Shown here: positions 1 through 64,000 of the stretch, in pieces
Position numbering within the stretch: position 1 is the first letter of the stretch
Layout: each line of letters starts with the position of its first letter
Origin: Aquificaceae bacterium
Lineage (GTDB): Bacteria > Aquificota > Aquificia > Aquificales > Aquificaceae
Assembly (NCBI GenBank): GCA_037924335.1
Contig: JAXSMZ010000005.1
Span: 1 to 64,000 of the forward strand
DNA: 64,000 nucleotides
Reading direction: 5' to 3'
Made by a program: the position numbers and the translations under genes
The notes under the pieces: generated by a model
Database searches by the model: none
Seen by the model: only the letters and a program-made list of their open reading frames with translations
Told to the model about the DNA's origin: nothing

Positions 1-56
1 TCAAAACGGCTATCTCAAAACTTGACATATTGAGTATTATAAAACAGATATGGAAA

Positions 57-144
57 CGGAGGGGGAGGGATTCGAACCCCCGGTGGGCTGTAAACCCACT
101 GGTGATTTCAAATCACCCGCCTTCGTCCACTCGGCCACCCCTCC
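57..144 (-). tRNA. tRNA-Ser(TGA), long variable arm, no encoded CCA
   Basis: Reverse complement GGAGGGG-TGGCCGAGTGGACGAAGGC-GGGTGATT TGA AATCACC-variable stem-GGGGGTTCGAATCCCT-CCCCTCC-G folds as a cloverleaf. Confidence 0.95.
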
Positions 145-154
145 TAATAATAAT

Positions 155-2346
<2,192 letters not shown>

Positions 2347-2353
2347 TTAGTTT

Positions 2354-3223
2354 TTACTTCATGGCTTCTACCGCATTTACTATATCTATAAGCTCAGAAG
2401 TTATACTTTCTTGTCTTGCTTTGTTAAAGATGAGCGTCCAAGTTTTAACAAGCTCGTCTGCATTCCTCGTTGCATTGTCCATAGCTACCATCCTTGCAAA
2501 ATGTTCTGCAGCATTTGATTCCACCATAGCCCTGTAGATCTGGTAGTTCAGATAAAGGTCTACAAGCTTGTTAACAAGCTCTTCCTTCTCCACTTCAAAC
2601 TCGTAAACTCCATAATCACCCTTCCCATCCTCTGGCTTTTCAAAGGGAAGGAATGTTCTCAAAACTGGACTGTAGCTAACTCTGCTTACCATCTCATTGT
2701 TGAGAAGGTAAACCCTATCTGTTTCCTTATTGGAATACCTGTCTCTGATGGTATTCCCCACCTCTTTTACAATTTCAAAGTTTATCTCTTTTCTGAAAAC
2801 CTCATCGTACCCTTTTATCACTTTATACTTTCTCCTTCCAAAGTACTGATAGCCCTTTCTTCCTATCAGTATAAGGTTAACTTGTAGCCCTTTGGATTCT
2901 TTTTCCTGTATGATCTCTTCAGCCTTTCTGATCACATTAGAATTAAAAGCACCAGCAAGGCCTCTATCCGCTGTTATCAAGATAACATCAACAACCTTCT
3001 CTTCTCTAACTTCAAGCAGTGGATGAATTCCAGGGTCTATGTGTCCAGAGAGGTCTCTTATGACTTGGTATATTCTTTCAGAGTATGGTCTTGAAGCGTA
3101 AAGAAGCTCCTGTGCCTTTCTTAGCTTTGCGGCTGAGACCACTTTCATGGCATTTGTTATCCTTCTCGTGTTCTTTATACCTTGTATCTTCCTCCTAATG
3201 TCCCGTGGTGATAGCTTTGGCAT
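2354..3223 (-). CDS. atpG: F1F0 ATP synthase subunit gamma (ATG 3223 preferred)
   Basis: KITxAMK-like N-terminus, DRGLAGAFN, ARMVAMDNATRNA, NKARQESIT. Confidence 0.96.
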   Translation of the reverse strand: MPKLSPRDIRRKIQGIKNTRRITNAMKVVSAAKLRKAQELLYASRPYSERIYQVIRDLSGHIDPGIHPLLEVREEKVVDVILITADRGLAGAFNSNVIRKAEEIIQEKESKGLQVNLILIGRKGYQYFGRRKYKVIKGYDEVFRKEINFEIVKEVGNTIRDRYSNKETDRVYLLNNEMVSRVSYSPVLRTFLPFEKPEDGKGDYGVYEFEVEKEELVNKLVDLYLNYQIYRAMVESNAAEHFARMVAMDNATRNADELVKTWTLIFNKARQESITSELIDIVNAVEAMK

Positions 3224-3244
3224 AAAAAAATTATAGCATAACAT

Positions 3245-3343
3245 ACGCTGGGTGAGAAATTCCCGACTTGGTACATACTTAATCCTGTTAACCGAAGCTC
3301 TTCAGAGAAGTTTGCCGCTAAAGAGCTGTCTCTCACTCGTCAT
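3245..3343. mobile_element. ~99 bp MITE-like relic of an IS982-like element
   Basis: Left end ACGCTGGGTGAGAAATTC identical to the left end at 54714; degenerate right IR TCTCTCACTCGTCAT; flanked by ATAACAT/ATAATAT (7 bp, 1 mismatch). Confidence 0.7.
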
Positions 3344-3357
3344 ATAATATTTATTCC

Positions 3358-4536
3358 ATGTTCTTCGTTGGCATTGATAAGGATGGTAAACTGAGAAAGG
3401 GGAAGATCCATGCAAAGGACAAAAGAACAGCTTACAGTAGCTTGATGGCACAGGGAATAAGGCCCATCAGCATCAAAGGAGAATCGAGCCTATTGCAGAG
3501 GGAGATCCTTCAAAGGAAACCGTCAGACGAAGCCCTGTCTTTTGTGCTTGTTCAGCTCTCCCTTCTCCTCTCCTCTGGGCTAAGTTTGACAAAAGCTCTG
3601 CATACGCTTCATGAGCAGATGGAAGAGAGGAGACTATCCCAGGCTTTACTGAGTGTAAAAGAGAGCATAGAAAAGGGGGAACCAATACACCAAGCCTTCG
3701 AAAATGCGGACATATTTCCAGAGTTTTTGATAGAGATGCTAAAAACAGCAGAGAGGGGAGAGAACTTAGAAAAAGTGTTCAGCATAGCTGGGGAGTTTTT
3801 ACAGAGGATGTCAGAGATAAAAAGCAGAATAATATCTAACATGGCTTATCCTTCCTTTGTGATAGTACTTAGCCTCCTCTCGGTGCTTTTTGTTGTTAAA
3901 TTTGTAGTTCCAAAGATAGCAAGCGTTCTTGCCTCTCTTGGCAAGGACCTTCCCCTAATAACAAAAGCTCTCCTTATCCTTTCAAAAGCTCTTGGATACT
4001 TCCTTTACGCATTGCCCCTCTTCGTAGTCCTATTTCTTTTAAAAGGAAAACTTCTAACAAGAGATAAAATGGATGAGATGTATCTCAAAGTTCCCATATT
4101 TGGAAGGGTATCTTATTATTTTAATCTTTCGAGGTTTGCTGGAACGCTCAGCATGAGCTTCTTGTCTGGTATACCGTTGATAAAGTCCATAGCTCTTAGC
4201 AGAGGTAGTATAACCAACGCTTACCTTAGGAGTAAATTGATGGGTGTTGAGGAGGATGTGGCAAAAGGAGGAAAGCTCTCCTCAGCCCTGAAAAAGACGG
4301 GTATTTTTCCACAGCTTTTCTTAAACCTTTTGCAGACTGGTGAAGAGAGCGGTGAGTTGGAGAAGATGCTTTCTTTACTCCATCAGGTGTACGAGAAGCA
4401 AGCCATGAGAGTTATAAGCTTCTGGGTCAGGTTTGCAGAACCTCTTGCTATACTCTTTATAGGTCTAATAGTAGCTTTTGTAGTTTTCAGCGTTGTCTTA
4501 CCTATTACGGAGATATCTTCTGGAATTAGGAAGTAA
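3358..4536 (+). CDS. Type II secretion system F / PilC family inner-membrane platform protein
   Basis: Two T2SSF repeats (LLSSGLSL..., GEESGELEKML, AEPL), YPSFV TM motif. Confidence 0.9.
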   Translation: MFFVGIDKDGKLRKGKIHAKDKRTAYSSLMAQGIRPISIKGESSLLQREILQRKPSDEALSFVLVQLSLLLSSGLSLTKALHTLHEQMEERRLSQALLSVKESIEKGEPIHQAFENADIFPEFLIEMLKTAERGENLEKVFSIAGEFLQRMSEIKSRIISNMAYPSFVIVLSLLSVLFVVKFVVPKIASVLASLGKDLPLITKALLILSKALGYFLYALPLFVVLFLLKGKLLTRDKMDEMYLKVPIFGRVSYYFNLSRFAGTLSMSFLSGIPLIKSIALSRGSITNAYLRSKLMGVEEDVAKGGKLSSALKKTGIFPQLFLNLLQTGEESGELEKMLSLLHQVYEKQAMRVISFWVRFAEPLAILFIGLIVAFVVFSVVLPITEISSGIRK

Positions 4537-4538
4537 AG

Positions 4539-6087
<1,549 letters not shown>

Positions 6088-6100
6088 TTAAAATTATAGC

Positions 6101-6547
6101 ATGAAGGCTCTGCTTTTTCTTCTTATAGATATCTCCTTCTCCTTAGATTTCTGTATAAAACCAGTAGAAAACCCTTACAACGAACCTTATGTTAGCTACG
6201 CCCTACTGAGGAACTTAGAAAGGTCCATATTGGAGAGTGGGCATTCCTTAGGCTGTAATGGATCGTCCATAAGCATAACACCAGTCATTAAAGAGATAAA
6301 GGAGGTTCCAATAGCTTACACACCTTTCCAGAGAGTAAGCGCCTATAACATGACTCTGACTTTCATCCTTAAAGACTACAAGGGAGAAGTAAGATTCTCT
6401 CCCACAGTACCCTACTATCAATCAACAGGTGGACTTGGCAACCTTCCAAGGAGGGAGGCAATAGATAACGCTATGAGTATAATATATGTAGAACTGGTTG
6501 AGAACTTCAAAAGGAGGTACCAAGATGCTCATAAAGGTGGAGAGTAA
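6101..6547 (+). CDS. Exported protein, LptE-like
   Basis: N-terminal signal-like segment, VENPYNEP..LL pattern and size resemble LptE family. Confidence 0.45.
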   Translation: MKALLFLLIDISFSLDFCIKPVENPYNEPYVSYALLRNLERSILESGHSLGCNGSSISITPVIKEIKEVPIAYTPFQRVSAYNMTLTFILKDYKGEVRFSPTVPYYQSTGGLGNLPRREAIDNAMSIIYVELVENFKRRYQDAHKGGE

Positions 6548-6914
6548 AAAGAGCTTGGAAGAGCTTAGACAGAACATAGAAGAGCAAGCAAAGGCTAAAG
6601 GTTTTGGCGTTATGGCAGTTCACGATGTTACAAAAACCCTTGAAAGCAAGGGTATGCCCATAGGCTACGGTTGTGTGATAGTGGAGGTCTGCTCACCTAA
6701 GCATGCAAAGGCTATGCTTGACAAAAACCCCCAAGTCTCCACTGCTATGCCCTGCAGGATAAGCATAATAGACCAGGGGGACAAGAGACTCATCAGCACC
6801 ATATCGCCTATGGCTCTGCTTGATATGTTCAACATGTCGGAGGAAAGACCTATTGCAGAAGAAGTGGAGAGATTGATGAAAGATATAATGGAAGGCTCTG
6901 CGAAAGCTGTTTAA
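6525..6914 (+). CDS. DUF302 domain protein
   Basis: GFGVMAVHD, EVCSP, MPCRISI motifs; AGGAGG RBS before ATG 6525. Confidence 0.85.
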   Translation: MLIKVESKKSLEELRQNIEEQAKAKGFGVMAVHDVTKTLESKGMPIGYGCVIVEVCSPKHAKAMLDKNPQVSTAMPCRISIIDQGDKRLISTISPMALLDMFNMSEERPIAEEVERLMKDIMEGSAKAV

Positions 6915-7019
6915 ATATCTAACACATATGCAAAGGTAGCCTGATAGCCTACTAGGATTGCCCGTTTCTTCTCAACCACAGCGAAAATCACTTCAAAGAA
7001 CCTTCACACCCTCCTTCCA

Positions 7020-7221
7020 TCGTCGAACACTGCGACCGCTGGGAGACCGCGCTTCAGATTGAAGCTGTCGGAACCAAGAATAGCAATTCTACTCGCGCAT
7101 CCTCGCGCCGGCCTTATCTGGCAATGCCGAAACCCACTAAGACCTGGTGATTGTGGACGAGGCACACAAGATGGCCGCCTATCGCTACGGCGAGAAGACC
7201 GACAAGACCGAACGATACTGA
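7020..7221 (+). pseudogene. Degraded, internally deleted relic of a SNF2-family (DEAH) helicase
   Basis: GC-rich patch; 7126-7221 reads AETH*DLVIVDEAHKMAAYRYGEKTDKTERY*; upstream frameshifted pieces TLRPLGDR / QIEAVG / QFYSRILAP. Confidence 0.75.
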
Positions 7222-7242
7222 CATGCTGCTGAAATCGGTAGG

Positions 7243-8727
7243 TCACCTGTATATACACACACCGAAATCCTTAAACCTCTTGTTCCTTTTTGTATCGAGA
7301 AGATAGGTTACGAACCTTGACTCCGATGATGTGTAGAGTCTCCAAGTTTTCAAAGGATTGCAACCATCGAAGGATCCTATCTCAAACAAAACTATAGAAT
7401 TCCTTTCTGGTTTCTCGTCTCTTATTATCCTCCTTTTTGCATAGAAAGGAAGGTTATGGTGGAAGTATCCAACTTGGTATGTTTTTAGTCTGTTTTCTGG
7501 GTCTAAGGAAGCCACAAAATTTCCAAGTTCTCTGTACTTTCTGAAATCCTCAAGGTAAGTGAGCACTCCAGTATCCATTAAAAAGATGAAGGCGATGGCT
7601 CCAGCCAAAGGAGCCAGCTTTCTTTCTTTAAGAAGGAAAAAGATGGGGAAGAAAAAGAGGAGAAGGTACAGAGAGTCTAGCTCCAAGTAAAACATCAAGA
7701 TAATGAGAATAAGAGATATGAGAAGAGTTAAAATTAAAGTGGAAACTTTAATTATTCTGTGCCATTCTGAGTCTTTCAAAAAGCCTGCAGTTATGATGGC
7801 CATGGCTGGATATGCTGGAAGGACGTAAACGGGTATTTTTGACCTCACAAGACTGAAAAAGACAAAGAGAAAGAGAAACCAAACCAAGAAGAAGCTATAC
7901 TCTCTTCTTTTTTTAAAAAATGTCCAAAAAAGTGCGAAGAAAACTAAAAAAGAATAGGGAAGAAAGCTTACAAGCGTATCAAGAGGATAAAAGTAAAAGG
8001 GGTCATTGCCAGCATATATTCTTTTGAGATTTTCACTGTAGAATACATCCAAAAACTCTTTCCTATGAAGGATCAACTGGTATACATGCCACCAAAGACC
8101 AAGAGGAAGGGCAATAAAAGTAAAAAAGTAATACCTCTTTTTTAGGAGTTCCTTAGGGTCGCTGAAAAGAAGGTAGAGAAAGACAACGCTTGCTGGGATA
8201 AAAAAGCCGGCTGGTCCTTTTACGAGCATGGCAAGGGAAGAAGAAAGGAAAGCTAAAAAAATCAAAAAGGTATTGCCTCTTTTATAGCCTAAAAGCCAGA
8301 GGTAAAGTGAGAGTGTTATAAAGAAGGTAAAGGGGACCTCCGGAGAGGCATACCTTGTGTTGGCAAAGAATTGAAAGGATGCAAGAAGTATGAGCATAGA
8401 GAAAAGGGACACTTTTGTATCCTTCAAAACCTCCTTAGAGAGTAAGAAGGTAAGGAGTCCAATCAAAAGACCGAGCATAGCATGGAAGAACCTCAGTCCA
8501 AGCTCGTTTACACCAAAGATGGTGTATCCCAAAGAGACTATCCAGTATGTCATAGGTGGCTTTGCAAGTCTTAGCTGGCCGTTGTAATAAGGGGTCAAAA
8601 AGTCAAAGCTTTCAAGCATACGCCTTGAAGCCTCCGCATAGAAAGATTCGTTGGGCATCCAAACCTGAGGAAGGCCAAGATTTAAAAAGTAGAGAAGGAA
8701 GATAGATAAAAGTAAGAGATAAAACAT
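7243..8727 (-). CDS. ArnT/GT-C family membrane glycosyltransferase (PMT_2)
   Basis: NESFYAEASRRM, KPPMTYW, FGVNELGLR, LVKGP, multiple TM helices. Confidence 0.88.
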   Translation of the reverse strand: MFYLLLLSIFLLYFLNLGLPQVWMPNESFYAEASRRMLESFDFLTPYYNGQLRLAKPPMTYWIVSLGYTIFGVNELGLRFFHAMLGLLIGLLTFLLSKEVLKDTKVSLFSMLILLASFQFFANTRYASPEVPFTFFITLSLYLWLLGYKRGNTFLIFLAFLSSSLAMLVKGPAGFFIPASVVFLYLLFSDPKELLKKRYYFFTFIALPLGLWWHVYQLILHRKEFLDVFYSENLKRIYAGNDPFYFYPLDTLVSFLPYSFLVFFALFWTFFKKRREYSFFLVWFLFLFVFFSLVRSKIPVYVLPAYPAMAIITAGFLKDSEWHRIIKVSTLILTLLISLILIILMFYLELDSLYLLLFFFPIFFLLKERKLAPLAGAIAFIFLMDTGVLTYLEDFRKYRELGNFVASLDPENRLKTYQVGYFHHNLPFYAKRRIIRDEKPERNSIVLFEIGSFDGCNPLKTWRLYTSSESRFVTYLLDTKRNKRFKDFGVCIYR

Positions 8728-9947
8728 CAGGGGAACATTATAACGTCAACCAAGCTTCCCTTCTTAACTTCCTTAACACCTTCGTAAACTATCATATAAG
8801 CGTTCATGCCTACGTAGGATGTGAGCATATGGGATTGGGTCTTTGGGGAATAAGAGCAGTAGGCTTTCTCTCCCCTAAAGCTAACCTTTGCCCTCACAAA
8901 CTCCCTTCTTTCTGCATCCTTTCTGAGAAAATCTTCCTCAAGTGTTGCCTTAAACAGGTCTGGCATAAAATCCTTTCTACCCATCATCTTCAGAAGTGCA
9001 GGGTAAACGAGTAGGTCAAAGGCAATGGTGCATGATACAGGGTTTCCAGGAAGACCAAAAAAGAGCCTGTTGTTTCCATATACACCAAAGAGGACAGGCT
9101 TTGCAGGTTTTATCCTGAGTCTGTGGAACTTAACATCTACGCCCATATCCTTAACAATATACTGTATGTAGTCTTTACCTCCTACAGAAACACCGCCAGT
9201 TGTTATAAAAACATCGTAACTGTGCATGCATTCTAAAGCTTTTCTGATCTCTTCCGGGTTATCCTTTACTATCCCTATATAGCAAGCCTCTCCCCCACTT
9301 TTCAAAACTTGGGCCAAAAGGGTATGGCCGTTGGAGCTCCTTATCTGGGATGGCTCTTCAAGTATATCTCCAATGTCCTTTATCTCATCACCCGTTGAAA
9401 GTATGCCTACCCTTGGCTTTCTGTAAACCTGGGGTAAAACCTTGTTTACAGAGGCCATCAGACCAACCTCATAGGGCCTTATCCACGTTCCAGATTCTAT
9501 AAGCTTTTCACCCTTCTTGACTTCCTCTCCTCTTTTCCTTATGTTGCTCCCCCTTTTCAAAGGGTGCTTTATAAAAACAAGACCTCTTTCTGTATGCGTA
9601 AGCTCCAAAGGGATCACCACATCGGCTCCATCTGGTATTGGCGCTCCCGTAAATATCAAGGCTGCATTACCTCTTTCTAAATGGTTGTTCTCTTTTGTGC
9701 CAGCTGGTATCTCCGTTAGAACTTTTAACTTTACAGGGTTTTCTTCGCTGGCACTTTCTATATCTTCATACCTTACCGCATAACCGTCCATGGCAGAACT
9801 GTCAAAGGGTGGCTTGTCTGTATCTGCAAAGATGTCCTCAGCCAAAACCCTATACAAAGCCCTATCCAGGGGGACCTTCTCCGTATCAACAGTTCTTGTG
9901 TTTTCAAGCACTAAAGAAAGAGCTTCATCGTAAGGTATGAGGCTCAT
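8727..9947 (-). CDS. moeA: Molybdopterin molybdotransferase MoeA
   Basis: PFDSSAMDGYA, STGDE, TTGGVSVG, GLPGNPVS. Confidence 0.95.
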   Translation of the reverse strand: MSLIPYDEALSLVLENTRTVDTEKVPLDRALYRVLAEDIFADTDKPPFDSSAMDGYAVRYEDIESASEENPVKLKVLTEIPAGTKENNHLERGNAALIFTGAPIPDGADVVIPLELTHTERGLVFIKHPLKRGSNIRKRGEEVKKGEKLIESGTWIRPYEVGLMASVNKVLPQVYRKPRVGILSTGDEIKDIGDILEEPSQIRSSNGHTLLAQVLKSGGEACYIGIVKDNPEEIRKALECMHSYDVFITTGGVSVGGKDYIQYIVKDMGVDVKFHRLRIKPAKPVLFGVYGNNRLFFGLPGNPVSCTIAFDLLVYPALLKMMGRKDFMPDLFKATLEEDFLRKDAERREFVRAKVSFRGEKAYCSYSPKTQSHMLTSYVGMNAYMIVYEGVKEVKKGSLVDVIMFP

Positions 9948-10447
9948 TGTGTACCTCCACGTTTTATTTCAAGTATACGAGGGGTCAAAAGTCCATACCC
10001 TCTTTGTTGCCAGTGGATTATCTCTGTAAGAGCAGATGGGACTAAGGTGACAAAAGGATAGAAGTCTTTTTCTGTGTAGCCGTAAAGCTGGCGAGCAGCC
10101 ATATTGCATACCATAAACTTAACACCGTACATGCTTAGACTCTCAACCCTTTCAACGATCTCCTTATACCTTTCTCTGTTCTCCATAGCAAAGACTGGAA
10201 GCTCCCTTCCATGAGATACAACAACTATGTCTATGTCCTCTGGTGAATAGTTGTAAGGTGGGTTGGAAAGAACATAAACGATGTTAGATATCCAACCTAG
10301 GGCAGGTCCAAGAGCCTCTGGGCTTTCCAAAAAAAGCTCAACTACAGCCTTGAAGGGTCTGCTGTACTCAGTCTGAACAAACTTGCCATGCTCTGAGGAT
10401 AGGGAGAGGCTAACCAGGAACAAAAAAAGGATAAAAACTCTTTTCAT
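9944..10447 (-). CDS. Exported DsrE-family protein
   Basis: Signal peptide, IVVVSHGRE, GVKFMVC, VPSA...QQRGY. Confidence 0.75.
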   Translation of the reverse strand: MKRVFILFLFLVSLSLSSEHGKFVQTEYSRPFKAVVELFLESPEALGPALGWISNIVYVLSNPPYNYSPEDIDIVVVSHGRELPVFAMENRERYKEIVERVESLSMYGVKFMVCNMAARQLYGYTEKDFYPFVTLVPSALTEIIHWQQRGYGLLTPRILEIKRGGTQ

Positions 10448-10486
10448 GGTTATAAAATATAACATAAGCTTATCAAGGAGGTTAGA

Positions 10487-11260
10487 TTGAGGTTAGGGGT
10501 TGTTGGTTATGGAAGTATGGGAAGTAGCTTTGCCAAGGGACTAAAGGATTCTACAGAGGAGATAATGATCTATGAGGTGAAAGAGGAGAGAAAAATAAAG
10601 GCATTGGAGGAAGGTTTTGGTGTTGCAAAAAACCTCAAGTTTTTGGTGGATGGTTCAGATTTTATACTTCTTGCTGTAAAGCCAAAAGATGCTAAGGATG
10701 TGCTTTATGAAATAAAGGATACGCTGGATGGTAAAGTTCTTGTGAGCATTGTGGCTGGTCTTAGCATAGAGGAGATACAGAAGGTTGTAGGTAAAAGGAA
10801 GGTCATAAGGACCATGCCCAACATAAACGTGATAGTTCAAAGGGGGACAATAGCATACGTATGCTCCCAAGAGGTGAAGGAGGAAAGGGAAAAGTTCATA
10901 GAAACTTTCTCATCTTGCGGAGACCTCTACCAGATAGATGAGGGTTTGATGGACAGCTTTACAGCCTTGGCCGGTTCTGGACCAGCCTTTGTGTTCAAGT
11001 TTGTGTCAGCTCTTATTCTGGCAGGTATAAGAGAGGGTTTTTCTTACGAGCTTGCCAGAGATATAACGCTGAGCTTGCTCATTGGGAGCTGTGAGACGCT
11101 CAAAAGCTCAGACAAACATCCGGAAGATTGGATAGTAAAGGTTACTTCTCCAGCCGGCACAACCATAGAAGGTATAAAGGTACTAGAGGAGAGGGGTTTT
11201 TCTGGCATAATTATGGAATGCATAAGTGCAACGGCAAAGAGAGCAAAGAAACTGACCTGA
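10487..11260 (+). CDS. proC: Pyrroline-5-carboxylate reductase
   Basis: GYGSMG, LAVKP, RTMPN, GSGPAF, VTSPAGTTIEG; TTG start with GGGAGG RBS. Confidence 0.95.
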   Translation: MRLGVVGYGSMGSSFAKGLKDSTEEIMIYEVKEERKIKALEEGFGVAKNLKFLVDGSDFILLAVKPKDAKDVLYEIKDTLDGKVLVSIVAGLSIEEIQKVVGKRKVIRTMPNINVIVQRGTIAYVCSQEVKEEREKFIETFSSCGDLYQIDEGLMDSFTALAGSGPAFVFKFVSALILAGIREGFSYELARDITLSLLIGSCETLKSSDKHPEDWIVKVTSPAGTTIEGIKVLEERGFSGIIMECISATAKRAKKLT

Positions 11261-11835
11261 TCTTTTCCCTTAAACTGGAAAGGGCAAGGTTGGGTATAAA
11301 GCTGTGGAGGGGTGATGAGGACATCTACGTACCTAAACAGGTACACTCTAACAGGGTTATACTCCTCGATAACATGGAAAATGGTGAAGGTGATGCGATA
11401 ATTACTACCCTTTTAAACACAAAGATAGGTGTCAAGACGGCAGATTGTGTACCCATAGCCCTTTTAGGGTATAGAACGGTAGCAGTTATACACGCGGGTT
11501 GGAGGGGTTTAAAGGATGGTATCATAGAAAACACTTTGGGAATGTTTGAAAGGTTTGAACCCTTGAGCCATGCCTTTGCCTTTGTTGGACCTTCTGCAAG
11601 AGCTTGTTGCTACAAGGTAGGGAAGGACTTTGAGAAAAGCTTTCTTTCCGTGCATGTAAAAAATGGCTCTCTCTTCCTTGATACTCAGGAAGAAGCCATC
11701 ATAAAGTTAAAGAGGGAAGGCATAAGGAAGCTCCTGAGGATAAACGTATGCACCATATGCAACCATAGGCTTCCTTCTCACAGAAGAGATAAAACGCAGG
11801 ATAGAATGGTAACCTTTGCGGAAGTTACATCATAA
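11218..11835 (+). CDS. YfiH/PgeF family purine nucleoside phosphorylase (start uncertain)
   Basis: QVHS, GDAIIT, TADCVP, HAGWRG, CT...SHRR. Confidence 0.9.
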   Translation: MHKCNGKESKETDLIFSLKLERARLGIKLWRGDEDIYVPKQVHSNRVILLDNMENGEGDAIITTLLNTKIGVKTADCVPIALLGYRTVAVIHAGWRGLKDGIIENTLGMFERFEPLSHAFAFVGPSARACCYKVGKDFEKSFLSVHVKNGSLFLDTQEEAIIKLKREGIRKLLRINVCTICNHRLPSHRRDKTQDRMVTFAEVTS

Positions 11836-13096
11836 TATATTGAAGATGGGGCATCCACAGAGTTTGCTTCTTTTCCTTTTGATCCTGCTCTTTTCTATCT
11901 TTAGGCTATCTGATCTGTACCCTGAGGATGAAGACTTGGGAAAGGGATATATGGTTCTTGAGCTTCATGGCATTCCCAAGCAGAGGGAAAACTACATAGA
12001 AATAAAGTGTGATGTTGTGGGCGGGGAATTTCCGGAAATTTATGGAAAATCGGCTTTCCTCAAGGTCTATGGAGTGGAAAGTTTGGAATTTAGAAAAGTA
12101 GGGATAGAAGCAAACGTAAAAGTAAGAAAAGGGGGGATCTTTCTGTCAGCCTCCTACAGGGATATAAAAGCTATTTATCCCAAAGAGAAGGGGATAAGGG
12201 ATAGGCTCATAGAAAAGGCAGAGCAAAGTATAAGGGATAAGGAGGTGAGCAGCCTCTTCCTTACATACTTATTCGGTGAGGAACAAGATGTATTACCCCT
12301 TAGAGTTCAATCATCCTTTGGTCTTACTGGTCTCATTCATCTTCTTGTTGTTTCTGGCTCTCATGTGACTCTGATAGCTCTGATGCTCAGCAAGGCTGCC
12401 CCTTACAGATACGGAATTTTTCTGTCTCTTCTGGGTATAACCCTTTACGTATTCCTCTTGGTTCCCCATGAACCCCCAATTCTGAGAGCTTATGTTATGC
12501 TGTTCCTTGCCTTGTTTGTAAAGCTCTTCTATAGAAGGCCAGATATCCTTGGATTGCTCTTTTTCTCTGGCTCTTTAATCCTACTTTTCTATCCCCACTA
12601 TATTAAATCTTACTCCTTCTGGCTTTCCTTCTTTGCAACTCTCTACCTCATACTTTCTTTAAGGAACACGGAAGTTATAAAGAATTTCCTCAACATGAAG
12701 TTCAAAGTTAAGGCATGGTATTACCTGTTTATTTCCTTCTGGTCATCACTCTTTGCCTTCTGTGGCACAGCCCCCCTCGTAGCTTCCTTTTCTTTAGTAG
12801 CTCCTCTTTCCATCGTAGCAACGCCAATTGTAGCACCTTTCTTCATCCCATTTACGGCTTACTCCCTTTTGGAGGTTGTCAGCTCTTTTAACCTTCCCAC
12901 TTTTCCCTTGGAAGTGTTGGGGAAGCTCATAATAAAGCTTGTGAATACCCTTTCCAGCTTAGAGTTCACGTTTATGTCCTCCACATCCCTTGAGAAGGCT
13001 ATTTTTATAGAAACTCTTGGAGCATTCGCTCTTTACTTTTTAAAGGATTGGTGGAAGCTCTTAGCCTTTGGGCCTTTGGTCTTGTTGTTGTTTTAA
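11816..13096 (+). CDS. comEC: ComEC/Rec2 competence family membrane protein (no MBL domain; start uncertain)
   Basis: GLIHLLVVSGSHV, LRA, SFWLSFFAT motifs. Confidence 0.85.
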   Translation: MRKLHHNILKMGHPQSLLLFLLILLFSIFRLSDLYPEDEDLGKGYMVLELHGIPKQRENYIEIKCDVVGGEFPEIYGKSAFLKVYGVESLEFRKVGIEANVKVRKGGIFLSASYRDIKAIYPKEKGIRDRLIEKAEQSIRDKEVSSLFLTYLFGEEQDVLPLRVQSSFGLTGLIHLLVVSGSHVTLIALMLSKAAPYRYGIFLSLLGITLYVFLLVPHEPPILRAYVMLFLALFVKLFYRRPDILGLLFFSGSLILLFYPHYIKSYSFWLSFFATLYLILSLRNTEVIKNFLNMKFKVKAWYYLFISFWSSLFAFCGTAPLVASFSLVAPLSIVATPIVAPFFIPFTAYSLLEVVSSFNLPTFPLEVLGKLIIKLVNTLSSLEFTFMSSTSLEKAIFIETLGAFALYFLKDWWKLLAFGPLVLLLF

Positions 13097-14368
<1,272 letters not shown>

Positions 14369-14370
14369 CG

Positions 14371-16665
14371 CTACTTTATTACAACCCTCACTACTTTATC
14401 GTCCTCCAAAGCCCATCTTTTTTTTGCCTTGTGCTCCCTTCTGGAGAGAAGCATTTCCTTCTGGTCTATCCTATCGTAAAAAACCTTTCCCATTTGCGTA
14501 GCAACCATGACCTCCGCAGACTCTTTTATGGGTATAAGGTCAACCAGATTACCTTTTGAAGAACCAAGCATATCCACCCCCTTTGTTCCTCTTCCCCTTG
14601 CAGATACCTCATCCACAGAGACTTTTTTTATGCTCCCATCGTCGGTTATCACCAGAAGGTAGGGGAAGTCCTTGACTGCTCTTATCCCGTTTACCCAGTC
14701 TCCGCTTTCAAGCTTTATACCCATAACACCCTTTGAACCTGCAGTTGCTGGAGGAATCTGAGAGATCGGAAATCTAAGGGCTCTTCCACCGTATGTGAAT
14801 ATTATCAGGTCTCCATCCTCTGGGGATTGCAGAATTCTTACTACCTCATCTTCCTCCGCAGAAAACTTTATTATGGACATGCCTTGAGCCTTGTATTCAA
14901 AATCAGCCAAGGGTATCTTTTTAACATACCCCATCTTTGTAGCCAATATTATCCTATCGCTCGCAAGATGTCTAACAAAGGCACCTATTATCCTCTCATC
15001 GCTCTCCTTAAAGGATACTTTGCTTCCATGCAATGCCTGGGAGCCTGCTATCCAGTATACCTTCCCTCTGTTGGATACCATAAAAAGACCTTCGCTGAAT
15101 GGTACATCCAGTATGTTGACCACTTCTCCCTCACCGTTTGCCTCCACAAGAGGAGATACCTTCCCATTTGCGTACACAACAACCATAAGCGATCCTACTT
15201 CCTCTGTCCTATCAATGTCTGAGATAAAGCTTCTCCTTGGATGCTGGAATGCTTTGGATATTTCCTCCGTTTCTTCTATGAACACCTTTATCCTCTCTTC
15301 CTCACTTTCTATGAGCTTTTTGTAATACTCTATCTTTTTAATAAGCTCCTTTTCTTCTTCCTCCAGCTTTGTTCTTTCAAGGGAAGTAAGCCTTTGTAGT
15401 CTCATGTCCAACACTGCGTTGGCTTGCTTGTCACTAAGGGAGTAATTTTTCATAAGCCTTTCCTTTGCCTCTGCGGTATCCTTGGACCCTTTTATGTCAT
15501 TTATAACTCTGTCCAAGTTCCCAAGGGCTACTATGAGACCCTGAACTGTATGAAACCTCTCCTCGGCTTTTGCCAGATGATACTTAGACCTCCTTAGGAT
15601 AACGTTGAGTCTATGCTTTATGAACTCGCTCAAAATCCTCTTAATGCCAACCCTTTTTGGCTCGTTGTCTATAAGCACTACAAAGTTGAGGGGGAAGTTC
15701 TTCCTCAACGCTGTGTATCTGTACAGCTTTTCCAAAGTTTTCTGAGTATCTGCTTCGCGCTTCAACTCCACAACTATCCTCACACCCTCCTTATCCGATT
15801 CATCCCTTATGTCGGATATCTCTTTTATTTTCCCCTCTCTTGCCAGCTCTGCCATTCGTTTTATAAGCTCAGACTTGTTCACCTGGTAGGGTATCTCTGT
15901 TATCACTATCTGTTCCCTTCCACCCTGAAGCTTTTCTGTATGGGCCTTTGCCCTTATCCTCACGTACCCCTTCCCAGTCTCATAAAACTCCTTTAGTTCT
16001 TTACCATTCTCTATGATCCCTCCAGTTGGGAAATCTGGTCCCTTTATGTGTTTCATTATCTCTTCCACGCTCATGTTTGGGTTCTTTGCCAGCTCTTTAA
16101 GGGCTGAGCAGACTTCTTTTACGTTGTGCGATGGTATGGATGTAGCAAGCCCAACGGCTATGCCAGTGCTTCCGTTGCAAAGCATGTTAGGAAACTTAGA
16201 AGGCAAAACAGAGGGTTCTAATGTGGAATTGTCAAAATTAGGAACAAAATCCACCGTTTCGTAATCTATATCTTCAAGGAGCTTCAAGGCTACCTTTGAC
16301 AGTTTTGCCTCTGAATATCTCATGGCTGCTGGCGGGTCACCATCTATGGAGCCAAAGTTCCCCTGTCCTATTATCATGCAGTAGCCCATGTTGAAGTCTT
16401 GAGCCATACGCACCAGAGTATCGTAAACAGCTTGATCGCCATGGGGATGATAATAACCGAGAACTGTACCAACGATCCTTGCACTCTTTACAAAGGGCTT
16501 ATCTGGCATAAGTCCCATTTGGTACATGGCATAGAGAATTCTTCTTTGGACAGGCTTTAGACCATCCCTCACGTCTGGGATGGCACGCCCGACTATGACT
16601 GACATAGCATAGTCTATATAAGATTGCTTTACTTCCTCTTCTATTGGTACTGTGATGATCTCCAT
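14371..16665 (-). CDS. gyrA: Type IIA topoisomerase subunit A (GyrA/ParC)
   Basis: [29 protein letters not shown] catalytic Tyr, beta-pinwheel CTD. Confidence 0.9.
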
Positions 16666-16691
16666 TTTTCTTTGTTAATATTATAACACAA

Positions 16692-17963
16692 CTAAAAGGT
16701 AAGTCCAATTCTGGAGAGCTTCCTTTCGAGCAAAGCTTTAGCTCTCGAGCGTACTACTGGATACCTATGGTTTGCCAGTATCCTTAGAGTCTCCAAAGCT
16801 TCAGGATGGGACATCTTTATCAAAGCATCAGCCAATGCCATGAGTACAATAGGGTCGGCCTCCCTTCTGACCATGTGCTCAAGGTGAGGTAAAGCCATTG
16901 CAAGATCTTTTTTACCAATTGTATGTATGACGTTTAATCTCATCTCTCTTATGGGATGTTCTAAAGCCATGATGAGTTTGTACTCGTATGGCATGTTATG
17001 AAACTCGTTAAGGTTGTATCCACAGTTTGGACAAACCACATCTTTTTGAGATATAACACTCCAGCATGCTGGACAGAAGTATGTAATGGGCAATTGGTCA
17101 TCCGCTCTTAGAATCCTTAGCTTGCTGTCTTCCTTACCGTAGTCTTCTGGGTTTATAAAATGGAAAGACTTTATAATCTCCTTAGCTGCGTAAACTTCAA
17201 AGAGTGGTGCCTTTTCATCAAAGGAATCTACAAACAAAACCTTATCACCCAAATACACTTTGTATCCATAATCGTTCAGGGATACGCTAACTAGGAACAA
17301 GAAAGCGTCAGAATGTGCATTGGAGAATTTCCTTGCAAACTTTTCAGTTTCTTCCACAGTATGCAAAGTACCTATAAGTTTCAAATTGGAAAGAAGAAGA
17401 CTCAGCACGATAGGGTTAAGTTCGTACAAGTCAAAAAGACAGGAATCTCCTGTAAGGCTTGTAAAAAGCTCTTCAAAAGCTTCGCTGCCTTTTTTATCCT
17501 TAAGCCTTGCATCTACAATAAGCCCCCCTTGTAAGAAAACATACCCTACTTCCCTCTTTATCCTGTTCTCTATTCTAATATAACCAGTTGTTTCAAAGTC
17601 TCTCAGTTTTCTGAAAAATTCCAAAAGGTTGAAGCCTAAACTCTCCATGTTTATCCATACTGTTTTCTGTCTCGATAGGGGAAGCCTTAGGTTTTCTTCC
17701 AGGTTGAAGAAGTGTATGAGTAAGTTCTCCGTAGTTCTGTAAAAGCTAAACATATCAAAATCTTCCCTTAGATTTCCTATAAGCCTACCCTCGAGTATAG
17801 GTTCCACATGTGTACTGTTCAACGATTGGAAAATATAAATACCCGATCGCATAGAAGAGCTATGTATTTCATGTATCCATGTTATATTGACTACTTCTCT
17901 GTTTAGCGGTCCAAGGGTAGGCTTTTCCCCTTTAATTAGGTAAAAGAGCTTTTCTCCCATCAA
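16692..17963 (-). CDS. Multidomain protein: DUF4388/PATAN-like, Zn-ribbon, HEAT repeats
   Basis: TGYIRIEN...GYVFLQGGLIVDA segment, CPACW-x9-CPNCG, C-terminal HEAT-like helical repeats. Confidence 0.65.
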   Translation of the reverse strand: MMGEKLFYLIKGEKPTLGPLNREVVNITWIHEIHSSSMRSGIYIFQSLNSTHVEPILEGRLIGNLREDFDMFSFYRTTENLLIHFFNLEENLRLPLSRQKTVWINMESLGFNLLEFFRKLRDFETTGYIRIENRIKREVGYVFLQGGLIVDARLKDKKGSEAFEELFTSLTGDSCLFDLYELNPIVLSLLLSNLKLIGTLHTVEETEKFARKFSNAHSDAFLFLVSVSLNDYGYKVYLGDKVLFVDSFDEKAPLFEVYAAKEIIKSFHFINPEDYGKEDSKLRILRADDQLPITYFCPACWSVISQKDVVCPNCGYNLNEFHNMPYEYKLIMALEHPIREMRLNVIHTIGKKDLAMALPHLEHMVRREADPIVLMALADALIKMSHPEALETLRILANHRYPVVRSRAKALLERKLSRIGLTF

Positions 17964-18462
17964 TGGCTACCTTCAGGGCTTCTTTGAAAGTATCAATTAC
18001 ACCTATACCTTCTTTTGCCACTGCCGGAACTAAAGTGTACATGTTGAAAAATCTCTCTACCTCCTCAAAGGGTATTGGATTCTTTGAGTCCCTTTTGTTT
18101 GCCTGCACTACTATGGGAATCTTTAAGTTTCTTATTTCCTCAAAGGCTTCTAAGTTCTCACGAAGGCTTCTTGAAGAATCTAATACAAAAACAATAGCAT
18201 CCACGTGACCAAAGAACCATGGCCTTATTGTGGAGAACCTTTTCTGCCCTGGCGTTGTGAACAAGGATACAAAAAGCTCATCATTGTTCGTCTTTACCCT
18301 AAGCTTTAGCACGAGAACATCCAGGTAAACTGTTCTTCCTTCCTCAGTTTGCTGATGGAATCTGTCATAAATGTGGTCGCTAAACATTTCTTTGAGTTTT
18401 TCCAAGTTTGTTGTTTTACCCGCCATGCCAAGCCCATGGTAGAGTATTCGCAGCTCTTTCAT
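17932..18462 (-). CDS. mglA: MglA-like small GTPase
   Basis: GLGMAGKTTNL, RTVYLD switch I, TTPGQ, NKRD. Confidence 0.85.
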   Translation of the reverse strand: MKELRILYHGLGMAGKTTNLEKLKEMFSDHIYDRFHQQTEEGRTVYLDVLVLKLRVKTNNDELFVSLFTTPGQKRFSTIRPWFFGHVDAIVFVLDSSRSLRENLEAFEEIRNLKIPIVVQANKRDSKNPIPFEEVERFFNMYTLVPAVAKEGIGVIDTFKEALKVAIDGRKALLPN

Positions 18463-18911
18463 ATTGCGATATCCTCAAGCCTTATGGTAAGGCTCTCTTT
18501 CCCCCTTGAAACGGCTTTGTCAAGGGTTGAGGATATACTATGAGCAAGCTTTTCCATAAAAAGCCTTACGCTGCCCAAAGGTGTTTTGTTGGAGAAAAAG
18601 GTAAACAGCAGGAATTGGTGTTGGGTTATGATAAGATACACGCTTTTTGTGGTGCCAGATACAAAAAGGTGCCTTCCACGGTCTATAAAATTATCTAGAT
18701 AATCAAGCGCACCGTTGACTGCCGCCGATATAACAGAGCTTCTCAAGGCAAAGGGTTTTACTGTGTCCAACTGTGGTGCAAAGGTTACAACTCTTCCACC
18801 AGCATCCGAGAGAACAACAAGTTCCACGCTTAAGTTTCTCGCAAAATTTTCAAGGCACTTGCTTAGCTCCTCTATTTCCTCTTGAAGAAACTTGTAAGAT
18901 ACAACATCCAT
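18459..18911 (-). CDS. mglB: Roadblock/LC7 protein (MglB-like)
   Basis: VVLSDAGGRVV, TPLGSVRL; overlaps mglA start; GGAGGAGG RBS. Confidence 0.8.
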   Translation of the reverse strand: MDVVSYKFLQEEIEELSKCLENFARNLSVELVVLSDAGGRVVTFAPQLDTVKPFALRSSVISAAVNGALDYLDNFIDRGRHLFVSGTTKSVYLIITQHQFLLFTFFSNKTPLGSVRLFMEKLAHSISSTLDKAVSRGKESLTIRLEDIAI

Positions 18912-18946
18912 CCTTCTACCTCCTCCTTACAATTTACCTTAAAACT

Positions 18947-18963
18947 ATTAAGAATCTGTTAAG
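18947..18963 (-). promoter_or_regulatory. CTTAAC-N5-CTTAAT direct-repeat box upstream of mglB
   Basis: Minus strand CTTAACagattCTTAAT, 10 bp, then TAAATT. Confidence 0.6.
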
Positions 18964-19139
18964 GAGAACTGAAGTTGTTGAAAAAAACCATTATGGTAAA
19001 ATTACGCAAGATGCTAACTCCTGAAAAGGGCAGTTCATTAACTGCATGTGCAGGGTTTGTGGAGAGACCCGAGAAGGTCATTAGTTTCTGTTTCAAGGGA
19101 CAGAGGCGATAGTTTATTCTTTACACACCCTGAGGAGAA

Positions 19140-19156
19140 CTTAACCAAATCTTAAC
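19140..19156 (+). promoter_or_regulatory. CTTAAC-N5-CTTAAC direct-repeat box upstream of fez-like operon
   Basis: CTTAACcaaatCTTAAC 23 bp before first ORF. Confidence 0.6.
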
Positions 19157-19179
19157 AGTAGGCTCTTTAAATATATAAA

Positions 19180-19554
19180 GTGATGATTGAATATGTGTCC
19201 AAGAGGGAAGAAGAGGTAAGACTACTCTTTAGCACAAAGGAGGGGAGGGACCTCTTTTCCAATGCCATACGAAAAATAAATGGGGTCATAAGCGTTGATT
19301 ACAAACAGAGCACAAAGGCTGTTACCGTCAAGTACAGAAAGGACACTCCAGCAAGTCTAATTTTGGAACACATAGAGCCTAAAAGGCTCGATAGGTTGGA
19401 TAGGACAGATGTTCACTTCTATATTTTTCCCTTTTTAAAACACCCTGCTGTTAAGCTCGCCTTCAGCATGCTTATGCTAGGTAGCATATCTGGTATTGTG
19501 GTTTTTGGTGTTTGTTCTCTTTTCCTTGTTCCTTACTTAAAAACAAAGCTTTAG
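19180..19554 (+). CDS. HMA-like domain membrane protein with GxxxG (FezC-like)
   Basis: INGVISVDYKQSTKAVTVKY HMA-like fold without CxxC; C-terminal TM LGSISG. Confidence 0.6.
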   Translation: MMIEYVSKREEEVRLLFSTKEGRDLFSNAIRKINGVISVDYKQSTKAVTVKYRKDTPASLILEHIEPKRLDRLDRTDVHFYIFPFLKHPAVKLAFSMLMLGSISGIVVFGVCSLFLVPYLKTKL

Positions 19555-19564
19555 GAGGTGTTAG

Positions 19565-19873
19565 ATGTTTAACATACCACTCAGGATTGGTGGATGCTTA
19601 TCCACTAACATGATGTTTTACGGTGTCGGTACTCTTGCAGGATTGGTAGTGATCAACAAGCTATTAAGGGATTCAAAGCCCTTTCTCGTTGCCGCTGCAA
19701 AAGAAACCATAGCCTTCCAACAATGGGTATCTGGTAATTTGGAGGAGAGTAAAGAGTTTTGGGAAGATGTGTTCTCTGAGGCAAGGCACGCATACAGAAT
19801 GGAGGTGGAGAAAAAGCTTCAGGTTCTTCAAAAACAACAAGAGATACTTCAGAAAATAAAGGAAAAGCTATAA
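19565..19873 (+). CDS. Small GxxxG membrane/coiled-coil protein (FezA/DUF5132-like)
   Basis: GVGTLAG TM, KPFLVAAAKE, EFWEDVFSEAR; AGGAGG RBS. Confidence 0.6.
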   Translation: MFNIPLRIGGCLSTNMMFYGVGTLAGLVVINKLLRDSKPFLVAAAKETIAFQQWVSGNLEESKEFWEDVFSEARHAYRMEVEKKLQVLQKQQEILQKIKEKL

Positions 19874-19879
19874 AGGAGG

Positions 19880-20089
19880 ATGAATATGAACGGAATAGGA
19901 TCTATAGTTGGTAGGATCTTCTGTTCCGGACCTTTCAGTTTTGCCTTGGGTTTTGGTGTAGGGGTTTTTGCCCTGTACCTTTTGGAGAGAGCCAAGGAGA
20001 AAAAAAGGTTTGAAGAAACTTACAAGGAAACGGAAGCTCTTTTGAAAGCCTTAGAGGTAAAGGTAAAAGAAGAAGGAAAGGAAGCCTGA
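19880..20089 (+). CDS. Small GxxxG membrane protein
   Basis: FALGFGVGVFALY TM then charged helix; AAGGAGG RBS. Confidence 0.6.
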   Translation: MNMNGIGSIVGRIFCSGPFSFALGFGVGVFALYLLERAKEKKRFEETYKETEALLKALEVKVKEEGKEA

Positions 20090-20090
20090 T

Positions 20091-22163
20091 ATGCCCATAC
20101 CGTATAAGATAAAGAGGCTCTCTTACGGAAAGATAACAGTAAGCTCTTATCTTTTAAGACATCCAGTCCTTGGAAAAGATACTGTGGAAGAATACTTTCT
20201 TAGGTTTAATGGCGTAATAAAAGTCAGGTGCAGGAAGAGCAGCGGGAGCCTTACCTTGGAGTACAACCCAGACACTTTCAACCTTATAGAATTTATCAAC
20301 TTCTTGGAAAGTAGCTCCCTTGAACTCTTTCTTGAGGAGCTCTCCAAGCGCAGTGTAGAAAAAAAGCAGGCTAAAAGAACAAGCTGGCTATGGTTTACAT
20401 TAGCCGGGTTTGTACCCTATCTTTTCAGGTCTTTTTTCCCAAATCCATTGCTGAGTATCATGACCCTCTCCCTCTCTTTCCCTGTTTTTAAAAAGGCTTT
20501 TAGCTCGCTAAAGGCAAGAAGGCTTGACGTTCATTTCCTTGACTCTGCTGCCATACTCACATCTACCTTTTCAGGAAACCCTCTGACGTCACATATCATG
20601 ATCTTCCTTCTCTCAGTTGGTGATTACATGGAGGATAAAATAGAGAAAAAAGCGTACAGTCAGATAGAAAAACTGCTAAGCTACGAAGAGGACCATGCAT
20701 GGCTAATGGTAGATAACGGGCAAGGCGTTAAAGTGAGAGCCAACGAGCTCAAAAGAGGAGACCTTATAGTGGTTTATGCTAGTGAGAAGATATCTGCAGA
20801 TGGAAGGGTTGTGGAGGGGGAGGCTTTGGTAAATCAAGCATCCTTAACTGGTGAATCCAACCCAGTCCTTAAAAAATTTGGAGATAAGGTATATGCAGGA
20901 ACTTTTGTGGAGGATGGTAAGCTGTACGTTAGGGTGGAAGAGGTGGGAAATGAGACGGTGCTTGCCAAGATAGTCAACATAATTGAAAACAGCGTCAAAG
21001 AGCCCATAAGCATACAGAAAAAGGCTGAATACCTAGCCAACAGGTTTGTTACTCCAACACTCCTTTTGGGTGGCCTTTCTTACCTTACAAGTGGGCAAAC
21101 GAACAGGCTAACAGCCACTCTTATAATGGACTATCACACAGGTATACACCTTGCAACACCACTTAGTGTTATGTTCCATATAGCTCAAGCGGCAAATTTA
21201 GGGATCCTCATAAAAAGCGGCAGTAAACTGGAAGCTCTATCGAGAGTGGATACTGTGGTAATAGACAAAACCGGAACCCTTACAGTAGGACAACCAAGGG
21301 TTACTGACATAGTTGGTCTTGGTATGGAAAAGGATGATGTTCTGCTCTATGGAGCATCCCTTGAACAAAGGATAACCCACCCTGTAGCGAAAGCTCTTGT
21401 AATGCTTGCTAAAGAGAGAGGCATGGAACTCATTCCAAGAGAAAACTCTAAGTACCACATAGGGCTTGGTATAGAGGGATACCTAAATGGTGTACCTTTT
21501 ATGCTTGGTAGCACAAGGTTCATGCAGAAGAAGAGGATAAGGATAAGCCAGGAGATAAAAGACCTTGTTGACAGGTTTCATTCAGAATCCAAGTCTGTAC
21601 TTTACTTGGTAAGAGAAAGGCATGTCATTGGATTGTTTGCCTTTACTGACCCTCTAAGGGAAGAGGCAGTGGATGTGGTAAAAGAACTGGAAAGAAGGGG
21701 TAAAAGAGTGGTTTTATGCACTGGGGACAATGAGGGAGCAGCCAAATACATAGCCATGAAGCTTGGAATGGATGAGTACTATGCCAGAGCTTTTCCAGAA
21801 GAGAAGGCTAAGATAGTTCAGAAAATGAGGGGGGAGGGAAGGGTTGTGGCTTTTGTTGGAGACGGTGTTAACGATTCACCAGCCTTATCTTCAGCAGATG
21901 TAGGCATATCCCTAAGGGGTGGGACAGACATAGCTATAGAGCTTGCGGATGTAGTTATAGGTGATAGCTTATGGTACATTCTTGACGCTGTAGATATAGC
22001 CGATAAAGCCATGAGCAAACTGAGGAGAATATATCAGGTCAATGCCTTTACAAACACTGTTGGGCTTTTAGGCTCTTTGTTGGGTCTTTTCAGACCAAGC
22101 ATTTCCACTTTAATAAACAATGGTACCACTGTGTTCTTAGGTTTTTATGCCATAAAAAAGTAG
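20091..22163 (+). CDS. Heavy-metal P1B-type ATPase, P1B-6/FezB-like
   Basis: TGES, DKTGTLT, HP, GDGVNDSPALS; TM4 DYHTG instead of CPx; Cys-less HMA-like N-terminus. Confidence 0.88.
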   Translation: MPIPYKIKRLSYGKITVSSYLLRHPVLGKDTVEEYFLRFNGVIKVRCRKSSGSLTLEYNPDTFNLIEFINFLESSSLELFLEELSKRSVEKKQAKRTSWLWFTLAGFVPYLFRSFFPNPLLSIMTLSLSFPVFKKAFSSLKARRLDVHFLDSAAILTSTFSGNPLTSHIMIFLLSVGDYMEDKIEKKAYSQIEKLLSYEEDHAWLMVDNGQGVKVRANELKRGDLIVVYASEKISADGRVVEGEALVNQASLTGESNPVLKKFGDKVYAGTFVEDGKLYVRVEEVGNETVLAKIVNIIENSVKEPISIQKKAEYLANRFVTPTLLLGGLSYLTSGQTNRLTATLIMDYHTGIHLATPLSVMFHIAQAANLGILIKSGSKLEALSRVDTVVIDKTGTLTVGQPRVTDIVGLGMEKDDVLLYGASLEQRITHPVAKALVMLAKERGMELIPRENSKYHIGLGIEGYLNGVPFMLGSTRFMQKKRIRISQEIKDLVDRFHSESKSVLYLVRERHVIGLFAFTDPLREEAVDVVKELERRGKRVVLCTGDNEGAAKYIAMKLGMDEYYARAFPEEKAKIVQKMRGEGRVVAFVGDGVNDSPALSSADVGISLRGGTDIAIELADVVIGDSLWYILDAVDIADKAMSKLRRIYQVNAFTNTVGLLGSLLGLFRPSISTLINNGTTVFLGFYAIKK

Positions 22164-22179
22164 AAAGGAGGTAAAAAAA

Positions 22180-22275
22180 ATGGAAGAGAAGAACATTTAC
22201 CAGGAGCTTGAAGAACTTAAAAAGAAGATAGGTAGCACAGAAGAGAAAAGCATAAAAGCCATGAGAGAAAAATAG
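22180..22275 (+). CDS. 31-aa charged coiled-coil peptide (not in ORF track)
   Basis: AAGGAGGT RBS, ATG 22180, MEEKNIYQELEELKKKIGSTEEKSIKAMREK*. Confidence 0.55.
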   Translation: MEEKNIYQELEELKKKIGSTEEKSIKAMREK

Positions 22276-22292
22276 GAGGAAAAGCCCGAAAA

Positions 22293-22550
22293 ATGAAGTT
22301 TGTAAGAACAAGGAGCGGAAGATTTCTCAACGTTCTTCATATGATATCCCTTTCTGTGGAAGAGACCAGGATAGAGATAGATGGAAAAAAGAGGTTGGTT
22401 TATAAGCTCATAGCGCATATGAGCCAGCCTCTTCTTCCCGCCGTCCTTGGCATATATTCTACAGAAGATAAAGCCTACGCTATACTAGAAGACACAGTTA
22501 GAAGACTTTCTGGAGATGAAAGGATAGTAAGCGTTGAGAGTGAGTTCTGA
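22293..22550 (+). CDS. Hypothetical protein
   Basis: AGGAGG RBS upstream, in operon order. Confidence 0.6.
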   Translation: MKFVRTRSGRFLNVLHMISLSVEETRIEIDGKKRLVYKLIAHMSQPLLPAVLGIYSTEDKAYAILEDTVRRLSGDERIVSVESEF

Positions 22551-22875
22551 AGACCTCCTTACAAACTTGAAAACCATTATCCACAGGATAAACTGCGAGC
22601 ATAAGAAGATACTTGAAAGGTTAGATAAGAATATGCTATTGATAGTCCATATGCCTGACAATAAGGAAGTCCACCTTTCCATAGACAGCGACGGTGTAAA
22701 GTATTTGGAAAAACCCGTGTGTGTTGAAAGCGTTGTAAAGATCGGTTACAGAGACCTCATGCGTCTTATCGATGATCCGTCCAAAGCTGTTAGATACCTG
22801 CTCCAAGGGAGGATCCTTATTAAGGGAGACCTAAGTCTGATAGAAAAGCTTATGAGTATTATAGGATCCTATTGA
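22534..22875 (+). CDS. SCP2 sterol/lipid-binding domain protein
   Basis: DLMRLI...AVRYLLQGRILIKGDLSL resembles SCP2 C-terminal motif. Confidence 0.7.
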   Translation: MRVSSEDLLTNLKTIIHRINCEHKKILERLDKNMLLIVHMPDNKEVHLSIDSDGVKYLEKPVCVESVVKIGYRDLMRLIDDPSKAVRYLLQGRILIKGDLSLIEKLMSIIGSY

Positions 22876-23065
22876 TAGCCCTAGTCATCAGGTTTTCAAG
22901 TATGCCACCGATCACAAAGGATTCTATAAGTATAGTCTTGTCCTTCCCCGTTAGGAAAGTATCCCTTTCTCTTTTCCTTACCCTGTCTCCCTTCTTTAAG
23001 TATCTCCTGTACTCTTCAATGCGTCTTTCTACACTCTCCATCAGCTCATCTATTCTCTTTTCCAT
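22859..23065 (-). CDS. Small basic hypothetical protein
   Basis: ATG ORF with its own box plus -10 promoter directly upstream. Confidence 0.55.
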   Translation of the reverse strand: MEKRIDELMESVERRIEEYRRYLKKGDRVRKRERDTFLTGKDKTILIESFVIGGILENLMTRAINRIL

Positions 23066-23089
23066 AGACTGATATGTTAAAGCTTCAAT

Positions 23090-23106
23090 GTTAAGATTTC
23101 ATTAAG
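23090..23106 (-). promoter_or_regulatory. CTTAAT-N5-CTTAAC direct-repeat box
   Basis: Minus strand CTTAATgaaatCTTAAC, 10 bp, TAACAT, 8 bp, ATG 23065. Confidence 0.55.
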
Positions 23107-23495
23107 AAGATGCACATGTTTTCTTTGTGAGGAAAGTCGTACATGACATTTTGATAAAAAGATTCTATCTTTCCAAAGCACAGCCAGCAAAAAGCATGCT
23201 CCATAGGTCTTAGCCCCGAATGTTCTATGAGACTTCTAAAGTAACAGTTGGAGACTATAACTTTATTGTCTTTTTTTGATAGCTCATCATGTACAGGTTC
23301 TATCTTCTTAGCCAACGCCCTGAGTATGGGAGCAACGACTCCTACGCCAAACATCTCTTGTAGTTTTTGTACAGTGTAGAAGATCTTTTCTCTTTCATCT
23401 TTGCCCTCAAATTCCTTTGCAACCCTTTCGACTATGAGGCTTAAACCTCTTCCAGCATAGATTTCTAACTCTTTTATAAATTCCTCCAATCTCAT
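23091..23495 (-). CDS. Hypothetical Cys-containing protein (V4R/ligand-binding-like)
   Basis: NCYF...FCWLCFG...CIF Cys pattern. Confidence 0.55.
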   Translation of the reverse strand: MRLEEFIKELEIYAGRGLSLIVERVAKEFEGKDEREKIFYTVQKLQEMFGVGVVAPILRALAKKIEPVHDELSKKDNKVIVSNCYFRSLIEHSGLRPMEHAFCWLCFGKIESFYQNVMYDFPHKENMCIFLMKS

Positions 23496-23932
23496 ACCTC
23501 TATGTTTGGGGAGTATTTTACAACTACCACTCGCATTACAGATAGAACAAGAAGGATAAGACTGAAAGATACAGCCCTTTCCAGATTTAGCTTTCCTGAA
23601 TACATGATCATTATCATCTCTCTTAGCATAAAGGAGATAGAAGCGTCTACAAGAAAGGTAAGCTTGACTCTTCTATACTCAAAGATGCTCAAAATTGCTC
23701 TTAAAAGCTCATATAGAATGATTACCTCAAGTACCTTTACAGTTACTTCCTTTATCACATACTGTGATGTAATGTTTCCTGAAGCTAAAAATTCTTTAAA
23801 AGCCAACAGAAGGCTAAAAGCGATCAAAAAGTACATGAATATTTCTACAGAGAGATGGAAGAAGCGTGAAGGTCTAATTTTATCTGCATACCTGTTCACC
23901 CACAAGACTGTAAACCTCCAATAACTTTTCAA
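23492..23932 (-). CDS. Phosphate-starvation-inducible PsiE family membrane protein (start uncertain)
   Basis: Four TM helices, IILYELLRAI..F, LVDASISFMLRE. Confidence 0.75.
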   Translation of the reverse strand: MKSYWRFTVLWVNRYADKIRPSRFFHLSVEIFMYFLIAFSLLLAFKEFLASGNITSQYVIKEVTVKVLEVIILYELLRAILSIFEYRRVKLTFLVDASISFMLREMIMIMYSGKLNLERAVSFSLILLVLSVMRVVVVKYSPNIEV

Positions 23933-24995
23933 AACACCTCTCCCATGAAAAGTTTTCCCTTATATAAGAGCTTACTTTTTCCCTCATGAAGAAGCTTTGG
24001 GCATTTGCTGCCTTCACAAGAGCGTCGTAAAAGCTCTCTGTATTCGGCCTTTTTACCAAAAAGTCCTTAAAGGGTTGAGTTTCCAAACCTAGGTCCGGTG
24101 CCACAAGCAGACATCCACACGCCTGAGCTTCCAAAAAGGAAAGCCCATAGGTTTCCGATGTGGATGCGGATATGTAGACATCACAACTTGCGTAGATTTT
24201 GGAAAGATCCTCTTCCTTTTGTATGTAACCCAAATAACTAACGTTGGGGCGCTTTTGGGCAAACTTCTCAACCCTTCCCCTGAGCGGTCCATCTCCAACT
24301 ATCAAAAAATGAAAAAAGGCAGGGTCCATGATGTCTATTACCTCAAGAAGTATGTCTATCCTCTTCTCCGGTGAGAGTCTCCCAGCGTATACTACCTTGA
24401 AGTTGTAATCCTTGATGCCAAGCATTCTGCCAAGGTAGTGGTCTCTTTTGGACGTGTTAAACACATTCGTATCAACTCCCAAGTTCACAGTTTGAACCTT
24501 TTCAAACCCGTTTTGTCTCAAAAACTCCTCCTGTCTTGTGGATGGTGTTATGATAAGGTTGGCAAGTGAAAGCCTTTTGGTGAGAGTAAAGTCAATGAGT
24601 TTCTCCTTTAGCTTTTCTGGAATGGGTAATAATGAAGCATCGGTTCTCACATCAGCATGGTAAAAGACTATGATCTTATACCTTTCTGACCTGAAGTGTG
24701 TTATGGGAATATAAGTTCCACCAAGCTCCACCACGTTAGGCTTTTCCATGTTAAGTATTTCTTTTATGTCTTTGAAGCTTCCAAAAAACCTGTAGCCACC
24801 GCTCATGGGTATGGGGAAGGATGGAATCTGATAAACCTTTGTGGACCCAATCCTGTAAACCTTTCTCTCTTTACCAGGTATGATAAGAACATGCTCTATG
24901 TCTTTACCATCCAAATACTTGACCTTCTCTAAGAGGTATCTTCTTATGCCACCGCTTTTACTGTGAAAGTATGGAGTTATATCAACGAGTTTCAT
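23880..24995 (-). CDS. GT4 family glycosyltransferase
   Basis: SGGIRRYL, YAGRLSPEK, ETYGLSFLEAQACG. Confidence 0.9.
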   Translation of the reverse strand: MKLVDITPYFHSKSGGIRRYLLEKVKYLDGKDIEHVLIIPGKERKVYRIGSTKVYQIPSFPIPMSGGYRFFGSFKDIKEILNMEKPNVVELGGTYIPITHFRSERYKIIVFYHADVRTDASLLPIPEKLKEKLIDFTLTKRLSLANLIITPSTRQEEFLRQNGFEKVQTVNLGVDTNVFNTSKRDHYLGRMLGIKDYNFKVVYAGRLSPEKRIDILLEVIDIMDPAFFHFLIVGDGPLRGRVEKFAQKRPNVSYLGYIQKEEDLSKIYASCDVYISASTSETYGLSFLEAQACGCLLVAPDLGLETQPFKDFLVKRPNTESFYDALVKAANAQSFFMREKVSSYIRENFSWERCFEKLLEVYSLVGEQVCR

Positions 24996-27228
24996 AGACA
25001 AGCCTCCCAAAGCCAGCTATGGCGTTCATATAGTCTATGTAAGTTTTTCTCATATCAAGCTCTTGAGCTTTCTTAAAAGCTTCAAAAGATATCCTTCTTC
25101 GCAAGTTATCGTCGAGGAAAAGTAGGGATACCTTGTTTACAAACTCCTCAGGCTTTGTGGCTATAAGACCGTTTACACCATCTTGAATGTGCTCATGAGC
25201 TCCACCCTTTGAACTCACTATAACGGGAAGCCCGCTTGCCATTGCTTCGAGAACTACCTGTGCGTATGTGTCTGTTTCTGATGGAAATAAGAATATGTGG
25301 GAGCTAGCGTAGGCCTTGGCTAACTCCTCTCCCTTCATGTAACCCACAAAATGTACGTTTTTTGGCTTTTTCCTTTCTAGCTCTTCCCTGTAAGGACCGT
25401 CACCTACTATCACAAAGTGTTCTTCTGGGAAAGCTCTTGCAACGTACATAAAGCTGTCCAATCCCTTCTCCTTTGCAACCCTCCCAACGTAAAGAATGAC
25501 CTTTGAATCCCTCCTTATACCGAGCCTGTTACCCCAAAAGTTCTCTTCCCTCTTGTAAGGGGAGAAGAGCTCAGCATCAACGCCTCGTCTAAAAAGGCTG
25601 AGTTTAGAGTAGGAGACACCTTTGTTTGAAAGCAGTTTTCTGTAATGTTCCGAAGGCACAAAACATCTGTCGCAGCTGTTCATAAGAAGTTCAAAGGCCT
25701 TCCATAGAAACTCCTCTAAGTTCTCGTCCCTTGTGTAACTCTTTGCATAGCTTGGAACGTCCGTATGGAAGGTAAAGGTTACCCTGAGGTTTAAGAGTTT
25801 CCCGGCAAGGAATGCCATGAGGCCTAGGGGTCCGGGTGATGCTATATGCAGGTTGGTAAAACCCTTTTTTTCTATAAAATCTACAAGCTCCAAGAAGGAA
25901 GGGACACCCATCCTAAGCTCTTCATAAAAAGGCACTGGTATGCGGAAGTTTGCTCTAAGGGATACAAGGTTTCCATCCTTGAACCCCTCCTCTGTACATA
26001 TGACAAAGGTATAAGGCATATCTTCCTCCTGAGCTATCTTTCTCATGATTTTAGCTGTTCGTGCAACACCGTTGATCTCCTCGTAAGTATCTGTAAAGTA
26101 GGCAACCTTCACAGGCTTTGCCGTATCTATGCCAAACTCCGCAGAAAGGGACCTTATCTTCTCCTCTTCTCTCCTTTGGGCGTGTTTTAAAAAGGCGGGC
26201 AGGATGTGGAGGATAAAAGATAGAACCACTTCTCCCACCCCTTGGAGGGATTGCCTTTGTACAAACCTTCTCAGAGAAAAGAAGGGTAAGTTATTTAGGA
26301 TGTTTTTCAAAAGTTCTTGCCTTTCACCGTTTACACCTAGGGCGTACTTTAGCATCATACCCACAGCAGGGTTGTCAGAGTACATGAAAATATAGTCAAG
26401 AAAAGGTCTAATTTCAAAAGGAATGGTATATCTGCTCTGTATGTGGTCGTATCCCACTTTAGCGACTATGTTGAGAATCCGTTCGTAGCCAAGCTTTTCT
26501 GTACCCGTATCAGTCTTCCCTTCCCAAAGTCCCATAAGGAAGCTCTGTACATCCTTTGCATCTTTTACAACAGTCCATGTTCTCCCCACATCCATTCCAC
26601 CATGGTCATCGGAACCTGCGGTAAAGCTTATCTTTGGTCTGCTCCTCAAAGTTCTTATCTTGTATTTTTCCTCCAACTGATTTATCTTCTCCCATCCATC
26701 GTACATGCGTGCTATTGACTCTTCTATGTGGCTTACACCGTTTCCCCTCGTCCCATTTATCACCTCCCAGTTATCAAAAAGCAGAATCATCTTTTCTGTA
26801 AGTCTCTTTGTAATCTTTGTCCCCTGTACTGAATAAAGTGGATGGGCAAGAGTATGGGGTATCTTGTACTGCTTTAGATAGCTTACAAACTCGTAAACGT
26901 TGCCCCTTAGTTTGGAAAGCTCCTCATGGTCCTTTTGGCTTATCCCGTAAGCTATAACGTGTACCATTGCAAGCTCTTCTGGAAACTCTACTGTGTACTC
27001 GCAGCTTATAAAAACATCTGGCAGATGAGCGATTTCCAGCACACCCTCTATGGTGTTGTGGTCTGTTATAGTCACAAAATCCATACCCCTCTCTTTCAGC
27101 CTCTTGTATATATCCATAGGATCGGCATAGCTTTCTGGACAACCTATTAGCTTGCTAAACCATCCACCCGGCAGGTTGGAAGCTTTGGAATGAAGGTGCA
27201 AGTCTGCTCTTGCTAAAAACTTCCTCAT
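24982..27228 (-). CDS. PHP-domain + GT4 glycosyltransferase fusion
   Basis: DLHLHS, TITDHN, AHP, AGSDDH; NGVART, YVGRVAKEK, DTYAQVVLEAMASG. Confidence 0.9.
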   Translation of the reverse strand: MRKFLARADLHLHSKASNLPGGWFSKLIGCPESYADPMDIYKRLKERGMDFVTITDHNTIEGVLEIAHLPDVFISCEYTVEFPEELAMVHVIAYGISQKDHEELSKLRGNVYEFVSYLKQYKIPHTLAHPLYSVQGTKITKRLTEKMILLFDNWEVINGTRGNGVSHIEESIARMYDGWEKINQLEEKYKIRTLRSRPKISFTAGSDDHGGMDVGRTWTVVKDAKDVQSFLMGLWEGKTDTGTEKLGYERILNIVAKVGYDHIQSRYTIPFEIRPFLDYIFMYSDNPAVGMMLKYALGVNGERQELLKNILNNLPFFSLRRFVQRQSLQGVGEVVLSFILHILPAFLKHAQRREEEKIRSLSAEFGIDTAKPVKVAYFTDTYEEINGVARTAKIMRKIAQEEDMPYTFVICTEEGFKDGNLVSLRANFRIPVPFYEELRMGVPSFLELVDFIEKKGFTNLHIASPGPLGLMAFLAGKLLNLRVTFTFHTDVPSYAKSYTRDENLEEFLWKAFELLMNSCDRCFVPSEHYRKLLSNKGVSYSKLSLFRRGVDAELFSPYKREENFWGNRLGIRRDSKVILYVGRVAKEKGLDSFMYVARAFPEEHFVIVGDGPYREELERKKPKNVHFVGYMKGEELAKAYASSHIFLFPSETDTYAQVVLEAMASGLPVIVSSKGGAHEHIQDGVNGLIATKPEEFVNKVSLLFLDDNLRRRISFEAFKKAQELDMRKTYIDYMNAIAGFGRLVYETR

Positions 27229-27901
27229 AGCTTATTAACCTCCTTTGCTTTTTTGCTTTTGTGAGTATAAGCCTCCACAGCTTTACCTTTCTTGGGTCTT
27301 TGAAGTCTCTTGCATGAAGAGCAAAGCGAACAAGCTGCTTTCTCTCCAGAAGGCGTGAATAGAAAGCAACAAAGAACAAGCTCATGAAGGAAAGGATCTT
27401 TCTGTTGCTAAAGGTGATGCTATAAGATGGTATAACATCATCCGTTAAAAGGTCCTTGAAATAATTTCTGTATGCTACTCCCACAAACCCAAAGGAAAAC
27501 AGGACATCTTCTAGAAACTTGTTTCCTAACCAGGCAGGCGGAACAAAAAACTTCACTTCAATGTTCAAGCTGTGCATAACCTCAAGTGACTTTTCAACCT
27601 TTCTGTAGGTTTCTAAAAGGCTAGCCTTTTCAAACTCCCCCTCCCCATAGGTCCACAGAATGTTTGATAAGCTCTTTCTTCCTTTGTGGCTGTAACCGTG
27701 CAAAACTATCTCTCTCTTTAAAGACCTAAGGAGTTCTGCAAAGCTGTCCCTCTTGTAAAGGGGGAAAGCATCCCAAAAGTTGGGCACAACGAGGAGAGAG
27801 TACTTCTCTATCCTCAATCTCTCCAAAAGCTCAATGGCATAAACTACTTCATCGTAGTAAAAAGGGCTAACATCGTGTACTTCTATCAATCCCAGCTTCA
27901 T
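27155..27901 (-). CDS. DUF2334 / polysaccharide deacetylase-like protein
   Basis: EVHDVSP, LHGYSH, EGEF, FVPPAW, RFALH. Confidence 0.8.
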   Translation of the reverse strand: MKLGLIEVHDVSPFYYDEVVYAIELLERLRIEKYSLLVVPNFWDAFPLYKRDSFAELLRSLKREIVLHGYSHKGRKSLSNILWTYGEGEFEKASLLETYRKVEKSLEVMHSLNIEVKFFVPPAWLGNKFLEDVLFSFGFVGVAYRNYFKDLLTDDVIPSYSITFSNRKILSFMSLFFVAFYSRLLERKQLVRFALHARDFKDPRKVKLWRLILTKAKKQRRLISYEEVFSKSRLAPSFQSFQPAGWMV

Positions 27902-27924
27902 ACCAAAAAGGATAGGTACGTTGC

Positions 27925-27963
27925 CTTAATTTTTTATTAAGATTCAGTTAAGAAAGTGTTAAC
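27925..27963 (-). promoter_or_regulatory. Four TTAA repeats at 11-bp period (Pho-box-like array)
   Basis: TTAA at 27926, 27937, 27948, 27959; minus strand GTTAAC-N5-CTTAAC-N5-CTTAAT-N5-ATTAAG, 10 bp, TATCCT, 7 bp, ATG. Confidence 0.7.
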
Positions 27964-28070
27964 ATGCTTGTCTGCTATAATTCGAGAGATAGACTATAGT
28001 CCCAGCTTATGAGGAGATGTTCATATGCTAAAAGACTTTTAGTGGGGAGACCCCAAGAGGGCATTCTACA

Positions 28071-28619
28071 TTACCAGTACCTTACCCTTCCAGTGTCTAT
28101 GTGAACAAACTGTGAGTTAGGATAGTACCCAACACCACCAGCCTTTAGCGACGCTGCAGTATCCCTTAGAAGAGAAAGCGGCACATTTGGTATTCTTATG
28201 TCAATTGCCTTACCTTCCATATGAAGGCTGTGTTTTGCAACACCTCTTCCCTCTCTCCTCAGCATGTAGTTGGTCTCTGGGGACCTGTATCCAGAGATGA
28301 TATGAATGGGTTCATCAGTTTCAAGTTTTTTTGTTATCAGAAAAAGTACATCAAAGATATTCATGTCTATAGGTTTTACCTCATCGGTTCTAAAGTCCCT
28401 AAGTATGTAAAAGATCTCCTTCATGGATGATTCTACGTACTTACCTTCTAACCAGTAGGTTGTCTTAAGAGATTCACCAGTGTGGATGTTATAAAACTTC
28501 AAACTTCTTTCAGGAAAAGGTGGTAGAGACAAGGTCAATTTAGCAAAGGCAATGGGGGAATAAACAAAAAGGGAGCTAAAAATTCCAGCATAGCCCATAA
28601 ACTTTCTTCTGCTTACCAT
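28071..28619 (-). CDS. YcbK/DUF882 (MepK-like M15 peptidase), Tat signal
   Basis: SRRKF twin-Arg, NIHTGE, ISGYRSP, SLHMEGKAID, FVHIDTG. Confidence 0.9.
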   Translation of the reverse strand: MVSRRKFMGYAGIFSSLFVYSPIAFAKLTLSLPPFPERSLKFYNIHTGESLKTTYWLEGKYVESSMKEIFYILRDFRTDEVKPIDMNIFDVLFLITKKLETDEPIHIISGYRSPETNYMLRREGRGVAKHSLHMEGKAIDIRIPNVPLSLLRDTAASLKAGGVGYYPNSQFVHIDTGRVRYW

Positions 28620-30127
28620 CTTACCTTCCTCCTTTCAAAATCTTTTGCAATAATTCTATCATACCCGTACAGGTCATCCCATAGGTAAAGTCGGGAGTTT
28701 CTTACAAAAGCTGTAAAGTAAAGCACATATATGGGCATGGGTCTTTTTAGCTTTATGTGCCTTGTTTCACCGCTCTCTATTGCAGACCTTAGTTCTTCAC
28801 TGTTCATATTCAAAAGGTAAGACGCAAGCTCAAAGGCCTTTTCAACTCTTATACATCCAGAGCTAAAGGCTCTTTTTTCAAATTTAAAAAGCCCCCTGTG
28901 TGGTGTGTCGTGCAGGTATACGCCGAAAGGATTTGGAAAAGAAAACTTAATCCTACCAAGTGCATTTTTTTCTCCTGGGTTCTGCACCAATCTGAAATTG
29001 AAGTTCTCAGGTTTTACAGAGTTCCAGTTTATGGTAAGTGGGTTTATTTCCCTCTGTCCCAAGTAAACCTTCATATCCTCCTTTATAATGTAGTAAGGAT
29101 CCTTCTTTATCTTTGGAAGAAGGTCTTCAACAGCTATCATCTTTGGCACGTACCAGTAAGGGTTAAGCGTTATCTGGTCTATTTTACTGTAAAGCATGGG
29201 TGTCGGTCTGTATGCTTTTTCATAGAACTTCCCAACTATCACTGGCGAATGAATGATAACCTTTTCATCCTTGATGAGATAAAGGTCAAAGGATGGTATG
29301 TTCACTAGTATGAAAGGGTTTTCAGTTTTTTGTGGCAGCCATCTAAACTTCTCAAGGTTTAGCTTTATCTGCAGTATTCGGTCTTCAACCGGCACGTTTA
29401 ACTCTTTAAGCGTCGCTCTCCCAACTATACCATCCTCTTTTAATCCATGCCTTTCCTGAAAAGCTTTAACTGCCTTCTCCAGACCTTCATCAAAAACATC
29501 TGAAGCGTCACAGCTTTTTAGGTCACCCGTAATGCAGAGCCTCTTTCTAAGAGAAACTACAGAATCATCTTTTACCCCAAGCTTGAGAGTCTTCTTAGCC
29601 TCTATCCTCTGCCATCCTCCCATCTTTTCTATCCTGTAGTACTCCTTAAGGTAATCTCTTAGATTAGAGTAACCTTCGTACTTGGGTCTGAGTTCATCGA
29701 GTAGGCTCTCTATCCTGTCTTCTCTTATTATCTCCATCAAAATCTGTAATACTCTATCCTCCTTTTTCGGTATGCTCCATCTTCTGTAAAACCTTGCTGG
29801 GTCAATCTTTCCGTAATAAAGGTCGTAAGACAAACTTATAAGACGGTCTGTTATAGTTAGATCATTCTTTATAGGGTCATCGGACAAAGTAAATTCATAG
29901 TCTTCTGGGTTCAACCCATCAAACCTTGATTCTTCTATTAATCTTTTAATTCTCTCCGAAGATGAAAAGGTGGGAGCTTTTATCCATATGGGATGGAAAT
30001 TGTTAAGCTCATAAAGGGCCTTTACTTTTTCGTAGTTGTATAGAATGTTTCTATACTTTAGCAAAATGGTAGGGCTCAGTTCTTCCGGAAAAGCATAGCT
30101 GAAAAGAAGAAGTAATACAAGGATCAT
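28613..30127 (-). CDS. L,D-transpeptidase, YcbB/LdtD family
   Basis: PG-binding AVKAFQERHGL, VNIPSF, YLHDTP, SSGCIRV. Confidence 0.92.
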   Translation of the reverse strand: MILVLLLLFSYAFPEELSPTILLKYRNILYNYEKVKALYELNNFHPIWIKAPTFSSSERIKRLIEESRFDGLNPEDYEFTLSDDPIKNDLTITDRLISLSYDLYYGKIDPARFYRRWSIPKKEDRVLQILMEIIREDRIESLLDELRPKYEGYSNLRDYLKEYYRIEKMGGWQRIEAKKTLKLGVKDDSVVSLRKRLCITGDLKSCDASDVFDEGLEKAVKAFQERHGLKEDGIVGRATLKELNVPVEDRILQIKLNLEKFRWLPQKTENPFILVNIPSFDLYLIKDEKVIIHSPVIVGKFYEKAYRPTPMLYSKIDQITLNPYWYVPKMIAVEDLLPKIKKDPYYIIKEDMKVYLGQREINPLTINWNSVKPENFNFRLVQNPGEKNALGRIKFSFPNPFGVYLHDTPHRGLFKFEKRAFSSGCIRVEKAFELASYLLNMNSEELRSAIESGETRHIKLKRPMPIYVLYFTAFVRNSRLYLWDDLYGYDRIIAKDFERRKVRW

Positions 30128-31749
30128 AGAGAATCTTCCTCTACCAGCTCTTCCAAGCTCTTCAAAAGGTCCTTTCTGAACTCTTCTTTGAACTTATGAG
30201 ACCAGAAGGCTACTTTAAGGGTGTTTTCCTCTAACCTCATCCAAACTTTCCTGTGCACTGTGTAGAAAGCCAACAGCATACCAACAACTATGAGCAATGA
30301 GCCAAGCCATACTATAGATGTTCCTGGCTGTTTTGATACTTGAAAGCCGCTAAAAAATCTGGGACTGAAGTCTGACATAAAGAAAACATAGGGGAAATCT
30401 TTAAGCTCTTTCATTTGAGTATAGGCCAAAAGCGTTAACTCTGGAGAGTAAACAACAGGTACATTGTAAGGCTTCCTTTCTAAGAGCACTTTTATCATCA
30501 CCGCCGGTTTTAGGTCTCCGCTCATACCAGCCTGTTCGTTTTCAATGTTCAAAGTGGACCTATCTATAGAAAGGAGCATGTTTTGGAACTCTGCAATCTT
30601 ACCAGCCTCTAGCCTTACCTCTCCAAGGATAGCCTTTTGGGGTTCTTTGGTTACCTTCCTTCTGTCAATTACAACAAGCTTTACCTCTCCAGCCTCACCA
30701 GTCAATCCATAGCTGGCTTGAAATACTCTGTACACACCGAAGTTAAAGGGTGAGTTCACAGCCACTACTCCTGAAGATACAACTCTTCCATCTTTTATGA
30801 CCTTTATACTGCTTTCATAACTTGCAGTTGCATCCTCAAAGGGTGTTTTGATGTTTCTCCCTTTCCTTTTGGCCTCTTCTCCGTAAGTCACTATCCTAAA
30901 GCTCTCCAGCTCCACTTGAAAGGGGAGCCTGACCTCTTTTCCCTTTGATGGTATGATGAGAATATCGCTCTTTGAACCTTCTGGCACTATAAGCGTTCCT
31001 CTCATACCAAACATTGCATCTATTAAAGCACCAGCCATCACAACTAAAAGTCCCAAATGCACTACATAAACACCAAGCCTTGAGTATCTTCCCCTTTCTG
31101 CATAGAAGTAAACCTTTTTCCCTTCCTCCTTCAAAAAGGTGCTAAAACCCATTCTTTTGAGAAAAGCCAGAACCTTTTCCTTTGAAGGGTTTACTCTAAT
31201 GGTCAAGGGCTTCATGTGCCTTTCCATATGTTCATCAAGCCTTTGAAACCTTTCACGCGTGAATGTATGCACCCAGATTCTTGGAAGTCTTTTGATGGAA
31301 CATACAGAAAGATTAATAGCAAGGAGTACTATAAGGGCTATGTAGTACCAAGAGTGAAAAACGTCCGTAAGCCAGAGCTTCCAAAACCATAAACCCAAAT
31401 CAACACTGTACCTATCAAGGTAGAAGGTTATGGGCTGGTTCTGTTGTATATAAGTAGAGCCAAGCATGGAGAGTGTACCCAGAGCGAGCATGAGGAATAT
31501 GGCTAACTTTAAAGATGAAAAAAAGTCATAAAGAAAGGCGAATGGGTCTTTATGCTTTCTGTAATCTTCCACTATACCCCTTATTGTAACTATTGCAAAG
31601 CTTGCTACAGAGAGAAAAAAGAAAAGCCCGCTTATTCCAAGCAGTGTATAGTAAAGCCATCCCCTTTCCTCAAGGTAGAAAAGACCGTATATGAGAGCTC
31701 CCACAAAAAGCAAAGAAGAGCCTATCAAAAAAGCATAACTTTTAAACAT
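30124..31749 (-). CDS. Cytochrome c biogenesis protein ResB/Ccs1 (system II)
   Basis: SSLKLAI, GSTYIQQ, DVFHSW, CSIKR, YVVHLG, VNSP, QASY. Confidence 0.88.
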   Translation of the reverse strand: MFKSYAFLIGSSLLFVGALIYGLFYLEERGWLYYTLLGISGLFFFLSVASFAIVTIRGIVEDYRKHKDPFAFLYDFFSSLKLAIFLMLALGTLSMLGSTYIQQNQPITFYLDRYSVDLGLWFWKLWLTDVFHSWYYIALIVLLAINLSVCSIKRLPRIWVHTFTRERFQRLDEHMERHMKPLTIRVNPSKEKVLAFLKRMGFSTFLKEEGKKVYFYAERGRYSRLGVYVVHLGLLVVMAGALIDAMFGMRGTLIVPEGSKSDILIIPSKGKEVRLPFQVELESFRIVTYGEEAKRKGRNIKTPFEDATASYESSIKVIKDGRVVSSGVVAVNSPFNFGVYRVFQASYGLTGEAGEVKLVVIDRRKVTKEPQKAILGEVRLEAGKIAEFQNMLLSIDRSTLNIENEQAGMSGDLKPAVMIKVLLERKPYNVPVVYSPELTLLAYTQMKELKDFPYVFFMSDFSPRFFSGFQVSKQPGTSIVWLGSLLIVVGMLLAFYTVHRKVWMRLEENTLKVAFWSHKFKEEFRKDLLKSLEELVEEDSL

Positions 31750-31766
31750 GACATATAAGTATAAAC

Positions 31767-32036
31767 TTATTGATGCACATCTTCTATTTGCATATCCTCA
31801 GAGCTTACTTCTTCAAGGATAAACACACCTGGTATATGTTTGCTTATGTTCTCCACTATCTGAAAAAGGTCTTGGTAAGTGTCTGGTGTGGCGATAAGAT
31901 AAACTTTGTCCCTATCCCCTTCCTTCGACCTCACTATGGCTTTCCTGCCGGAGCCATCCACAAGAGCGGTAAAAAGCCCAACAAACTTACGCGGTACTTT
32001 CACCAGAAGCACTCTCGCCCTTATTGGTTTTTTCAT
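31767..32036 (-). CDS. DUF4911-like small protein
   Basis: ATG ORF downstream of dnaX; alpha/beta pattern. Confidence 0.55.
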   Translation of the reverse strand: MKKPIRARVLLVKVPRKFVGLFTALVDGSGRKAIVRSKEGDRDKVYLIATPDTYQDLFQIVENISKHIPGVFILEEVSSEDMQIEDVHQ

Positions 32037-33438
32037 GCTTTATAACCTTACCTTCAAAAAGGTCTTTGACTTTCTTGGAAAACTCTGGCATGTCTTCCTT
32101 TTCAGACTTTGAAGCAATTACGTCAAACTCTACCATGGGAAAGTTGGCCTTTATCTTATCCACATCAAGGGTCCTAAGGTCGCTCTCACTAACACTAAAG
32201 ATTATCTTGCCACTCTCCTCCCTACTGCTTTTTCTCTTTAGCACCTCAGCCTGAAGAACACCAAAAGTAGACTCAATTTTCTTCAGAAGCTCTTCCTTAT
32301 AAGCTCTGTTTACCTCTTGTTCAGAGGAAAGACTCCCAACGTTCAGAAGTGACCTTACGGGAAGTATGTCTTTAACGATGAGGGTTTTTACCAGGGAAAG
32401 CTCACATGCTCTTAAGAAATCCCTTGTTCTGGCATCAACCCTGACCATGTTTATAACCTTTTCTAAGTAAAGCAAAGCTTCTAAGGGAACATTACTCATA
32501 CTTTTATGGAAATCTTCAACTTTTATGACCCTTTCGGGCTTTTTTAAGCTACGCATCAGTATAAGAGACCTTATCTCTTCCTCCAGGGTATCCCAGAACC
32601 TAACCAGATTGAACCCCTTTTCTCCCATTTCCCTCAGGGACCTTATAGCATTGTCAACGTCGGATATCAGCAATGTTCTTAGAAATTCTCTGACCTTCTC
32701 CTGTGACGGTATTCCAAGAAACTCTTCAAGATGCTGTTCCTTTACCTTACCTTCCCCGTAGGTGTTTATCTGGTCAAGCATAGAAACAGCATCCCTCATA
32801 GCTCCATCGCTCATCTTGGCTATTGTGTAAAGGCTTCTCTCCTCGTATTCTATTCCTTCCTTCTCGCATATGCTTTTTAGGTATTGAAGCATCTCCTCTT
32901 CCCTTAGTTTTGAGAATATGAACCTTTGACATCTTGAAAGTATGGTTGGTATAATCTTCTCGTACTCTGTAGTACACAGAATAAACACGCTCCTTGGTGG
33001 CGGTTCTTCCAAGGTTTTCAAGAGAGCATTGAAAGCTTCTTTAGTGAGCATGTGGGCCTCGTCAAAGACGTAAACCTTATACCTTCCCTTTATGGGCGTA
33101 TAAGAAACGGCATCCCTTATAGTTCTTATATCATCTATACCACGGCTTGATGCGGCATCTATCTCTATAAGGTCTGGAAAACTTCCTTTATCTATGGATA
33201 GGCAATTTTCACAGAGCCCGCATGGCTCACCATCCTCTTTTATGTTTAAACAGTTTAGGGATTTGGTTAAGAGCCTTGCAACGGTAGTTTTTCCAGTCCC
33301 CCTTGGACCAGCAAACATGTATGCCGATGAAACTTTACCCAGCTTAACAGCATTCAAAAGGACCCTTTTTACTGCTTCCTGTCCAACAAGGTCCTTGAAA
33401 AATTTTGGTCTATATTTCCTCGCAAAGGGTATGTACAT
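31987..33438 (-). CDS. dnaX: DNA polymerase III subunit gamma/tau
   Basis: ARKYRP, GPRGTGKT, Zn Cys cluster, DEAHML, LSRC. Confidence 0.96.
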   Translation of the reverse strand: MYIPFARKYRPKFFKDLVGQEAVKRVLLNAVKLGKVSSAYMFAGPRGTGKTTVARLLTKSLNCLNIKEDGEPCGLCENCLSIDKGSFPDLIEIDAASSRGIDDIRTIRDAVSYTPIKGRYKVYVFDEAHMLTKEAFNALLKTLEEPPPRSVFILCTTEYEKIIPTILSRCQRFIFSKLREEEMLQYLKSICEKEGIEYEERSLYTIAKMSDGAMRDAVSMLDQINTYGEGKVKEQHLEEFLGIPSQEKVREFLRTLLISDVDNAIRSLREMGEKGFNLVRFWDTLEEEIRSLILMRSLKKPERVIKVEDFHKSMSNVPLEALLYLEKVINMVRVDARTRDFLRACELSLVKTLIVKDILPVRSLLNVGSLSSEQEVNRAYKEELLKKIESTFGVLQAEVLKRKSSREESGKIIFSVSESDLRTLDVDKIKANFPMVEFDVIASKSEKEDMPEFSKKVKDLFEGKVIKHEKTNKGESASGESTA

Positions 33439-33439
33439 A

Positions 33440-33940
33440 CTAAAATTTTAAGCCATTGATTATCTCATGGGAGATATCATCTGGGTTCTTTGTTGCATCT
33501 ACATGCATCTGTGCTTGCGAATACATTGTGGACCTTTTGCTGTAGAGGTCCTTGAGCTCTTCAATAGACTTTCTTAGAAGTGGTCTTTCTTTGTTGTCCT
33601 TGCATCTTCTTAAAAACTCTTCAAAAGGTATGTTTAACCATACAACAAGACCCCTCTCTTTCATAAACTTCATTGCTTCCTCATTGGCTCCAAGTCCTCC
33701 ACCTGTGCTCACAACTACCCATTCCTTCTTAGCTACCTCCTTTAAAACTTCCATCTCTCTTTTTCTGAAGTACTCCTCCCCCTTTTTATCAAAAATTTCC
33801 TCTATAGTCATACCTTCGTACTTTTCCACCATCCTGTCAACATCGTAAAAATTCCAGCCAAGCTCTTTGGAAAGATACTCTCCCACCGTGGTCTTACCAC
33901 TGCCCATAAACCCTACCAGAAATATCCTTTTATACCTCAT
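33440..33940 (-). CDS. aroK: Shikimate kinase
   Basis: GFMGSGKTT, GEEYFR, STGGG, RPLL. Confidence 0.95.
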   Translation of the reverse strand: MRYKRIFLVGFMGSGKTTVGEYLSKELGWNFYDVDRMVEKYEGMTIEEIFDKKGEEYFRKREMEVLKEVAKKEWVVVSTGGGLGANEEAMKFMKERGLVVWLNIPFEEFLRRCKDNKERPLLRKSIEELKDLYSKRSTMYSQAQMHVDATKNPDDISHEIINGLKF

Positions 33941-34682
33941 GCCTTACAAAGAGGAGGTTAAGGAGGGAAAGAAAACCACCAAAAAGTATAAGAAAAGAAA
34001 GCTGCCTTGGCTTTAATCCCCTGATAAGGTTAGCATGCACTACCAGAGCATAGTATACCCACAGTATCAGAGTGGTCAGAAGTTTGGGGTCGTTTATCCA
34101 GTGCTTTCCAAAATGGACCCTTGTCCAAAGGCTTCCAAAGATCAGGGTTAGGGTGAAGGCAACGAAGGATGAGTTTATGAGCAACCTCTCCATAGTTCTT
34201 AGCAAGTTTATAGGCATGTGAAAAGAAGGGAAGTCTTTGTGCTTTAACCTCTTTTCAAAGAAGAGTCTTAAAAAGGCTGCTATGCTTCCCAAAAAAGCGG
34301 ATACGTATGCAAAAAGTGCCGATACTGCATGAAGAGAGTAAAGGGGATTTTTATATATAGATAGCTCCGAAGAGAGGACGAGGAGAGTAAAAAGCAATCC
34401 AAAGAAGGATAAAATCGCAGAGAACCTAAGTATTTCTTGATTCTTGTATGACATAAGTATAAGTATTGATATAACTATATTACCAAGCAGGGATACAAAA
34501 CCGTATATGTTTGCAAAAGGGAAGCCCCCAATATGTAAGCTTATCTTGGATACATAGTAAAGATAAGAGGCTATAGCAATGAAGATGGGTATGAGTATAA
34601 ACCTTTTACTCAGCTTGCTATAGTACGATACCAAGGCTAAAAAAAAGGAGATCAAGTAGAAGGATACGCTAACTATCAGCAT
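33930..34682 (-). CDS. Cytochrome c assembly protein family (CcsA/HemX-like)
   Basis: Multi-TM, GSLW...W.DPK WWD-like motif, conserved His residues. Confidence 0.8.
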   Translation of the reverse strand: MLIVSVSFYLISFFLALVSYYSKLSKRFILIPIFIAIASYLYYVSKISLHIGGFPFANIYGFVSLLGNIVISILILMSYKNQEILRFSAILSFFGLLFTLLVLSSELSIYKNPLYSLHAVSALFAYVSAFLGSIAAFLRLFFEKRLKHKDFPSFHMPINLLRTMERLLINSSFVAFTLTLIFGSLWTRVHFGKHWINDPKLLTTLILWVYYALVVHANLIRGLKPRQLSFLILFGGFLSLLNLLFVRHEV

Positions 34683-34697
34683 ATCTAATTAATTTAC

Positions 34698-35990
34698 TCA
34701 ACTTCTCCCCATGGGGTAGTACTCAAAGCCAAGCTCCCTTACGTGAGATGGTTCGTACACATTCCTGCCATCTATTATTATGGGAAGCTTCATAAGGTTT
34801 TTTACCTTGAAAAGGTTGGCTTTTACAAACTCCTCCCACTCTGTTATTATGAGAAGAGCATCGGCATCCTTTAAAACGTCGTACATGCTGTTTCCATAGT
34901 TTATTTTAGGGAAGAATTTTTTGAAGTTTTCCATAGCCTTTGGGTCATAAGCGTAAACTTTTGCTCCATGCTCCAAGAGTGCAGATACTATCTTTATAGA
35001 TGGAGCCTCCCTTATATCATCCGTGTTTGGCTTGAAGGCAAGTCCCCAAAGGGCAAGCTTTTTATCTTTCAAGCTCCATAGTACATCTTGCACCTTCTCT
35101 ATGAACCTCTTTATCCTGCTGGAGTTGACCCTTTCCACCTCTTTGAGTAGAGAAAAATCCACACCATAGCTCTCAGCTATCTTTATGAAAGCTTTCACAT
35201 CTTTTGGGAAGCAGCTACCTCCCCATCCAATGCCTGCGTTTAGAAAACTCCTTCCTATCCTTTTATCGTATCCCATACCATCTGCCACAAGCTTTACATC
35301 TGCTCCAGTCTTTTCACAGAGGTCAGCTATCATGTTGATGAAGGATATCTTCATGGCTAAAAAGGAGTTGGAAGCATGCTTTATAAGCTCTGCCGTTGCA
35401 GGGTCTGTAAATATTATGGGTGCTCTTATATCTTTGTATATCTCTTTGAATATATCTTTTGCTCTCTCGCTCTCAACTCCAACAACTACTCTGTCTGGCT
35501 CAAGAAAGTCCTTTAAAGCGCTCCCCTCCCTTAGGAACTCTGGATTTGATGCCACATCAAAGTCCACCTCCCTTTTTGCATTCCTTTGGATTGTTTTTTT
35601 TATAAGCTTGTGTGTGTTTACAGGAACTGTAGACTTTTCTACAAGAAGCTTGTAGGATTCCATGTGCGTAGCTACAGTCCTTGCCACCTCTTCAACCTGT
35701 GAAAGGTCAGCAGAACCATCCTGATTCTGTGGTGTCCCAACTGATATGAAGATGATGTCCGAAAAAGCAATGCCCTCTTCTACGCTTGTTGTAAAGCTTA
35801 TTCTCCCACGGCTTAAGTTCTCAAGAAGAAGGTCCTCCAAGCCAGGCTCGTATATGGGCAGCTTTCCATCCTTTAGCATGGACACTTTCTCTGGTAGCTT
35901 TTCAACCACTAGAACATGGTGGCCAAGATGTGAAAAGCAGACGCCAGTAGTTAAGCCCACGTATCCAGCTCCCATCACGGTAATCCTCAT
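34698..35990 (-). CDS. ugd: UDP-glucose/GDP-mannose 6-dehydrogenase
   Basis: GAGYVG, KSTVP, SNPEFLREG, GGSCFPKD, FKPNTDD. Confidence 0.92.
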   Translation of the reverse strand: MRITVMGAGYVGLTTGVCFSHLGHHVLVVEKLPEKVSMLKDGKLPIYEPGLEDLLLENLSRGRISFTTSVEEGIAFSDIIFISVGTPQNQDGSADLSQVEEVARTVATHMESYKLLVEKSTVPVNTHKLIKKTIQRNAKREVDFDVASNPEFLREGSALKDFLEPDRVVVGVESERAKDIFKEIYKDIRAPIIFTDPATAELIKHASNSFLAMKISFINMIADLCEKTGADVKLVADGMGYDKRIGRSFLNAGIGWGGSCFPKDVKAFIKIAESYGVDFSLLKEVERVNSSRIKRFIEKVQDVLWSLKDKKLALWGLAFKPNTDDIREAPSIKIVSALLEHGAKVYAYDPKAMENFKKFFPKINYGNSMYDVLKDADALLIITEWEEFVKANLFKVKNLMKLPIIIDGRNVYEPSHVRELGFEYYPMGRS

Positions 35991-38086
35991 GCCTTTTCCT
36001 CCGCAAGGACTAAGTCCAGCCTTCCCCTTTCCTCTTCAACCCTTACAACCTTTACGCTTACCCTATCTCCAAGCCTAAAAACCTTACCGCTCTTAACCCC
36101 TACAAACCTATGAGCAGGTTCATCGTAAACATACTGGTCATCCGTTAGGGTACTTATGCTTACGAGCCCCTCAACCAGATAATCCTGAATTTCAACGAAA
36201 AAACCAAAGGACATAACCCCTGTTATTATACCTTTAAAAACTTCCCCAATATGGGCTTTCATAAGCCTTGTTTTTAAAAGCTCTATGGCCTCCCTTTCCA
36301 CTTCGTCTGCAAGCCTTTCCCTGTTTGAGAGATGTTCTCCAACTATCTCTAAGTTGGCAACTTCTCGCTCGCTGTCTACACTCTCACCCATGATGGCCTT
36401 TTTGAGAAGCCTATGAACTACCAAGTCTGCGTATCTCCTTATGGGAGATGTAAAATGAGCATAGTGTTCTGTGGCAAGACCAAAGTGTCCAAGGTTGTGT
36501 GGAGAGTAATGAGCCCTCTTCATGCTTCTGAGAGTTAAAAACCTTATAAGGTTTTCCTCTGGCCTTCCTTCGAAGTCTTCTAAGATCTTCTGAAAAAACT
36601 TAGGCTCAAGGGAGACTTTCTTGATCTTGTAACCAAGCCCAGAGAGTATTTCAACTAAGTTTTCAACCTTCTCTCTGTCTGGTCTTTCGTGCACTCTGTA
36701 AAGGCATGGGTAGCCTGCATTCTCCAAGTGAAGAGCAACTACCTCATTGGCTGATATCATAAAGTGTTCTATTATCTTGTGTGCTATGTGTCTCTCGTAT
36801 GGGACAACAGCTACAGGCTCACCAAATTCGTCTATCAAAACCTCAGATTCTGGCAAATCAAAATCTATGCTTCCCCTTTCCCATCTCCTTCCAGAGAGTA
36901 TTCTATAAAAGTCCTCCATAAGCCTCAGCGGTTCGACAAGATAAGGATATTTTTCCTCAAGACCAGGGTCTCCTACTATGAGCCTTAGAGCTTCATCGTA
37001 AGTCAGTCTTGCCTTGCTCCTTATCACGCTTTCGTAAATGTCATAACTCAAAAGGTTTCCCTTTTTATCAAACTCCATCTCACAGGTGAACGCGAGCCTG
37101 TCCTCGTCAGGTTTTAGACTGCAAAGGTCAGCGGAGAGCTTCTCCGGCAACATATGGAGAGTCCTATCTGGAAGGTAGAAAGTAAAACCCCTTTTGAGAG
37201 CCTCCTTGTCTGTTTCTGAACCTTCCTTTACGTAATGAGAAACGTCCGCTATATGCACCCAAAGCCTATAGTTCCCCTCTCCTGTCAGCTCTATTGCTAC
37301 AGCATCGTCAAAATCTTTTGCCCTCTCAGGGTCTATGGTGAAACAAACCTGCTGGCGCATATCCCTTCTCCTTTTTAGCTCTTTCTTTATGTTAAGCTTC
37401 ATCTTCCCTACTTCTTTTAGAGCACTCTCTGGATAAGATGTGGGAAGATCATACTTTCTCAAAAGGAGGTCTACTATAAGAACCTTCTCCTCTGGATGTC
37501 CAAGCACTTCCTTTATGCTACCCTTTGCAGGTTTTGATTTCTTTGGGTATTCCTTTATGAGGACTACAACAACGGTGTCCTTTCTTAGTTCCTTGCATTC
37601 CTCCTTCTCAAGAAGTATCTTCTGGTGAGTACTCTCATGCAAAGGAACGCAGTAGCATACCTTATCCTTTACCACTTTACAAGCTATCTCTTTCTTTCCC
37701 CTCTTAACTATGCTAAGTATCCTTACCTCTTTTTTACCCTTGAACTCCACTATCTTTGCTCTGACCATATCACCATCAAAGACCTTCTTCATCTCAAAAG
37801 GGGGTATGTATACATCCTTTTCACCACCTCCCAACTGAAGAAAACCAAAGCCAGCCGGATAAGATATAACTCTTCCAGTTACAACCTTCTCAGTGGCAAG
37901 CCTATATTTACCCCTCTCTATTGATACCTTTTCAGCTTTCTTTAAACTCTTCAAAAGCTTTTTCAACTCCTTTCTACCCTCCTTGCTTATGCCTAGCTTT
38001 TTCGCTATCTGCTCAAAATGAAGAGCAGCTTTTGAGCTTCTAAGTAAGTTGAGAACCTCTTCCTCTGATATCTCTCTCTCTATCAT
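35987..38086 (-). CDS. rnr: Ribonuclease R
   Basis: TIDPERAKDFDDA, HFTSPIRRYADL, C-terminal S1. Confidence 0.95.
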   Translation of the reverse strand: MIEREISEEEVLNLLRSSKAALHFEQIAKKLGISKEGRKELKKLLKSLKKAEKVSIERGKYRLATEKVVTGRVISYPAGFGFLQLGGGEKDVYIPPFEMKKVFDGDMVRAKIVEFKGKKEVRILSIVKRGKKEIACKVVKDKVCYCVPLHESTHQKILLEKEECKELRKDTVVVVLIKEYPKKSKPAKGSIKEVLGHPEEKVLIVDLLLRKYDLPTSYPESALKEVGKMKLNIKKELKRRRDMRQQVCFTIDPERAKDFDDAVAIELTGEGNYRLWVHIADVSHYVKEGSETDKEALKRGFTFYLPDRTLHMLPEKLSADLCSLKPDEDRLAFTCEMEFDKKGNLLSYDIYESVIRSKARLTYDEALRLIVGDPGLEEKYPYLVEPLRLMEDFYRILSGRRWERGSIDFDLPESEVLIDEFGEPVAVVPYERHIAHKIIEHFMISANEVVALHLENAGYPCLYRVHERPDREKVENLVEILSGLGYKIKKVSLEPKFFQKILEDFEGRPEENLIRFLTLRSMKRAHYSPHNLGHFGLATEHYAHFTSPIRRYADLVVHRLLKKAIMGESVDSEREVANLEIVGEHLSNRERLADEVEREAIELLKTRLMKAHIGEVFKGIITGVMSFGFFVEIQDYLVEGLVSISTLTDDQYVYDEPAHRFVGVKSGKVFRLGDRVSVKVVRVEEERGRLDLVLAEEKA

Positions 38087-38147
38087 ATTTTAAATATTGT
38101 AATCAATAACGTTATTCACTATAATAATTACTCGCTGGAGGAAGAAG

Positions 38148-38348
38148 ATGGCAAAGATTAAGATGAAATCAAACAGGTCGGCTAAGAAAAGGTTTAAGAT
38201 AACAGCTACTGGGAAGATAAAAAGGTGGCATGCTGGCGGATCCCACTACAACACCAAAAAGGCAAAGGATAGGAAAAGAAGGTTAAGGAAATCAACGCTT
38301 GTAAAGCCAAGTTGGCACGATAAAGTGATGGGACTTCTGAAAGAATAA
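38148..38348 (+). CDS. rpmI: 50S ribosomal protein L35
   Basis: [19 protein letters not shown]. Confidence 0.96.
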
Positions 38349-38350
38349 CA

Positions 38351-39388
38351 TTGAAAAGGAAAGTTCTAATAATTTTTACACCCTCTGAGGACATAGCTAA
38401 GTCTGTTGTAGAAAGGCTTGACGAGAAAAGTATTGAACACATACTGTTTAACACCATTTTGGTGTTGATGACTGAAAAGGATGAGAGTTTCCTTAAGCTA
38501 GTTTCGGAACTTGAAGAGAGTCTCATAGGAAATCTTAGGTTTCTGCTTCTCGATTCTGCGGAAAACTTAAAGATAGATGAGAGATTCCTGCTCAGCCAAG
38601 TACCCAGTACTATGGACATGAAAGGGCTGATTGACGTTCTCATAAATAAACTTTTAGGGAGCATTCTTTATGAAACAAAGGTGTTTTTCCATGCTATTGT
38701 AGACCTAAAGGATGGTAGCGTCTTTGCTTTTGAATCCCTTTGCAGACCACCATTAAGTATTGTGGACCTCTTAAAAGTAGGCAAGTCTTCGTCGATGTTT
38801 TTTGAGAACTTCTGTAGGGGCAAAGCATTGAAGGAGGCATCGCAGAAGGTGAAGGGTCTGAAACTTTTTCTGAACATTCATCCTGGATTTCTCACAGACC
38901 CTCTCAGAGATTTTGGAGACCTTATATCAACTGCCATATCTTACAATTTTGACCCATCGAGTATAGTGTTAGAGCTTACAGAGCATGAGAGGATTGACCT
39001 CAAAAGCATCAAAAATTTAATAAATTTTTTGAAGGAGGAGGGAGTGAAGGTGGCTCTTGATGACGTAGGAAGTGGATACTCTGGGCTTTTTTATCTCCAT
39101 GAACTCAAGCCAGATTATATAAAAATAGATATGGAGCTGATAAGAGACATACACAAAAACAACTTTAAAAAGGTTATAGTGTCACATCTTATAGAGATGG
39201 CTCATTGGCAGAACATAAAGGTAGTGTGTGAAGGAGTAGAAAAAGAAGAAGAGCTTGAATGGATAGTTTACGCTGGTTCTGATTATGCACAGGGATTTTT
39301 ATTTTCTAAACCCATAGAGAAGCCAAAGCTGGAAGAAATAGAGGAGAGGTCAAAAAGGTTGATAAGGAGCTTGACTTCTTCTAATTGA
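38351..39388 (+). CDS. EAL-domain c-di-GMP phosphodiesterase
   Basis: ESL, N, ELTE, DDVGSGYS, KID, EGVE, QGFLF. Confidence 0.88.
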   Translation: MKRKVLIIFTPSEDIAKSVVERLDEKSIEHILFNTILVLMTEKDESFLKLVSELEESLIGNLRFLLLDSAENLKIDERFLLSQVPSTMDMKGLIDVLINKLLGSILYETKVFFHAIVDLKDGSVFAFESLCRPPLSIVDLLKVGKSSSMFFENFCRGKALKEASQKVKGLKLFLNIHPGFLTDPLRDFGDLISTAISYNFDPSSIVLELTEHERIDLKSIKNLINFLKEEGVKVALDDVGSGYSGLFYLHELKPDYIKIDMELIRDIHKNNFKKVIVSHLIEMAHWQNIKVVCEGVEKEEELEWIVYAGSDYAQGFLFSKPIEKPKLEEIEERSKRLIRSLTSSN

Positions 39389-39415
39389 GAATTATTTTCA
39401 TTAAAGGAGGTAAGC

Positions 39416-40972
39416 ATGGAAAGGGTTTATATATTTGATACCACTCTTAGAGATGGGGAACAGGCACCTGGATTCTCTATGACCACAGAAGAAAAATTGC
39501 AGATGGCTGCTCAACTTTCAAAGCTCGGTGTGGATGTTATAGAAGCAGGTTTTGCTGCGGCATCAAAGGGGGATCTTGAGAGTGTGAACTTGATAGCAAA
39601 GGAGATTAAGGGTCCAGTTGTATGCTCCCTTGCAAGAGCTTTAGAGAAGGATATAGAGCTTGCAGCCGAGGCAATAAAACCGGCTGAGAGGAAAAGGATA
39701 CACACCTTTATAGCAACTTCTGAGATACATATGAAGTATAAACTGAGGATGTCTCCTGAAGATGTCTTAAAGAGGGCAAAGGAAGCCATAGAGTTTGCAC
39801 GCAGGTTTACAGATGATGTGGAATTTTCCTGCGAGGATGCTACAAGAAGCCAGAGGGAATTCCTATATAGGGTTATAGAAACTGCTATAAGGGCTGGTGC
39901 TACAGTTATAAACATACCAGACACAGTTGGCTACGCCATTCCTGAAGAGTTTGCTGAGCTGATAAGAGACATTGGCAACAACGTACCAAACATAGACAAA
40001 GCCATAATAAGCGTTCACTGTCATGATGACCTAGGACTTGCTGTAGCAAACTCTCTTATGGCTGTCAAATACGGAGCAAGGCAAGTGGAGTGTACTATAA
40101 ACGGAATAGGTGAGAGGGCGGGCAACGCAGCTATGGAAGAGATAGTTATGGCTCTTAAAGTTAGAAGAGACTTCTTGGGAGACTTTTACACAAACATAAA
40201 CACAAAGGAAATATACAAAACAAGCAGGCTCCTCTGCAGGATAACTGGTTCCTTTGTTCAGCCCAACAAGGCTGTTATCGGAGACAATGCTTTTGCTCAC
40301 GAATCTGGAATACACCAGCATGGTGTTCTTTCCAACCCACTCACTTACGAGATAATGAGTCCAGAGGACGTAGGCTTTCCATCCACAAGAATAGTTCTTG
40401 GAAAGCATTCTGGAAGGCATGCTCTAAAGAAGAGGTTGAGCGAGCTTGGTTTTAATCTAAGCGAAGAGGATATAGAGAAGGTTTTTGAAAAGTTCAAAGC
40501 CTTAGCGGACAAAAAGAAGGAAATCTACGATGAGGATCTGGAAGCTCTCATATACGAAGAGTTTATGAAAGTGGATGAAGAACCCATAAAGGTCAAGCAT
40601 TACCAAGTTCAGACAGGTGATAACATGTTCCCTACTGCTACGGTTGTTCTAACTTACAGAGGTGAAGAGAGAACTGCTACATCTACTGGTAACGGTCCTG
40701 TGGATGCTGTCATAAAAGCTATGCAAAAAGCTCTGGGAGTTGAGCCCAAACTGCTTGATTTTTCTATAAAAGCTCTAACACCAAACACGGACGCACAGGC
40801 AGAGTCAAGGCTTGTGGTAGAGTTTGAAGGGCTTGTTGCTTCTGGAAGGGGAATAGACACTGACATAATAAAGGCGAGCGTAAATGGTTTTGTGGATGCT
40901 CTCAACAGAGCCATCATAAGGAAGAGCTATATTCTATCGAGGGGAAGGGCTGTAGAAGAGGGGACAGTGTGA
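39416..40972 (+). CDS. leuA: 2-isopropylmalate synthase
   Basis: DTTLRDGEQ, HCHDDLG, GERAGN, HESGIHQHG, GNGPVDA. Confidence 0.96.
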   Translation: MERVYIFDTTLRDGEQAPGFSMTTEEKLQMAAQLSKLGVDVIEAGFAAASKGDLESVNLIAKEIKGPVVCSLARALEKDIELAAEAIKPAERKRIHTFIATSEIHMKYKLRMSPEDVLKRAKEAIEFARRFTDDVEFSCEDATRSQREFLYRVIETAIRAGATVINIPDTVGYAIPEEFAELIRDIGNNVPNIDKAIISVHCHDDLGLAVANSLMAVKYGARQVECTINGIGERAGNAAMEEIVMALKVRRDFLGDFYTNINTKEIYKTSRLLCRITGSFVQPNKAVIGDNAFAHESGIHQHGVLSNPLTYEIMSPEDVGFPSTRIVLGKHSGRHALKKRLSELGFNLSEEDIEKVFEKFKALADKKKEIYDEDLEALIYEEFMKVDEEPIKVKHYQVQTGDNMFPTATVVLTYRGEERTATSTGNGPVDAVIKAMQKALGVEPKLLDFSIKALTPNTDAQAESRLVVEFEGLVASGRGIDTDIIKASVNGFVDALNRAIIRKSYILSRGRAVEEGTV

Positions 40973-40979
40973 TGGTCTT

Positions 40980-42725
40980 CTAAGTGTACCTCTTGCCGCT
41001 TAGCATGTTCCTCTTCTTTTTCACAAACTCAACCACTCCCTCCATATCCAAAGTGTTGAGAATAAATTCAGGAAGAGCCCATCCCCTCCTTGCCAATCCA
41101 ACGCCAAGCTTTATATATTCCAAATGAATAGGAGAGTGGGCATCTGTGACTATACCAACCATGACCCCCTTCTCCATGCATTCTCTCACTTTCTCTGGAG
41201 ATATGTCAGCCCTGAAAGTGTTCAGCTCAAGAGCAGTATTAGTTTCCTTAGCAAGGTCCATAACCCTCTCCATATCCAACGGGTAGCCTTCCCTTGTACC
41301 GTAAGATTTACCAGTTGGGTGTCCTATCATGTTCACGTAAGGGTTTTCTATAGCCTTAAGTATTCTGTAAGTGTTATCCTGAGTAAACCTTGAATGTATG
41401 GAAGCAACGACAAAATCGAACTCCTCGAGCGCTTCGTTTGAAAGGTCTAAGCTTCCATCTGGTAGGATGTCCACCTCGCATCCTCTGAAAATGTAAAGGT
41501 TCCTATAGTCTCTCCTTAACTTTTCTATCTCTCTCCATTGCTCTTTGTACCTCTCTATGTCAAGCCCCTTTGCCACTCTTGAAGATTGAGAATGGTCCCC
41601 AATTACTATGTACTTATGCCCCATCTTATATGCAGTACGTACCATCTCTTCCAGAGAACCGATGCCATCGCTCCAGTTGGTGTGCACATGGAAATCACCC
41701 TTTACGTCCTCATAGCTCAAAAGATTGGGAAGTTGACCGCTAAGTGCCAGCTCTATTTCTCCAGAGTTTTCTCTAAGCTCTGGCGGTGGTGTTTGCATGC
41801 CAATCAGTGAGTAAACCTCCTCTTCCGTTCTTCCTCCAATCCACCTGTCTGTTTCCGCTTGGAAAACCCCATACTCGCTTATCTTAAGTCCTATAGCCTT
41901 TGCTATATCCCTTATCCTTATGTTGTGCTCCTTTGATCCAGTAAAGTATTGAAGGGCTGAACCCCACTGATGGGGTTCAACGGTTCTTAGGTCCACTTGC
42001 CTTCCGTTCTTGAGTACCACGCTTGACTTGGTTTCACCCTTCAAAACTATTTGCTCAACATCTGGGTATCTGACAAAGTGCTCATGTATTTTTTCCCAAT
42101 TTTCTCTCTTAGCAGATACAAGTATATCTATATCCCCAACTGTCTCCTTTTTCCTTCTCAAACTTCCAGCAGGTTCTATACTCTCCATTAAAGTTTTTAT
42201 CCTTTTCATATAGTTTAGATAACCTTTAGCTATCTCGAAGGCTTCTATCAACGTCATTCTCTCCTTACTCTTCTCCCAAAGCTCAATACCCCTCATTATG
42301 TTCTGCAGCTTCTTTTCACCAAAGCCCGGTATTGTTGCCAGCATGCCACTCCTCAAAGCCCTCAAAAAATCATCCTTTGTCCTGATCCCCAGCCTATCGT
42401 AAGCTACCTTTAGAGTTTTTGGTCCTATGCTTGGAACGTTCATAAGCTCAAGGAGGTCCTCTGGTACTTTTCTCTTGAGCTCCTCATACTTGGATATCTT
42501 TCCAGTTCTTAGGTACTCAACTATCTTCTCAATGCTAGATTCCCCTATGCCTGGTACCTGGTGTATCTTCCCCGTTTTCACAAGCTCTTCTACATCTACC
42601 CCAAGTTCAGAAAGTATGTTTGCAACGCGTCTGTAAGTGGATATTCTGTAAGGATTGTCCCCCAAAAACTCAAGCATATCCGCCATTTTTTCAAAAATGC
42701 TTGCTATCTCCTTATTCTTGTTCAT
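40980..42725 (-). CDS. polX: DNA polymerase X with PHP domain
   Basis: HhH motifs, AGSLRR..ETVGDIDI, FTGSKEHN, HVHT.WSDG, TDAH. Confidence 0.93.
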   Translation of the reverse strand: MNKNKEIASIFEKMADMLEFLGDNPYRISTYRRVANILSELGVDVEELVKTGKIHQVPGIGESSIEKIVEYLRTGKISKYEELKRKVPEDLLELMNVPSIGPKTLKVAYDRLGIRTKDDFLRALRSGMLATIPGFGEKKLQNIMRGIELWEKSKERMTLIEAFEIAKGYLNYMKRIKTLMESIEPAGSLRRKKETVGDIDILVSAKRENWEKIHEHFVRYPDVEQIVLKGETKSSVVLKNGRQVDLRTVEPHQWGSALQYFTGSKEHNIRIRDIAKAIGLKISEYGVFQAETDRWIGGRTEEEVYSLIGMQTPPPELRENSGEIELALSGQLPNLLSYEDVKGDFHVHTNWSDGIGSLEEMVRTAYKMGHKYIVIGDHSQSSRVAKGLDIERYKEQWREIEKLRRDYRNLYIFRGCEVDILPDGSLDLSNEALEEFDFVVASIHSRFTQDNTYRILKAIENPYVNMIGHPTGKSYGTREGYPLDMERVMDLAKETNTALELNTFRADISPEKVRECMEKGVMVGIVTDAHSPIHLEYIKLGVGLARRGWALPEFILNTLDMEGVVEFVKKKRNMLSGKRYT

Positions 42726-42792
42726 AGGAGTAAATTTAAACTCAACTTGCAATTTGAGGAATTTTGTTTAATATATATAGTTGGAGGTAAGT

Positions 42793-43005
42793 ATGTATCC
42801 GGTGGAGAAGAATAACAGCATACAGGATGAGTTCATTGAGGAATTCAAAAAGAAGAACGCTACTATAACTGTTTTTTTAACGAGGGGCAACAGAATAACG
42901 GGTAAAGTCATTGACCATGATAAGTACACCATACTTCTTGAAGTGGATGGACAACCAAACCTCATATACAAACACGCAGTGAGCACTATAATACAAGGAG
43001 CTTAA
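42793..43005 (+). CDS. hfq: RNA chaperone Hfq
   Basis: IQDEF, Sm1 fold, LIYKHAVSTI; GGAGG RBS. Confidence 0.93.
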   Translation: MYPVEKNNSIQDEFIEEFKKKNATITVFLTRGNRITGKVIDHDKYTILLEVDGQPNLIYKHAVSTIIQGA

Positions 43006-44120
43006 TGAGGGTTTTGCTCGTCGGTGCCATAACTCCAGAACAGAAGGGGGAGGAGTTCAGAGAATCCTTAGAAGAACTAAAGGAACTTGTAAGAGCTTTG
43101 GGGGGTAAGGTCTTGGGTTACATCCTTCAAAAGAAGACATCCCCAGATGTTAAGTACTACGTTGGAGCTGGAAAGGTTCAGGAGGTTAAGGAGGTTGCAA
43201 GGGGTATGAATGCGGATGCTGTGGTTTTCAATGCTTTCTTGAGCCCTTCGCAGATGCACCATCTTGAAGAGGCCATAGGGATCAAAGTACTGGACAAGGC
43301 AGACCTGGTCTTGGAGATATTTTCAAGAAGGGTAAGGAGTAAGACTGCCAAGCTTCAGGTAGAGCTTGCCAGACTTAGCTATGAGCTTCCAAGGTTGTAC
43401 GGAAAAGGCAAGCAGCTTTCGAGGTTGGGTGGTACTGTTGGGACAAGGGGACCTGGTGAGCAAGAGGCTGAGATCAGAAGAAGATGGATAAAAAGGAGAA
43501 TACAGCAAATAAAAGAGGATATAGAGGAAATAAAGAAGCAAAGGAGGGAGCAAAGGAAGAGAAGGGAAAGGGTGTACGGAAACGTGAAAGTTATTAAAGT
43601 AGCCCTTGTAGGATATACAAACGTAGGAAAGTCAAGCTTGATGAAAACCCTAACTGGAAGAGAGACTTTTACGGCTGATATGCCCTTTGCAACGCTTGAC
43701 ACAAAAACGTCTGGAGTTTTCCTTTCTCCATCTTTAAAGATGCTGATCACTGATACCGTAGGTTTTATAAGAGATTTACCCCATGAACTCATAGAGTCCT
43801 TTAAGGCTACCTTGGAGGAGGTTCAGGAGGCTGACATTATCCTTCATGTTGTAGACATATCTGACAGGAAATGGCTTGAAAAGATCAAAGTAGTGAGGAA
43901 GGTCCTTGCTGACCTTGAGGCTGAAGAAAAACCAACTGTATACGTGTTCAATAAGGTGGATAAGCTGGTTGATAGAGAAGAGGATGCTGAGCTTTTGACA
44001 GAACCAGCCTTCTTAGGTGAGAAGTATGTGCTTGTGTCTGCAGAAAAGGGCTGGGGCATTAAAAAGCTGCTCGTTACAATAAGGGAAGTTTCCGAGGAAC
44101 TTACGGGGGTAGCCTTATGA
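43005..44120 (+). CDS. hflX: GTPase HflX
   Basis: GTRGPGE, GYTNVGKS, FATLD, DTVGFI, NKVD. Confidence 0.96.
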   Translation: MRVLLVGAITPEQKGEEFRESLEELKELVRALGGKVLGYILQKKTSPDVKYYVGAGKVQEVKEVARGMNADAVVFNAFLSPSQMHHLEEAIGIKVLDKADLVLEIFSRRVRSKTAKLQVELARLSYELPRLYGKGKQLSRLGGTVGTRGPGEQEAEIRRRWIKRRIQQIKEDIEEIKKQRREQRKRRERVYGNVKVIKVALVGYTNVGKSSLMKTLTGRETFTADMPFATLDTKTSGVFLSPSLKMLITDTVGFIRDLPHELIESFKATLEEVQEADIILHVVDISDRKWLEKIKVVRKVLADLEAEEKPTVYVFNKVDKLVDREEDAELLTEPAFLGEKYVLVSAEKGWGIKKLLVTIREVSEELTGVAL

Positions 44121-45412
44121 GAGATCTCCTGATCTTGGGTGCTCAATGGGGAGATGAAGGAAAGGGCAAGATAGTTGACCTCTTCTCTGCCAACTATCAG
44201 ATAGTCGTCAGATACCAAGGAGGAAGCAATGCAGGGCATACGGTGATAGTAGATGGTGAGAGGTTTATACTTCACCTTCTCCCTACTGGAATACTTCATA
44301 GCCATGTGAAGGGTATAGTAGCTCAGGGTATGGTAGTAGACCTAGAGCTACTTGTAGAAGAGATAAGGGACTTAGAGAGTAAAGGTATTAACGTTAGGGA
44401 TAGGCTGATAATAAGCGATAGGGCTCATCTTGTTATGCCTTACCATAAGCTGCTGGATGCTCTTTTTGAAAAAAAGAGTAAGATAGGGACAACCCTTAGA
44501 GGTATAGGTCCCTCTTACATGTTCAAGTACGGAAGGAAGGGTATAAGGGTATGCGATCTGGAGGATAAAGATAGGCTATACAAAGTCATAAAGGAAGATT
44601 TGGAGTTTGTAAGAGACATATGCGAGAAAGTTTACTGTGAAAACCAGGCTTTAGAAGTGGACAGCATATACGAAAAAACTCTCACATTCTATGAAGAGAT
44701 AAAGGATTGTGTCAGAGACTCCTCCCTCTTCATAATGGAAAACAAAGACAAGAGTATACTCTTTGAAGGGGCTCAGGGGGTTATGCTCGATATAGACATG
44801 GGAACCTATCCCTACGTTACATCCTCAAACTCCTCGGCTCTTGGTCTTACCAACGGAACTGGACTCTCTCCCAAGTTCTTCAGCCGTACTGTATTTTTTG
44901 GAGTTTCAAAAGCATACACCACAAGAGTTGGAGAGGGACCTTTTCCAACGGAGCTGAAGGATGAGCAGGGGATAAGGCTCAGGGACCTGGGAAGGGAGTA
45001 CGGAAGTACAACAGGAAGACCAAGAAGGTGTGGATGGCTTGACCTTGTGGCTCTGAAGTACGCAGTAAATGTTAACAGCCTTGACGGTCTTATAATTACA
45101 AAGCTTGATGTTCTTGATAACTTTGATGAGATAAATGTATGCGTAGCTTACGAGCAGAGCGGTAAAAGAATAGAACACTTCCCAGCAAGCCTTTACCTTT
45201 TGGAAAGAATAAGGCCCATTTACAAGATCTTTAAAGGGTGGAAAGAGAACACAAAGGGAATAAAAAGGTTGGAGGACCTACCAGATAGGGCAAAAGGGTA
45301 TGTTAAGTTCATAGAGGATTACACGGGTGTGCCAGTTGTCATGCTCTCCACTGGACCAGAGAGGGAAGAGTACCTTTTCATAAAACCCTTCCTTCAGGAA
45401 GTGAAAGTTTGA
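44117..45412 (+). CDS. purA: Adenylosuccinate synthetase
   Basis: QWGDEGKGK, GGSNAGHT, EGAQG, TTGRPRRCGW. Confidence 0.98.
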   Translation: MRDLLILGAQWGDEGKGKIVDLFSANYQIVVRYQGGSNAGHTVIVDGERFILHLLPTGILHSHVKGIVAQGMVVDLELLVEEIRDLESKGINVRDRLIISDRAHLVMPYHKLLDALFEKKSKIGTTLRGIGPSYMFKYGRKGIRVCDLEDKDRLYKVIKEDLEFVRDICEKVYCENQALEVDSIYEKTLTFYEEIKDCVRDSSLFIMENKDKSILFEGAQGVMLDIDMGTYPYVTSSNSSALGLTNGTGLSPKFFSRTVFFGVSKAYTTRVGEGPFPTELKDEQGIRLRDLGREYGSTTGRPRRCGWLDLVALKYAVNVNSLDGLIITKLDVLDNFDEINVCVAYEQSGKRIEHFPASLYLLERIRPIYKIFKGWKENTKGIKRLEDLPDRAKGYVKFIEDYTGVPVVMLSTGPEREEYLFIKPFLQEVKV

Positions 45413-45415
45413 AGC

Positions 45416-45982
45416 ATGAGAAGGGAAGAAAGGCTGCCGCCAGGGCAGAAGTGGATAAGGGACCTTATAACCTACGATATAGTAAAAAGTGTTCCCCATT
45501 GGGATGTAGAAAGTTACAGGTTTAAGGTTTTCGGTCAGGTTGAAAACCCTATAGATATGAAGTACGAAGAGCTTTTGAGCCTTCCATCTGTTGAGCTTCT
45601 TGCAGACTTCCATTGTGTTACTCATTGGAGTGTTAAGGATATCCTCTGGGAAGGTATACCTACAAGTCATATAGTTAACATAGCAAAGCCAAAAAGCAAT
45701 GCCAAGTTCGTTATGGTTCACTGCCTTGAGGGATATACAACAAACGTGCCAGTGGAGTATCTCCTTTTGGAAGACTCCATCCTAGCATACAAGATGAATG
45801 GGCAGATACTTCCAAAAGAGAGAGGGTTTCCCATAAGGCTTGTCATTCCACAGCTTTACGCTTGGAAGAGCGCCAAGTATGTGTGTGCTTTTGAGTTCAT
45901 GGAAATGGATATACCCGGTTTTTGGGAACAGAGGGGATATAATATGAGGGGAGACCCATGGAGGGAAGAAAGGTACTGGTAA
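45416..45982 (+). CDS. Sulfite oxidase-like molybdopterin oxidoreductase
   Basis: RLPPGQ, DFHCVTHWS, GFPIRL, WKSAKY, GFWEQRGY. Confidence 0.9.
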   Translation: MRREERLPPGQKWIRDLITYDIVKSVPHWDVESYRFKVFGQVENPIDMKYEELLSLPSVELLADFHCVTHWSVKDILWEGIPTSHIVNIAKPKSNAKFVMVHCLEGYTTNVPVEYLLLEDSILAYKMNGQILPKERGFPIRLVIPQLYAWKSAKYVCAFEFMEMDIPGFWEQRGYNMRGDPWREERYW

Positions 45983-46722
45983 GACTTAACAGGTTCCTAT
46001 CCATGTGCGGCGTTCTATCAAGAAGGAAGGCTGACGAGCTTATAAAGGCTGGCATGGTAAAGGTAAACGGTATTAGGATAACACAGCTAGGATATAAGAT
46101 AGACCCAGAGGAAGATGTTGTGGAGGTCAAGAGAAAGGTTATAAAACCCGAGAAGAAAAGGTATGTGTTACTCAACAAACCACGCTTTTACCTCACATCC
46201 CTTGGGAAAAGCTTCAGGGGGATGAAAATCATACAGAGTCTGATAAAAGATATACCCCAAAGGCTATACCCAGCAGGAAGGTTAGATTACGATGCAGAAG
46301 GTCTGCTTATACTAACCAACGATGGGGAAGTTGCCAACAGGATAATGCACCCTAAGTACAAACTACCAAAGACTTACATGGTTCTGATAGAAGGAAGGTT
46401 GGAAGACAGAGCGGTCGATGGCATGAAGAAGGGAGCTCTTTTAGAAGACGGTTTTGTGATTCCAGATAGCATCAAACTCATAAAGAGAGAGAAGGAAAAA
46501 ACTCTTTTGGAGCTTGTATTCCACGAAGGTAAGAAGCATATAGTAAAGAGGTTTATTAAAAGCTTCGGTTACAATGTGTTGAGATTAAAAAGGGTGGCTA
46601 TAGGACCCATAAGGCTTGGGAATCTACCACCAGGAGACTGGAGAGATATGACCGATGAAGAGATAAGAAAGCTGAAGAGAGCCCTTAGAATGTTTGAGGA
46701 GGAAGATGGAAGCTATACTTAA
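45958..46722 (+). CDS. RsuA/RluB family pseudouridine synthase
   Basis: S4 domain, GRLDYDAEGLLILTNDG. Confidence 0.92.
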   Translation: MEGRKVLVRLNRFLSMCGVLSRRKADELIKAGMVKVNGIRITQLGYKIDPEEDVVEVKRKVIKPEKKRYVLLNKPRFYLTSLGKSFRGMKIIQSLIKDIPQRLYPAGRLDYDAEGLLILTNDGEVANRIMHPKYKLPKTYMVLIEGRLEDRAVDGMKKGALLEDGFVIPDSIKLIKREKEKTLLELVFHEGKKHIVKRFIKSFGYNVLRLKRVAIGPIRLGNLPPGDWRDMTDEEIRKLKRALRMFEEEDGSYT

Positions 46723-47074
46723 ACTAATAGCTTTTGCTCTTTTCTTGTTTTTCAGTTTTATGTCCCTTTTGAAGTTCTTAGCATCTTACAGAGCAAAGAG
46801 ACTGCTGGAAAAAAGGGTTGAGTTTATAAAGGATGGTATCCTTTTCTTCTATTCGGAAAGATGTGCAGCTTGCAGGCTTATGAAGCCGGAGATTCAAAAA
46901 CTTAAAGGGTCCTTCCGGGTAATGGAGATTGATGTTCTTTCACCGGATGGCGCAAGATTGGCAAAAGAGTTTGGACTAATGGCAACACCTACCACATTGG
47001 TTGTGAAAGATAACATAGTACAGAAGGTCTTCGTTGGTTTGGTAAAGGCAGAAAGATTGATGTCTGCTTTATAA
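46706..47074 (+). CDS. Membrane-anchored thioredoxin-family protein
   Basis: N-terminal TM, CAAC, TPT cis-Pro loop. Confidence 0.8.
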   Translation: MEAILKLIAFALFLFFSFMSLLKFLASYRAKRLLEKRVEFIKDGILFFYSERCAACRLMKPEIQKLKGSFRVMEIDVLSPDGARLAKEFGLMATPTTLVVKDNIVQKVFVGLVKAERLMSAL

Positions 47075-47089
47075 TTGGGATGAGGAGCT

Positions 47090-47746
47090 ATGGAGGACAG
47101 AAACCATATTCTGGAACAGGCTGTTTTGGGAGCCTTCAGGAGAAGTCTTCTTCTTGAGCGTAAGGAAGAAAATTACAAGGAAAGGACCTTCAAACCCAAC
47201 GAAGTCCTTTGGGTTTCAGACCTTCTCTTCTGTGGCAGGAGGAAAGCATACGAGTTTCATTCCAAGATAACTGTCCAAGATGATAAGGGTTTTGTAAAGC
47301 AAGCTATAGGTAATCTTCTCCACAGCAAGCTTGCCAAAGAGCTACGCTTTGATGGTCAACCGGAGGTTTCCCTTATGAAAAGCTATGGAGAGGAGTACTT
47401 ACTCAAAGGTAGAGTTGACTACCTTCTAAGGGATGCTGTGTTAGAGTTCAAGACCATAACTTACGATGATGTCCCCCAAAGTCCAAGAAAGTACGATGAG
47501 GACCAACTCCAGCTTTATCTATGGCTTTCTGACAGAAAAATAGGGTACATAGTTTACATAAGCAGTTTTAAGGGCACAGTAAAAAGCTTTGAGATTCACA
47601 GAGATGAGGAAAAAGTAGAGAACCTGCTCAGAAAGGGCATTCAAATAGTAAAGGGTTTTAAGGGCATTGCCTCAGTAGAACCAGACCCTACATACCCATG
47701 GATATGTAGAGATTGTCCGGTAAACTACTGCGAGCATAGGAGGTAG
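47090..47746 (+). CDS. Solo Cas4-like PD-(D/E)XK nuclease
   Basis: N-terminal Cys (FCGRR), G..LH, GRVD, EFKT, QLQLY, C-terminal CRDC...C. Confidence 0.8.
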
Positions 47747-47748
47747 GT

Positions 47749-48309
47749 ATGAGCATAGACAGGGAAAAGATAAAGCAAGCTGTTAGGCTTTTCTTGGAAG
47801 GTATAGGAGAAGACCCAGATAGGGAAGGTTTGATAGAAACCCCAGAGCGTATAGCTCGCATGTGGGAGGAGTTTGACTCAAACAGAAGCTTTGATATGAA
47901 GCTGTTTGAAGAGTTTGGAAACTATAACGAGATGGTTCTTGTTAGGGATATAAAATTTTACAGTTTCTGTGAGCATCATCTCCTCCCTTTCTTTGGCAAG
48001 GCTCACATTGCCTATATACCAAACGGTGTTATATGCGGGCTTTCTAAGTTGGTAAGAGTTGTCAAGGCCTTCTCCTTAAGACCTCAAGTACAGGAGAGAT
48101 TGACTGAGCAGATAGCCGATTTTCTCCAGGATGAGTTAAAACCAAAGGGTGTTGGCGTCGTTATCTCTGCTGAACATCTCTGTATGTCTATGAGGGGTGT
48201 TTTATCTCCTGGACACCTTACGATAACATCAGCTCTCCGTGGTGTATTTCTCAGCGACCTTAGAACAAGACAAGAGTTCCTGAAACTTATAAACAGAGAG
48301 GGGCTATGA
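47749..48309 (+). CDS. folE: GTP cyclohydrolase I
   Basis: [30 protein letters not shown]. Confidence 0.96.
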
Positions 48310-49088
48310 CAGTCTGTCTTATAGCAGGGGCTGGAGACCTTCCTTTGGTTTTCAAAAAGAACGCTGAGAGAAAAGGTGTTGAAGTTTTCACAGTTGGTGT
48401 GAAGGGGATAACATCCTTTCCAGCGGACAAAACACTTCCCATGGGCAAGGTCAGTAGGCTTATGGATCTTTTAGAGAGTAAAGGCATAAACAAGGTTGTC
48501 ATGCTAGGTAAGTTTGAGCACAACCTAATATTCTCCCAGCTTTTCACTTTAGACCAACTTGCTCTTTCCATACTAAAAAGGGCAAAGGATAAAAAGCCAC
48601 AGACCATAGTAAAGGCTATAATGCAAGAGATGGAAAAGAGAGGTTTTGAGTTCATAGACCCTAGGCCTTACCTTGAGAGCATACTCTCGTCGCCTGGAAG
48701 GATAAACCAAGTGGAGGCTAGTGAAGAAGCCATGGAAGATGGCCTTTGGGGTTTTACGTTGGCAAAAGAGATAGCAAGCTTGGACATAGGGCAGACCATA
48801 GTGGTAAAAGAGAAGTCTGTGGTAAGCGTGGAAGCCATGGAAGGCACGCAGGAGGCTATAGAGAGAGCCGGCAAAGTGGCTGGGAAGAATTGCAGGGTTA
48901 TTAAAGTTGCAAGGAAGATGCAAGACTTCCGTATAGATGTACCCACAGTTGGACCTAACACAGTAGAGGCTATTAGAAAGATAAAGGGAGATGCCCTTTT
49001 TTTAGAAGCTGGTAAGGTTTATATTGTAGAGATGGAGAGGACAAAAAAAATGGCAGACAGGTATGGCATATCCCTTTACGGACTTTGA
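48306..49088 (+). CDS. lpxI: UDP-2,3-diacylglucosamine diphosphatase LpxI
   Basis: [31 protein letters not shown]. Confidence 0.9.
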
Positions 49089-50740
49089 AGAAATGCTTTT
49101 ATAACCTCTTCTGGTCGCCCATCAGCCACTAAAGCGCCGTTGCTAAAGACAACAGCCCTATCGCACAAAAGTATGTTAGAGAACCTATGGGCTGATATCA
49201 GTATAGTTCTATCTCCAAAGAACTCAAATATGTTTTTCAGAATCTCCTCCTCGGTCTTTACGTCCATAGCAGAGGTGACCTCATCTAGAATTACTACCTC
49301 CGGGTCTTTCAAGAAGAGCCTTGCCAAAGCCAACCTTTGAACCTCTCCACCGGACAGATTCTTCCCCATCTCTTCTACCTTTTGGTCTAAGTCTGTGACA
49401 AAGCTGCACATGGCCAGCTTAAGAGCTCTGTGTATCTCTTCATCCGTAGCTTCCTCCTTGGCTATGACCATGTTCTTCCTTATGCTACCTTCAAAAAGGA
49501 AGGGTCTTTGAGTGAAAAAGGCTATCCTATCCCTCAAGCTCCTTTTTTCTATTTCCTTTAGTTCTATACCACCGTACTTCACGCTTCCATTGTAATCTAA
49601 AAGCCCAGCCAATACCTTCAGGAAGGTGGTTTTACCGGAGCCAGTATGACCAACTATACCGACCTTTTCCCCTTTTCTTATATATATGTTAACGTCTCGT
49701 AAAACAAAGTTTTCTTCAAAGGCTACAGATAAGTTTTCTACCTTTATGTCTTCCTTTAGATGCTCAAAGGGCAGACCACCCTCCTTTTCTCTTGGAAGGT
49801 TCAAAAGCTCCCTTATTCTACCAATTATTGGCATACTGGCTCTAACTTCCATCATTCCCTTCTGCACTTCAGACAAGGGCTGTTGGATCAAGAAAAGGGC
49901 TGTAAGGTAAGACAGAAAATCACCCGGTGTTAAGCTTCCCTGCAGAACTCTTACACCACCGTACAGGATTATGAGAGCTACCACGGCATATCCAAATAGA
50001 AAGTTGAAAACTGTATTGGTTGTTGAGTAGAGAGCAGATTTTATACCTGCTTTAAAGATCTTATGGTTAACTTCCTTAAACCAATCAAAAAACATCTTCT
50101 CTGCCATAAACATCCTTATGTTTTCGTACCCATAGAGTACATTGGAAAGGTTTTGCGTAATATATCCCAGGTTCTCCTGCAGCCTTTTGCTATGTTTTCC
50201 CTTCTTGGAACCAAAGTATTTGACCATCATCGCAAGGATGGGAACCAAAACACCAAGAAGTAGGGTAAGAAACCAATCCCTGTAGAAGAGTACACCCAAA
50301 AGGGCAACGACTGTTATAGGGTCCCTGAAAAGCTTTGTCATATGTTCCCCTAAAAGGTTCCTGTAAGCCTGTATGTCTGACAGTAATCTTGCTGTAAGGT
50401 CACCAGAGGAACTCTTTAGCAAAGAACTGTATGGGGCAAAGAGTATCTTTTCAAATACCTCATTCCTTATCCTCTTTGCTTCCTTCTCAGAATAAAGGTT
50501 TGTAACCATGGATACTAAAAAATTTCCCAGCTGGTTTAAGATGGCAAAAAAGAGCAAAAAGGAAACAGTCCCAAAAAGCTCTCCATAGCTTTTTAGGATG
50601 AATACGTTATCAACAAGGCTCTTGATCAGAAGGCTTATTCCTGTGGTTCCTCCAGATTCAAGCAAAGAACCTAAAAGAGCTAAAAATATCAGAAAAATGT
50701 AAGCTTTTATCCGAAGGAAAAGCCACTTTACATCCTCCAT
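49076..50740 (-). CDS. ABC exporter, MsbA-like (TMD+NBD)
   Basis: Six-TM domain, GHTGSGKT, LSGGEVQR, LDE; adjacent to lpxI. Confidence 0.85.
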   Translation of the reverse strand: MEDVKWLFLRIKAYIFLIFLALLGSLLESGGTTGISLLIKSLVDNVFILKSYGELFGTVSFLLFFAILNQLGNFLVSMVTNLYSEKEAKRIRNEVFEKILFAPYSSLLKSSSGDLTARLLSDIQAYRNLLGEHMTKLFRDPITVVALLGVLFYRDWFLTLLLGVLVPILAMMVKYFGSKKGKHSKRLQENLGYITQNLSNVLYGYENIRMFMAEKMFFDWFKEVNHKIFKAGIKSALYSTTNTVFNFLFGYAVVALIILYGGVRVLQGSLTPGDFLSYLTALFLIQQPLSEVQKGMMEVRASMPIIGRIRELLNLPREKEGGLPFEHLKEDIKVENLSVAFEENFVLRDVNIYIRKGEKVGIVGHTGSGKTTFLKVLAGLLDYNGSVKYGGIELKEIEKRSLRDRIAFFTQRPFLFEGSIRKNMVIAKEEATDEEIHRALKLAMCSFVTDLDQKVEEMGKNLSGGEVQRLALARLFLKDPEVVILDEVTSAMDVKTEEEILKNIFEFFGDRTILISAHRFSNILLCDRAVVFSNGALVADGRPEEVIKAFLQSP

Positions 50741-50764
50741 TGAAGGGTATATTTTAAGATACAA

Positions 50765-50965
50765 ATGGTTAAGTACATAATCTACCTGCTTTTGGCCTTT
50801 CTCCTTATAGACCATATATGGTCTCATTATGGACCAAAGGTAATAAACACCATTGCTTCTGAGTTTATGAATAAACCAACAAAAGTCGTTGAAGAAGGTA
50901 AGGAAAGAAAAAGTATAATAGACAACGTAGTAGAAAGGCTAAAGAGAACATTAGAAAGGAGGTAA
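50765..50965 (+). CDS. Small single-TM hypothetical protein
   Basis: ATG, TM segment, ends just before ribBA. Confidence 0.6.
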   Translation: MVKYIIYLLLAFLLIDHIWSHYGPKVINTIASEFMNKPTKVVEEGKERKSIIDNVVERLKRTLERR

Positions 50966-50968
50966 ACA

Positions 50969-52180
50969 ATGCAAGAGAGTGTCTTTAGCAGTATAGAGGA
51001 AGCCATTGAGGATATAAAGAACGGTAAGATGGTTATAGTTGTGGATGACCCTAGTAGGGAGAACGAAGGTGACCTTGTGATGGCAGCTGAAAAAGTCACT
51101 CCAGAGGCTATAAATTTTATGGCAAAGCATGGGAGGGGTCTCATATGCCTTACGCTCACACCGGAGAGATGCGAAGAGCTAGACCTTCATCCTATGGCTA
51201 TGAGGAACACGGACCCAAAGGGAACTTATTTCTGTGTATCCATAGATGCACACCCTAAGTTTGGAACAACAACCGGAATATCGGCTTACGATAGGGCTAA
51301 AACTGTAATGTTAGCCATAAGCCCAGAAGCAAAACCTTCAGATTTCATAAGACCTGGGCATGTTTTTCCCTTAAGGTCAAAGCCCGGTGGTGTCCTAGAG
51401 AGAGCTGGGCACACAGAGGCGTCTGTTGACCTTGCAAAGCTTGCAGGTCTTTATCCAGCAGGTGTCATATGTGAGATAATGAAGGATGATGGTACGATGG
51501 CAAGGCTTCCAGACCTTGAAGAGTTTGCCAAAAAATTCGGGCTCAAGATAGTGACCATAGCGGACCTTATAAGGTACAGACTGAAAAGAGATAAGCTTGT
51601 TGTCAGAGAGGCAACAGCTAACCTTCCTACAAGATACGGCTTCTTTAAAATACACGCTTACAAACACGTGCTGACTGGAGAAGAGCAGGTAGCTTTGACC
51701 GTAGGAGAATGGAAGGAAGATGAACCCGTGCTTGTCAGGGTTCACTCTGAGTGTTTGACTGGAGATGTTTTTAAGTCTCTAAGATGCGATTGCAGAGGCC
51801 AATTAGAAGCAGCACTTGAGATAATAGCAAGGGAAGGTAAAGGTGTTCTTGTATACATAATGGGGCATGAAGGAAGGGGTATTGGTATAGTCAACAAGAT
51901 AAAAGCTTACAACTTACAGGATAAGGGCTACGATACTGTAGAGGCTAACGAAAAGGTAGGCTACCCAGCAGACCTTAGAGACTACGGTGTTGGTGTTCAG
52001 ATACTTTTAGACCTTGGCGTTAGAAAAATGAGACTTCTTACAAACAATCCAAGGAAGATAGTGGCTCTTGAAGGCTATGGATTGGAGGTTACGGAGGTAG
52101 TTCCTTTAAGGATAGAACCAAATCCTTACAACAGACTCTATCTGGAAACAAAGAAGACTAAGCTTGGTCATAAGCTATGA
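50969..52180 (+). CDS. ribBA: Bifunctional DHBP synthase / GTP cyclohydrolase II
   Basis: [38 protein letters not shown]. Confidence 0.96.
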
Positions 52181-53157
52181 GGTAAGTAAACCTTAAAGGT
52201 GCTACCAAGACCCTTTACACTTTCCACTTCCACCTTCCCACCGTGGGAGAGAGCTATGTGCTTTACTATAGAAAGTCCTAAGCCAGTACCCCCCATTTCT
52301 TTACTCCTTGACCTTTCAACCATATAAAACCTTTCAAAGATGAAAGGTATGTGCTCCTTAGGAATACCTATACCGGTGTCCTTCACCTCTATAACCGCGT
52401 AGTTATCCTGGGTGTATGCTCTCACTTCTACGCTTCCCTCCTCTCTGTTATACTTTATGGCGTTATCCACAAGGTTTAAAAGAAGAAGGATGAGTTTATC
52501 TTCATCTGCATAAACTTTAAGATGTTCATCCACAGAGTTTATCAATCTTACGTTGCGACCTTTGGCAATATCCCTAAGAACATCAAAGACAACGTCAACG
52601 TTTTCCCTCAATAGTAGCTCCCTTTTATGTAATTTCTCCTCTCCAGATTCGAGCTTTGCTATGATCAGAAGGTCTTCCACAAGGTTTTTCATCTCTTCTG
52701 TTCTCTTTAGAGCCCTCTCCAAAAGCTTTTTTTTATCCTGGTTCCTTTCCTCTTCTAGGAGCGTCTCAAGTATGCTCTTTATAACAGCTATGGGTGTTTT
52801 CAGTTCATGGGATACGTTTGCTACAAACTCCTTCTTTGACCTTTCGTACCTTTTAATCTGAGTTATATCTGTGAGCTTGACCAGAACCTCATTTCCTGCT
52901 GGGAAGACCTCCACAGCATACTCAACCTCTCCGTGCTCGAAGAATCTTTTTATCCTCTTTTGTTCGTTTATGGCCTCTGCCAGAGCCGATATGAGGCTAA
53001 GAAGGTTTAATCCTTCATAATAAGACTTATTCTCATAATTTCCCTTTAGAACCCCCTTTTTTATAAGAAAATCGTTGGCATAAATTATTTTTCCTTCCTG
53101 GTTTACAACCATATAACCTTCATTTACGTTTTTTAAAAACTCACTCAGTGCACCCAT
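52168..53157 (-). CDS. PhoR-like histidine kinase (PAS-HisKA-HATPase, no TM)
   Basis: [40 protein letters not shown]. Confidence 0.85.
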
Positions 53158-53166
53158 AAAGATAAC

Positions 53167-54690
53167 TTACTCCCATTCGATAGTTGCTGGTGGCTTGGAT
53201 GATATATCGTAGACCACTCTGTTTACACCTTTTACTTGGTTTATAATCCTTCTCATTACATGGTCTAAAAATTCATAGGGAAGCCTTGACCAATCTGCTG
53301 TCATACCATCCGTACTGTCTACGGCTCTCAGAGCTATCACCCTCTCATAAGTCCTTACATCGCCCATAACTCCAACACTTTTTACAGGAAGCAAAACAGC
53401 AAAAGCTTGCCATACCTTATCATATAGACCCCATCTTTTCAACTCTTCTATGAATATATGGTCAGCTTCCCTTAAAATGTTCAGGTCTTCCTCCTTTACG
53501 TCCCCAAGTATCCTTATGGCAAGCCCTGGACCAGGGAAGGGATGCCTTTTTAGGATCCCCTCTGGCAGTCCAAGGAGCTTTCCTATTTCCCTAACTTCGT
53601 CTTTGAATAGCTCACGCAAGGGTTCTATTAGACCAAGTCCCATCCTCTCCGGCAGACCACCTACGTTATGGTGCGTTTTTATAGCGCTTGCCCCAGATAC
53701 GCCAGCACTCTCCACTACGTCTGGATAAAGGGTACCCTGAAGCAAAAACTTTGCGTTTGTTTTTTTTGCCTCCTCTTCGAAGACCTCTATAAAGGTGTAA
53801 CCCACTACCATACGCTTCTCTTCTGGATCCTCAACGCCTTTAAGCCTTTCTAAAAAGAGTTTACTTGCATCAACACTTTTAAAGGGTAGAGAGAGGCTTC
53901 TAAAGCAATCCTCCACCTCCTCAGCCTCTCCTTTTCTTAGGAGTCCATGGTCAACAAATATGCACGTTAGATTGTCGCCCATAGCCTTATGAGTTAGCAC
54001 CGCTGCAACAGTAGAGTCAACTCCACCAGAGAGGGCACAAACCACTTTGCTGTTCCCCGCAACTTGCCTTATCTCTTGGAGTTTCTCCTTTATAAAATCT
54101 TTCATTTCCCAATTTTTCTCAGCCTTGCAGATTTTAAAAACAAAGTTTGAAAGCATCTCTTTCCCGTAAGTTGTATGAATCACCTCTGGATGGAATTGGA
54201 CACCATACACATTCCCCTTCTTTATTACAGCGTTGTATGAGTTTTCAGAAGATGCAAGGTTTATAAAACCAGGGGGTAAAAGGCTCACCTTATCCGCATG
54301 GCTCATCCAGACATCAAAAGAAGATGCGAGTCCATCAAAAAGGACGTCATCCAAAAGAACGTTGAGCCTTGACCTGCCATACTCTTGCTTCTGAGCCCTT
54401 TCCACCCTTCCCCCAAGCTGGTAAGCGATAACTTGAAGGCCATAGCATATACCCAAGATGGGAATATCAAGGTGGTAAAGCTCTGGGCTGGGAAGTGGAG
54501 CTCCGGGTTCATAAACTGAAGCAGGACCTCCAGAGAAAACCAGCCCATAAGGCTGTCTTTCCACCACCTCTTGAGGGCTTATGTTGAACGGGACTATCTC
54601 ACTGTAAACACCGAGCTCTCTTATCCTTCTCACTATGAGCTGTACATACTGAGAGCCAAAGTTAAGAACAAGTATGGGACGCTTTTTCAT
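53167..54690 (-). CDS. guaA: GMP synthase (glutamine-hydrolysing)
   Basis: [34 protein letters not shown]. Confidence 0.98.
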
Positions 54691-54713
54691 AGTACAATTA
54701 TACTTAAATTTAT
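54689..54713 (+). repeat. 25-bp direct repeat, left copy (right copy 55128-55152)
   Basis: ATAGTACAATTATACTTAAATTTAT exact on both sides of the IS relic. Confidence 0.9.
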
Positions 54714-55127
54714 ACGCTGGGTGAGAAATTCAAGAAAGCTCAGATACAAGCCTATCAATAAAAAGAGGCAGTATGGCTATAATTATTAGTCCTACAACCC
54801 TTAGGAGGTTATAACATGGATATTTTACCAACTTACATGTCCATCTAAAACAAAATCCTTCAAGACCTTGAAAGCGCCCTACCCTTCTTAAATGTGCCAA
54901 GAAATTAGCTTAACTTGAAAAGGACACAGAAGATAAAGAGGTATAGGAGAATAAGGCGAAGGAACAACGGCAGGTGGTGGAAGGTGTGATAAGTCAGATA
55001 AAGCTTTTTAATGTTGGCAGTGGATGGAGGACTTTAACTTGTGTGCTTGTGTATGTATATGCTTATGCTATTGGATATAGCTATTACAGGAGGTGGGCTT
55101 GATAATGCCTAATTTCTCACTCGGCGT
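54714..55127 (+). mobile_element. Internally deleted IS982-like insertion sequence (414 bp) with transposase fragments
   Basis: 17-bp IRs ACGCTGGGTGAGAAATT / AATTTCTCACTCGGCGT (2 mismatches); RBS+ATG 54816 with early stop; C-terminal fragment EQRQVVEGVISQIK...YSYYRRWA* ending 55102. Confidence 0.8.
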
Positions 55128-55211
55128 ATAGTACAATTATACTTAAATTTATACCTTATAAACTGCTAAAGACTCACAAAAAGTTAGAAACAAAAATAAG
55201 GAGGTCTTACC

Positions 55212-57392
55212 ATGAAAATTTTTATCATAGCCAACAGGCTTCCATTCACTGCTGTGAGAACAAGCGAAGGATTGACCTTAAAGAGATCCCCAGGCGGTTT
55301 AGTTTCTGGGCTTGAAACCTTTATAGAGAAGTCCAAAATAGAGGAATACCTATGGTTTGGATGGCCAGGAACAAACCTAAACAAAAAAGAAATGGACGAA
55401 CTGGGTAAAATCATAAAAGAAAACAACCTTAACTGTGTTGCTGTATCCATACCTGAGAAAAAACTGGATAAATTTTATAACGGCTTTTGCAATAAAACAC
55501 TATGGCCTCTCTTTCATAACCTACCTTCTATGGCTGTTTACGATAAAAACTTTTGGCAGAACTATGTAGAAGTTAACAGAATCTTTCTCAACGCCGTACT
55601 ATCTGAATGGAAGTCAGAAGAGGATATTTACATATGGGTTCATGATTATCATCTTATGCTTTTGCCCAGCATGCTAAGGGAATTTTTGCCCGATGCTAAC
55701 ATAGGTTTTTTCTTACATATTCCCTTTCCACCGTCAGAAACCTTCGCCCAGCTTCCTTGGAGAAAGGAAGTGTTAGAGGGATTGCTAGGAGCAGACCTTG
55801 TGGGCTTTCATACTTACGAGTATACTAACAACTTTATACACAGCGTTTCTAAGGTTTTAGGTTTGGAGCATAATATGGGGACCTTCATTTACAACGATAG
55901 GGTCGTTAAGTCAGACACATTTCCCATGGGGATAGACTACAAGCTTTTTAACTCTGGTGTCAAGGATGCAAAAGAAAGATCCATTGGAATCAAACAGGCT
56001 TTGGGTAATAAGAAGATCATCTTTTCAGTGGACAGATTGGATTACACCAAGGGCATATACAACAGACTATTGGCTTATGAAGATTTTCTGAGCAGACGTC
56101 CAGACCTTCATAGCAAAGTTGTACTTATCCTAAATGTGGTGCCCTCGAGGGAAGGTGTAGAGCAGTATCAAAGAATGAAAAAGCAAATAGAAGAAAAGGT
56201 TTCAGAAATAAACGGAAGGTTCGGGTCTATTGACTGGGTTCCCGTGCTTTACCACTACAGGTCACTTAACTTGGAAGAGCTTGTGGCTCATTACTTAGCA
56301 AGCGATGTAACGTTGGTTACCCCAATAAAGGATGGGATGAACCTTGTAGCAAAAGAATTTGTTGCTTCAAGAAGAGACTTAAAGGGTGTTCTTGTGCTTT
56401 CTGAGTTTGCAGGGAGTGCAAAGGAGCTGGGAGAGGCATTGCTAGTAAATCCAAACTCCATTGAAGAGCTATCAAGGAGTATAGAGGTAGCTCTTGAGAT
56501 GCCATCAGAGGAACAGGAAAGTAGACTGAAAATAATGCAAGAAAGGTTAAGAAGATACAACATCGTAAAGTGGGGAGAGGAGTTTACAGAGGCTCTAAAG
56601 CGTGTAAAGAGGGAGAGAAACAAGCTAAAGGCCAAAGAGTTAAACGAGAGGTTGATGAAGAAGATCGTGGATATCTTCAGGTCTGCAAAAAGGAGAGTGC
56701 TCTTCATAGACTACGATGGTACACTCGTTCCTCTTGCAAGAAGACCCACCATGGCTGCTCCAACTTTAGAAGTTAAGCAAATTCTAAGGAAACTGTCTTT
56801 GGAGGAAAACACTGAGGTAGTGCTAGTATCTGGAAGAAGAAAGGAGGAGTTGAAAGATTGGTTCTCAGATGTACCTGTCAGCTTTATAGCTGAGCATGGA
56901 TGCTGGGTCAAACATAAAGATACAGAATGGATAGCAAAAGCTAACCTTTCTCCAGATATGAGGGGTAAAATAAAGAATGTGATGGAAACGTATGTGGATA
57001 GACTGCCCCAGTCTTTTATTGAAGAGAAAGATTTTACAGTAGCCTTTCATTACAGGAATGCTGACCCAGAGATGGCAGGGTTGAGAGTGACAGAGCTTGT
57101 AGAAGAGCTAAGTATGTTAGTTGCCAATACAGACTTAAACGTACTTTTGGGAAGCAAAGTTGTTGAGGTAAGGCCTGCTGGCATAAACAAGGGGAGCGCA
57201 TCGCTTTCCTTCTGTCAAGACTGCGACTTTGTCATGGCCATAGGTGATGATGTTACCGATGAAGACCTATTTAAGGTCCTACCAGAAAAATCTATAACTG
57301 TAAAGGTTGGACCAGCTCCAACCTTTGCTAGATACACACTCAAGTCCTACAGGGAAACTTTGGACTTTCTATGGCAGCTCGTGGAAGGATGA
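55212..57392 (+). CDS. Bifunctional trehalose-6-phosphate synthase/phosphatase
   Basis: GGLVSG, WVHDYHL, DRLDYTKG, DGMNLVAKE; HAD DYDGTL, GDDVTDEDLF. Confidence 0.95.
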   Translation: MKIFIIANRLPFTAVRTSEGLTLKRSPGGLVSGLETFIEKSKIEEYLWFGWPGTNLNKKEMDELGKIIKENNLNCVAVSIPEKKLDKFYNGFCNKTLWPLFHNLPSMAVYDKNFWQNYVEVNRIFLNAVLSEWKSEEDIYIWVHDYHLMLLPSMLREFLPDANIGFFLHIPFPPSETFAQLPWRKEVLEGLLGADLVGFHTYEYTNNFIHSVSKVLGLEHNMGTFIYNDRVVKSDTFPMGIDYKLFNSGVKDAKERSIGIKQALGNKKIIFSVDRLDYTKGIYNRLLAYEDFLSRRPDLHSKVVLILNVVPSREGVEQYQRMKKQIEEKVSEINGRFGSIDWVPVLYHYRSLNLEELVAHYLASDVTLVTPIKDGMNLVAKEFVASRRDLKGVLVLSEFAGSAKELGEALLVNPNSIEELSRSIEVALEMPSEEQESRLKIMQERLRRYNIVKWGEEFTEALKRVKRERNKLKAKELNERLMKKIVDIFRSAKRRVLFIDYDGTLVPLARRPTMAAPTLEVKQILRKLSLEENTEVVLVSGRRKEELKDWFSDVPVSFIAEHGCWVKHKDTEWIAKANLSPDMRGKIKNVMETYVDRLPQSFIEEKDFTVAFHYRNADPEMAGLRVTELVEELSMLVANTDLNVLLGSKVVEVRPAGINKGSASLSFCQDCDFVMAIGDDVTDEDLFKVLPEKSITVKVGPAPTFARYTLKSYRETLDFLWQLVEG

Positions 57393-58009
57393 AGGAGAGC
57401 TTTCTTTTCAAAACAGAGCTTTGGGTACCTCTATACACAGGCCTAAAGGTTGATAACTTACAGGACTTTATAAGGACTATGAGAACAGTAGATGCCCAGT
57501 CCATACTCTACCACCTTTATATAAACTTCTTTAACTATCACAGCCTTCCATCTTATTACGCTAACAGTTTTGCTTACTGGCTTTACATGAATGGCTACAG
57601 GACACTGGCAGAAAAGATATCTCTCATAGACCCAACTGACTACTTTGACCTTGAGGAAGTAAGGCAGAGCATGCTGGGGATACTGGAAGATTATAAGGAT
57701 GAGAAAGTCAAGGGCACCTTGGAACCCTTTTACTTTATGAGTGTTTATCGGAAGGTCCTTGAAACGGGAGATATAGCAAGAGACATTGATGAGTTCATAC
57801 GGGGATTGAGAAACTCAAGCATAAATTCTATCTTTTACCACCTTATCACTTCAAGGGTTGAGAAAAAAAGACTGATAAACGACTACTCCCAATGGCTCAT
57901 GAACGAAGGGTATGCAAAGAAGGCGGAAGAGATAAGCAAGCTGAACATATACGCTTTTAACCTTTATGAGCTCAAAGAAGAAATACTCAGGATATTGGAG
58001 GAGGGATGA
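57389..58009 (+). CDS. DUF5752 family protein (TreT-associated OrfY-like)
   Basis: Two internal repeats SILYHL..NSFAYW / SIFYHL..NDYSQW. Confidence 0.75.
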   Translation: MKESFLFKTELWVPLYTGLKVDNLQDFIRTMRTVDAQSILYHLYINFFNYHSLPSYYANSFAYWLYMNGYRTLAEKISLIDPTDYFDLEEVRQSMLGILEDYKDEKVKGTLEPFYFMSVYRKVLETGDIARDIDEFIRGLRNSSINSIFYHLITSRVEKKRLINDYSQWLMNEGYAKKAEEISKLNIYAFNLYELKEEILRILEEG

Positions 58010-59253
58010 TAGAGGCCTATGCACCGTATACGAACGAAGAAACCATCAGAGAGCTTGAACTTCTTGCAAAGGAACTTAAAGATATAAAGGTCTTGCATGT
58101 GAACTCAACAAAGGAAGGCGGAGGGGTTGCAGAGATACTAACAAGGCTTGTACCCCTTATGAACGAGCTTGGAATAAAAACAGATTGGAAGGTGATAAAG
58201 GGGGATGAAGAGTTCTTCAGAACTACCAAGAAGATCCACAACCTTTTGCACATGCCACAACAGGAAACCTTAGAAAGCTCCGACCTGATAAATTACCTAA
58301 GGACCACTTACGAGAATCTGAATCTAATAGATACGGAGAACTACGACGTTGTCTTCATACATGACCCACAACCCATGGGTCTTGTGGTAAAAAAACAAAA
58401 GGGTCAGAGGTGGCTCTGGAGGTGCCACATAGATACATCAACGCCAGACCAAAAAGCATGGGAGTTTATAGAAGGCTTTTTGAATGCTTACGATGCTGCC
58501 GTCTTTCACATACCTGAGTTTGTCTACAGAGGAGTTAAAATACCAGCCTTTGTAATACCCCCATCCATAGACCCCATTCACCCAAAGAACATGGAGCTTA
58601 AAGAGGAGCAAAGCAAAGATATTCTCGAAAGACTTGGAATAGACAGTAGAAAACCCATGCTTTTGCAAGTGTCCCGATTTGATAGGTTGAAGGACCCTTT
58701 GGGGTTTTATCAAGCTTACAAGCTTGTGAAGAAAAAGTACGACTGTAGTTTTGTACTGGCTGGATCCTTTGCCCCTGATGACCCAGAGGGTCAAGAGGTG
58801 TACACAGAGGTGCTAAACGCTGCTGTTGGGGATAAGGACGTCCATGTTCTAAACCTTCCACCCACAAGTCATGTGGAGATAAACGCCCTACAGAGGTCAG
58901 CTACAGTTGTCTTTCAGAAATCTATAAGGGAAGGTTTTGGTCTTGTAGTGTCAGAGGCTATGTGGAAAAGAAAGGCGGTTATAGGGGGAAACACGGGTGG
59001 GATAAGAAGGCAGATAGTAGATGGGCTCACTGGTTATTTGGTGAACACTGTTGAAGGTGCTGCTTTTAGAGCCAAACATTTACTTGCCGATAGAAGTCTG
59101 AGAGAAGTCCTTGGGGAGAATGCCAAAGAGAGAGTTAGACACAGGTTTTTGATAACAAGGCATCTAAAGGATTGGCTTCTTCTCATGAGCTTCCTTCTTG
59201 GGAGTTCACAAATAGGCACGGGCGGACTCGAACCGCCGACCTCCGCCTTGTAA
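58006..59253 (+). CDS. treT: TreT-like trehalose glycosyltransferring synthase (GT4)
   Basis: HVNSTKEGGGVAEIL, IHDPQP, WRCHID, QVSRFD..KDP, EGFGLVVSEAMWK. Confidence 0.85.
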   Translation: MIEAYAPYTNEETIRELELLAKELKDIKVLHVNSTKEGGGVAEILTRLVPLMNELGIKTDWKVIKGDEEFFRTTKKIHNLLHMPQQETLESSDLINYLRTTYENLNLIDTENYDVVFIHDPQPMGLVVKKQKGQRWLWRCHIDTSTPDQKAWEFIEGFLNAYDAAVFHIPEFVYRGVKIPAFVIPPSIDPIHPKNMELKEEQSKDILERLGIDSRKPMLLQVSRFDRLKDPLGFYQAYKLVKKKYDCSFVLAGSFAPDDPEGQEVYTEVLNAAVGDKDVHVLNLPPTSHVEINALQRSATVVFQKSIREGFGLVVSEAMWKRKAVIGGNTGGIRRQIVDGLTGYLVNTVEGAAFRAKHLLADRSLREVLGENAKERVRHRFLITRHLKDWLLLMSFLLGSSQIGTGGLEPPTSAL

Positions 59254-59285
59254 GGGCGGCGCTCTCCCAACTGAGCTACGCGCCT
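59213..59285 (-). tRNA. tRNA-Val(TAC), no encoded CCA
   Basis: AGGCGCG-TAGCTCAGTTGGGAGAGC-G-CCGCC CT TAC AA GGCGG-AGGTC-GGCGGTTCGAGTCCGCC-CGTGCCT-A, 73 nt. Confidence 0.95.
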
Positions 59286-59307
59286 TGAGGTACATTATAG
59301 CATGAAT

Positions 59308-60747
59308 TTAATCTCTATAAACTCTCAGTATTTCCTCACAGGTTGTTATACCGTCTACAGCCTTCAGAAGACCATCTCTTAAAAGGGGCACCATTCCATC
59401 CTTCATAGCCTGATCCCTTATCCTGTTGGCATCAGACCTCTTTACAATAAGACTCCTTATGCTCTCCCCAACGTTTAGAACCTCACCTATGACAGTCCTA
59501 CCCAAGTATCCCGTACGATTACATCTATCGCATCCTTCCCCTTTATAAAGTTTCTCGGGTATGTCTATGCCGTTACTTTTTAAGAGTTCTTTCTCAAGGA
59601 GTGTAGGCGTATACTCCAGCTTACAGTAAGGACATATCTTCCTAACGAGCCTCTGAGATATAACACCAATAACTGCAGAGGCTAAAAGGAACTCCTCAAC
59701 ACCCATGTCTATAAGTCTTGTAAAGGCACTGGCAGCATCGTTGGTATGCAGTGTGGCAAGAACCAAATGACCCGTTAATGATGCCTGTACAGCTATAGTT
59801 GCCGTTTCAATGTCCCTTATCTCACCTATCATTATCACATCTGGGTCTTGTCTGAGTATATTTCTCAAAGCATTAGCAAATGTAAGACCTATCTTTGGCA
59901 TAACCTGTATCTGTACGACCTCCTTAAGGTTGTACTCAACAGGGTCCTCAACGGTTATTATCTTCTTTTCTCCAGTGTTTATCTCCTTCATACATGCGTA
60001 AAGGGTAGTTGTCTTACCAGACCCAGTAGGTCCAGTTACCAATAGCATGCCATACGGTTTTTTTATGAAGGACCTGAGAGCATCCACATCCTTATCCCTA
60101 AATCCAAGGGTATCAAGGCTAAGGTTTACTTCCCCCCTTTTTAGTATTCTGAGAACAGCCCCTTCTCCATGCACCGAAGGAACTGTAGACACTCTTATAT
60201 CGTAATCCAGACCGTTTAGGGAATAGGAGAACTTTCCATCTTGGGGTAACCTTTTCTCTGCGATGTTTAGCCTTGATAGGATCTTTATTCTTGATATAAC
60301 GGGTGGGGCTATGTATTTGGGATACTCTCTTATTTTGTAAAGTATTCCATCTATCCTGTACCTTATAGTCACAGTGTTTTCAAACTGTTCTATGTGTATG
60401 TCCGTTGCTGACTTCATGATGGCATCCTTAAGAACATCGTTGACAAACTTCACTATCGGTGCTTCTTCTGCAATGTTCTCAAGCTTTCTTTCATCCAAAG
60501 CATCCTCGGAGAGGGCTTCAAGCTCAAGGCCTATGCTTATAGGGTCTTCCAGAAGGCTCTTTAACTTTTCTTCATCAACAAGCTCAAAAGAGACCCTCTT
60601 GCCTAAGGTTTTTTGCAGTATTTCCTTAAGGTACTCATCCTCCTCAATGCATGCGAACTTGACAAAATCTTCCCCTTCTTCCAGCGGAGCTATGTTATTA
60701 GCAGCTAAAAACTCGTGGTTTATGGAGCTCTTTACTGTGATATCCAT
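59308..60747 (-). CDS. GspE/PilB family secretion ATPase
   Basis: AEKRLPQDG, GPTGSGKTT, TVEDPVE, LRQDPD, TGHL, Zn tetra-Cys. Confidence 0.93.
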   Translation of the reverse strand: MDITVKSSINHEFLAANNIAPLEEGEDFVKFACIEEDEYLKEILQKTLGKRVSFELVDEEKLKSLLEDPISIGLELEALSEDALDERKLENIAEEAPIVKFVNDVLKDAIMKSATDIHIEQFENTVTIRYRIDGILYKIREYPKYIAPPVISRIKILSRLNIAEKRLPQDGKFSYSLNGLDYDIRVSTVPSVHGEGAVLRILKRGEVNLSLDTLGFRDKDVDALRSFIKKPYGMLLVTGPTGSGKTTTLYACMKEINTGEKKIITVEDPVEYNLKEVVQIQVMPKIGLTFANALRNILRQDPDVIMIGEIRDIETATIAVQASLTGHLVLATLHTNDAASAFTRLIDMGVEEFLLASAVIGVISQRLVRKICPYCKLEYTPTLLEKELLKSNGIDIPEKLYKGEGCDRCNRTGYLGRTVIGEVLNVGESIRSLIVKRSDANRIRDQAMKDGMVPLLRDGLLKAVDGITTCEEILRVYRD

Positions 60748-61307
60748 ACCTTGTACACTTCTAACTCTATATAGTATGTACTAGGGTTCGTTGGATTGTC
60801 AACACCGAGTTTAAGATAGTCTATCATAACCCCCCTTGACTCTACAGATTTTACAAACCTCAGGATGCTTTCTATGCTTGTGGATTCGTAATTTGCCTTT
60901 AACTTAACCTTCTTTACCCCTTGAATGTCTTGAGTTGGCGATTGGGATAAGGATTTTTCAACGAGTCCGTACCTTTTTGCCTCTTCTTCTACAGAAGCCT
61001 TGAGCTTTTCGAATGCGGATGTCTCATTACCTCCAAGGTATGTCTTATCTTTGAGCCCTTCAAGATTTTTTCTCAGGCTCTCATCATCTTTTAATAAAGC
61101 CTTCAGCCCCTCTGCCTTTCTCCTGTAATCCTCTAAGACCTTTTTCCTTTCCTCGTACGCACTCTTTAGCTCTTCTCTCTTTTTCTTGTACGGTATGTAA
61201 AGGGCATAGATTAAAGATAAAGTCAAACCAAAAAGTATGACAAAAGGTAGGTACGAGAGAACCCTTTTTGCGTACGAAGACCTAAGAAGATGTGTAAGTA
61301 GCCTCAT
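60732..61307 (-). CDS. GspM/PilO-like assembly protein
   Basis: TM, coiled coil, ferredoxin-like C-terminus; between secretin and ATPase. Confidence 0.6.
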   Translation of the reverse strand: MRLLTHLLRSSYAKRVLSYLPFVILFGLTLSLIYALYIPYKKKREELKSAYEERKKVLEDYRRKAEGLKALLKDDESLRKNLEGLKDKTYLGGNETSAFEKLKASVEEEAKRYGLVEKSLSQSPTQDIQGVKKVKLKANYESTSIESILRFVKSVESRGVMIDYLKLGVDNPTNPSTYYIELEVYKVWISQ

Positions 61308-63394
61308 TCTTCCTTTATCAGTTGCTTCAAGTGTTTTAATTTCCTCTCAAAGGAGTCCCTTACGTTTTCCGTTCCCTCAGGAGTTGTTACCACGCTTGCC
61401 TTCAAAAGCAGTATGAGCTCAGTATTGGAGGAGGAAGTCTTCTCGTTGCTAAATAGTATACCGATCCCTGGTATATCTGAAAGCACTGGAACCCCAGATT
61501 TTTGCCTCTCTTCTCTATTTTGGATTATTCCACCTAACAATCCCACTTGGTCGCTTCTCAATATTAGGGTTGTGGTTGCAGACCTCTTTGTTATAACAGG
61601 TGATGTTAGCTCAGGTTGTACAGTATTCTTAACTGCATCGCTCACTTCCTGTGTTATCTTTAGAGTTACAGAGTTATCTGCACTGACGGTTGGCTTTACC
61701 TTTAGTATAACACCAGTAGGTCTGTACTGAACCGTGTTCTGAACGTTTATAGTCCCACCTGTTACTGGAACTACCTGCTGCGTTAGTATGGGAACCTCTG
61801 CCCCCACTTCAATGCTAGCCTCTTCGTTATCTTTCACGAATATGTGCGGTGCGGAAAGTACTCTCAGAGATGTTTTCGATGCAAGGAAGTTAAGTATACC
61901 CCTTATATCGTTGTTTTTATTGAATATTATGGTCTTAAAGCCCTGAAGAGTATCTGCCTGTGGTATGAGACCGAACGATGTCCCTACCGTAAAGCTTGTA
62001 CTATCTAAGAATCCCTTGAGAAGTCCTTCAATACCGTACTGGAGTCCTTTTCCAAGAGATACCTCAGCTATAACCATCTCTATAAGGACCTGCTTGGGAA
62101 CAGTATCCAGCTCTCTGAGAAGAGACTTTATAATTTCAAACTCAATGGGAGTTGCCTTTATTATCAATGTATTGGTTGACTTGTCTGCAACTATGTTTCC
62201 TACCTTTACTATCTTCTTCTCCTCCTTGGCCTTTTCCTTTGTCTTCTCTTCTACCACGGTTGGAGCTTCTTCTTTCTTCTGAGCTTTTTCTGCCGTTGGC
62301 CCTGCACTTGGCTGCTTCGGCTGAGTGGGTTCTGGTGCCTTTGGAGCCTCCTGAATACTTATAGGTTCAGTTACCTGTCTTTGAGTTTGTACCGATACCC
62401 CTATCCCAGCCTCAAAGATACCAAGAGCGTTTAAGAGCTGAGCGGTGTTTTCGGCATCAAGGAAGTTAAGCTTGTATATGTAAAGTTCCCTCTTTGTCCC
62501 AGCAGCCGTTTCTTCTAGCACATCTATCCATCTTTTTATATCCTCAAAAAGGGTAGCATCCTTTGAAACTACCACAACCATATTCTCTTTCTCGAGGCTA
62601 TCTATGGCAGAATCTGCATCCGTTTTACCAAGTAGGTTGAGAATTTTCCTTATACTGTTCTTTATCTGTTCCGCATCAACCCTTGTCCTTATAAAAGCTA
62701 TCCTCTTATCTCTGTAAAAAGGTGTATCTATTTCGGCGAGAAGCCTTCTTAATCTATCAAGCTTTTCTTTGTAATCTATAACCACAAGAAACTTAGGTTG
62801 GACTATAACCTTCCCAGATGGGGAGAGAAAAGCAGAGAGAGCCTGAGAAAGGGCAGATGGTGAAGCATTCTCTGGAGAGTAAACGAGAGCTGATACATTT
62901 TTCCCAAGGGGTGACTTGCCTGTGGGTAATACACGCACTAAGCCTTTATCTATGGATACGCTGTAACCATAGTAGGACAGTATATCCTGCGTATAGTTTA
63001 TAACTTCTTCCTTTGTTAGGTTGTTGACATGAATGGAAACCTTTTGGTTTAAACCCTCTGGAGCTATGTAAGATACGTTTAGGATCTTATAAAAAACTTC
63101 ATTTAAAAGCTCAGAAATGGTTATATCATCAAAATGTATACTAATACTTCCCTTCTTTTCAGGAGCTTTTTCTTGTTCTTTCTCCTCATATGCCTTTTCA
63201 AATAAGACTTTATCCTCCTTTTTTACATCTAATATCTCCATATTTTCCTTATTCTTTGTAGTATCTTCTATCTCTTTTTTGTTTGTGATCATATATGTTT
63301 CTTCATAACCACTTACTGTTTGAGCACAGGAAGAAATTAAAAAGGAGAATGATAGGTACAGCGATACACTCCTCACTCTCTTTATAAAGTGCAT
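61304..63394 (-). CDS. Secretin (GspD-like), probable lipoprotein
   Basis: ISSC lipobox, ADKSTNTLII, QVLIEMVIAEV, SGVPVLSDIPGIGILF. Confidence 0.9.
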   Translation of the reverse strand: MHFIKRVRSVSLYLSFSFLISSCAQTVSGYEETYMITNKKEIEDTTKNKENMEILDVKKEDKVLFEKAYEEKEQEKAPEKKGSISIHFDDITISELLNEVFYKILNVSYIAPEGLNQKVSIHVNNLTKEEVINYTQDILSYYGYSVSIDKGLVRVLPTGKSPLGKNVSALVYSPENASPSALSQALSAFLSPSGKVIVQPKFLVVIDYKEKLDRLRRLLAEIDTPFYRDKRIAFIRTRVDAEQIKNSIRKILNLLGKTDADSAIDSLEKENMVVVVSKDATLFEDIKRWIDVLEETAAGTKRELYIYKLNFLDAENTAQLLNALGIFEAGIGVSVQTQRQVTEPISIQEAPKAPEPTQPKQPSAGPTAEKAQKKEEAPTVVEEKTKEKAKEEKKIVKVGNIVADKSTNTLIIKATPIEFEIIKSLLRELDTVPKQVLIEMVIAEVSLGKGLQYGIEGLLKGFLDSTSFTVGTSFGLIPQADTLQGFKTIIFNKNNDIRGILNFLASKTSLRVLSAPHIFVKDNEEASIEVGAEVPILTQQVVPVTGGTINVQNTVQYRPTGVILKVKPTVSADNSVTLKITQEVSDAVKNTVQPELTSPVITKRSATTTLILRSDQVGLLGGIIQNREERQKSGVPVLSDIPGIGILFSNEKTSSSNTELILLLKASVVTTPEGTENVRDSFERKLKHLKQLIKEE

Positions 63395-63431
63395 TCAAAA
63401 ATTATACTATAACTTTGGGCTATAATCAGAT

Positions 63432-64000
63432 ATGGTGAAGAGGTTCTTCCTTTCTTTTGGAATAGCGTTGCTCTTTCTCTTTATCTTTCTAAAGTATGTT
63501 CCTATAAAAGAGGTACTTAATGAATTTATGTCTCTATCACCCTCAAACCTCATCATGGCTTTTGTTTTTTACACAGCGAGCCAGGTTGTGAGAAGTATAA
63601 GATGGTTACCTCTATTAAAAGGCTTTAATCTATATCAGGTTTACCTTATAAACAGTGCTAACATATTTCTTAATAACCTACTTCCTGCAAGAACTGGAGA
63701 GCTAAGTTGGTTTTACTATGCCAACAGGCTTGGTATTTCCTTTAAAGCATCTCTATGGGCTTTTTTTGTAGGTAGATTTTTTGACCTATTCGCTATGCTT
63801 TTTATGACCATCTTTATATACTATCTCCTTCATATTACCTTATGGTACCTCCTTCTCTTTATTCCGTTACCCTTTTTGCTTCATAAGATGTACCTTCTCT
63901 TACCACCCTTTGGAAAGCTAAAGGGTATAAGGGAGTATGCGGAGAAAAACGTTGACTTCTGGCTTTCCCTATACCTATTTTTTTGCTCTGTTACGTCTGT
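63432..64000 (+). CDS. UPF0104 / lysylphosphatidylglycerol synthase TM-domain (flippase-like) protein, runs off window end
   Basis: Own translation MVKRFFLSFG...VRSIRW...NNLLPARTGEL...GRFFDL. Confidence 0.8.
   Translation, partial: MVKRFFLSFGIALLFLFIFLKYVPIKEVLNEFMSLSPSNLIMAFVFYTASQVVRSIRWLPLLKGFNLYQVYLINSANIFLNNLLPARTGELSWFYYANRLGISFKASLWAFFVGRFFDLFAMLFMTIFIYYLLHITLWYLLLFIPLPFLLHKMYLLLPPFGKLKGIREYAEKNVDFWLSLYLFFCSVTS

Follow-up and report, generated by a model that had tools for sequence, protein, structure and literature searches.

Four promoters in a 64,000-nucleotide stretch of DNA from an Aquificaceae bacterium (the window; its genome is referred to as G000) carry the same short direct repeats upstream of functionally disparate genes: a polarity GTPase module, a P1B-type ATPase operon, a 68-aa ORF and a glycosyltransferase operon. 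This raises the question of which regulator binds these boxes and what it might control through them. The initial annotation of the window had proposed a hidden regulon run by one OmpR/PhoB-type regulator in response to phosphate or iron.

A repeated box at four window promoters

All four annotated sites could be confirmed with respect to position and strand. The box upstream of mglB (18947..18963, minus strand; score 22.8, genome rank 3) consists of two CTTAAY units with an 11-bp period. Further boxes precede the P1B-ATPase operon (19140..19156, plus strand; score 24.0, rank 2) and the 68-aa ORF (23090..23106, minus strand; score 17.9, rank 5), while the DUF2334-glycosyltransferase-psiE operon is preceded by a four-unit array (27925..27963, minus strand; score 21.0, rank 4), whose annotated four-fold 11-bp period was borne out by the units GTTAAC, CTTAAC, CTTAAT and ATTAAG. 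At three of the four sites, a TANNNT hexamer lies 10 bp past the last repeat as annotated, namely TAAATT (18936-18931) before mglB, TAACAT (23079-23074) before the 68-aa ORF and TATCCT (27914-27909) before the DUF2334 gene. The start codons of the latter two genes follow only 8 and 7 nt on, respectively, and both transcripts are likely leaderless. At the ATPase operon, the hexamer at +10 is TTAAAT in the window and TATAAT, TACAAT or TAAGAT in orthologues, deviating from TANNNT in G000 and G006. The box at 23090 overlaps the last codons of a 134-aa ORF and is also kept in orthologues without such an overlapping ORF. Among 32 hand-picked boxes in relatives, 26 show TANNNT exactly 10 bp downstream, and no TTGACA-like -35 element is evident beneath the boxes. 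The recurring 10-bp gap supports the earlier proposal that the box stands in for the -35 element.

The pattern YTTAAY-N5-YTTAAY matches four times in the window against 0.41 expected, a count reached in 0 of 100 shuffles. Genome-wide, CTTAAY-N5-CTTAAY occurs seven times at N5 but 0-2 times per other spacer, and the looser YTTAAY pair ten times at N5 versus 0-7 times at other spacer lengths (15 other lengths within 0-15 for both patterns). Whether the motif exceeds random AT-rich intergenic DNA, as the annotation implied, depends on stringency: the loose pattern shows no enrichment, with 3 matches against a mean of 1.25 and at most 4 across 40 shuffles, but both the C pattern (3 versus 0.275) and matrix scores of at least 17 (4 versus 0.05) are enriched, in an intergenic set lacking two window sites lost to overlapping ORF calls.

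The boxes are kept at orthologous promoters even after rearrangement, as the initial annotation would predict. The ATPase-operon box is found in 14 of 16 orthologous loci (missing in G011 and G021), the mglB box in all 10 orthologous mglBA modules (at least 35% identity) and the DUF2334 box in 17 of 25 scorable loci, while at the 68-aa ORF, 4 of 5 loci of family f3 have a weak box or none. Chance matches in AT-rich promoter DNA would be compatible with the unenriched loose pattern and with a reversed control pattern that is equally frequent in the AT-rich f3 genomes; however, positional conservation at orthologous promoters, together with the fixed -10 spacing, rules this explanation out and leaves it a negligible probability. 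The boxes before the four window promoters are genuine.

Probable assignment to a PhoB-type regulator

G000 was scored with a matrix derived solely from boxes upstream of the pst operons of 18 other genomes. This matrix ranked pstSCAB first, the window sites second to fifth, phoU sixth and a porin (PF07396, OprO/P-family) eighth; the seventh site (C27:5114, score 16.7) abuts the start codon of queA. Only 6 of 1673 G000 ORFs reached an upstream score of at least 17. Conversely, the best genome-wide match of a matrix derived from the four window sites precedes pstSCAB. Boxes with at most one mismatch are present in 18 of 20 foreign pst loci fetched, the other two scoring 14.5-15.1, compared with 17 of 1567 G000 ORFs, and the box before pst operons spans three families. 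Boxes also precede phoB-phoR (G012), psiE-phoB (G060) and a TonB receptor-phoD operon (G004). The 16 ATPase loci contain 252 ORFs, of which 22 reach a score of at least 15; none of these 22 is a housekeeping gene. Gene order points the same way, with the ATPase operon directly following pstSCAB-phoU-phoR in G056 and mglBA adjoining pstSCAB in G017, G026 and G011.

A comparison of pstS and phoU with iron genes had been set beforehand. While pstSCAB, phoU and the porin are boxed, no box was found at feoAB (scores -8.6 to -1.4) or at the single TonB-dependent receptor examined (contig C14, score 4.6); phoB and phoR of G000 do not carry a box themselves either. The four window boxes most likely represent the Pho box of Aquificota, that is, predicted sites of the PhoB-type phosphate-starvation regulator. 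It should be noted that PHO boxes also occur at genes without evident phosphate regulation (PMC4415409). The annotated OmpR/PhoB-type, single-regulator reading is supported by the 11-bp direct repeats and the shared box at pstSCAB and phoU, and of the two proposed signals phosphate is retained and iron is not. The regulon is not hidden: judged by its predicted sites, it is an ordinary Pho regulon of known kind, with the ATPase operon and MglBA as unusual targets.

The single PhoB-like regulator of G000 is encoded on contig C9 (G000:C9:35320-35994). Of 61 genomes, 56 have exactly one copy; in 5 it lies next to pstS, and the sequence RT[IV]DVH[IV]K is retained. The best NCBIfam model, scored with the G012 orthologue, is PhoB, below the curated cut-off. 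The window encodes a PhoR-like histidine kinase (329 aa; 52168..53157, minus strand) that is 44% identical to the kinase encoded downstream of pst-phoU in G056. Its best NCBIfam models, PnpS and phoR_proteo, are below their cut-offs, 4 of 30 loci have a homologue next to a phoB orthologue, and the window kinase is the likely sensor of the regulon. The two genes are unlinked in G000 and were assigned by orthology to pst-linked genes. Following established PhoBR biology, low phosphate would be read through PstSCAB-PhoU, PhoR would phosphorylate PhoB, and PhoB would bind the repeats head to tail at the -35 position and recruit sigma-70. Via these boxes, PhoB would very probably activate jointly pstSCAB, phoU, the phosphate porin, the lipid-remodelling operon, the MglBA module and the ATPase operon.

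An iron- or metal-sensing regulator of the PmrA/BqsR/QseB type would fit the ferrosome-like target, and the initial annotation had noted the likeness to PmrA/BqsR boxes. The PmrA box CTTAAG-N5-XTTAAT (PMC3973317) and the BqsR box TTAAG-N6-TTAAG have the same period and core, and G000 encodes a QseB/PmrA-like regulator (C1:63705) whose own operon is preceded by a GTTAAT-N5-GTTAAT repeat. As units of the CTTAAT type with 5-bp spacing are also bound by PmrA (PMC3973317), the motif alone cannot name the regulator. However, the last base of the repeats is C or T instead of G, the boxed targets are pst, phoU, phoBR, phoD and the phosphate porin, and the unboxed feoAB carries a different operator common to G022. 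Close orthologues (at least 58%) of the C1 regulator, the one mapped while three other OmpR-type regulators of G000 were left aside, are present in 9 of 61 genomes; the search found none in the box-bearing complete genomes G015, G016, G025 and G030. We consider binding by such a regulator highly improbable. It could also be argued that the Pho box is real, but that PhoB acts as a repressor at part of its targets, such as the ATPase operon, or that some sites are inert, so that there is no joint switch-on. A box that overlaps the -35 region can mediate repression, as with BqsR, the deviating +10 hexamers in G000 and G006 would be in line with this, and an iron-phosphate granule built during starvation would spend phosphate. 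This scenario seems improbable given that most ATPase promoters are included in the 26 boxes with pstS-like spacing and that the lack of an evident -35 element beneath them corresponds to a class II activation layout, as established for E. coli PhoB (PMC4415409).

Predicted targets and the ATPase operon

Assuming joint activation by PhoB, the mglB box would control an MglB-like roadblock protein (150 aa; 18459..18911, minus strand; NCBIfam NF052242, E=4e-7, below cut-off) and an MglA-like small GTPase (176 aa; 17932..18462, minus strand; Pfam Arf/Ras/Roc) containing GxAGKTT, GRT, TTPGQ and NKRD, which we take to be MglA motifs. A 423-aa protein with a zinc ribbon and HEAT repeats (16692..17963, minus strand) follows mglBA in 11 of 11 close loci, with an EAL gene after the module in several relatives. 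MglBA-HEAT may reset polarity or surface motility. The conserved 68-aa protein (22859..23065, minus strand) has its own box and no known family, an atlas search gave no usable match, and 12 of 14 genomes having the gene also have the ATPase. The DUF2334 unit (23091..27901, minus strand) encodes a DUF2334 deacetylase (27155-27901), a PHP+GT4 protein (24982-27228), a GT4 glycosyltransferase (23880-25010), PsiE (23492-23932) and the 134-aa ORF (23091-23495). GpgD- and GpgS-type models give its best NCBIfam matches, below cut-offs. It is likely a lipid-remodelling operon, whose glycosyltransferases might alter membrane lipids.

The ATPase operon (plus strand) begins with a 124-aa protein (19180..19554) combining a small alpha/beta N-domain with hydrophobic C-terminal helices containing GxxxG, a layout that appears FezC-like; a fold search with its model returned no match at E<=0.001. 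It is followed by a 102-aa GxxxG and coiled-coil protein (19565..19873), DUF6110/DUF5132/DUF1490-like (FezA/PacL-like), which aligns to a DUF5132 protein in hhalign (63.7%, E=6.7e-5); its FezA/PacL-type likeness scores 0.87-0.90, while a direct DUF5132 match is weak (E=0.06). A 69-aa GxxxG membrane protein (19880..20089) represents a second scaffold-like gene. Downstream of the ATPase (20091..22163) lies a 31-codon remnant of a coiled-coil gene (22180..22275; 87-111 aa in orthologous operons); an 85-aa conserved ORF (22293-22550) and an SCP2 lipid-carrier-fold protein (22534-22875) form the tail of the operon. In 4 loci, the ATPase is followed by CDF cation-efflux genes.

The ATPase carries DYHTG in TM4 (DYNTN in genus g11) in place of FezB D[YF]SCA, and NNGT in TM6 (NNGxT in 11 of 11 aligned) in place of FezB HNxxT. 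In a tree of 31 rows rooted on CPC-type ATPases, it groups with a DxxTG clade (100/97) that is sister to the SCA clade (100/99). The same grouping is seen in a 148-row FastTree, 54 rows of which come from outside Aquificota, including cyanobacterial and Deinococcus proteins. An N-terminal R-rich (RxR) motif, GRLRL or GRIRV, is present in 4 of 11 orthologues; the window ATPase has GKITV. Based on motifs and phylogeny, the ATPase is not FezB but a member of an uncharacterised sister clade with FezA/PacL-like GxxxG partners, so that the earlier label fez-like holds for the small partners but not for FezB motifs or clade membership. Close orthologues (E<1e-150) are found in 17 of 61 genomes, and named homologues come from Hydrogenobacter thermophilus, Thermocrinis and Sulfurihydrogenibium. 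The gene is no longer intact in G005 and has been deleted from G017 and G060, so the ATPase is dispensable. The Pho box is absent at DxxTG-clade operon starts in three cyanobacterial plasmid loci, one Deinococcus locus and two Arcobacter-family loci, so the phosphate link is supported for Aquificota only. No heavy-metal ATPase that clearly matches appears in the available parts of the supplements to PMC1906773 and PMC11126600. Matches to a Fur consensus at ATPase promoters (11-13 of 19) are at the background level of the genome.

The ATPase and its GxxxG scaffolds may remove a divalent metal, most likely Fe2+, from the cytosol, either across the membrane or into a membrane-bound compartment, a role we assign tentatively and at slightly less than even probability among the functions considered; metal might be moved once metal-buffering phosphate ligands run short. 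It is unlikely that the operon instead makes metal-phosphate granules as a phosphate store, filled once supply returns, in place of polyphosphate. Ferrosomes do hold vivianite-like ferrous phosphate at ~1:1 Fe:P (10.64898/2026.06.16.732667), FezA-like scaffolds are encoded in the operon, and among 61 Aquificota genomes, PPK1 was detected in one and PPK2 above cut-off in none. However, 44 of the 61 have no close ATPase orthologue and, one exception aside, no PPK1, so that PPK absence does not predict the operon, and the FezB metal motifs are replaced. PhoD-type enzymes require iron and calcium, and boxed PhoD or phosphoesterase operons adjoin the ATPase operon in G004, G016, G025 and G031; that the ATPase supplies metal to exported phosphatases is nevertheless quite unlikely, since the G000 ATPase is intact while a PF09423 PhoD match is absent. 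We also hypothesize, although with considerable doubt, that a sister branch of the ferrosome ATPases with its own GxxxG scaffolds builds a metal-phosphate organelle run by PhoB and not Fur in Aquificota, a lineage nearly without polyphosphate kinase, where it could serve as a mineral phosphate store or a metal sink.

These results provide a precise predicted Pho box and regulon for the deep-branching thermophilic phylum Aquificota, for which our literature search found neither described. They also offer a first regulatory clue for the widespread, uncharacterised DxxTG/NNG P1B ATPase clade beside FezB. Ferrosomes are iron-phosphate minerals studied solely as iron stores, and a relative under predicted phosphate control makes their phosphate side testable. 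If true, control of MglBA by PhoB would connect polarity to nutrient sensing in these streamer-forming bacteria of hot springs.

Comparison with known systems

Ferrosome fez systems (FezA, FezB, FezC) encode a P1B ATPase of the same branch, likewise without a CxxC metal-binding domain (10.1101/2020.01.10.902569). The two systems also share small GxxxG proteins and a FezC-like protein with alpha/beta and membrane parts; an N-terminal RxR is seen in several orthologues. They differ in that the Aquificota ATPases have DYHTG/NNGT instead of D[YF]SCA/HNxxT, form a separate sister clade, reside in microaerophilic thermophiles and carry a Pho box on their operon, whereas known ferrosome genes are under low-iron/Fur control. 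Mycobacterial PacL-Ctp effluxosomes similarly encode a DUF1490/DUF6110-like single-helix scaffold with a P1B-6-like ATPase; however, CtpC is a zinc exporter with CPC and HN motifs (PMC13460109). The 102-aa protein, unlike PacL, has no His-rich C-terminal metal motif, and its operon is under predicted phosphate control.

Pseudomonas GpgS/GpgD, which act in GlcN-PG synthesis, pair a GT4 with a DUF2334-type deacetylase and give the best NCBIfam hits (PMC12713373), yet scores are far under cut-off at 177/480 (GpgS) and 75/280 (GpgD) bits. Compared with GpgSDF, the window operon has an extra PHP+GT4 gene and psiE, and a flippase gene was not seen in it; the available part of PMC12713373 does not mention phosphate control.

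E. coli PhoB and B. subtilis PhoP also use 11-bp direct repeats and contact sigma-70, and their regulons include pstSCAB, phoU, psiE and a porin (PMC4415409). In contrast, the E. coli consensus is CTGTCAT, and G000 phoB and phoR are unlinked and unboxed. The annotated likeness to the cyanobacterial SphR/PhoB box holds with regard to its TTAA core, 11-bp period and position before pst, phosphatase and porin genes (PMC1906773; PMC11126600). Su et al. 2007 (PMC1906773) described the cyanobacterial box as CTTAACCT, the linker being 3 bp long, and Synechocystis PhoB also reaches iron uptake and chemotaxis genes (PMC1906773; PMC11126600). Cyanobacteria need three units while two are usually enough in Aquificota, a different phylum, where the unit CTTAAC is followed by an A/T-rich linker and a P1B ATPase operon and MglBA are among the predicted targets.

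Repeat statistics and promoter geometry

The genome under study (1.53 Mb, 42% G+C), whose proteins have their named relatives in Aquificaceae and Hydrogenothermaceae and which is therefore probably a member of Aquificaceae, carries a CTTAAY-N5-CTTAAY type box with an 11-bp period at four places in the window (contig C5, positions 1-64000): 18947 (before mglB), 19140 (before an ATPase operon), 23090 (before a 68-aa ORF) and, as an array, 27925-27963 (before a DUF2334 operon). Re-reading of the window confirmed these positions as first reported in the initial annotation, which had proposed a box-defined regulon. YTTAAY-N5-YTTAAY matches the window four times versus 0.41 expected, a count reached in none of 100 shuffles, and the strict C-form occurs seven times genome-wide at a spacer of 5 bases, compared with zero to two times at any other length between 0 and 15. 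When compared with shuffled intergenic DNA of this genome, from which ORF calls had masked out two of the window sites, the loose form alone was not enriched (3 versus a mean of 1.25 and a maximum of 4 in 40 shuffles), whereas the C-form (3 versus 0.275) and matrix sites scoring at least 17 (4 versus 0.05) were. The TANNNT hexamer noted 10 bp downstream at three of the four sites is indeed present, and among 32 hand-picked promoter-proximal boxes, omitting family f3 arrays with an unclear last unit, it starts exactly 10 bp past the last unit in 26, with any other offset found at most three times. In the majority of promoters of the ATPase, 68-aa and DUF2334 units the hexamer lies 7-9 bases from the ATG, suggesting leaderless messages, which are described as common in Aquificae (PMC3160421).

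The box at phosphate genes and its putative regulator

A matrix built from the four window sites has its best genome-wide match at position 189037 of contig C1, upstream of a 76-aa gene and pstSCAB. PstS-type matches are found in 59 of 61 Aquificota genomes, and in 18 of 20 pst loci hand-picked from these for spread over genera the operon is preceded by a box that deviates at no more than one position, and the remaining two loci carry sites scoring 14.5-15.1. By comparison, only 17 of 1567 ORFs in the genome under study have an upstream match of this quality. Stronger evidence comes from the reverse test, in which a matrix trained on the 18 foreign pst boxes was run on this genome: the top scores fall on pstSCAB (24.1) and window positions 19140 (24.0), 18947 (22.8) and 27936 (21.0), followed by window position 23090 (17.9), phoU (17.4) and queA (16.7), with 6 of 1673 ORFs having an upstream score of at least 17. 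A three- to four-unit array upstream of a phosphate-selective O/P family porin scores 15.4. In relatives, the box precedes phoB-phoR (G012), psiE-phoB (G060), a TonB receptor-exbBD-tonB-phoD operon (G004) and exbBD-tonB-phosphoesterase operons (G016, G025). As to whether phosphate or iron is the signal, pstSCAB and phoU are boxed while feoAB (score below 0) and the TonB receptor on contig C14 (4.6) are not, and feoAB has a different putative operator common to this genome and G022. The boxes are real and conserved, and, judged by sequence, they very probably mark an Aquificota Pho regulon, which explains them well.

Several observations accompany these promoters. The feoAB promoters (C1, around 93450-93475, L043; G022, L031:2110-2140) have in common a conserved, operator-like element, TTTTGAGATTGTATMTTAAT, immediately following TTGACA, which may be the iron-repressor site of Aquificaceae. 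The queA repeat, ranking seventh (C27:5114-5130), has three box-like units and abuts the start codon. The 76-aa gene (C1:188766-188996) resembles, by eye, the N-terminal coiled segment of 430-aa porins preceding pstS in family f3. In some genomes, including G017, G026 and G011 (L103-L105), a different PstS type lies under this same kind of box, suggesting that the pst operon was replaced while its promoter was retained.

Five OmpR-type regulators are encoded in the genome. One of them (C9:35320-35994) shares 55% identity with the regulator whose gene precedes phoR-pstS in G012 (runner-up 41%); the G012 protein matches PhoB models best in NCBIfam, though below cut-off. A single copy of the C9 type is present in 56 of 61 genomes, and in G012, G029, G035, G052 and G060 its gene is no more than about 3.5 kb from pstS. 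Its recognition helix is near-invariant across the 30 loci read and resembles PhoB helices. A PhoR-like kinase is encoded in the window itself (52168-53157); neither its gene nor that of the C9 regulator is preceded by a box in this genome. Close orthologues of a QseB/PmrA-like regulator (C1:63705) are limited to 9 of 61 genomes, and none was found in the box-bearing complete genomes G015, G016, G025 and G030. The minus-strand GTTAAT-N5-GTTAAT at C1:64677-64693 (L139), before a periplasmic protein-regulator-kinase operon adjoining a heavy-metal efflux cluster, may be the own site of that operon's regulator.

Conservation at the window targets

Boxes persist at orthologous targets, also after genes moved to different neighborhoods, with the proviso that related genomes are not independent. 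Of the 16 orthologous loci of the ATPase operon, which come from two families, 14 have a box scoring at least 17, the exceptions being G011 and G021 of one genus; in G050, G055 and G056 the box sits before an added first gene, and in G056 the operon directly follows pstSCAB-phoU-phoR. When all 252 ORFs of these 16 loci were scored as a control, 22 reached at least 15, all of them window targets discussed here, phosphatase operons or one box-facing ORF. The operon is deleted with the box remaining in G017, where a 62-aa stump is also retained, and in G060, and is broken in G005 (L102:6999-7228; L104:13744-14152; L013:9684-11708).

For the 68-aa ORF (13 other loci), all eight family f1 loci score at least 15, while family f3 gives 13.6 in one locus and below 8 in four. 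DUF2334 has a box of at least 13 in 17 of 25 scorable loci (26 other loci, one without upstream DNA), those lacking it being mostly distant orthologues. Pho regulons are known to include lipid remodelling when phosphate is limiting. The best NCBIfam models for the DUF2334-GT-GT-psiE operon are GlcN-PG synthase and deacetylase, both below cut-off (PMC12713373).

Among 12 other mglBA loci, six are directly boxed, four (G026, G017, G032, G060) have the box one gene upstream, and two distant paralogues (27% identity) have none. A HEAT protein gene always follows mglBA, and in G017, G026 and G011 mglBA-HEAT is followed by one further gene and then pstSCAB. In the window, 27 bp separate the HEAT gene from a gyrA/parC gene that has its own TATAAT there (16665-16692), so the latter need not be transcribed from the mglB promoter. 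For Synechocystis, PhoB control of motility genes is reported (PMC11126600).

The ATPase operon and known systems

FezB is defined by D[Y/F]SCA and HNxxT (10.1101/2020.01.10.902569); the ATPase encoded in the window carries DYHTG and NNGT instead. The best 150 matches of a profile search against 1.84 billion representatives (152 rows with added sequences, after length filters) contain two motif groups, SCA/HN and D[YF]xTG/[NS]NG. In trees of 31 rows (drawn randomly per motif class) and 148 rows (four very long ones dropped), the Aquificota ATPases group with D[YF]xTG/[NS]NG (100/97), and the SCA sequences form the sister group (100/99). By motifs and placement the ATPase is not a FezB member, yet it is predicted to work like a FezB-type pump. 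The operon partners fit a fez or PacL gene layout. Similarity to DUF6110, DUF5132 and DUF1490 clusters (0.87-0.90, as leads) was seen for the 102-aa protein, which can also be aligned to a protein annotated as DUF5132 from a cyanobacterial DxxTG operon; GxxxG is present in the 102-, 69- and 124-aa proteins. In mycobacteria, PacL scaffolds serve the P1B-6-like CtpC (PMC13460109). No Pho-type box was seen in the DxxTG operons inspected outside Aquificota. The coiled-coil gene after the ATPase (22180-22275) is shortened to 31 codons, its orthologues encoding 87-111 aa, and has a paralogue on contig C30.

CDF efflux genes lie downstream of the ATPase in G055, G016, G025 and G031. We favor the proposal that, as phosphate ligands become scarce, the ATPase would clear the cytosol of a divalent metal, most likely Fe2+. 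A bolder reading, that the operon builds a phosphate store, draws on ferrosomes being ferrous phosphate (10.64898/2026.06.16.732667) and on the rarity of polyphosphate kinases, PPK1 having been found in 1 of 61 genomes and PPK2 above its cut-off in none; however, most PPK-less genomes also lack the ATPase, which occurs in 17 of 61. Supply of metal to PhoD is a weakened reading since no PhoD (PF09423) match was found in this genome.

The top-ranked open-access literature (3-40 hits per topic) yielded no published description of an Aquificota Pho box and no report of ferrosome genes or DUF5132 ATPase genes being controlled by phosphate or of MglAB under PhoB, which is not proof of absence. In cyanobacteria the box reads CTTAACCT, its linker being 3 bp (PMC1906773). 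The sites of PmrA and BqsR closely resemble in sequence those found here (PMC3973317, PMC13522522), and general Pho-box rules are given in PMC4415409. The motif itself would be one more example of a known system; more surprising to a specialist is that a FezB-sister ATPase cluster and an MglBA module appear to be wired to phosphate in a conserved manner.

Follow-up and report, generated by a model that had tools for sequence, protein, structure and literature searches.

A candidate phosphate-regulated, ferrosome-like gene cassette in an Aquificaceae bacterium

Known ferrosomes respond to iron, and the fez genes have previously been expressed in E. coli. According to the available text of their description, fez clusters code for the P1B-6 ATPase FezB, the GxxxG proteins FezA, FezE and FezG, and FezC and FezD, along with a second pump, FezH, whose motifs are called 'distinct' (bioRxiv 10.1101/2020.01.10.902569). 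Scaffolded pumps are also found elsewhere: DUF1490 PacL proteins, which are related to DUF6110, gather the P1B-6-like pump CtpC into foci at the plasma membrane, where it effluxes Zn, as far as the accessible text states (PMC9374683). In cyanobacteria that form intracellular CaCO3, genes for DUF5132 and CoBaHMA (HMA_2) proteins adjoin the calcyanin gene ccyA, again judging from the available portion of the source (bioRxiv 10.1101/2024.07.07.602159). A preprint (2025.12.07.689555) proposes that CoBaHMA domains bind anionic lipids.

A cassette combining features of these systems lies in the window, by which we mean the whole 64,000-nt stretch of Aquificaceae DNA that was analysed.

A compact cassette around a P1B-type ATPase

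A preliminary description made from the sequence placed the cassette at 19180..22875. The unit is wider, as it also includes a promoter repeat and a convergent gene for a 68-aa protein:

19140..19157, + strand: CTTAAC-n5-CTTAAC, an 11-bp direct repeat resembling a Pho box, located at -35 in the promoter of the cassette
19183..19554 (start 19180 or 19183), + strand: HMA_2/CoBaHMA-like gene with a membrane segment (weak HMA/HMA_2 matches; 16/16 loci)
19565..19873, + strand: gene for a 102-aa membrane anchor with coiled coil (probable remote DUF5132/DUF6110/DUF1490 relative)
19880..20089, + strand: gene for a 69-aa GxxxG membrane protein with a coiled-coil tail and an invariant Cys (16/16 loci)
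20091..22163, + strand: P1B-6-like ATPase of the DxxTG clade (TIGR01525, motifs, trees, AlphaFold model)
22180..22296, + strand: broken remnant of a ~90-aa gene, containing a 31-aa ORF at 22180-22275 (alignment to relative G006)
22293..22550, + strand: gene for an 85-aa soluble protein, tentatively of PH-like fold (14/16 loci, structure model)
22534..22875, + strand: gene for an SCP2 lipid-binding domain protein (PF02036 over cut-off)
22859..23065, - strand: convergent gene for a 68-aa helical protein (12/16 loci); a Pho-like box of its own lies at 23089-23106

The seven ORFs on the + strand are separated by gaps of 10, 6, 1 and 16 bp in the first half of the cassette, and the 85-aa and SCP2 genes overlap by 17 bp. 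This agrees with the tightly packed operon that had been reported, and the fez-like layout noted at the same time, with an HMA-type protein, GxxxG proteins and a pump in one operon, is likewise present. A marker gene for the cassette occurs in 39/151 genomes of the phylum; the cassette of one carrier, G005, is frameshifted. Conservation was counted over 16 fetched loci of relatives, and the small proteins proved to be conserved beside the pump, with the HMA-like and 69-aa genes accompanying it in every locus.

The predicted ATPase passes TIGR01525 (464 bits versus a cut-off of 346), retains intact TGES, DKTGT, HP, TGDN and GDGVND motifs, and has a P1B fold in its AlphaFold model (pLDDT 86.5). 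The earlier statement that it lacks the CPx motif is correct. The CPx position in TM4 is occupied by D347-Y-H-T-G (347-351), TM5 contributes N655, and TM6 reads N676-N-G-T-T, which together leave the membrane site free of Cys. There is no CxxC in the N-terminus, and GKITV stands where many relatives have the R-rich motif GRLRL or GRIRL. Among 120 listed homologues, the TM4 motif is DYHTG in 80, DFHTG in 10 and DYSCA in 5, and D347, N655 and N677 are invariant across 125 aligned pumps. None of the five P-type ATPases of the host genome is a DYSCA pump.

The identification of this pump as FezB is ruled out. Both defining motifs fail: the FezB TM4 motif D[Y/F]SCA is replaced by DYHTG, and the TM6 motif HNxxT by NNGTT at 676, a change of His to Asn that leaves TM5 N655 and the spacing as they are in FezB. 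Two quick trees, whose rows include no characterised FezB and one of which omits 2 long rows, place the pump in a separate DxxTG clade (SH-aLRT 99) that is sister to 9 FezB-motif rows (SH-aLRT 91-92; values of 93-94 were also obtained for the sister relationship to FezB-motif pumps). The affinity that had been predicted held in part: FezB-motif pumps are the sister group and CopA/CopB are distant, but the pump does not fall within the FezB group. CtpC-like pumps branch outside the combined FezB and DxxTG group, and the DxxTG clade also takes in DFGTG pumps of cyanobacteria whose neighbours are DUF5132 and HMA2 proteins. The membrane helices have a hydrophobicity of 1.28 in the pump clade, 1.26 in FezB-motif pumps and 1.98 in CopB. 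A PDB sequence search returned 22 matches, none of them a structure of FezB or CtpC. The gene set points to an unclassified P1B clade with a sulfur-free membrane site. The DxxTG clade is a wide one, with pumps from cyanobacteria, Deinococcus and soil bacteria.

Each of the three small membrane subunits carries one near-invariant Cys. The first subunit had been described as a Cys-less HMA protein with GxxxG. Its GxxxG is indeed kept in 32/33 aligned family members, but so is a membrane-segment Cys (also 32/33), and the HMA match is below the Pfam cut-off (E 0.12). The family HMM matches HMA2 proteins of fez clusters only at E 0.1-0.8. The subunit may have a FezC-like role. The GxxxG motifs reported for the other two proteins are retained as well, in 27/34 aligned members of the 102-aa family and, as GFGVG, in 33/33 of the 69-aa family, whose Cys is equally constant (33/33). 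Fez clusters of Vibrio and Arcobacter encode GxxxG proteins that the 69-aa protein matches only weakly (E 0.02, small set). The 102-aa protein itself has no Pfam match, including none to PF07371; its nearest Atlas clusters are DUF6110 (0.90), DUF5132 (0.88) and DUF1490 (0.87). Its family HMM matches proteins in 11/80 DYGTG-pump loci (best E 1.5e-5), the top six of which pass DUF5132, and this supports the assignment as a remote DUF5132-type relative.

Downstream of the pump, the 31-aa ORF that had been taken for a peptide gene was rejected as a genuine small protein. It is a remnant of a conserved ~90-aa gene: alignment to relative G006 shows that two deletions have removed 21 and 135 bp in frame and that a stop codon comes early. 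Homologues of this soluble, coiled-coil/amphipathic family are present in 14/16 loci. Runs X5 and X7 yielded contigs with the same broken form, which makes an assembly artefact an unlikely cause. With its coat-like gene broken, the local copy of the cassette may be partly degraded. The model of the 85-aa protein (pLDDT 92.8) gives VIA Z values of 5-6 to PH/PTB/FERM-F3 domains, a range typical of common arrangements; Foldseek with this model returned nothing at E<=0.001, and its Atlas neighbours are unnamed clusters, mostly viral. On the basis of the model, the protein is tentatively considered PH-like. The SCP2 domain previously assigned to the last ORF is confirmed by PF02036 (23.8 bits versus a cut-off of 21.3, with relatives at 31-32 bits). 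An SCP2 gene occurs in 34/151 phylum genomes, 30 of which have the 102-aa gene. The protein may supply lipid to a compartment, as had been suggested; its gene was not found in 9/39 carrier genomes, among them all seven of genus g11.

Pho-like boxes and phosphate genes

The repeat at the start of the cassette overlaps the predicted -35 hexamer. When a box matrix derived from 13 relatives was scanned over the whole genome, this box was the top site at 28.0 bits, and 17/18 held-out relatives score at least 20.9 bits at the same place. Only five sites genome-wide reach at least 19 bits, one at pstS and four in the cassette region; three shuffles gave 0, 0 and 1. The box of pstS (pstSCAB) scores 27.1 bits, and that of the 68-aa gene, which has an equivalent in relatives, scores 23.8 bits. 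The repeat also precedes pstS in 4/5 relatives (pstS of G055 has no box) and a gene for a phosphate porin (Porin_O_P). It heads the cassette in most relatives and is absent from the cassette start in 2/16 loci (L069, L080). In sharing its 11-bp direct repeat with pstS and further phosphate genes, the cassette has a feature of a Pho regulon. The host genome contains phoU and a PhoB candidate (G000:C9:35320) that scores under the family cut-offs. In the wider DYGTG clade, the mean best Pho-box match over 47 upstream regions is 9.6/14, compared with 8.5 in shuffles, a weak enrichment, and two regions reach 13.

A literature search found no paper on an Aquificota Pho regulon. The SphR/PhoB Pho boxes of cyanobacteria are similar in their 8-bp CTTAACC-type unit, 11-bp period and location ahead of pstS; the SphR box is given as CTTAACCT with a 3-bp linker. 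In the accessible part of that source SphR is said to require at least three repeats (PMC1906773), whereas most sites here have two. Because the cassette repeat also lies ahead of pstS and the phosphate porin gene, and matches the cyanobacterial Pho box, the sequences argue strongly for phosphate-starvation control of the cassette by a PhoB-type regulator.

Similar boxes accompany the flanking genes:

16692..18963, - strand: divergent mglB-like, mglA-like small GTPase and HEAT/Zn-ribbon genes, with a fourth Pho-like box at 18946-18963 (24.0 bits)
23492-23932, - strand: PsiE (Pfam), in the neighbour operon 23091..27901, which also includes a 134-aa protein
23880-25010, - strand: GT4 (Pfam), neighbour operon
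24982-27228, - strand: GT4 fusion protein (Pfam), neighbour operon
27155-27901, - strand: DUF2334 deacetylase (Pfam), neighbour operon
27935-27952: Pho-like box of the neighbour operon (23.5 bits)

The best NCBIfam matches of the GT4/DUF2334 operon, which are sub-threshold, are to a GlcNAc-phosphatidylglycerol synthase and deacetylase. It is a candidate lipid head-group glycosylation operon that is probably co-regulated with the cassette through its box. Genes like mglB, mglA and the HEAT gene also occur near the cassette in L065, L069, L072 and L080, and other genes near it in relatives code for PhoD, PhoX, a phosphoesterase, an OlsB-like acyltransferase, PhoU and a pyrophosphatase. Although ppk1 and ppk2 over cut-off are absent from 38/39 carriers, the absence of ppk1 is non-discriminating because the gene is missing lineage-wide (131/151 genomes).

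Possible functions of the cassette

The reading we favour, while giving it somewhat less than an even chance, is that the cassette builds a Pho-induced, ferrosome-like compartment that loads a hard divalent metal with phosphate. A PhoB-type regulator would, as the shared boxes strongly suggest, activate the cassette along with pstSCAB, the phosphate porin and the lipid head-group enzymes. If they act as Fez and PacL proteins do, the three small GxxxG subunits would hold the pump together in a patch of curved membrane, and the amphipathic, PH-like and SCP2 proteins would serve as accessory coat and lipid factors. The pump, whose catalytic motifs are intact, would transport Fe2+ or Mn2+, or possibly Ca2+, through an O/N-only site of Asp, His, Thr and Asn. 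More speculatively, the ion would be stored with phosphate in a membrane-bounded lumen, and filling would take place upon phosphate return, mirroring ferrosomes that fill upon iron return after iron starvation. In favour of this reading are the shared boxes, the phosphate-related genes near the cassette in relatives, the sister position and weak helix hydrophobicity of the pump, the fez-like layout, a CDF transporter gene in or beside the cassette in L068, L070 and L071, and the missing ppk genes of carriers. Against it, both FezB motifs fail, the PhoB candidate is under the cut-offs, a few loci have no box, and PacL/CtpC is a case of a scaffolded pump that acts in plain efflux. A starving cell could also ill afford to tie up phosphate in mineral, so that filling would have to wait for re-supply. 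A more specific version, in which a Pho-induced sister of the ferrosome stores metal-phosphate in its lipid-bounded lumen on phosphate return and replaces polyphosphate in hot-spring Aquificales that lack ppk1/ppk2, is unlikely but deserves consideration. In this version the near-invariant Cys of each small subunit may provide, in trans, sulfur ligands missing from the pump. If such an organelle exists, the wide DxxTG clade would amount to a P1B subclass, as yet without a name, whose members have compartments of their own. A ferrosome-like gene set would have shifted from iron to phosphate physiology, and a compartment, if built, would be a second, phosphate-triggered lipid-bounded mineral store in bacteria and a candidate answer to phosphate buffering in Aquificales free of polyphosphate kinase.

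The scaffolds might instead cluster the pump in the cell membrane as a Pho-induced efflux platform, exporting metal that nucleotides, RNA and lipids release as these phosphate ligands run down. There is a precedent in the PacL/CtpC pair, which acts as a plain efflux platform according to the available text (PMC9374683), the 102-aa protein resembles the DUF1490/DUF6110 families, and CDF transporter genes lie within or adjoining the cassette in 3/16 loci (L068, L070, L071). However, a PacL system has a single scaffold and a pump with CPC, CtpC-like pumps fall outside the FezB and DxxTG group, and efflux leaves the SCP2, PH-like and amphipathic genes unexplained; we regard it as a rather improbable function. 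PhoX and PhoD phosphatases need metal cofactors, and a pump that sends Fe, Ca or Mn to the periplasm could load such enzymes. A gene for PhoD, PhoX or a phosphoesterase is found within a few kb in L068, L070, L071 and L072, and 30/39 carriers, counted by hand, have PhoD or PhoX, but 9/39 have neither, the host genome has no match to either, and PhoX genomes such as G001, G015, G017 and G036 have no match to the marker gene, all of which makes this supply line very unlikely.

A role in handling lipids while phospholipids are replaced or modified, with the pump acting like a flippase or with a body akin to a lipid droplet that has SCP2 as carrier and an amphipathic coat, would fit the SCP2 gene, the co-regulated operon with its GpgS/GpgD-like best matches, and the anionic-lipid binding proposed for CoBaHMA domains. 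DUF2334 is also present in 38/39 carriers, the lone exception being G005 with its frameshifted cassette, but 18 genomes have DUF2334 without the marker gene, and the co-occurrence is explicable by common habitat and kinship. The idea of a missing flippase was discarded, as GpgF-family flippases (PF03706) are nearly universal (148/151 genomes) and leave no gap to fill, and the invariant polar residues D347, N655 and N677 are those expected of ion binding. A lipid function is therefore judged quite unlikely. The preliminary description had proposed a divergent ferrosome-type system. Taken as an iron-storing ferrosome of the usual kind, controlled by iron and with a divergent FezB, this version is consistent with the sister pump clade, the fez-like layout and the TonB-dependent receptors with ExbBD that adjoin 5/16 loci; FezH, with its 'distinct' motifs, might be a further point of contact. 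Against it, the FezB motifs fail, the TonB receptor genes of L070 and L075 are themselves preceded by a Pho-like box, the cassette loci yielded no recognisable gene for FeoA or a ferritin-like protein, and the host's feoB and one of its ferritin-like genes lack the box (2.9 and -3.4 bits). Matches to a generic Fur consensus reached 12/19 ahead of the cassette and likewise only 12/19 ahead of feoB, so that this comparison had no working positive control; gene context and promoter point to phosphate. With a promoter repeat that is that of pstS and the phosphate porin, iron storage is not supported as the purpose of the cassette, and this version appears highly improbable.

Comparison with known systems

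The ccyA neighbourhoods share the same two partner families with the cassette in a biomineral-linked setting. They differ in that calcyanin and a Ca/H exchanger were not seen in the cassette loci, and the available portion of their description names no P1B pump. The PacL-CtpC/CtpG/CtpV effluxosomes of mycobacteria likewise place a single-pass helical scaffold of DUF1490/DUF6110/DUF5132 type beside a P1B-6-like pump. In the accessible text of both sources, the pumps that partner PacL retain a CPC or APC motif, have one scaffold each and serve in the export of Zn, Cd or Cu (PMC9374683, PMC13460109), whereas the scaffold in the window has no His-rich tail and its pump belongs to a different clade. 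Membership in the PacL-Ctp effluxosomes was rejected on the lack of a PF07371 match and of CPx, and on the position of CtpC-like rows outside the pump clade.

The fez clusters, in their available description, resemble the cassette as compact operons of a pump, an HMA-domain membrane protein and small GxxxG proteins. FezB-motif pumps form the sister clade, and a Cys-free N-terminal domain and equally weak helix hydrophobicity are shared; the D[Y/F]SCA/HNxxT motifs differ from DYHTG/NNGTT, and the R-rich motif is degraded in the window's pump. Ferrosomes have granules, whereas the cassette is known here from its genes, which add SCP2, PH-like and 68-aa members and a Pho-like promoter such as that at pstS. 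The order of an HMA protein, two GxxxG proteins and a pump nevertheless fits the six-gene fez operons, as far as these are described in the available text, better than the one-scaffold PacL pairs.

A conserved cassette around a distinct P1B pump

The seven tightly packed ORFs of the preliminary description (19180..22875, + strand) were recovered as described, and the last was confirmed as an SCP2 gene by a passing Pfam match. The 690-aa pump passes TIGR01525, retains all catalytic motifs and is predicted to fold as a P1B pump; the closest named relatives belong to Aquificaceae, at identities of 85% and about 64%. The preliminary reading of a divergent ferrosome-type system would imply a FezB-type P1B-6 ATPase, which this pump is not. 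FezB is defined, in the passages concerned, through D[Y/F]SCA and HNxxT (Grant and Komeili, bioRxiv 10.1101/2020.01.10.902569); the window pump carries DYHTG and NNGTT in register with these motifs, which rules out FezB identity. Among the 120 homologues listed, the TM4 motif was DYHTG in 80, DYGTG in 11, DFHTG in 10 and DYSCA in 5.

In two quick IQ-TREE analyses, the first on 61 rows and the second on the 59 left once two long outgroup rows were removed, the pump fell within a 15-row clade (SH-aLRT 98-99), nested in a 36-row DxxTG clade (SH-aLRT 99). The latter was sister to nine FezB-motif rows with joint support of 93-94 in trees lacking characterised FezB or FezH, and may itself be FezH or a group already in the published tree. 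CtpC-like, CopA and CopB rows lay outside the joint group. The anticipated separation from CopA and CopB thus held, as did kinship with FezB-motif pumps, but not membership among them. The metal site in the pump membrane has O/N donors only. On grounds of coordination chemistry, Fe2+, Mn2+ or Ca2+ suits such a site better than Cu+ or Cd2+ does, and we infer a pump substrate of this class. Other P1B-6-like variants occur on plasmids: DYACP (locus L103 4962-7073, Cereibacter, beside FeoA), DFICG (L108 1998-4112, Priestia) and DISCV (L107 4001-6121, Deinococcus, beside DUF6110).

Module orthologues of at least 40% identity were counted in 17 of 61 related genomes, a tally that takes in the window's own genome, one fragmented copy and one partial copy. 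Across the phylum, the 102-aa gene occurs in 39/151 genomes and 9/34 genera. In 16 larger loci hand-picked among these carriers, the small genes do stay beside the pump, the first three in all 16, those for the ~90-aa and the 85-aa protein in 14 each, SCP2 in 13 and a convergent 68-aa gene in 12. The supposed 31-aa peptide, however, is a broken gene. At this position relatives encode a soluble protein of 87-111 aa with coiled-coil and amphipathic character. Alignment with genome G006 shows that 21 bp and 135 bp are missing from the window copy, which stops prematurely. Contigs from runs X5 and X7 cross the deletion site in the same form, so the accessory gene is broken in this population; a more distant relative (run X8) retains the missing DNA.

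Several cassettes depart from this plan. One genus (L070 7131-10506, L071 6745-10139) has two HMA-like genes and a DYNTN pump, without an SCP2 or PH-like gene; CDF and OlsB-like genes come next, and kdp genes also lie downstream in L070. Family f3 (L067 5718-6251, L068 5796-6365, L072, L078) begins the operon with an extra 154-189-aa helical gene that has no Pfam match and is preceded by two to five tandem repeats. In L079 (7869-10744, genome G005), deletions and frameshifts disrupt the cassette behind an intact promoter box; G005 is the sole carrier without a DUF2334 gene.

A Pho-like promoter repeat

In the window and most relatives, the first cassette gene is preceded, at a distance of 40-45 bp, by an 11-bp direct repeat. 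The repeat unit corresponds to the SphR box CTTAACCT (3-bp linker), as presented in passages of PMC1906773. A matrix was built from 13 relatives; because its seed was picked out visually in the window and relatives, the window's own box is not an independent test. Five sites of at least 19 bits occur in the 1.53-Mb genome, where three block shuffles gave 0, 0 and 1, and there is no enrichment at 13 bits (21 sites vs 19-26).

Genes preceded by sites of at least 19 bits
19180..22875 (+), cassette (repeat at 19140..19157)
pstSCAB operon
divergent mglBA-like genes
22859..23065 (-), 68-aa gene
23091..27901 (-), DUF2334-GT4 operon

A gene for a phosphate-selective porin also has a series of repeats in front of it, though weaker ones (13-15 bits). 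In a scan of five relatives, four pstS genes had the box (17.6-26.6 bits) and that of G055 had no site. Of 18 held-out cassette loci, which are kin and not independent, 17 scored at least 20.9 bits and one 16.1; L069 and L080 have no site at the cassette start. The genome encodes phoU and a PhoB-like regulator, the latter below cut-off. In relatives, genes close to the cassette encode PhoD, PhoX, PhoU, pyrophosphatase, a phosphoesterase and an OlsB-like enzyme, as well as TonB receptors, two of which have the same box. This sequence evidence points to phosphate regulation, from which we infer PhoB control.

Two other boxes have neighbours of note. At 16692-18963 (-), MglB-like, MglA-like GTPase and HEAT/Zn-ribbon genes follow a strong box, and similar genes lie close to the cassette in four relatives, making this a candidate phosphate-controlled small-GTPase module. 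Between the Pho box and pstS (L087, G000:C1 about 188825-189053, -) is a 76-aa ORF with a signal-peptide-like start, possibly a porin remnant.

Gene co-occurrence across the phylum

DUF2334 genes occur in 56/151 genomes and 38/39 carriers, and PhoD or PhoX in 30/39 carriers. Of the polyphosphate kinase genes, ppk1 is found in 20/151 genomes and ppk2 exceeds its cut-off in 4/151. Among the sampled genomes, no ppk1 was detected in 72/72 of family f1 and 43/44 of f3, nor ppk2 over cut-off in either family. The only carrier with these kinase genes is G077, whose cassette is one of the two that start without a box. Kinship and habitat can explain all these patterns. Within the DUF2334-GT4 operon, a 748-aa GT4 protein (24982-27228, -) has an N-terminal region without a Pfam match at E<=1e-4, which we take to resemble a PHP-type metallophosphoesterase; the protein could couple head-group removal to glycosylation.

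Membrane partners and competing explanations

The 102-aa protein has no Pfam match; among 36 family members, weak E-value matches were to DUF5132 in three and DUF6110 in two, and nearby Atlas clusters are DUF6110, DUF5132 and DUF1490 (0.87-0.90). Each small membrane protein has a near-invariant single Cys (32/33, 34/34 and 33/33). The HMM of the 102-aa family matches proteins in 11 of the 80 metagenomic loci with a DYGTG pump; the top six matches pass DUF5132. These 80 loci (L122-L201) represent a widespread soil operon, with HMA_2 in 67, DUF5132 in 54, DUF445 in 27 and an EcsC-family gene frequently downstream of the pump; no publication on it was found in the literature searched.

DUF1490 PacL proteins, related to DUF6110, scaffold CtpC within efflux platforms (passages of PMC9374683), and genes for DUF5132 and CoBaHMA proteins are likewise found on either side of calcyanin (passages of bioRxiv 2024.07.07.602159). 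The partner kit is common to ferrosomes, effluxosomes and calcium-carbonate loci and therefore is no proof of an organelle alone. An efflux platform in the cell membrane is the likeliest rival, albeit an unlikely one. A lipid-handling role for the cassette, which has an SCP2 gene, seems quite unlikely; the best matches of the DUF2334 operon, all sub-threshold, are Pseudomonas enzymes that synthesise and deacetylate GlcNAc-phosphatidylglycerol, for which phosphate control is unmentioned in passages of PMC12713373. Phosphatase metallation is about as unlikely, and neither PhoD nor PhoX was found in the window's own genome. Least likely of these is an ordinary iron ferrosome. The genome's other P-type ATPases are CopA, CopB and two P2 pumps, with no DYSCA pump among them. 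The box matrix gives at most 10.6 bits at feoB, at a ferritin-like gene and at each of four fez-type clusters from other phyla. A generic Fur-box test lacked a working positive control.

The reading we tentatively prefer is that the pump and its scaffolding partners, putatively forming a complex and induced under Pho control, would build a ferrosome-like lumen and load into it a hard divalent metal kept with phosphate. The lumen and its mineral are speculative. Among the papers listed in our literature searches on ferrosomes, P1B-6 pumps and the Pho regulon, none dealt with a pump of the DxxTG type or with a fez-like operon under phosphate control. Loading is proposed by symmetry with ferrosomes, which fill upon iron re-supply (passages of bioRxiv 10.1101/2020.01.10.902569). 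The pump clade also has in common with FezB-motif pumps a weak membrane-helix hydrophobicity, taken as the mean of the six most hydrophobic membrane windows: 1.28 (15 rows) vs 1.26 (8 rows), compared with 1.71 for CopA/CtpC (3 rows) and 1.98 for CopB (8 rows).
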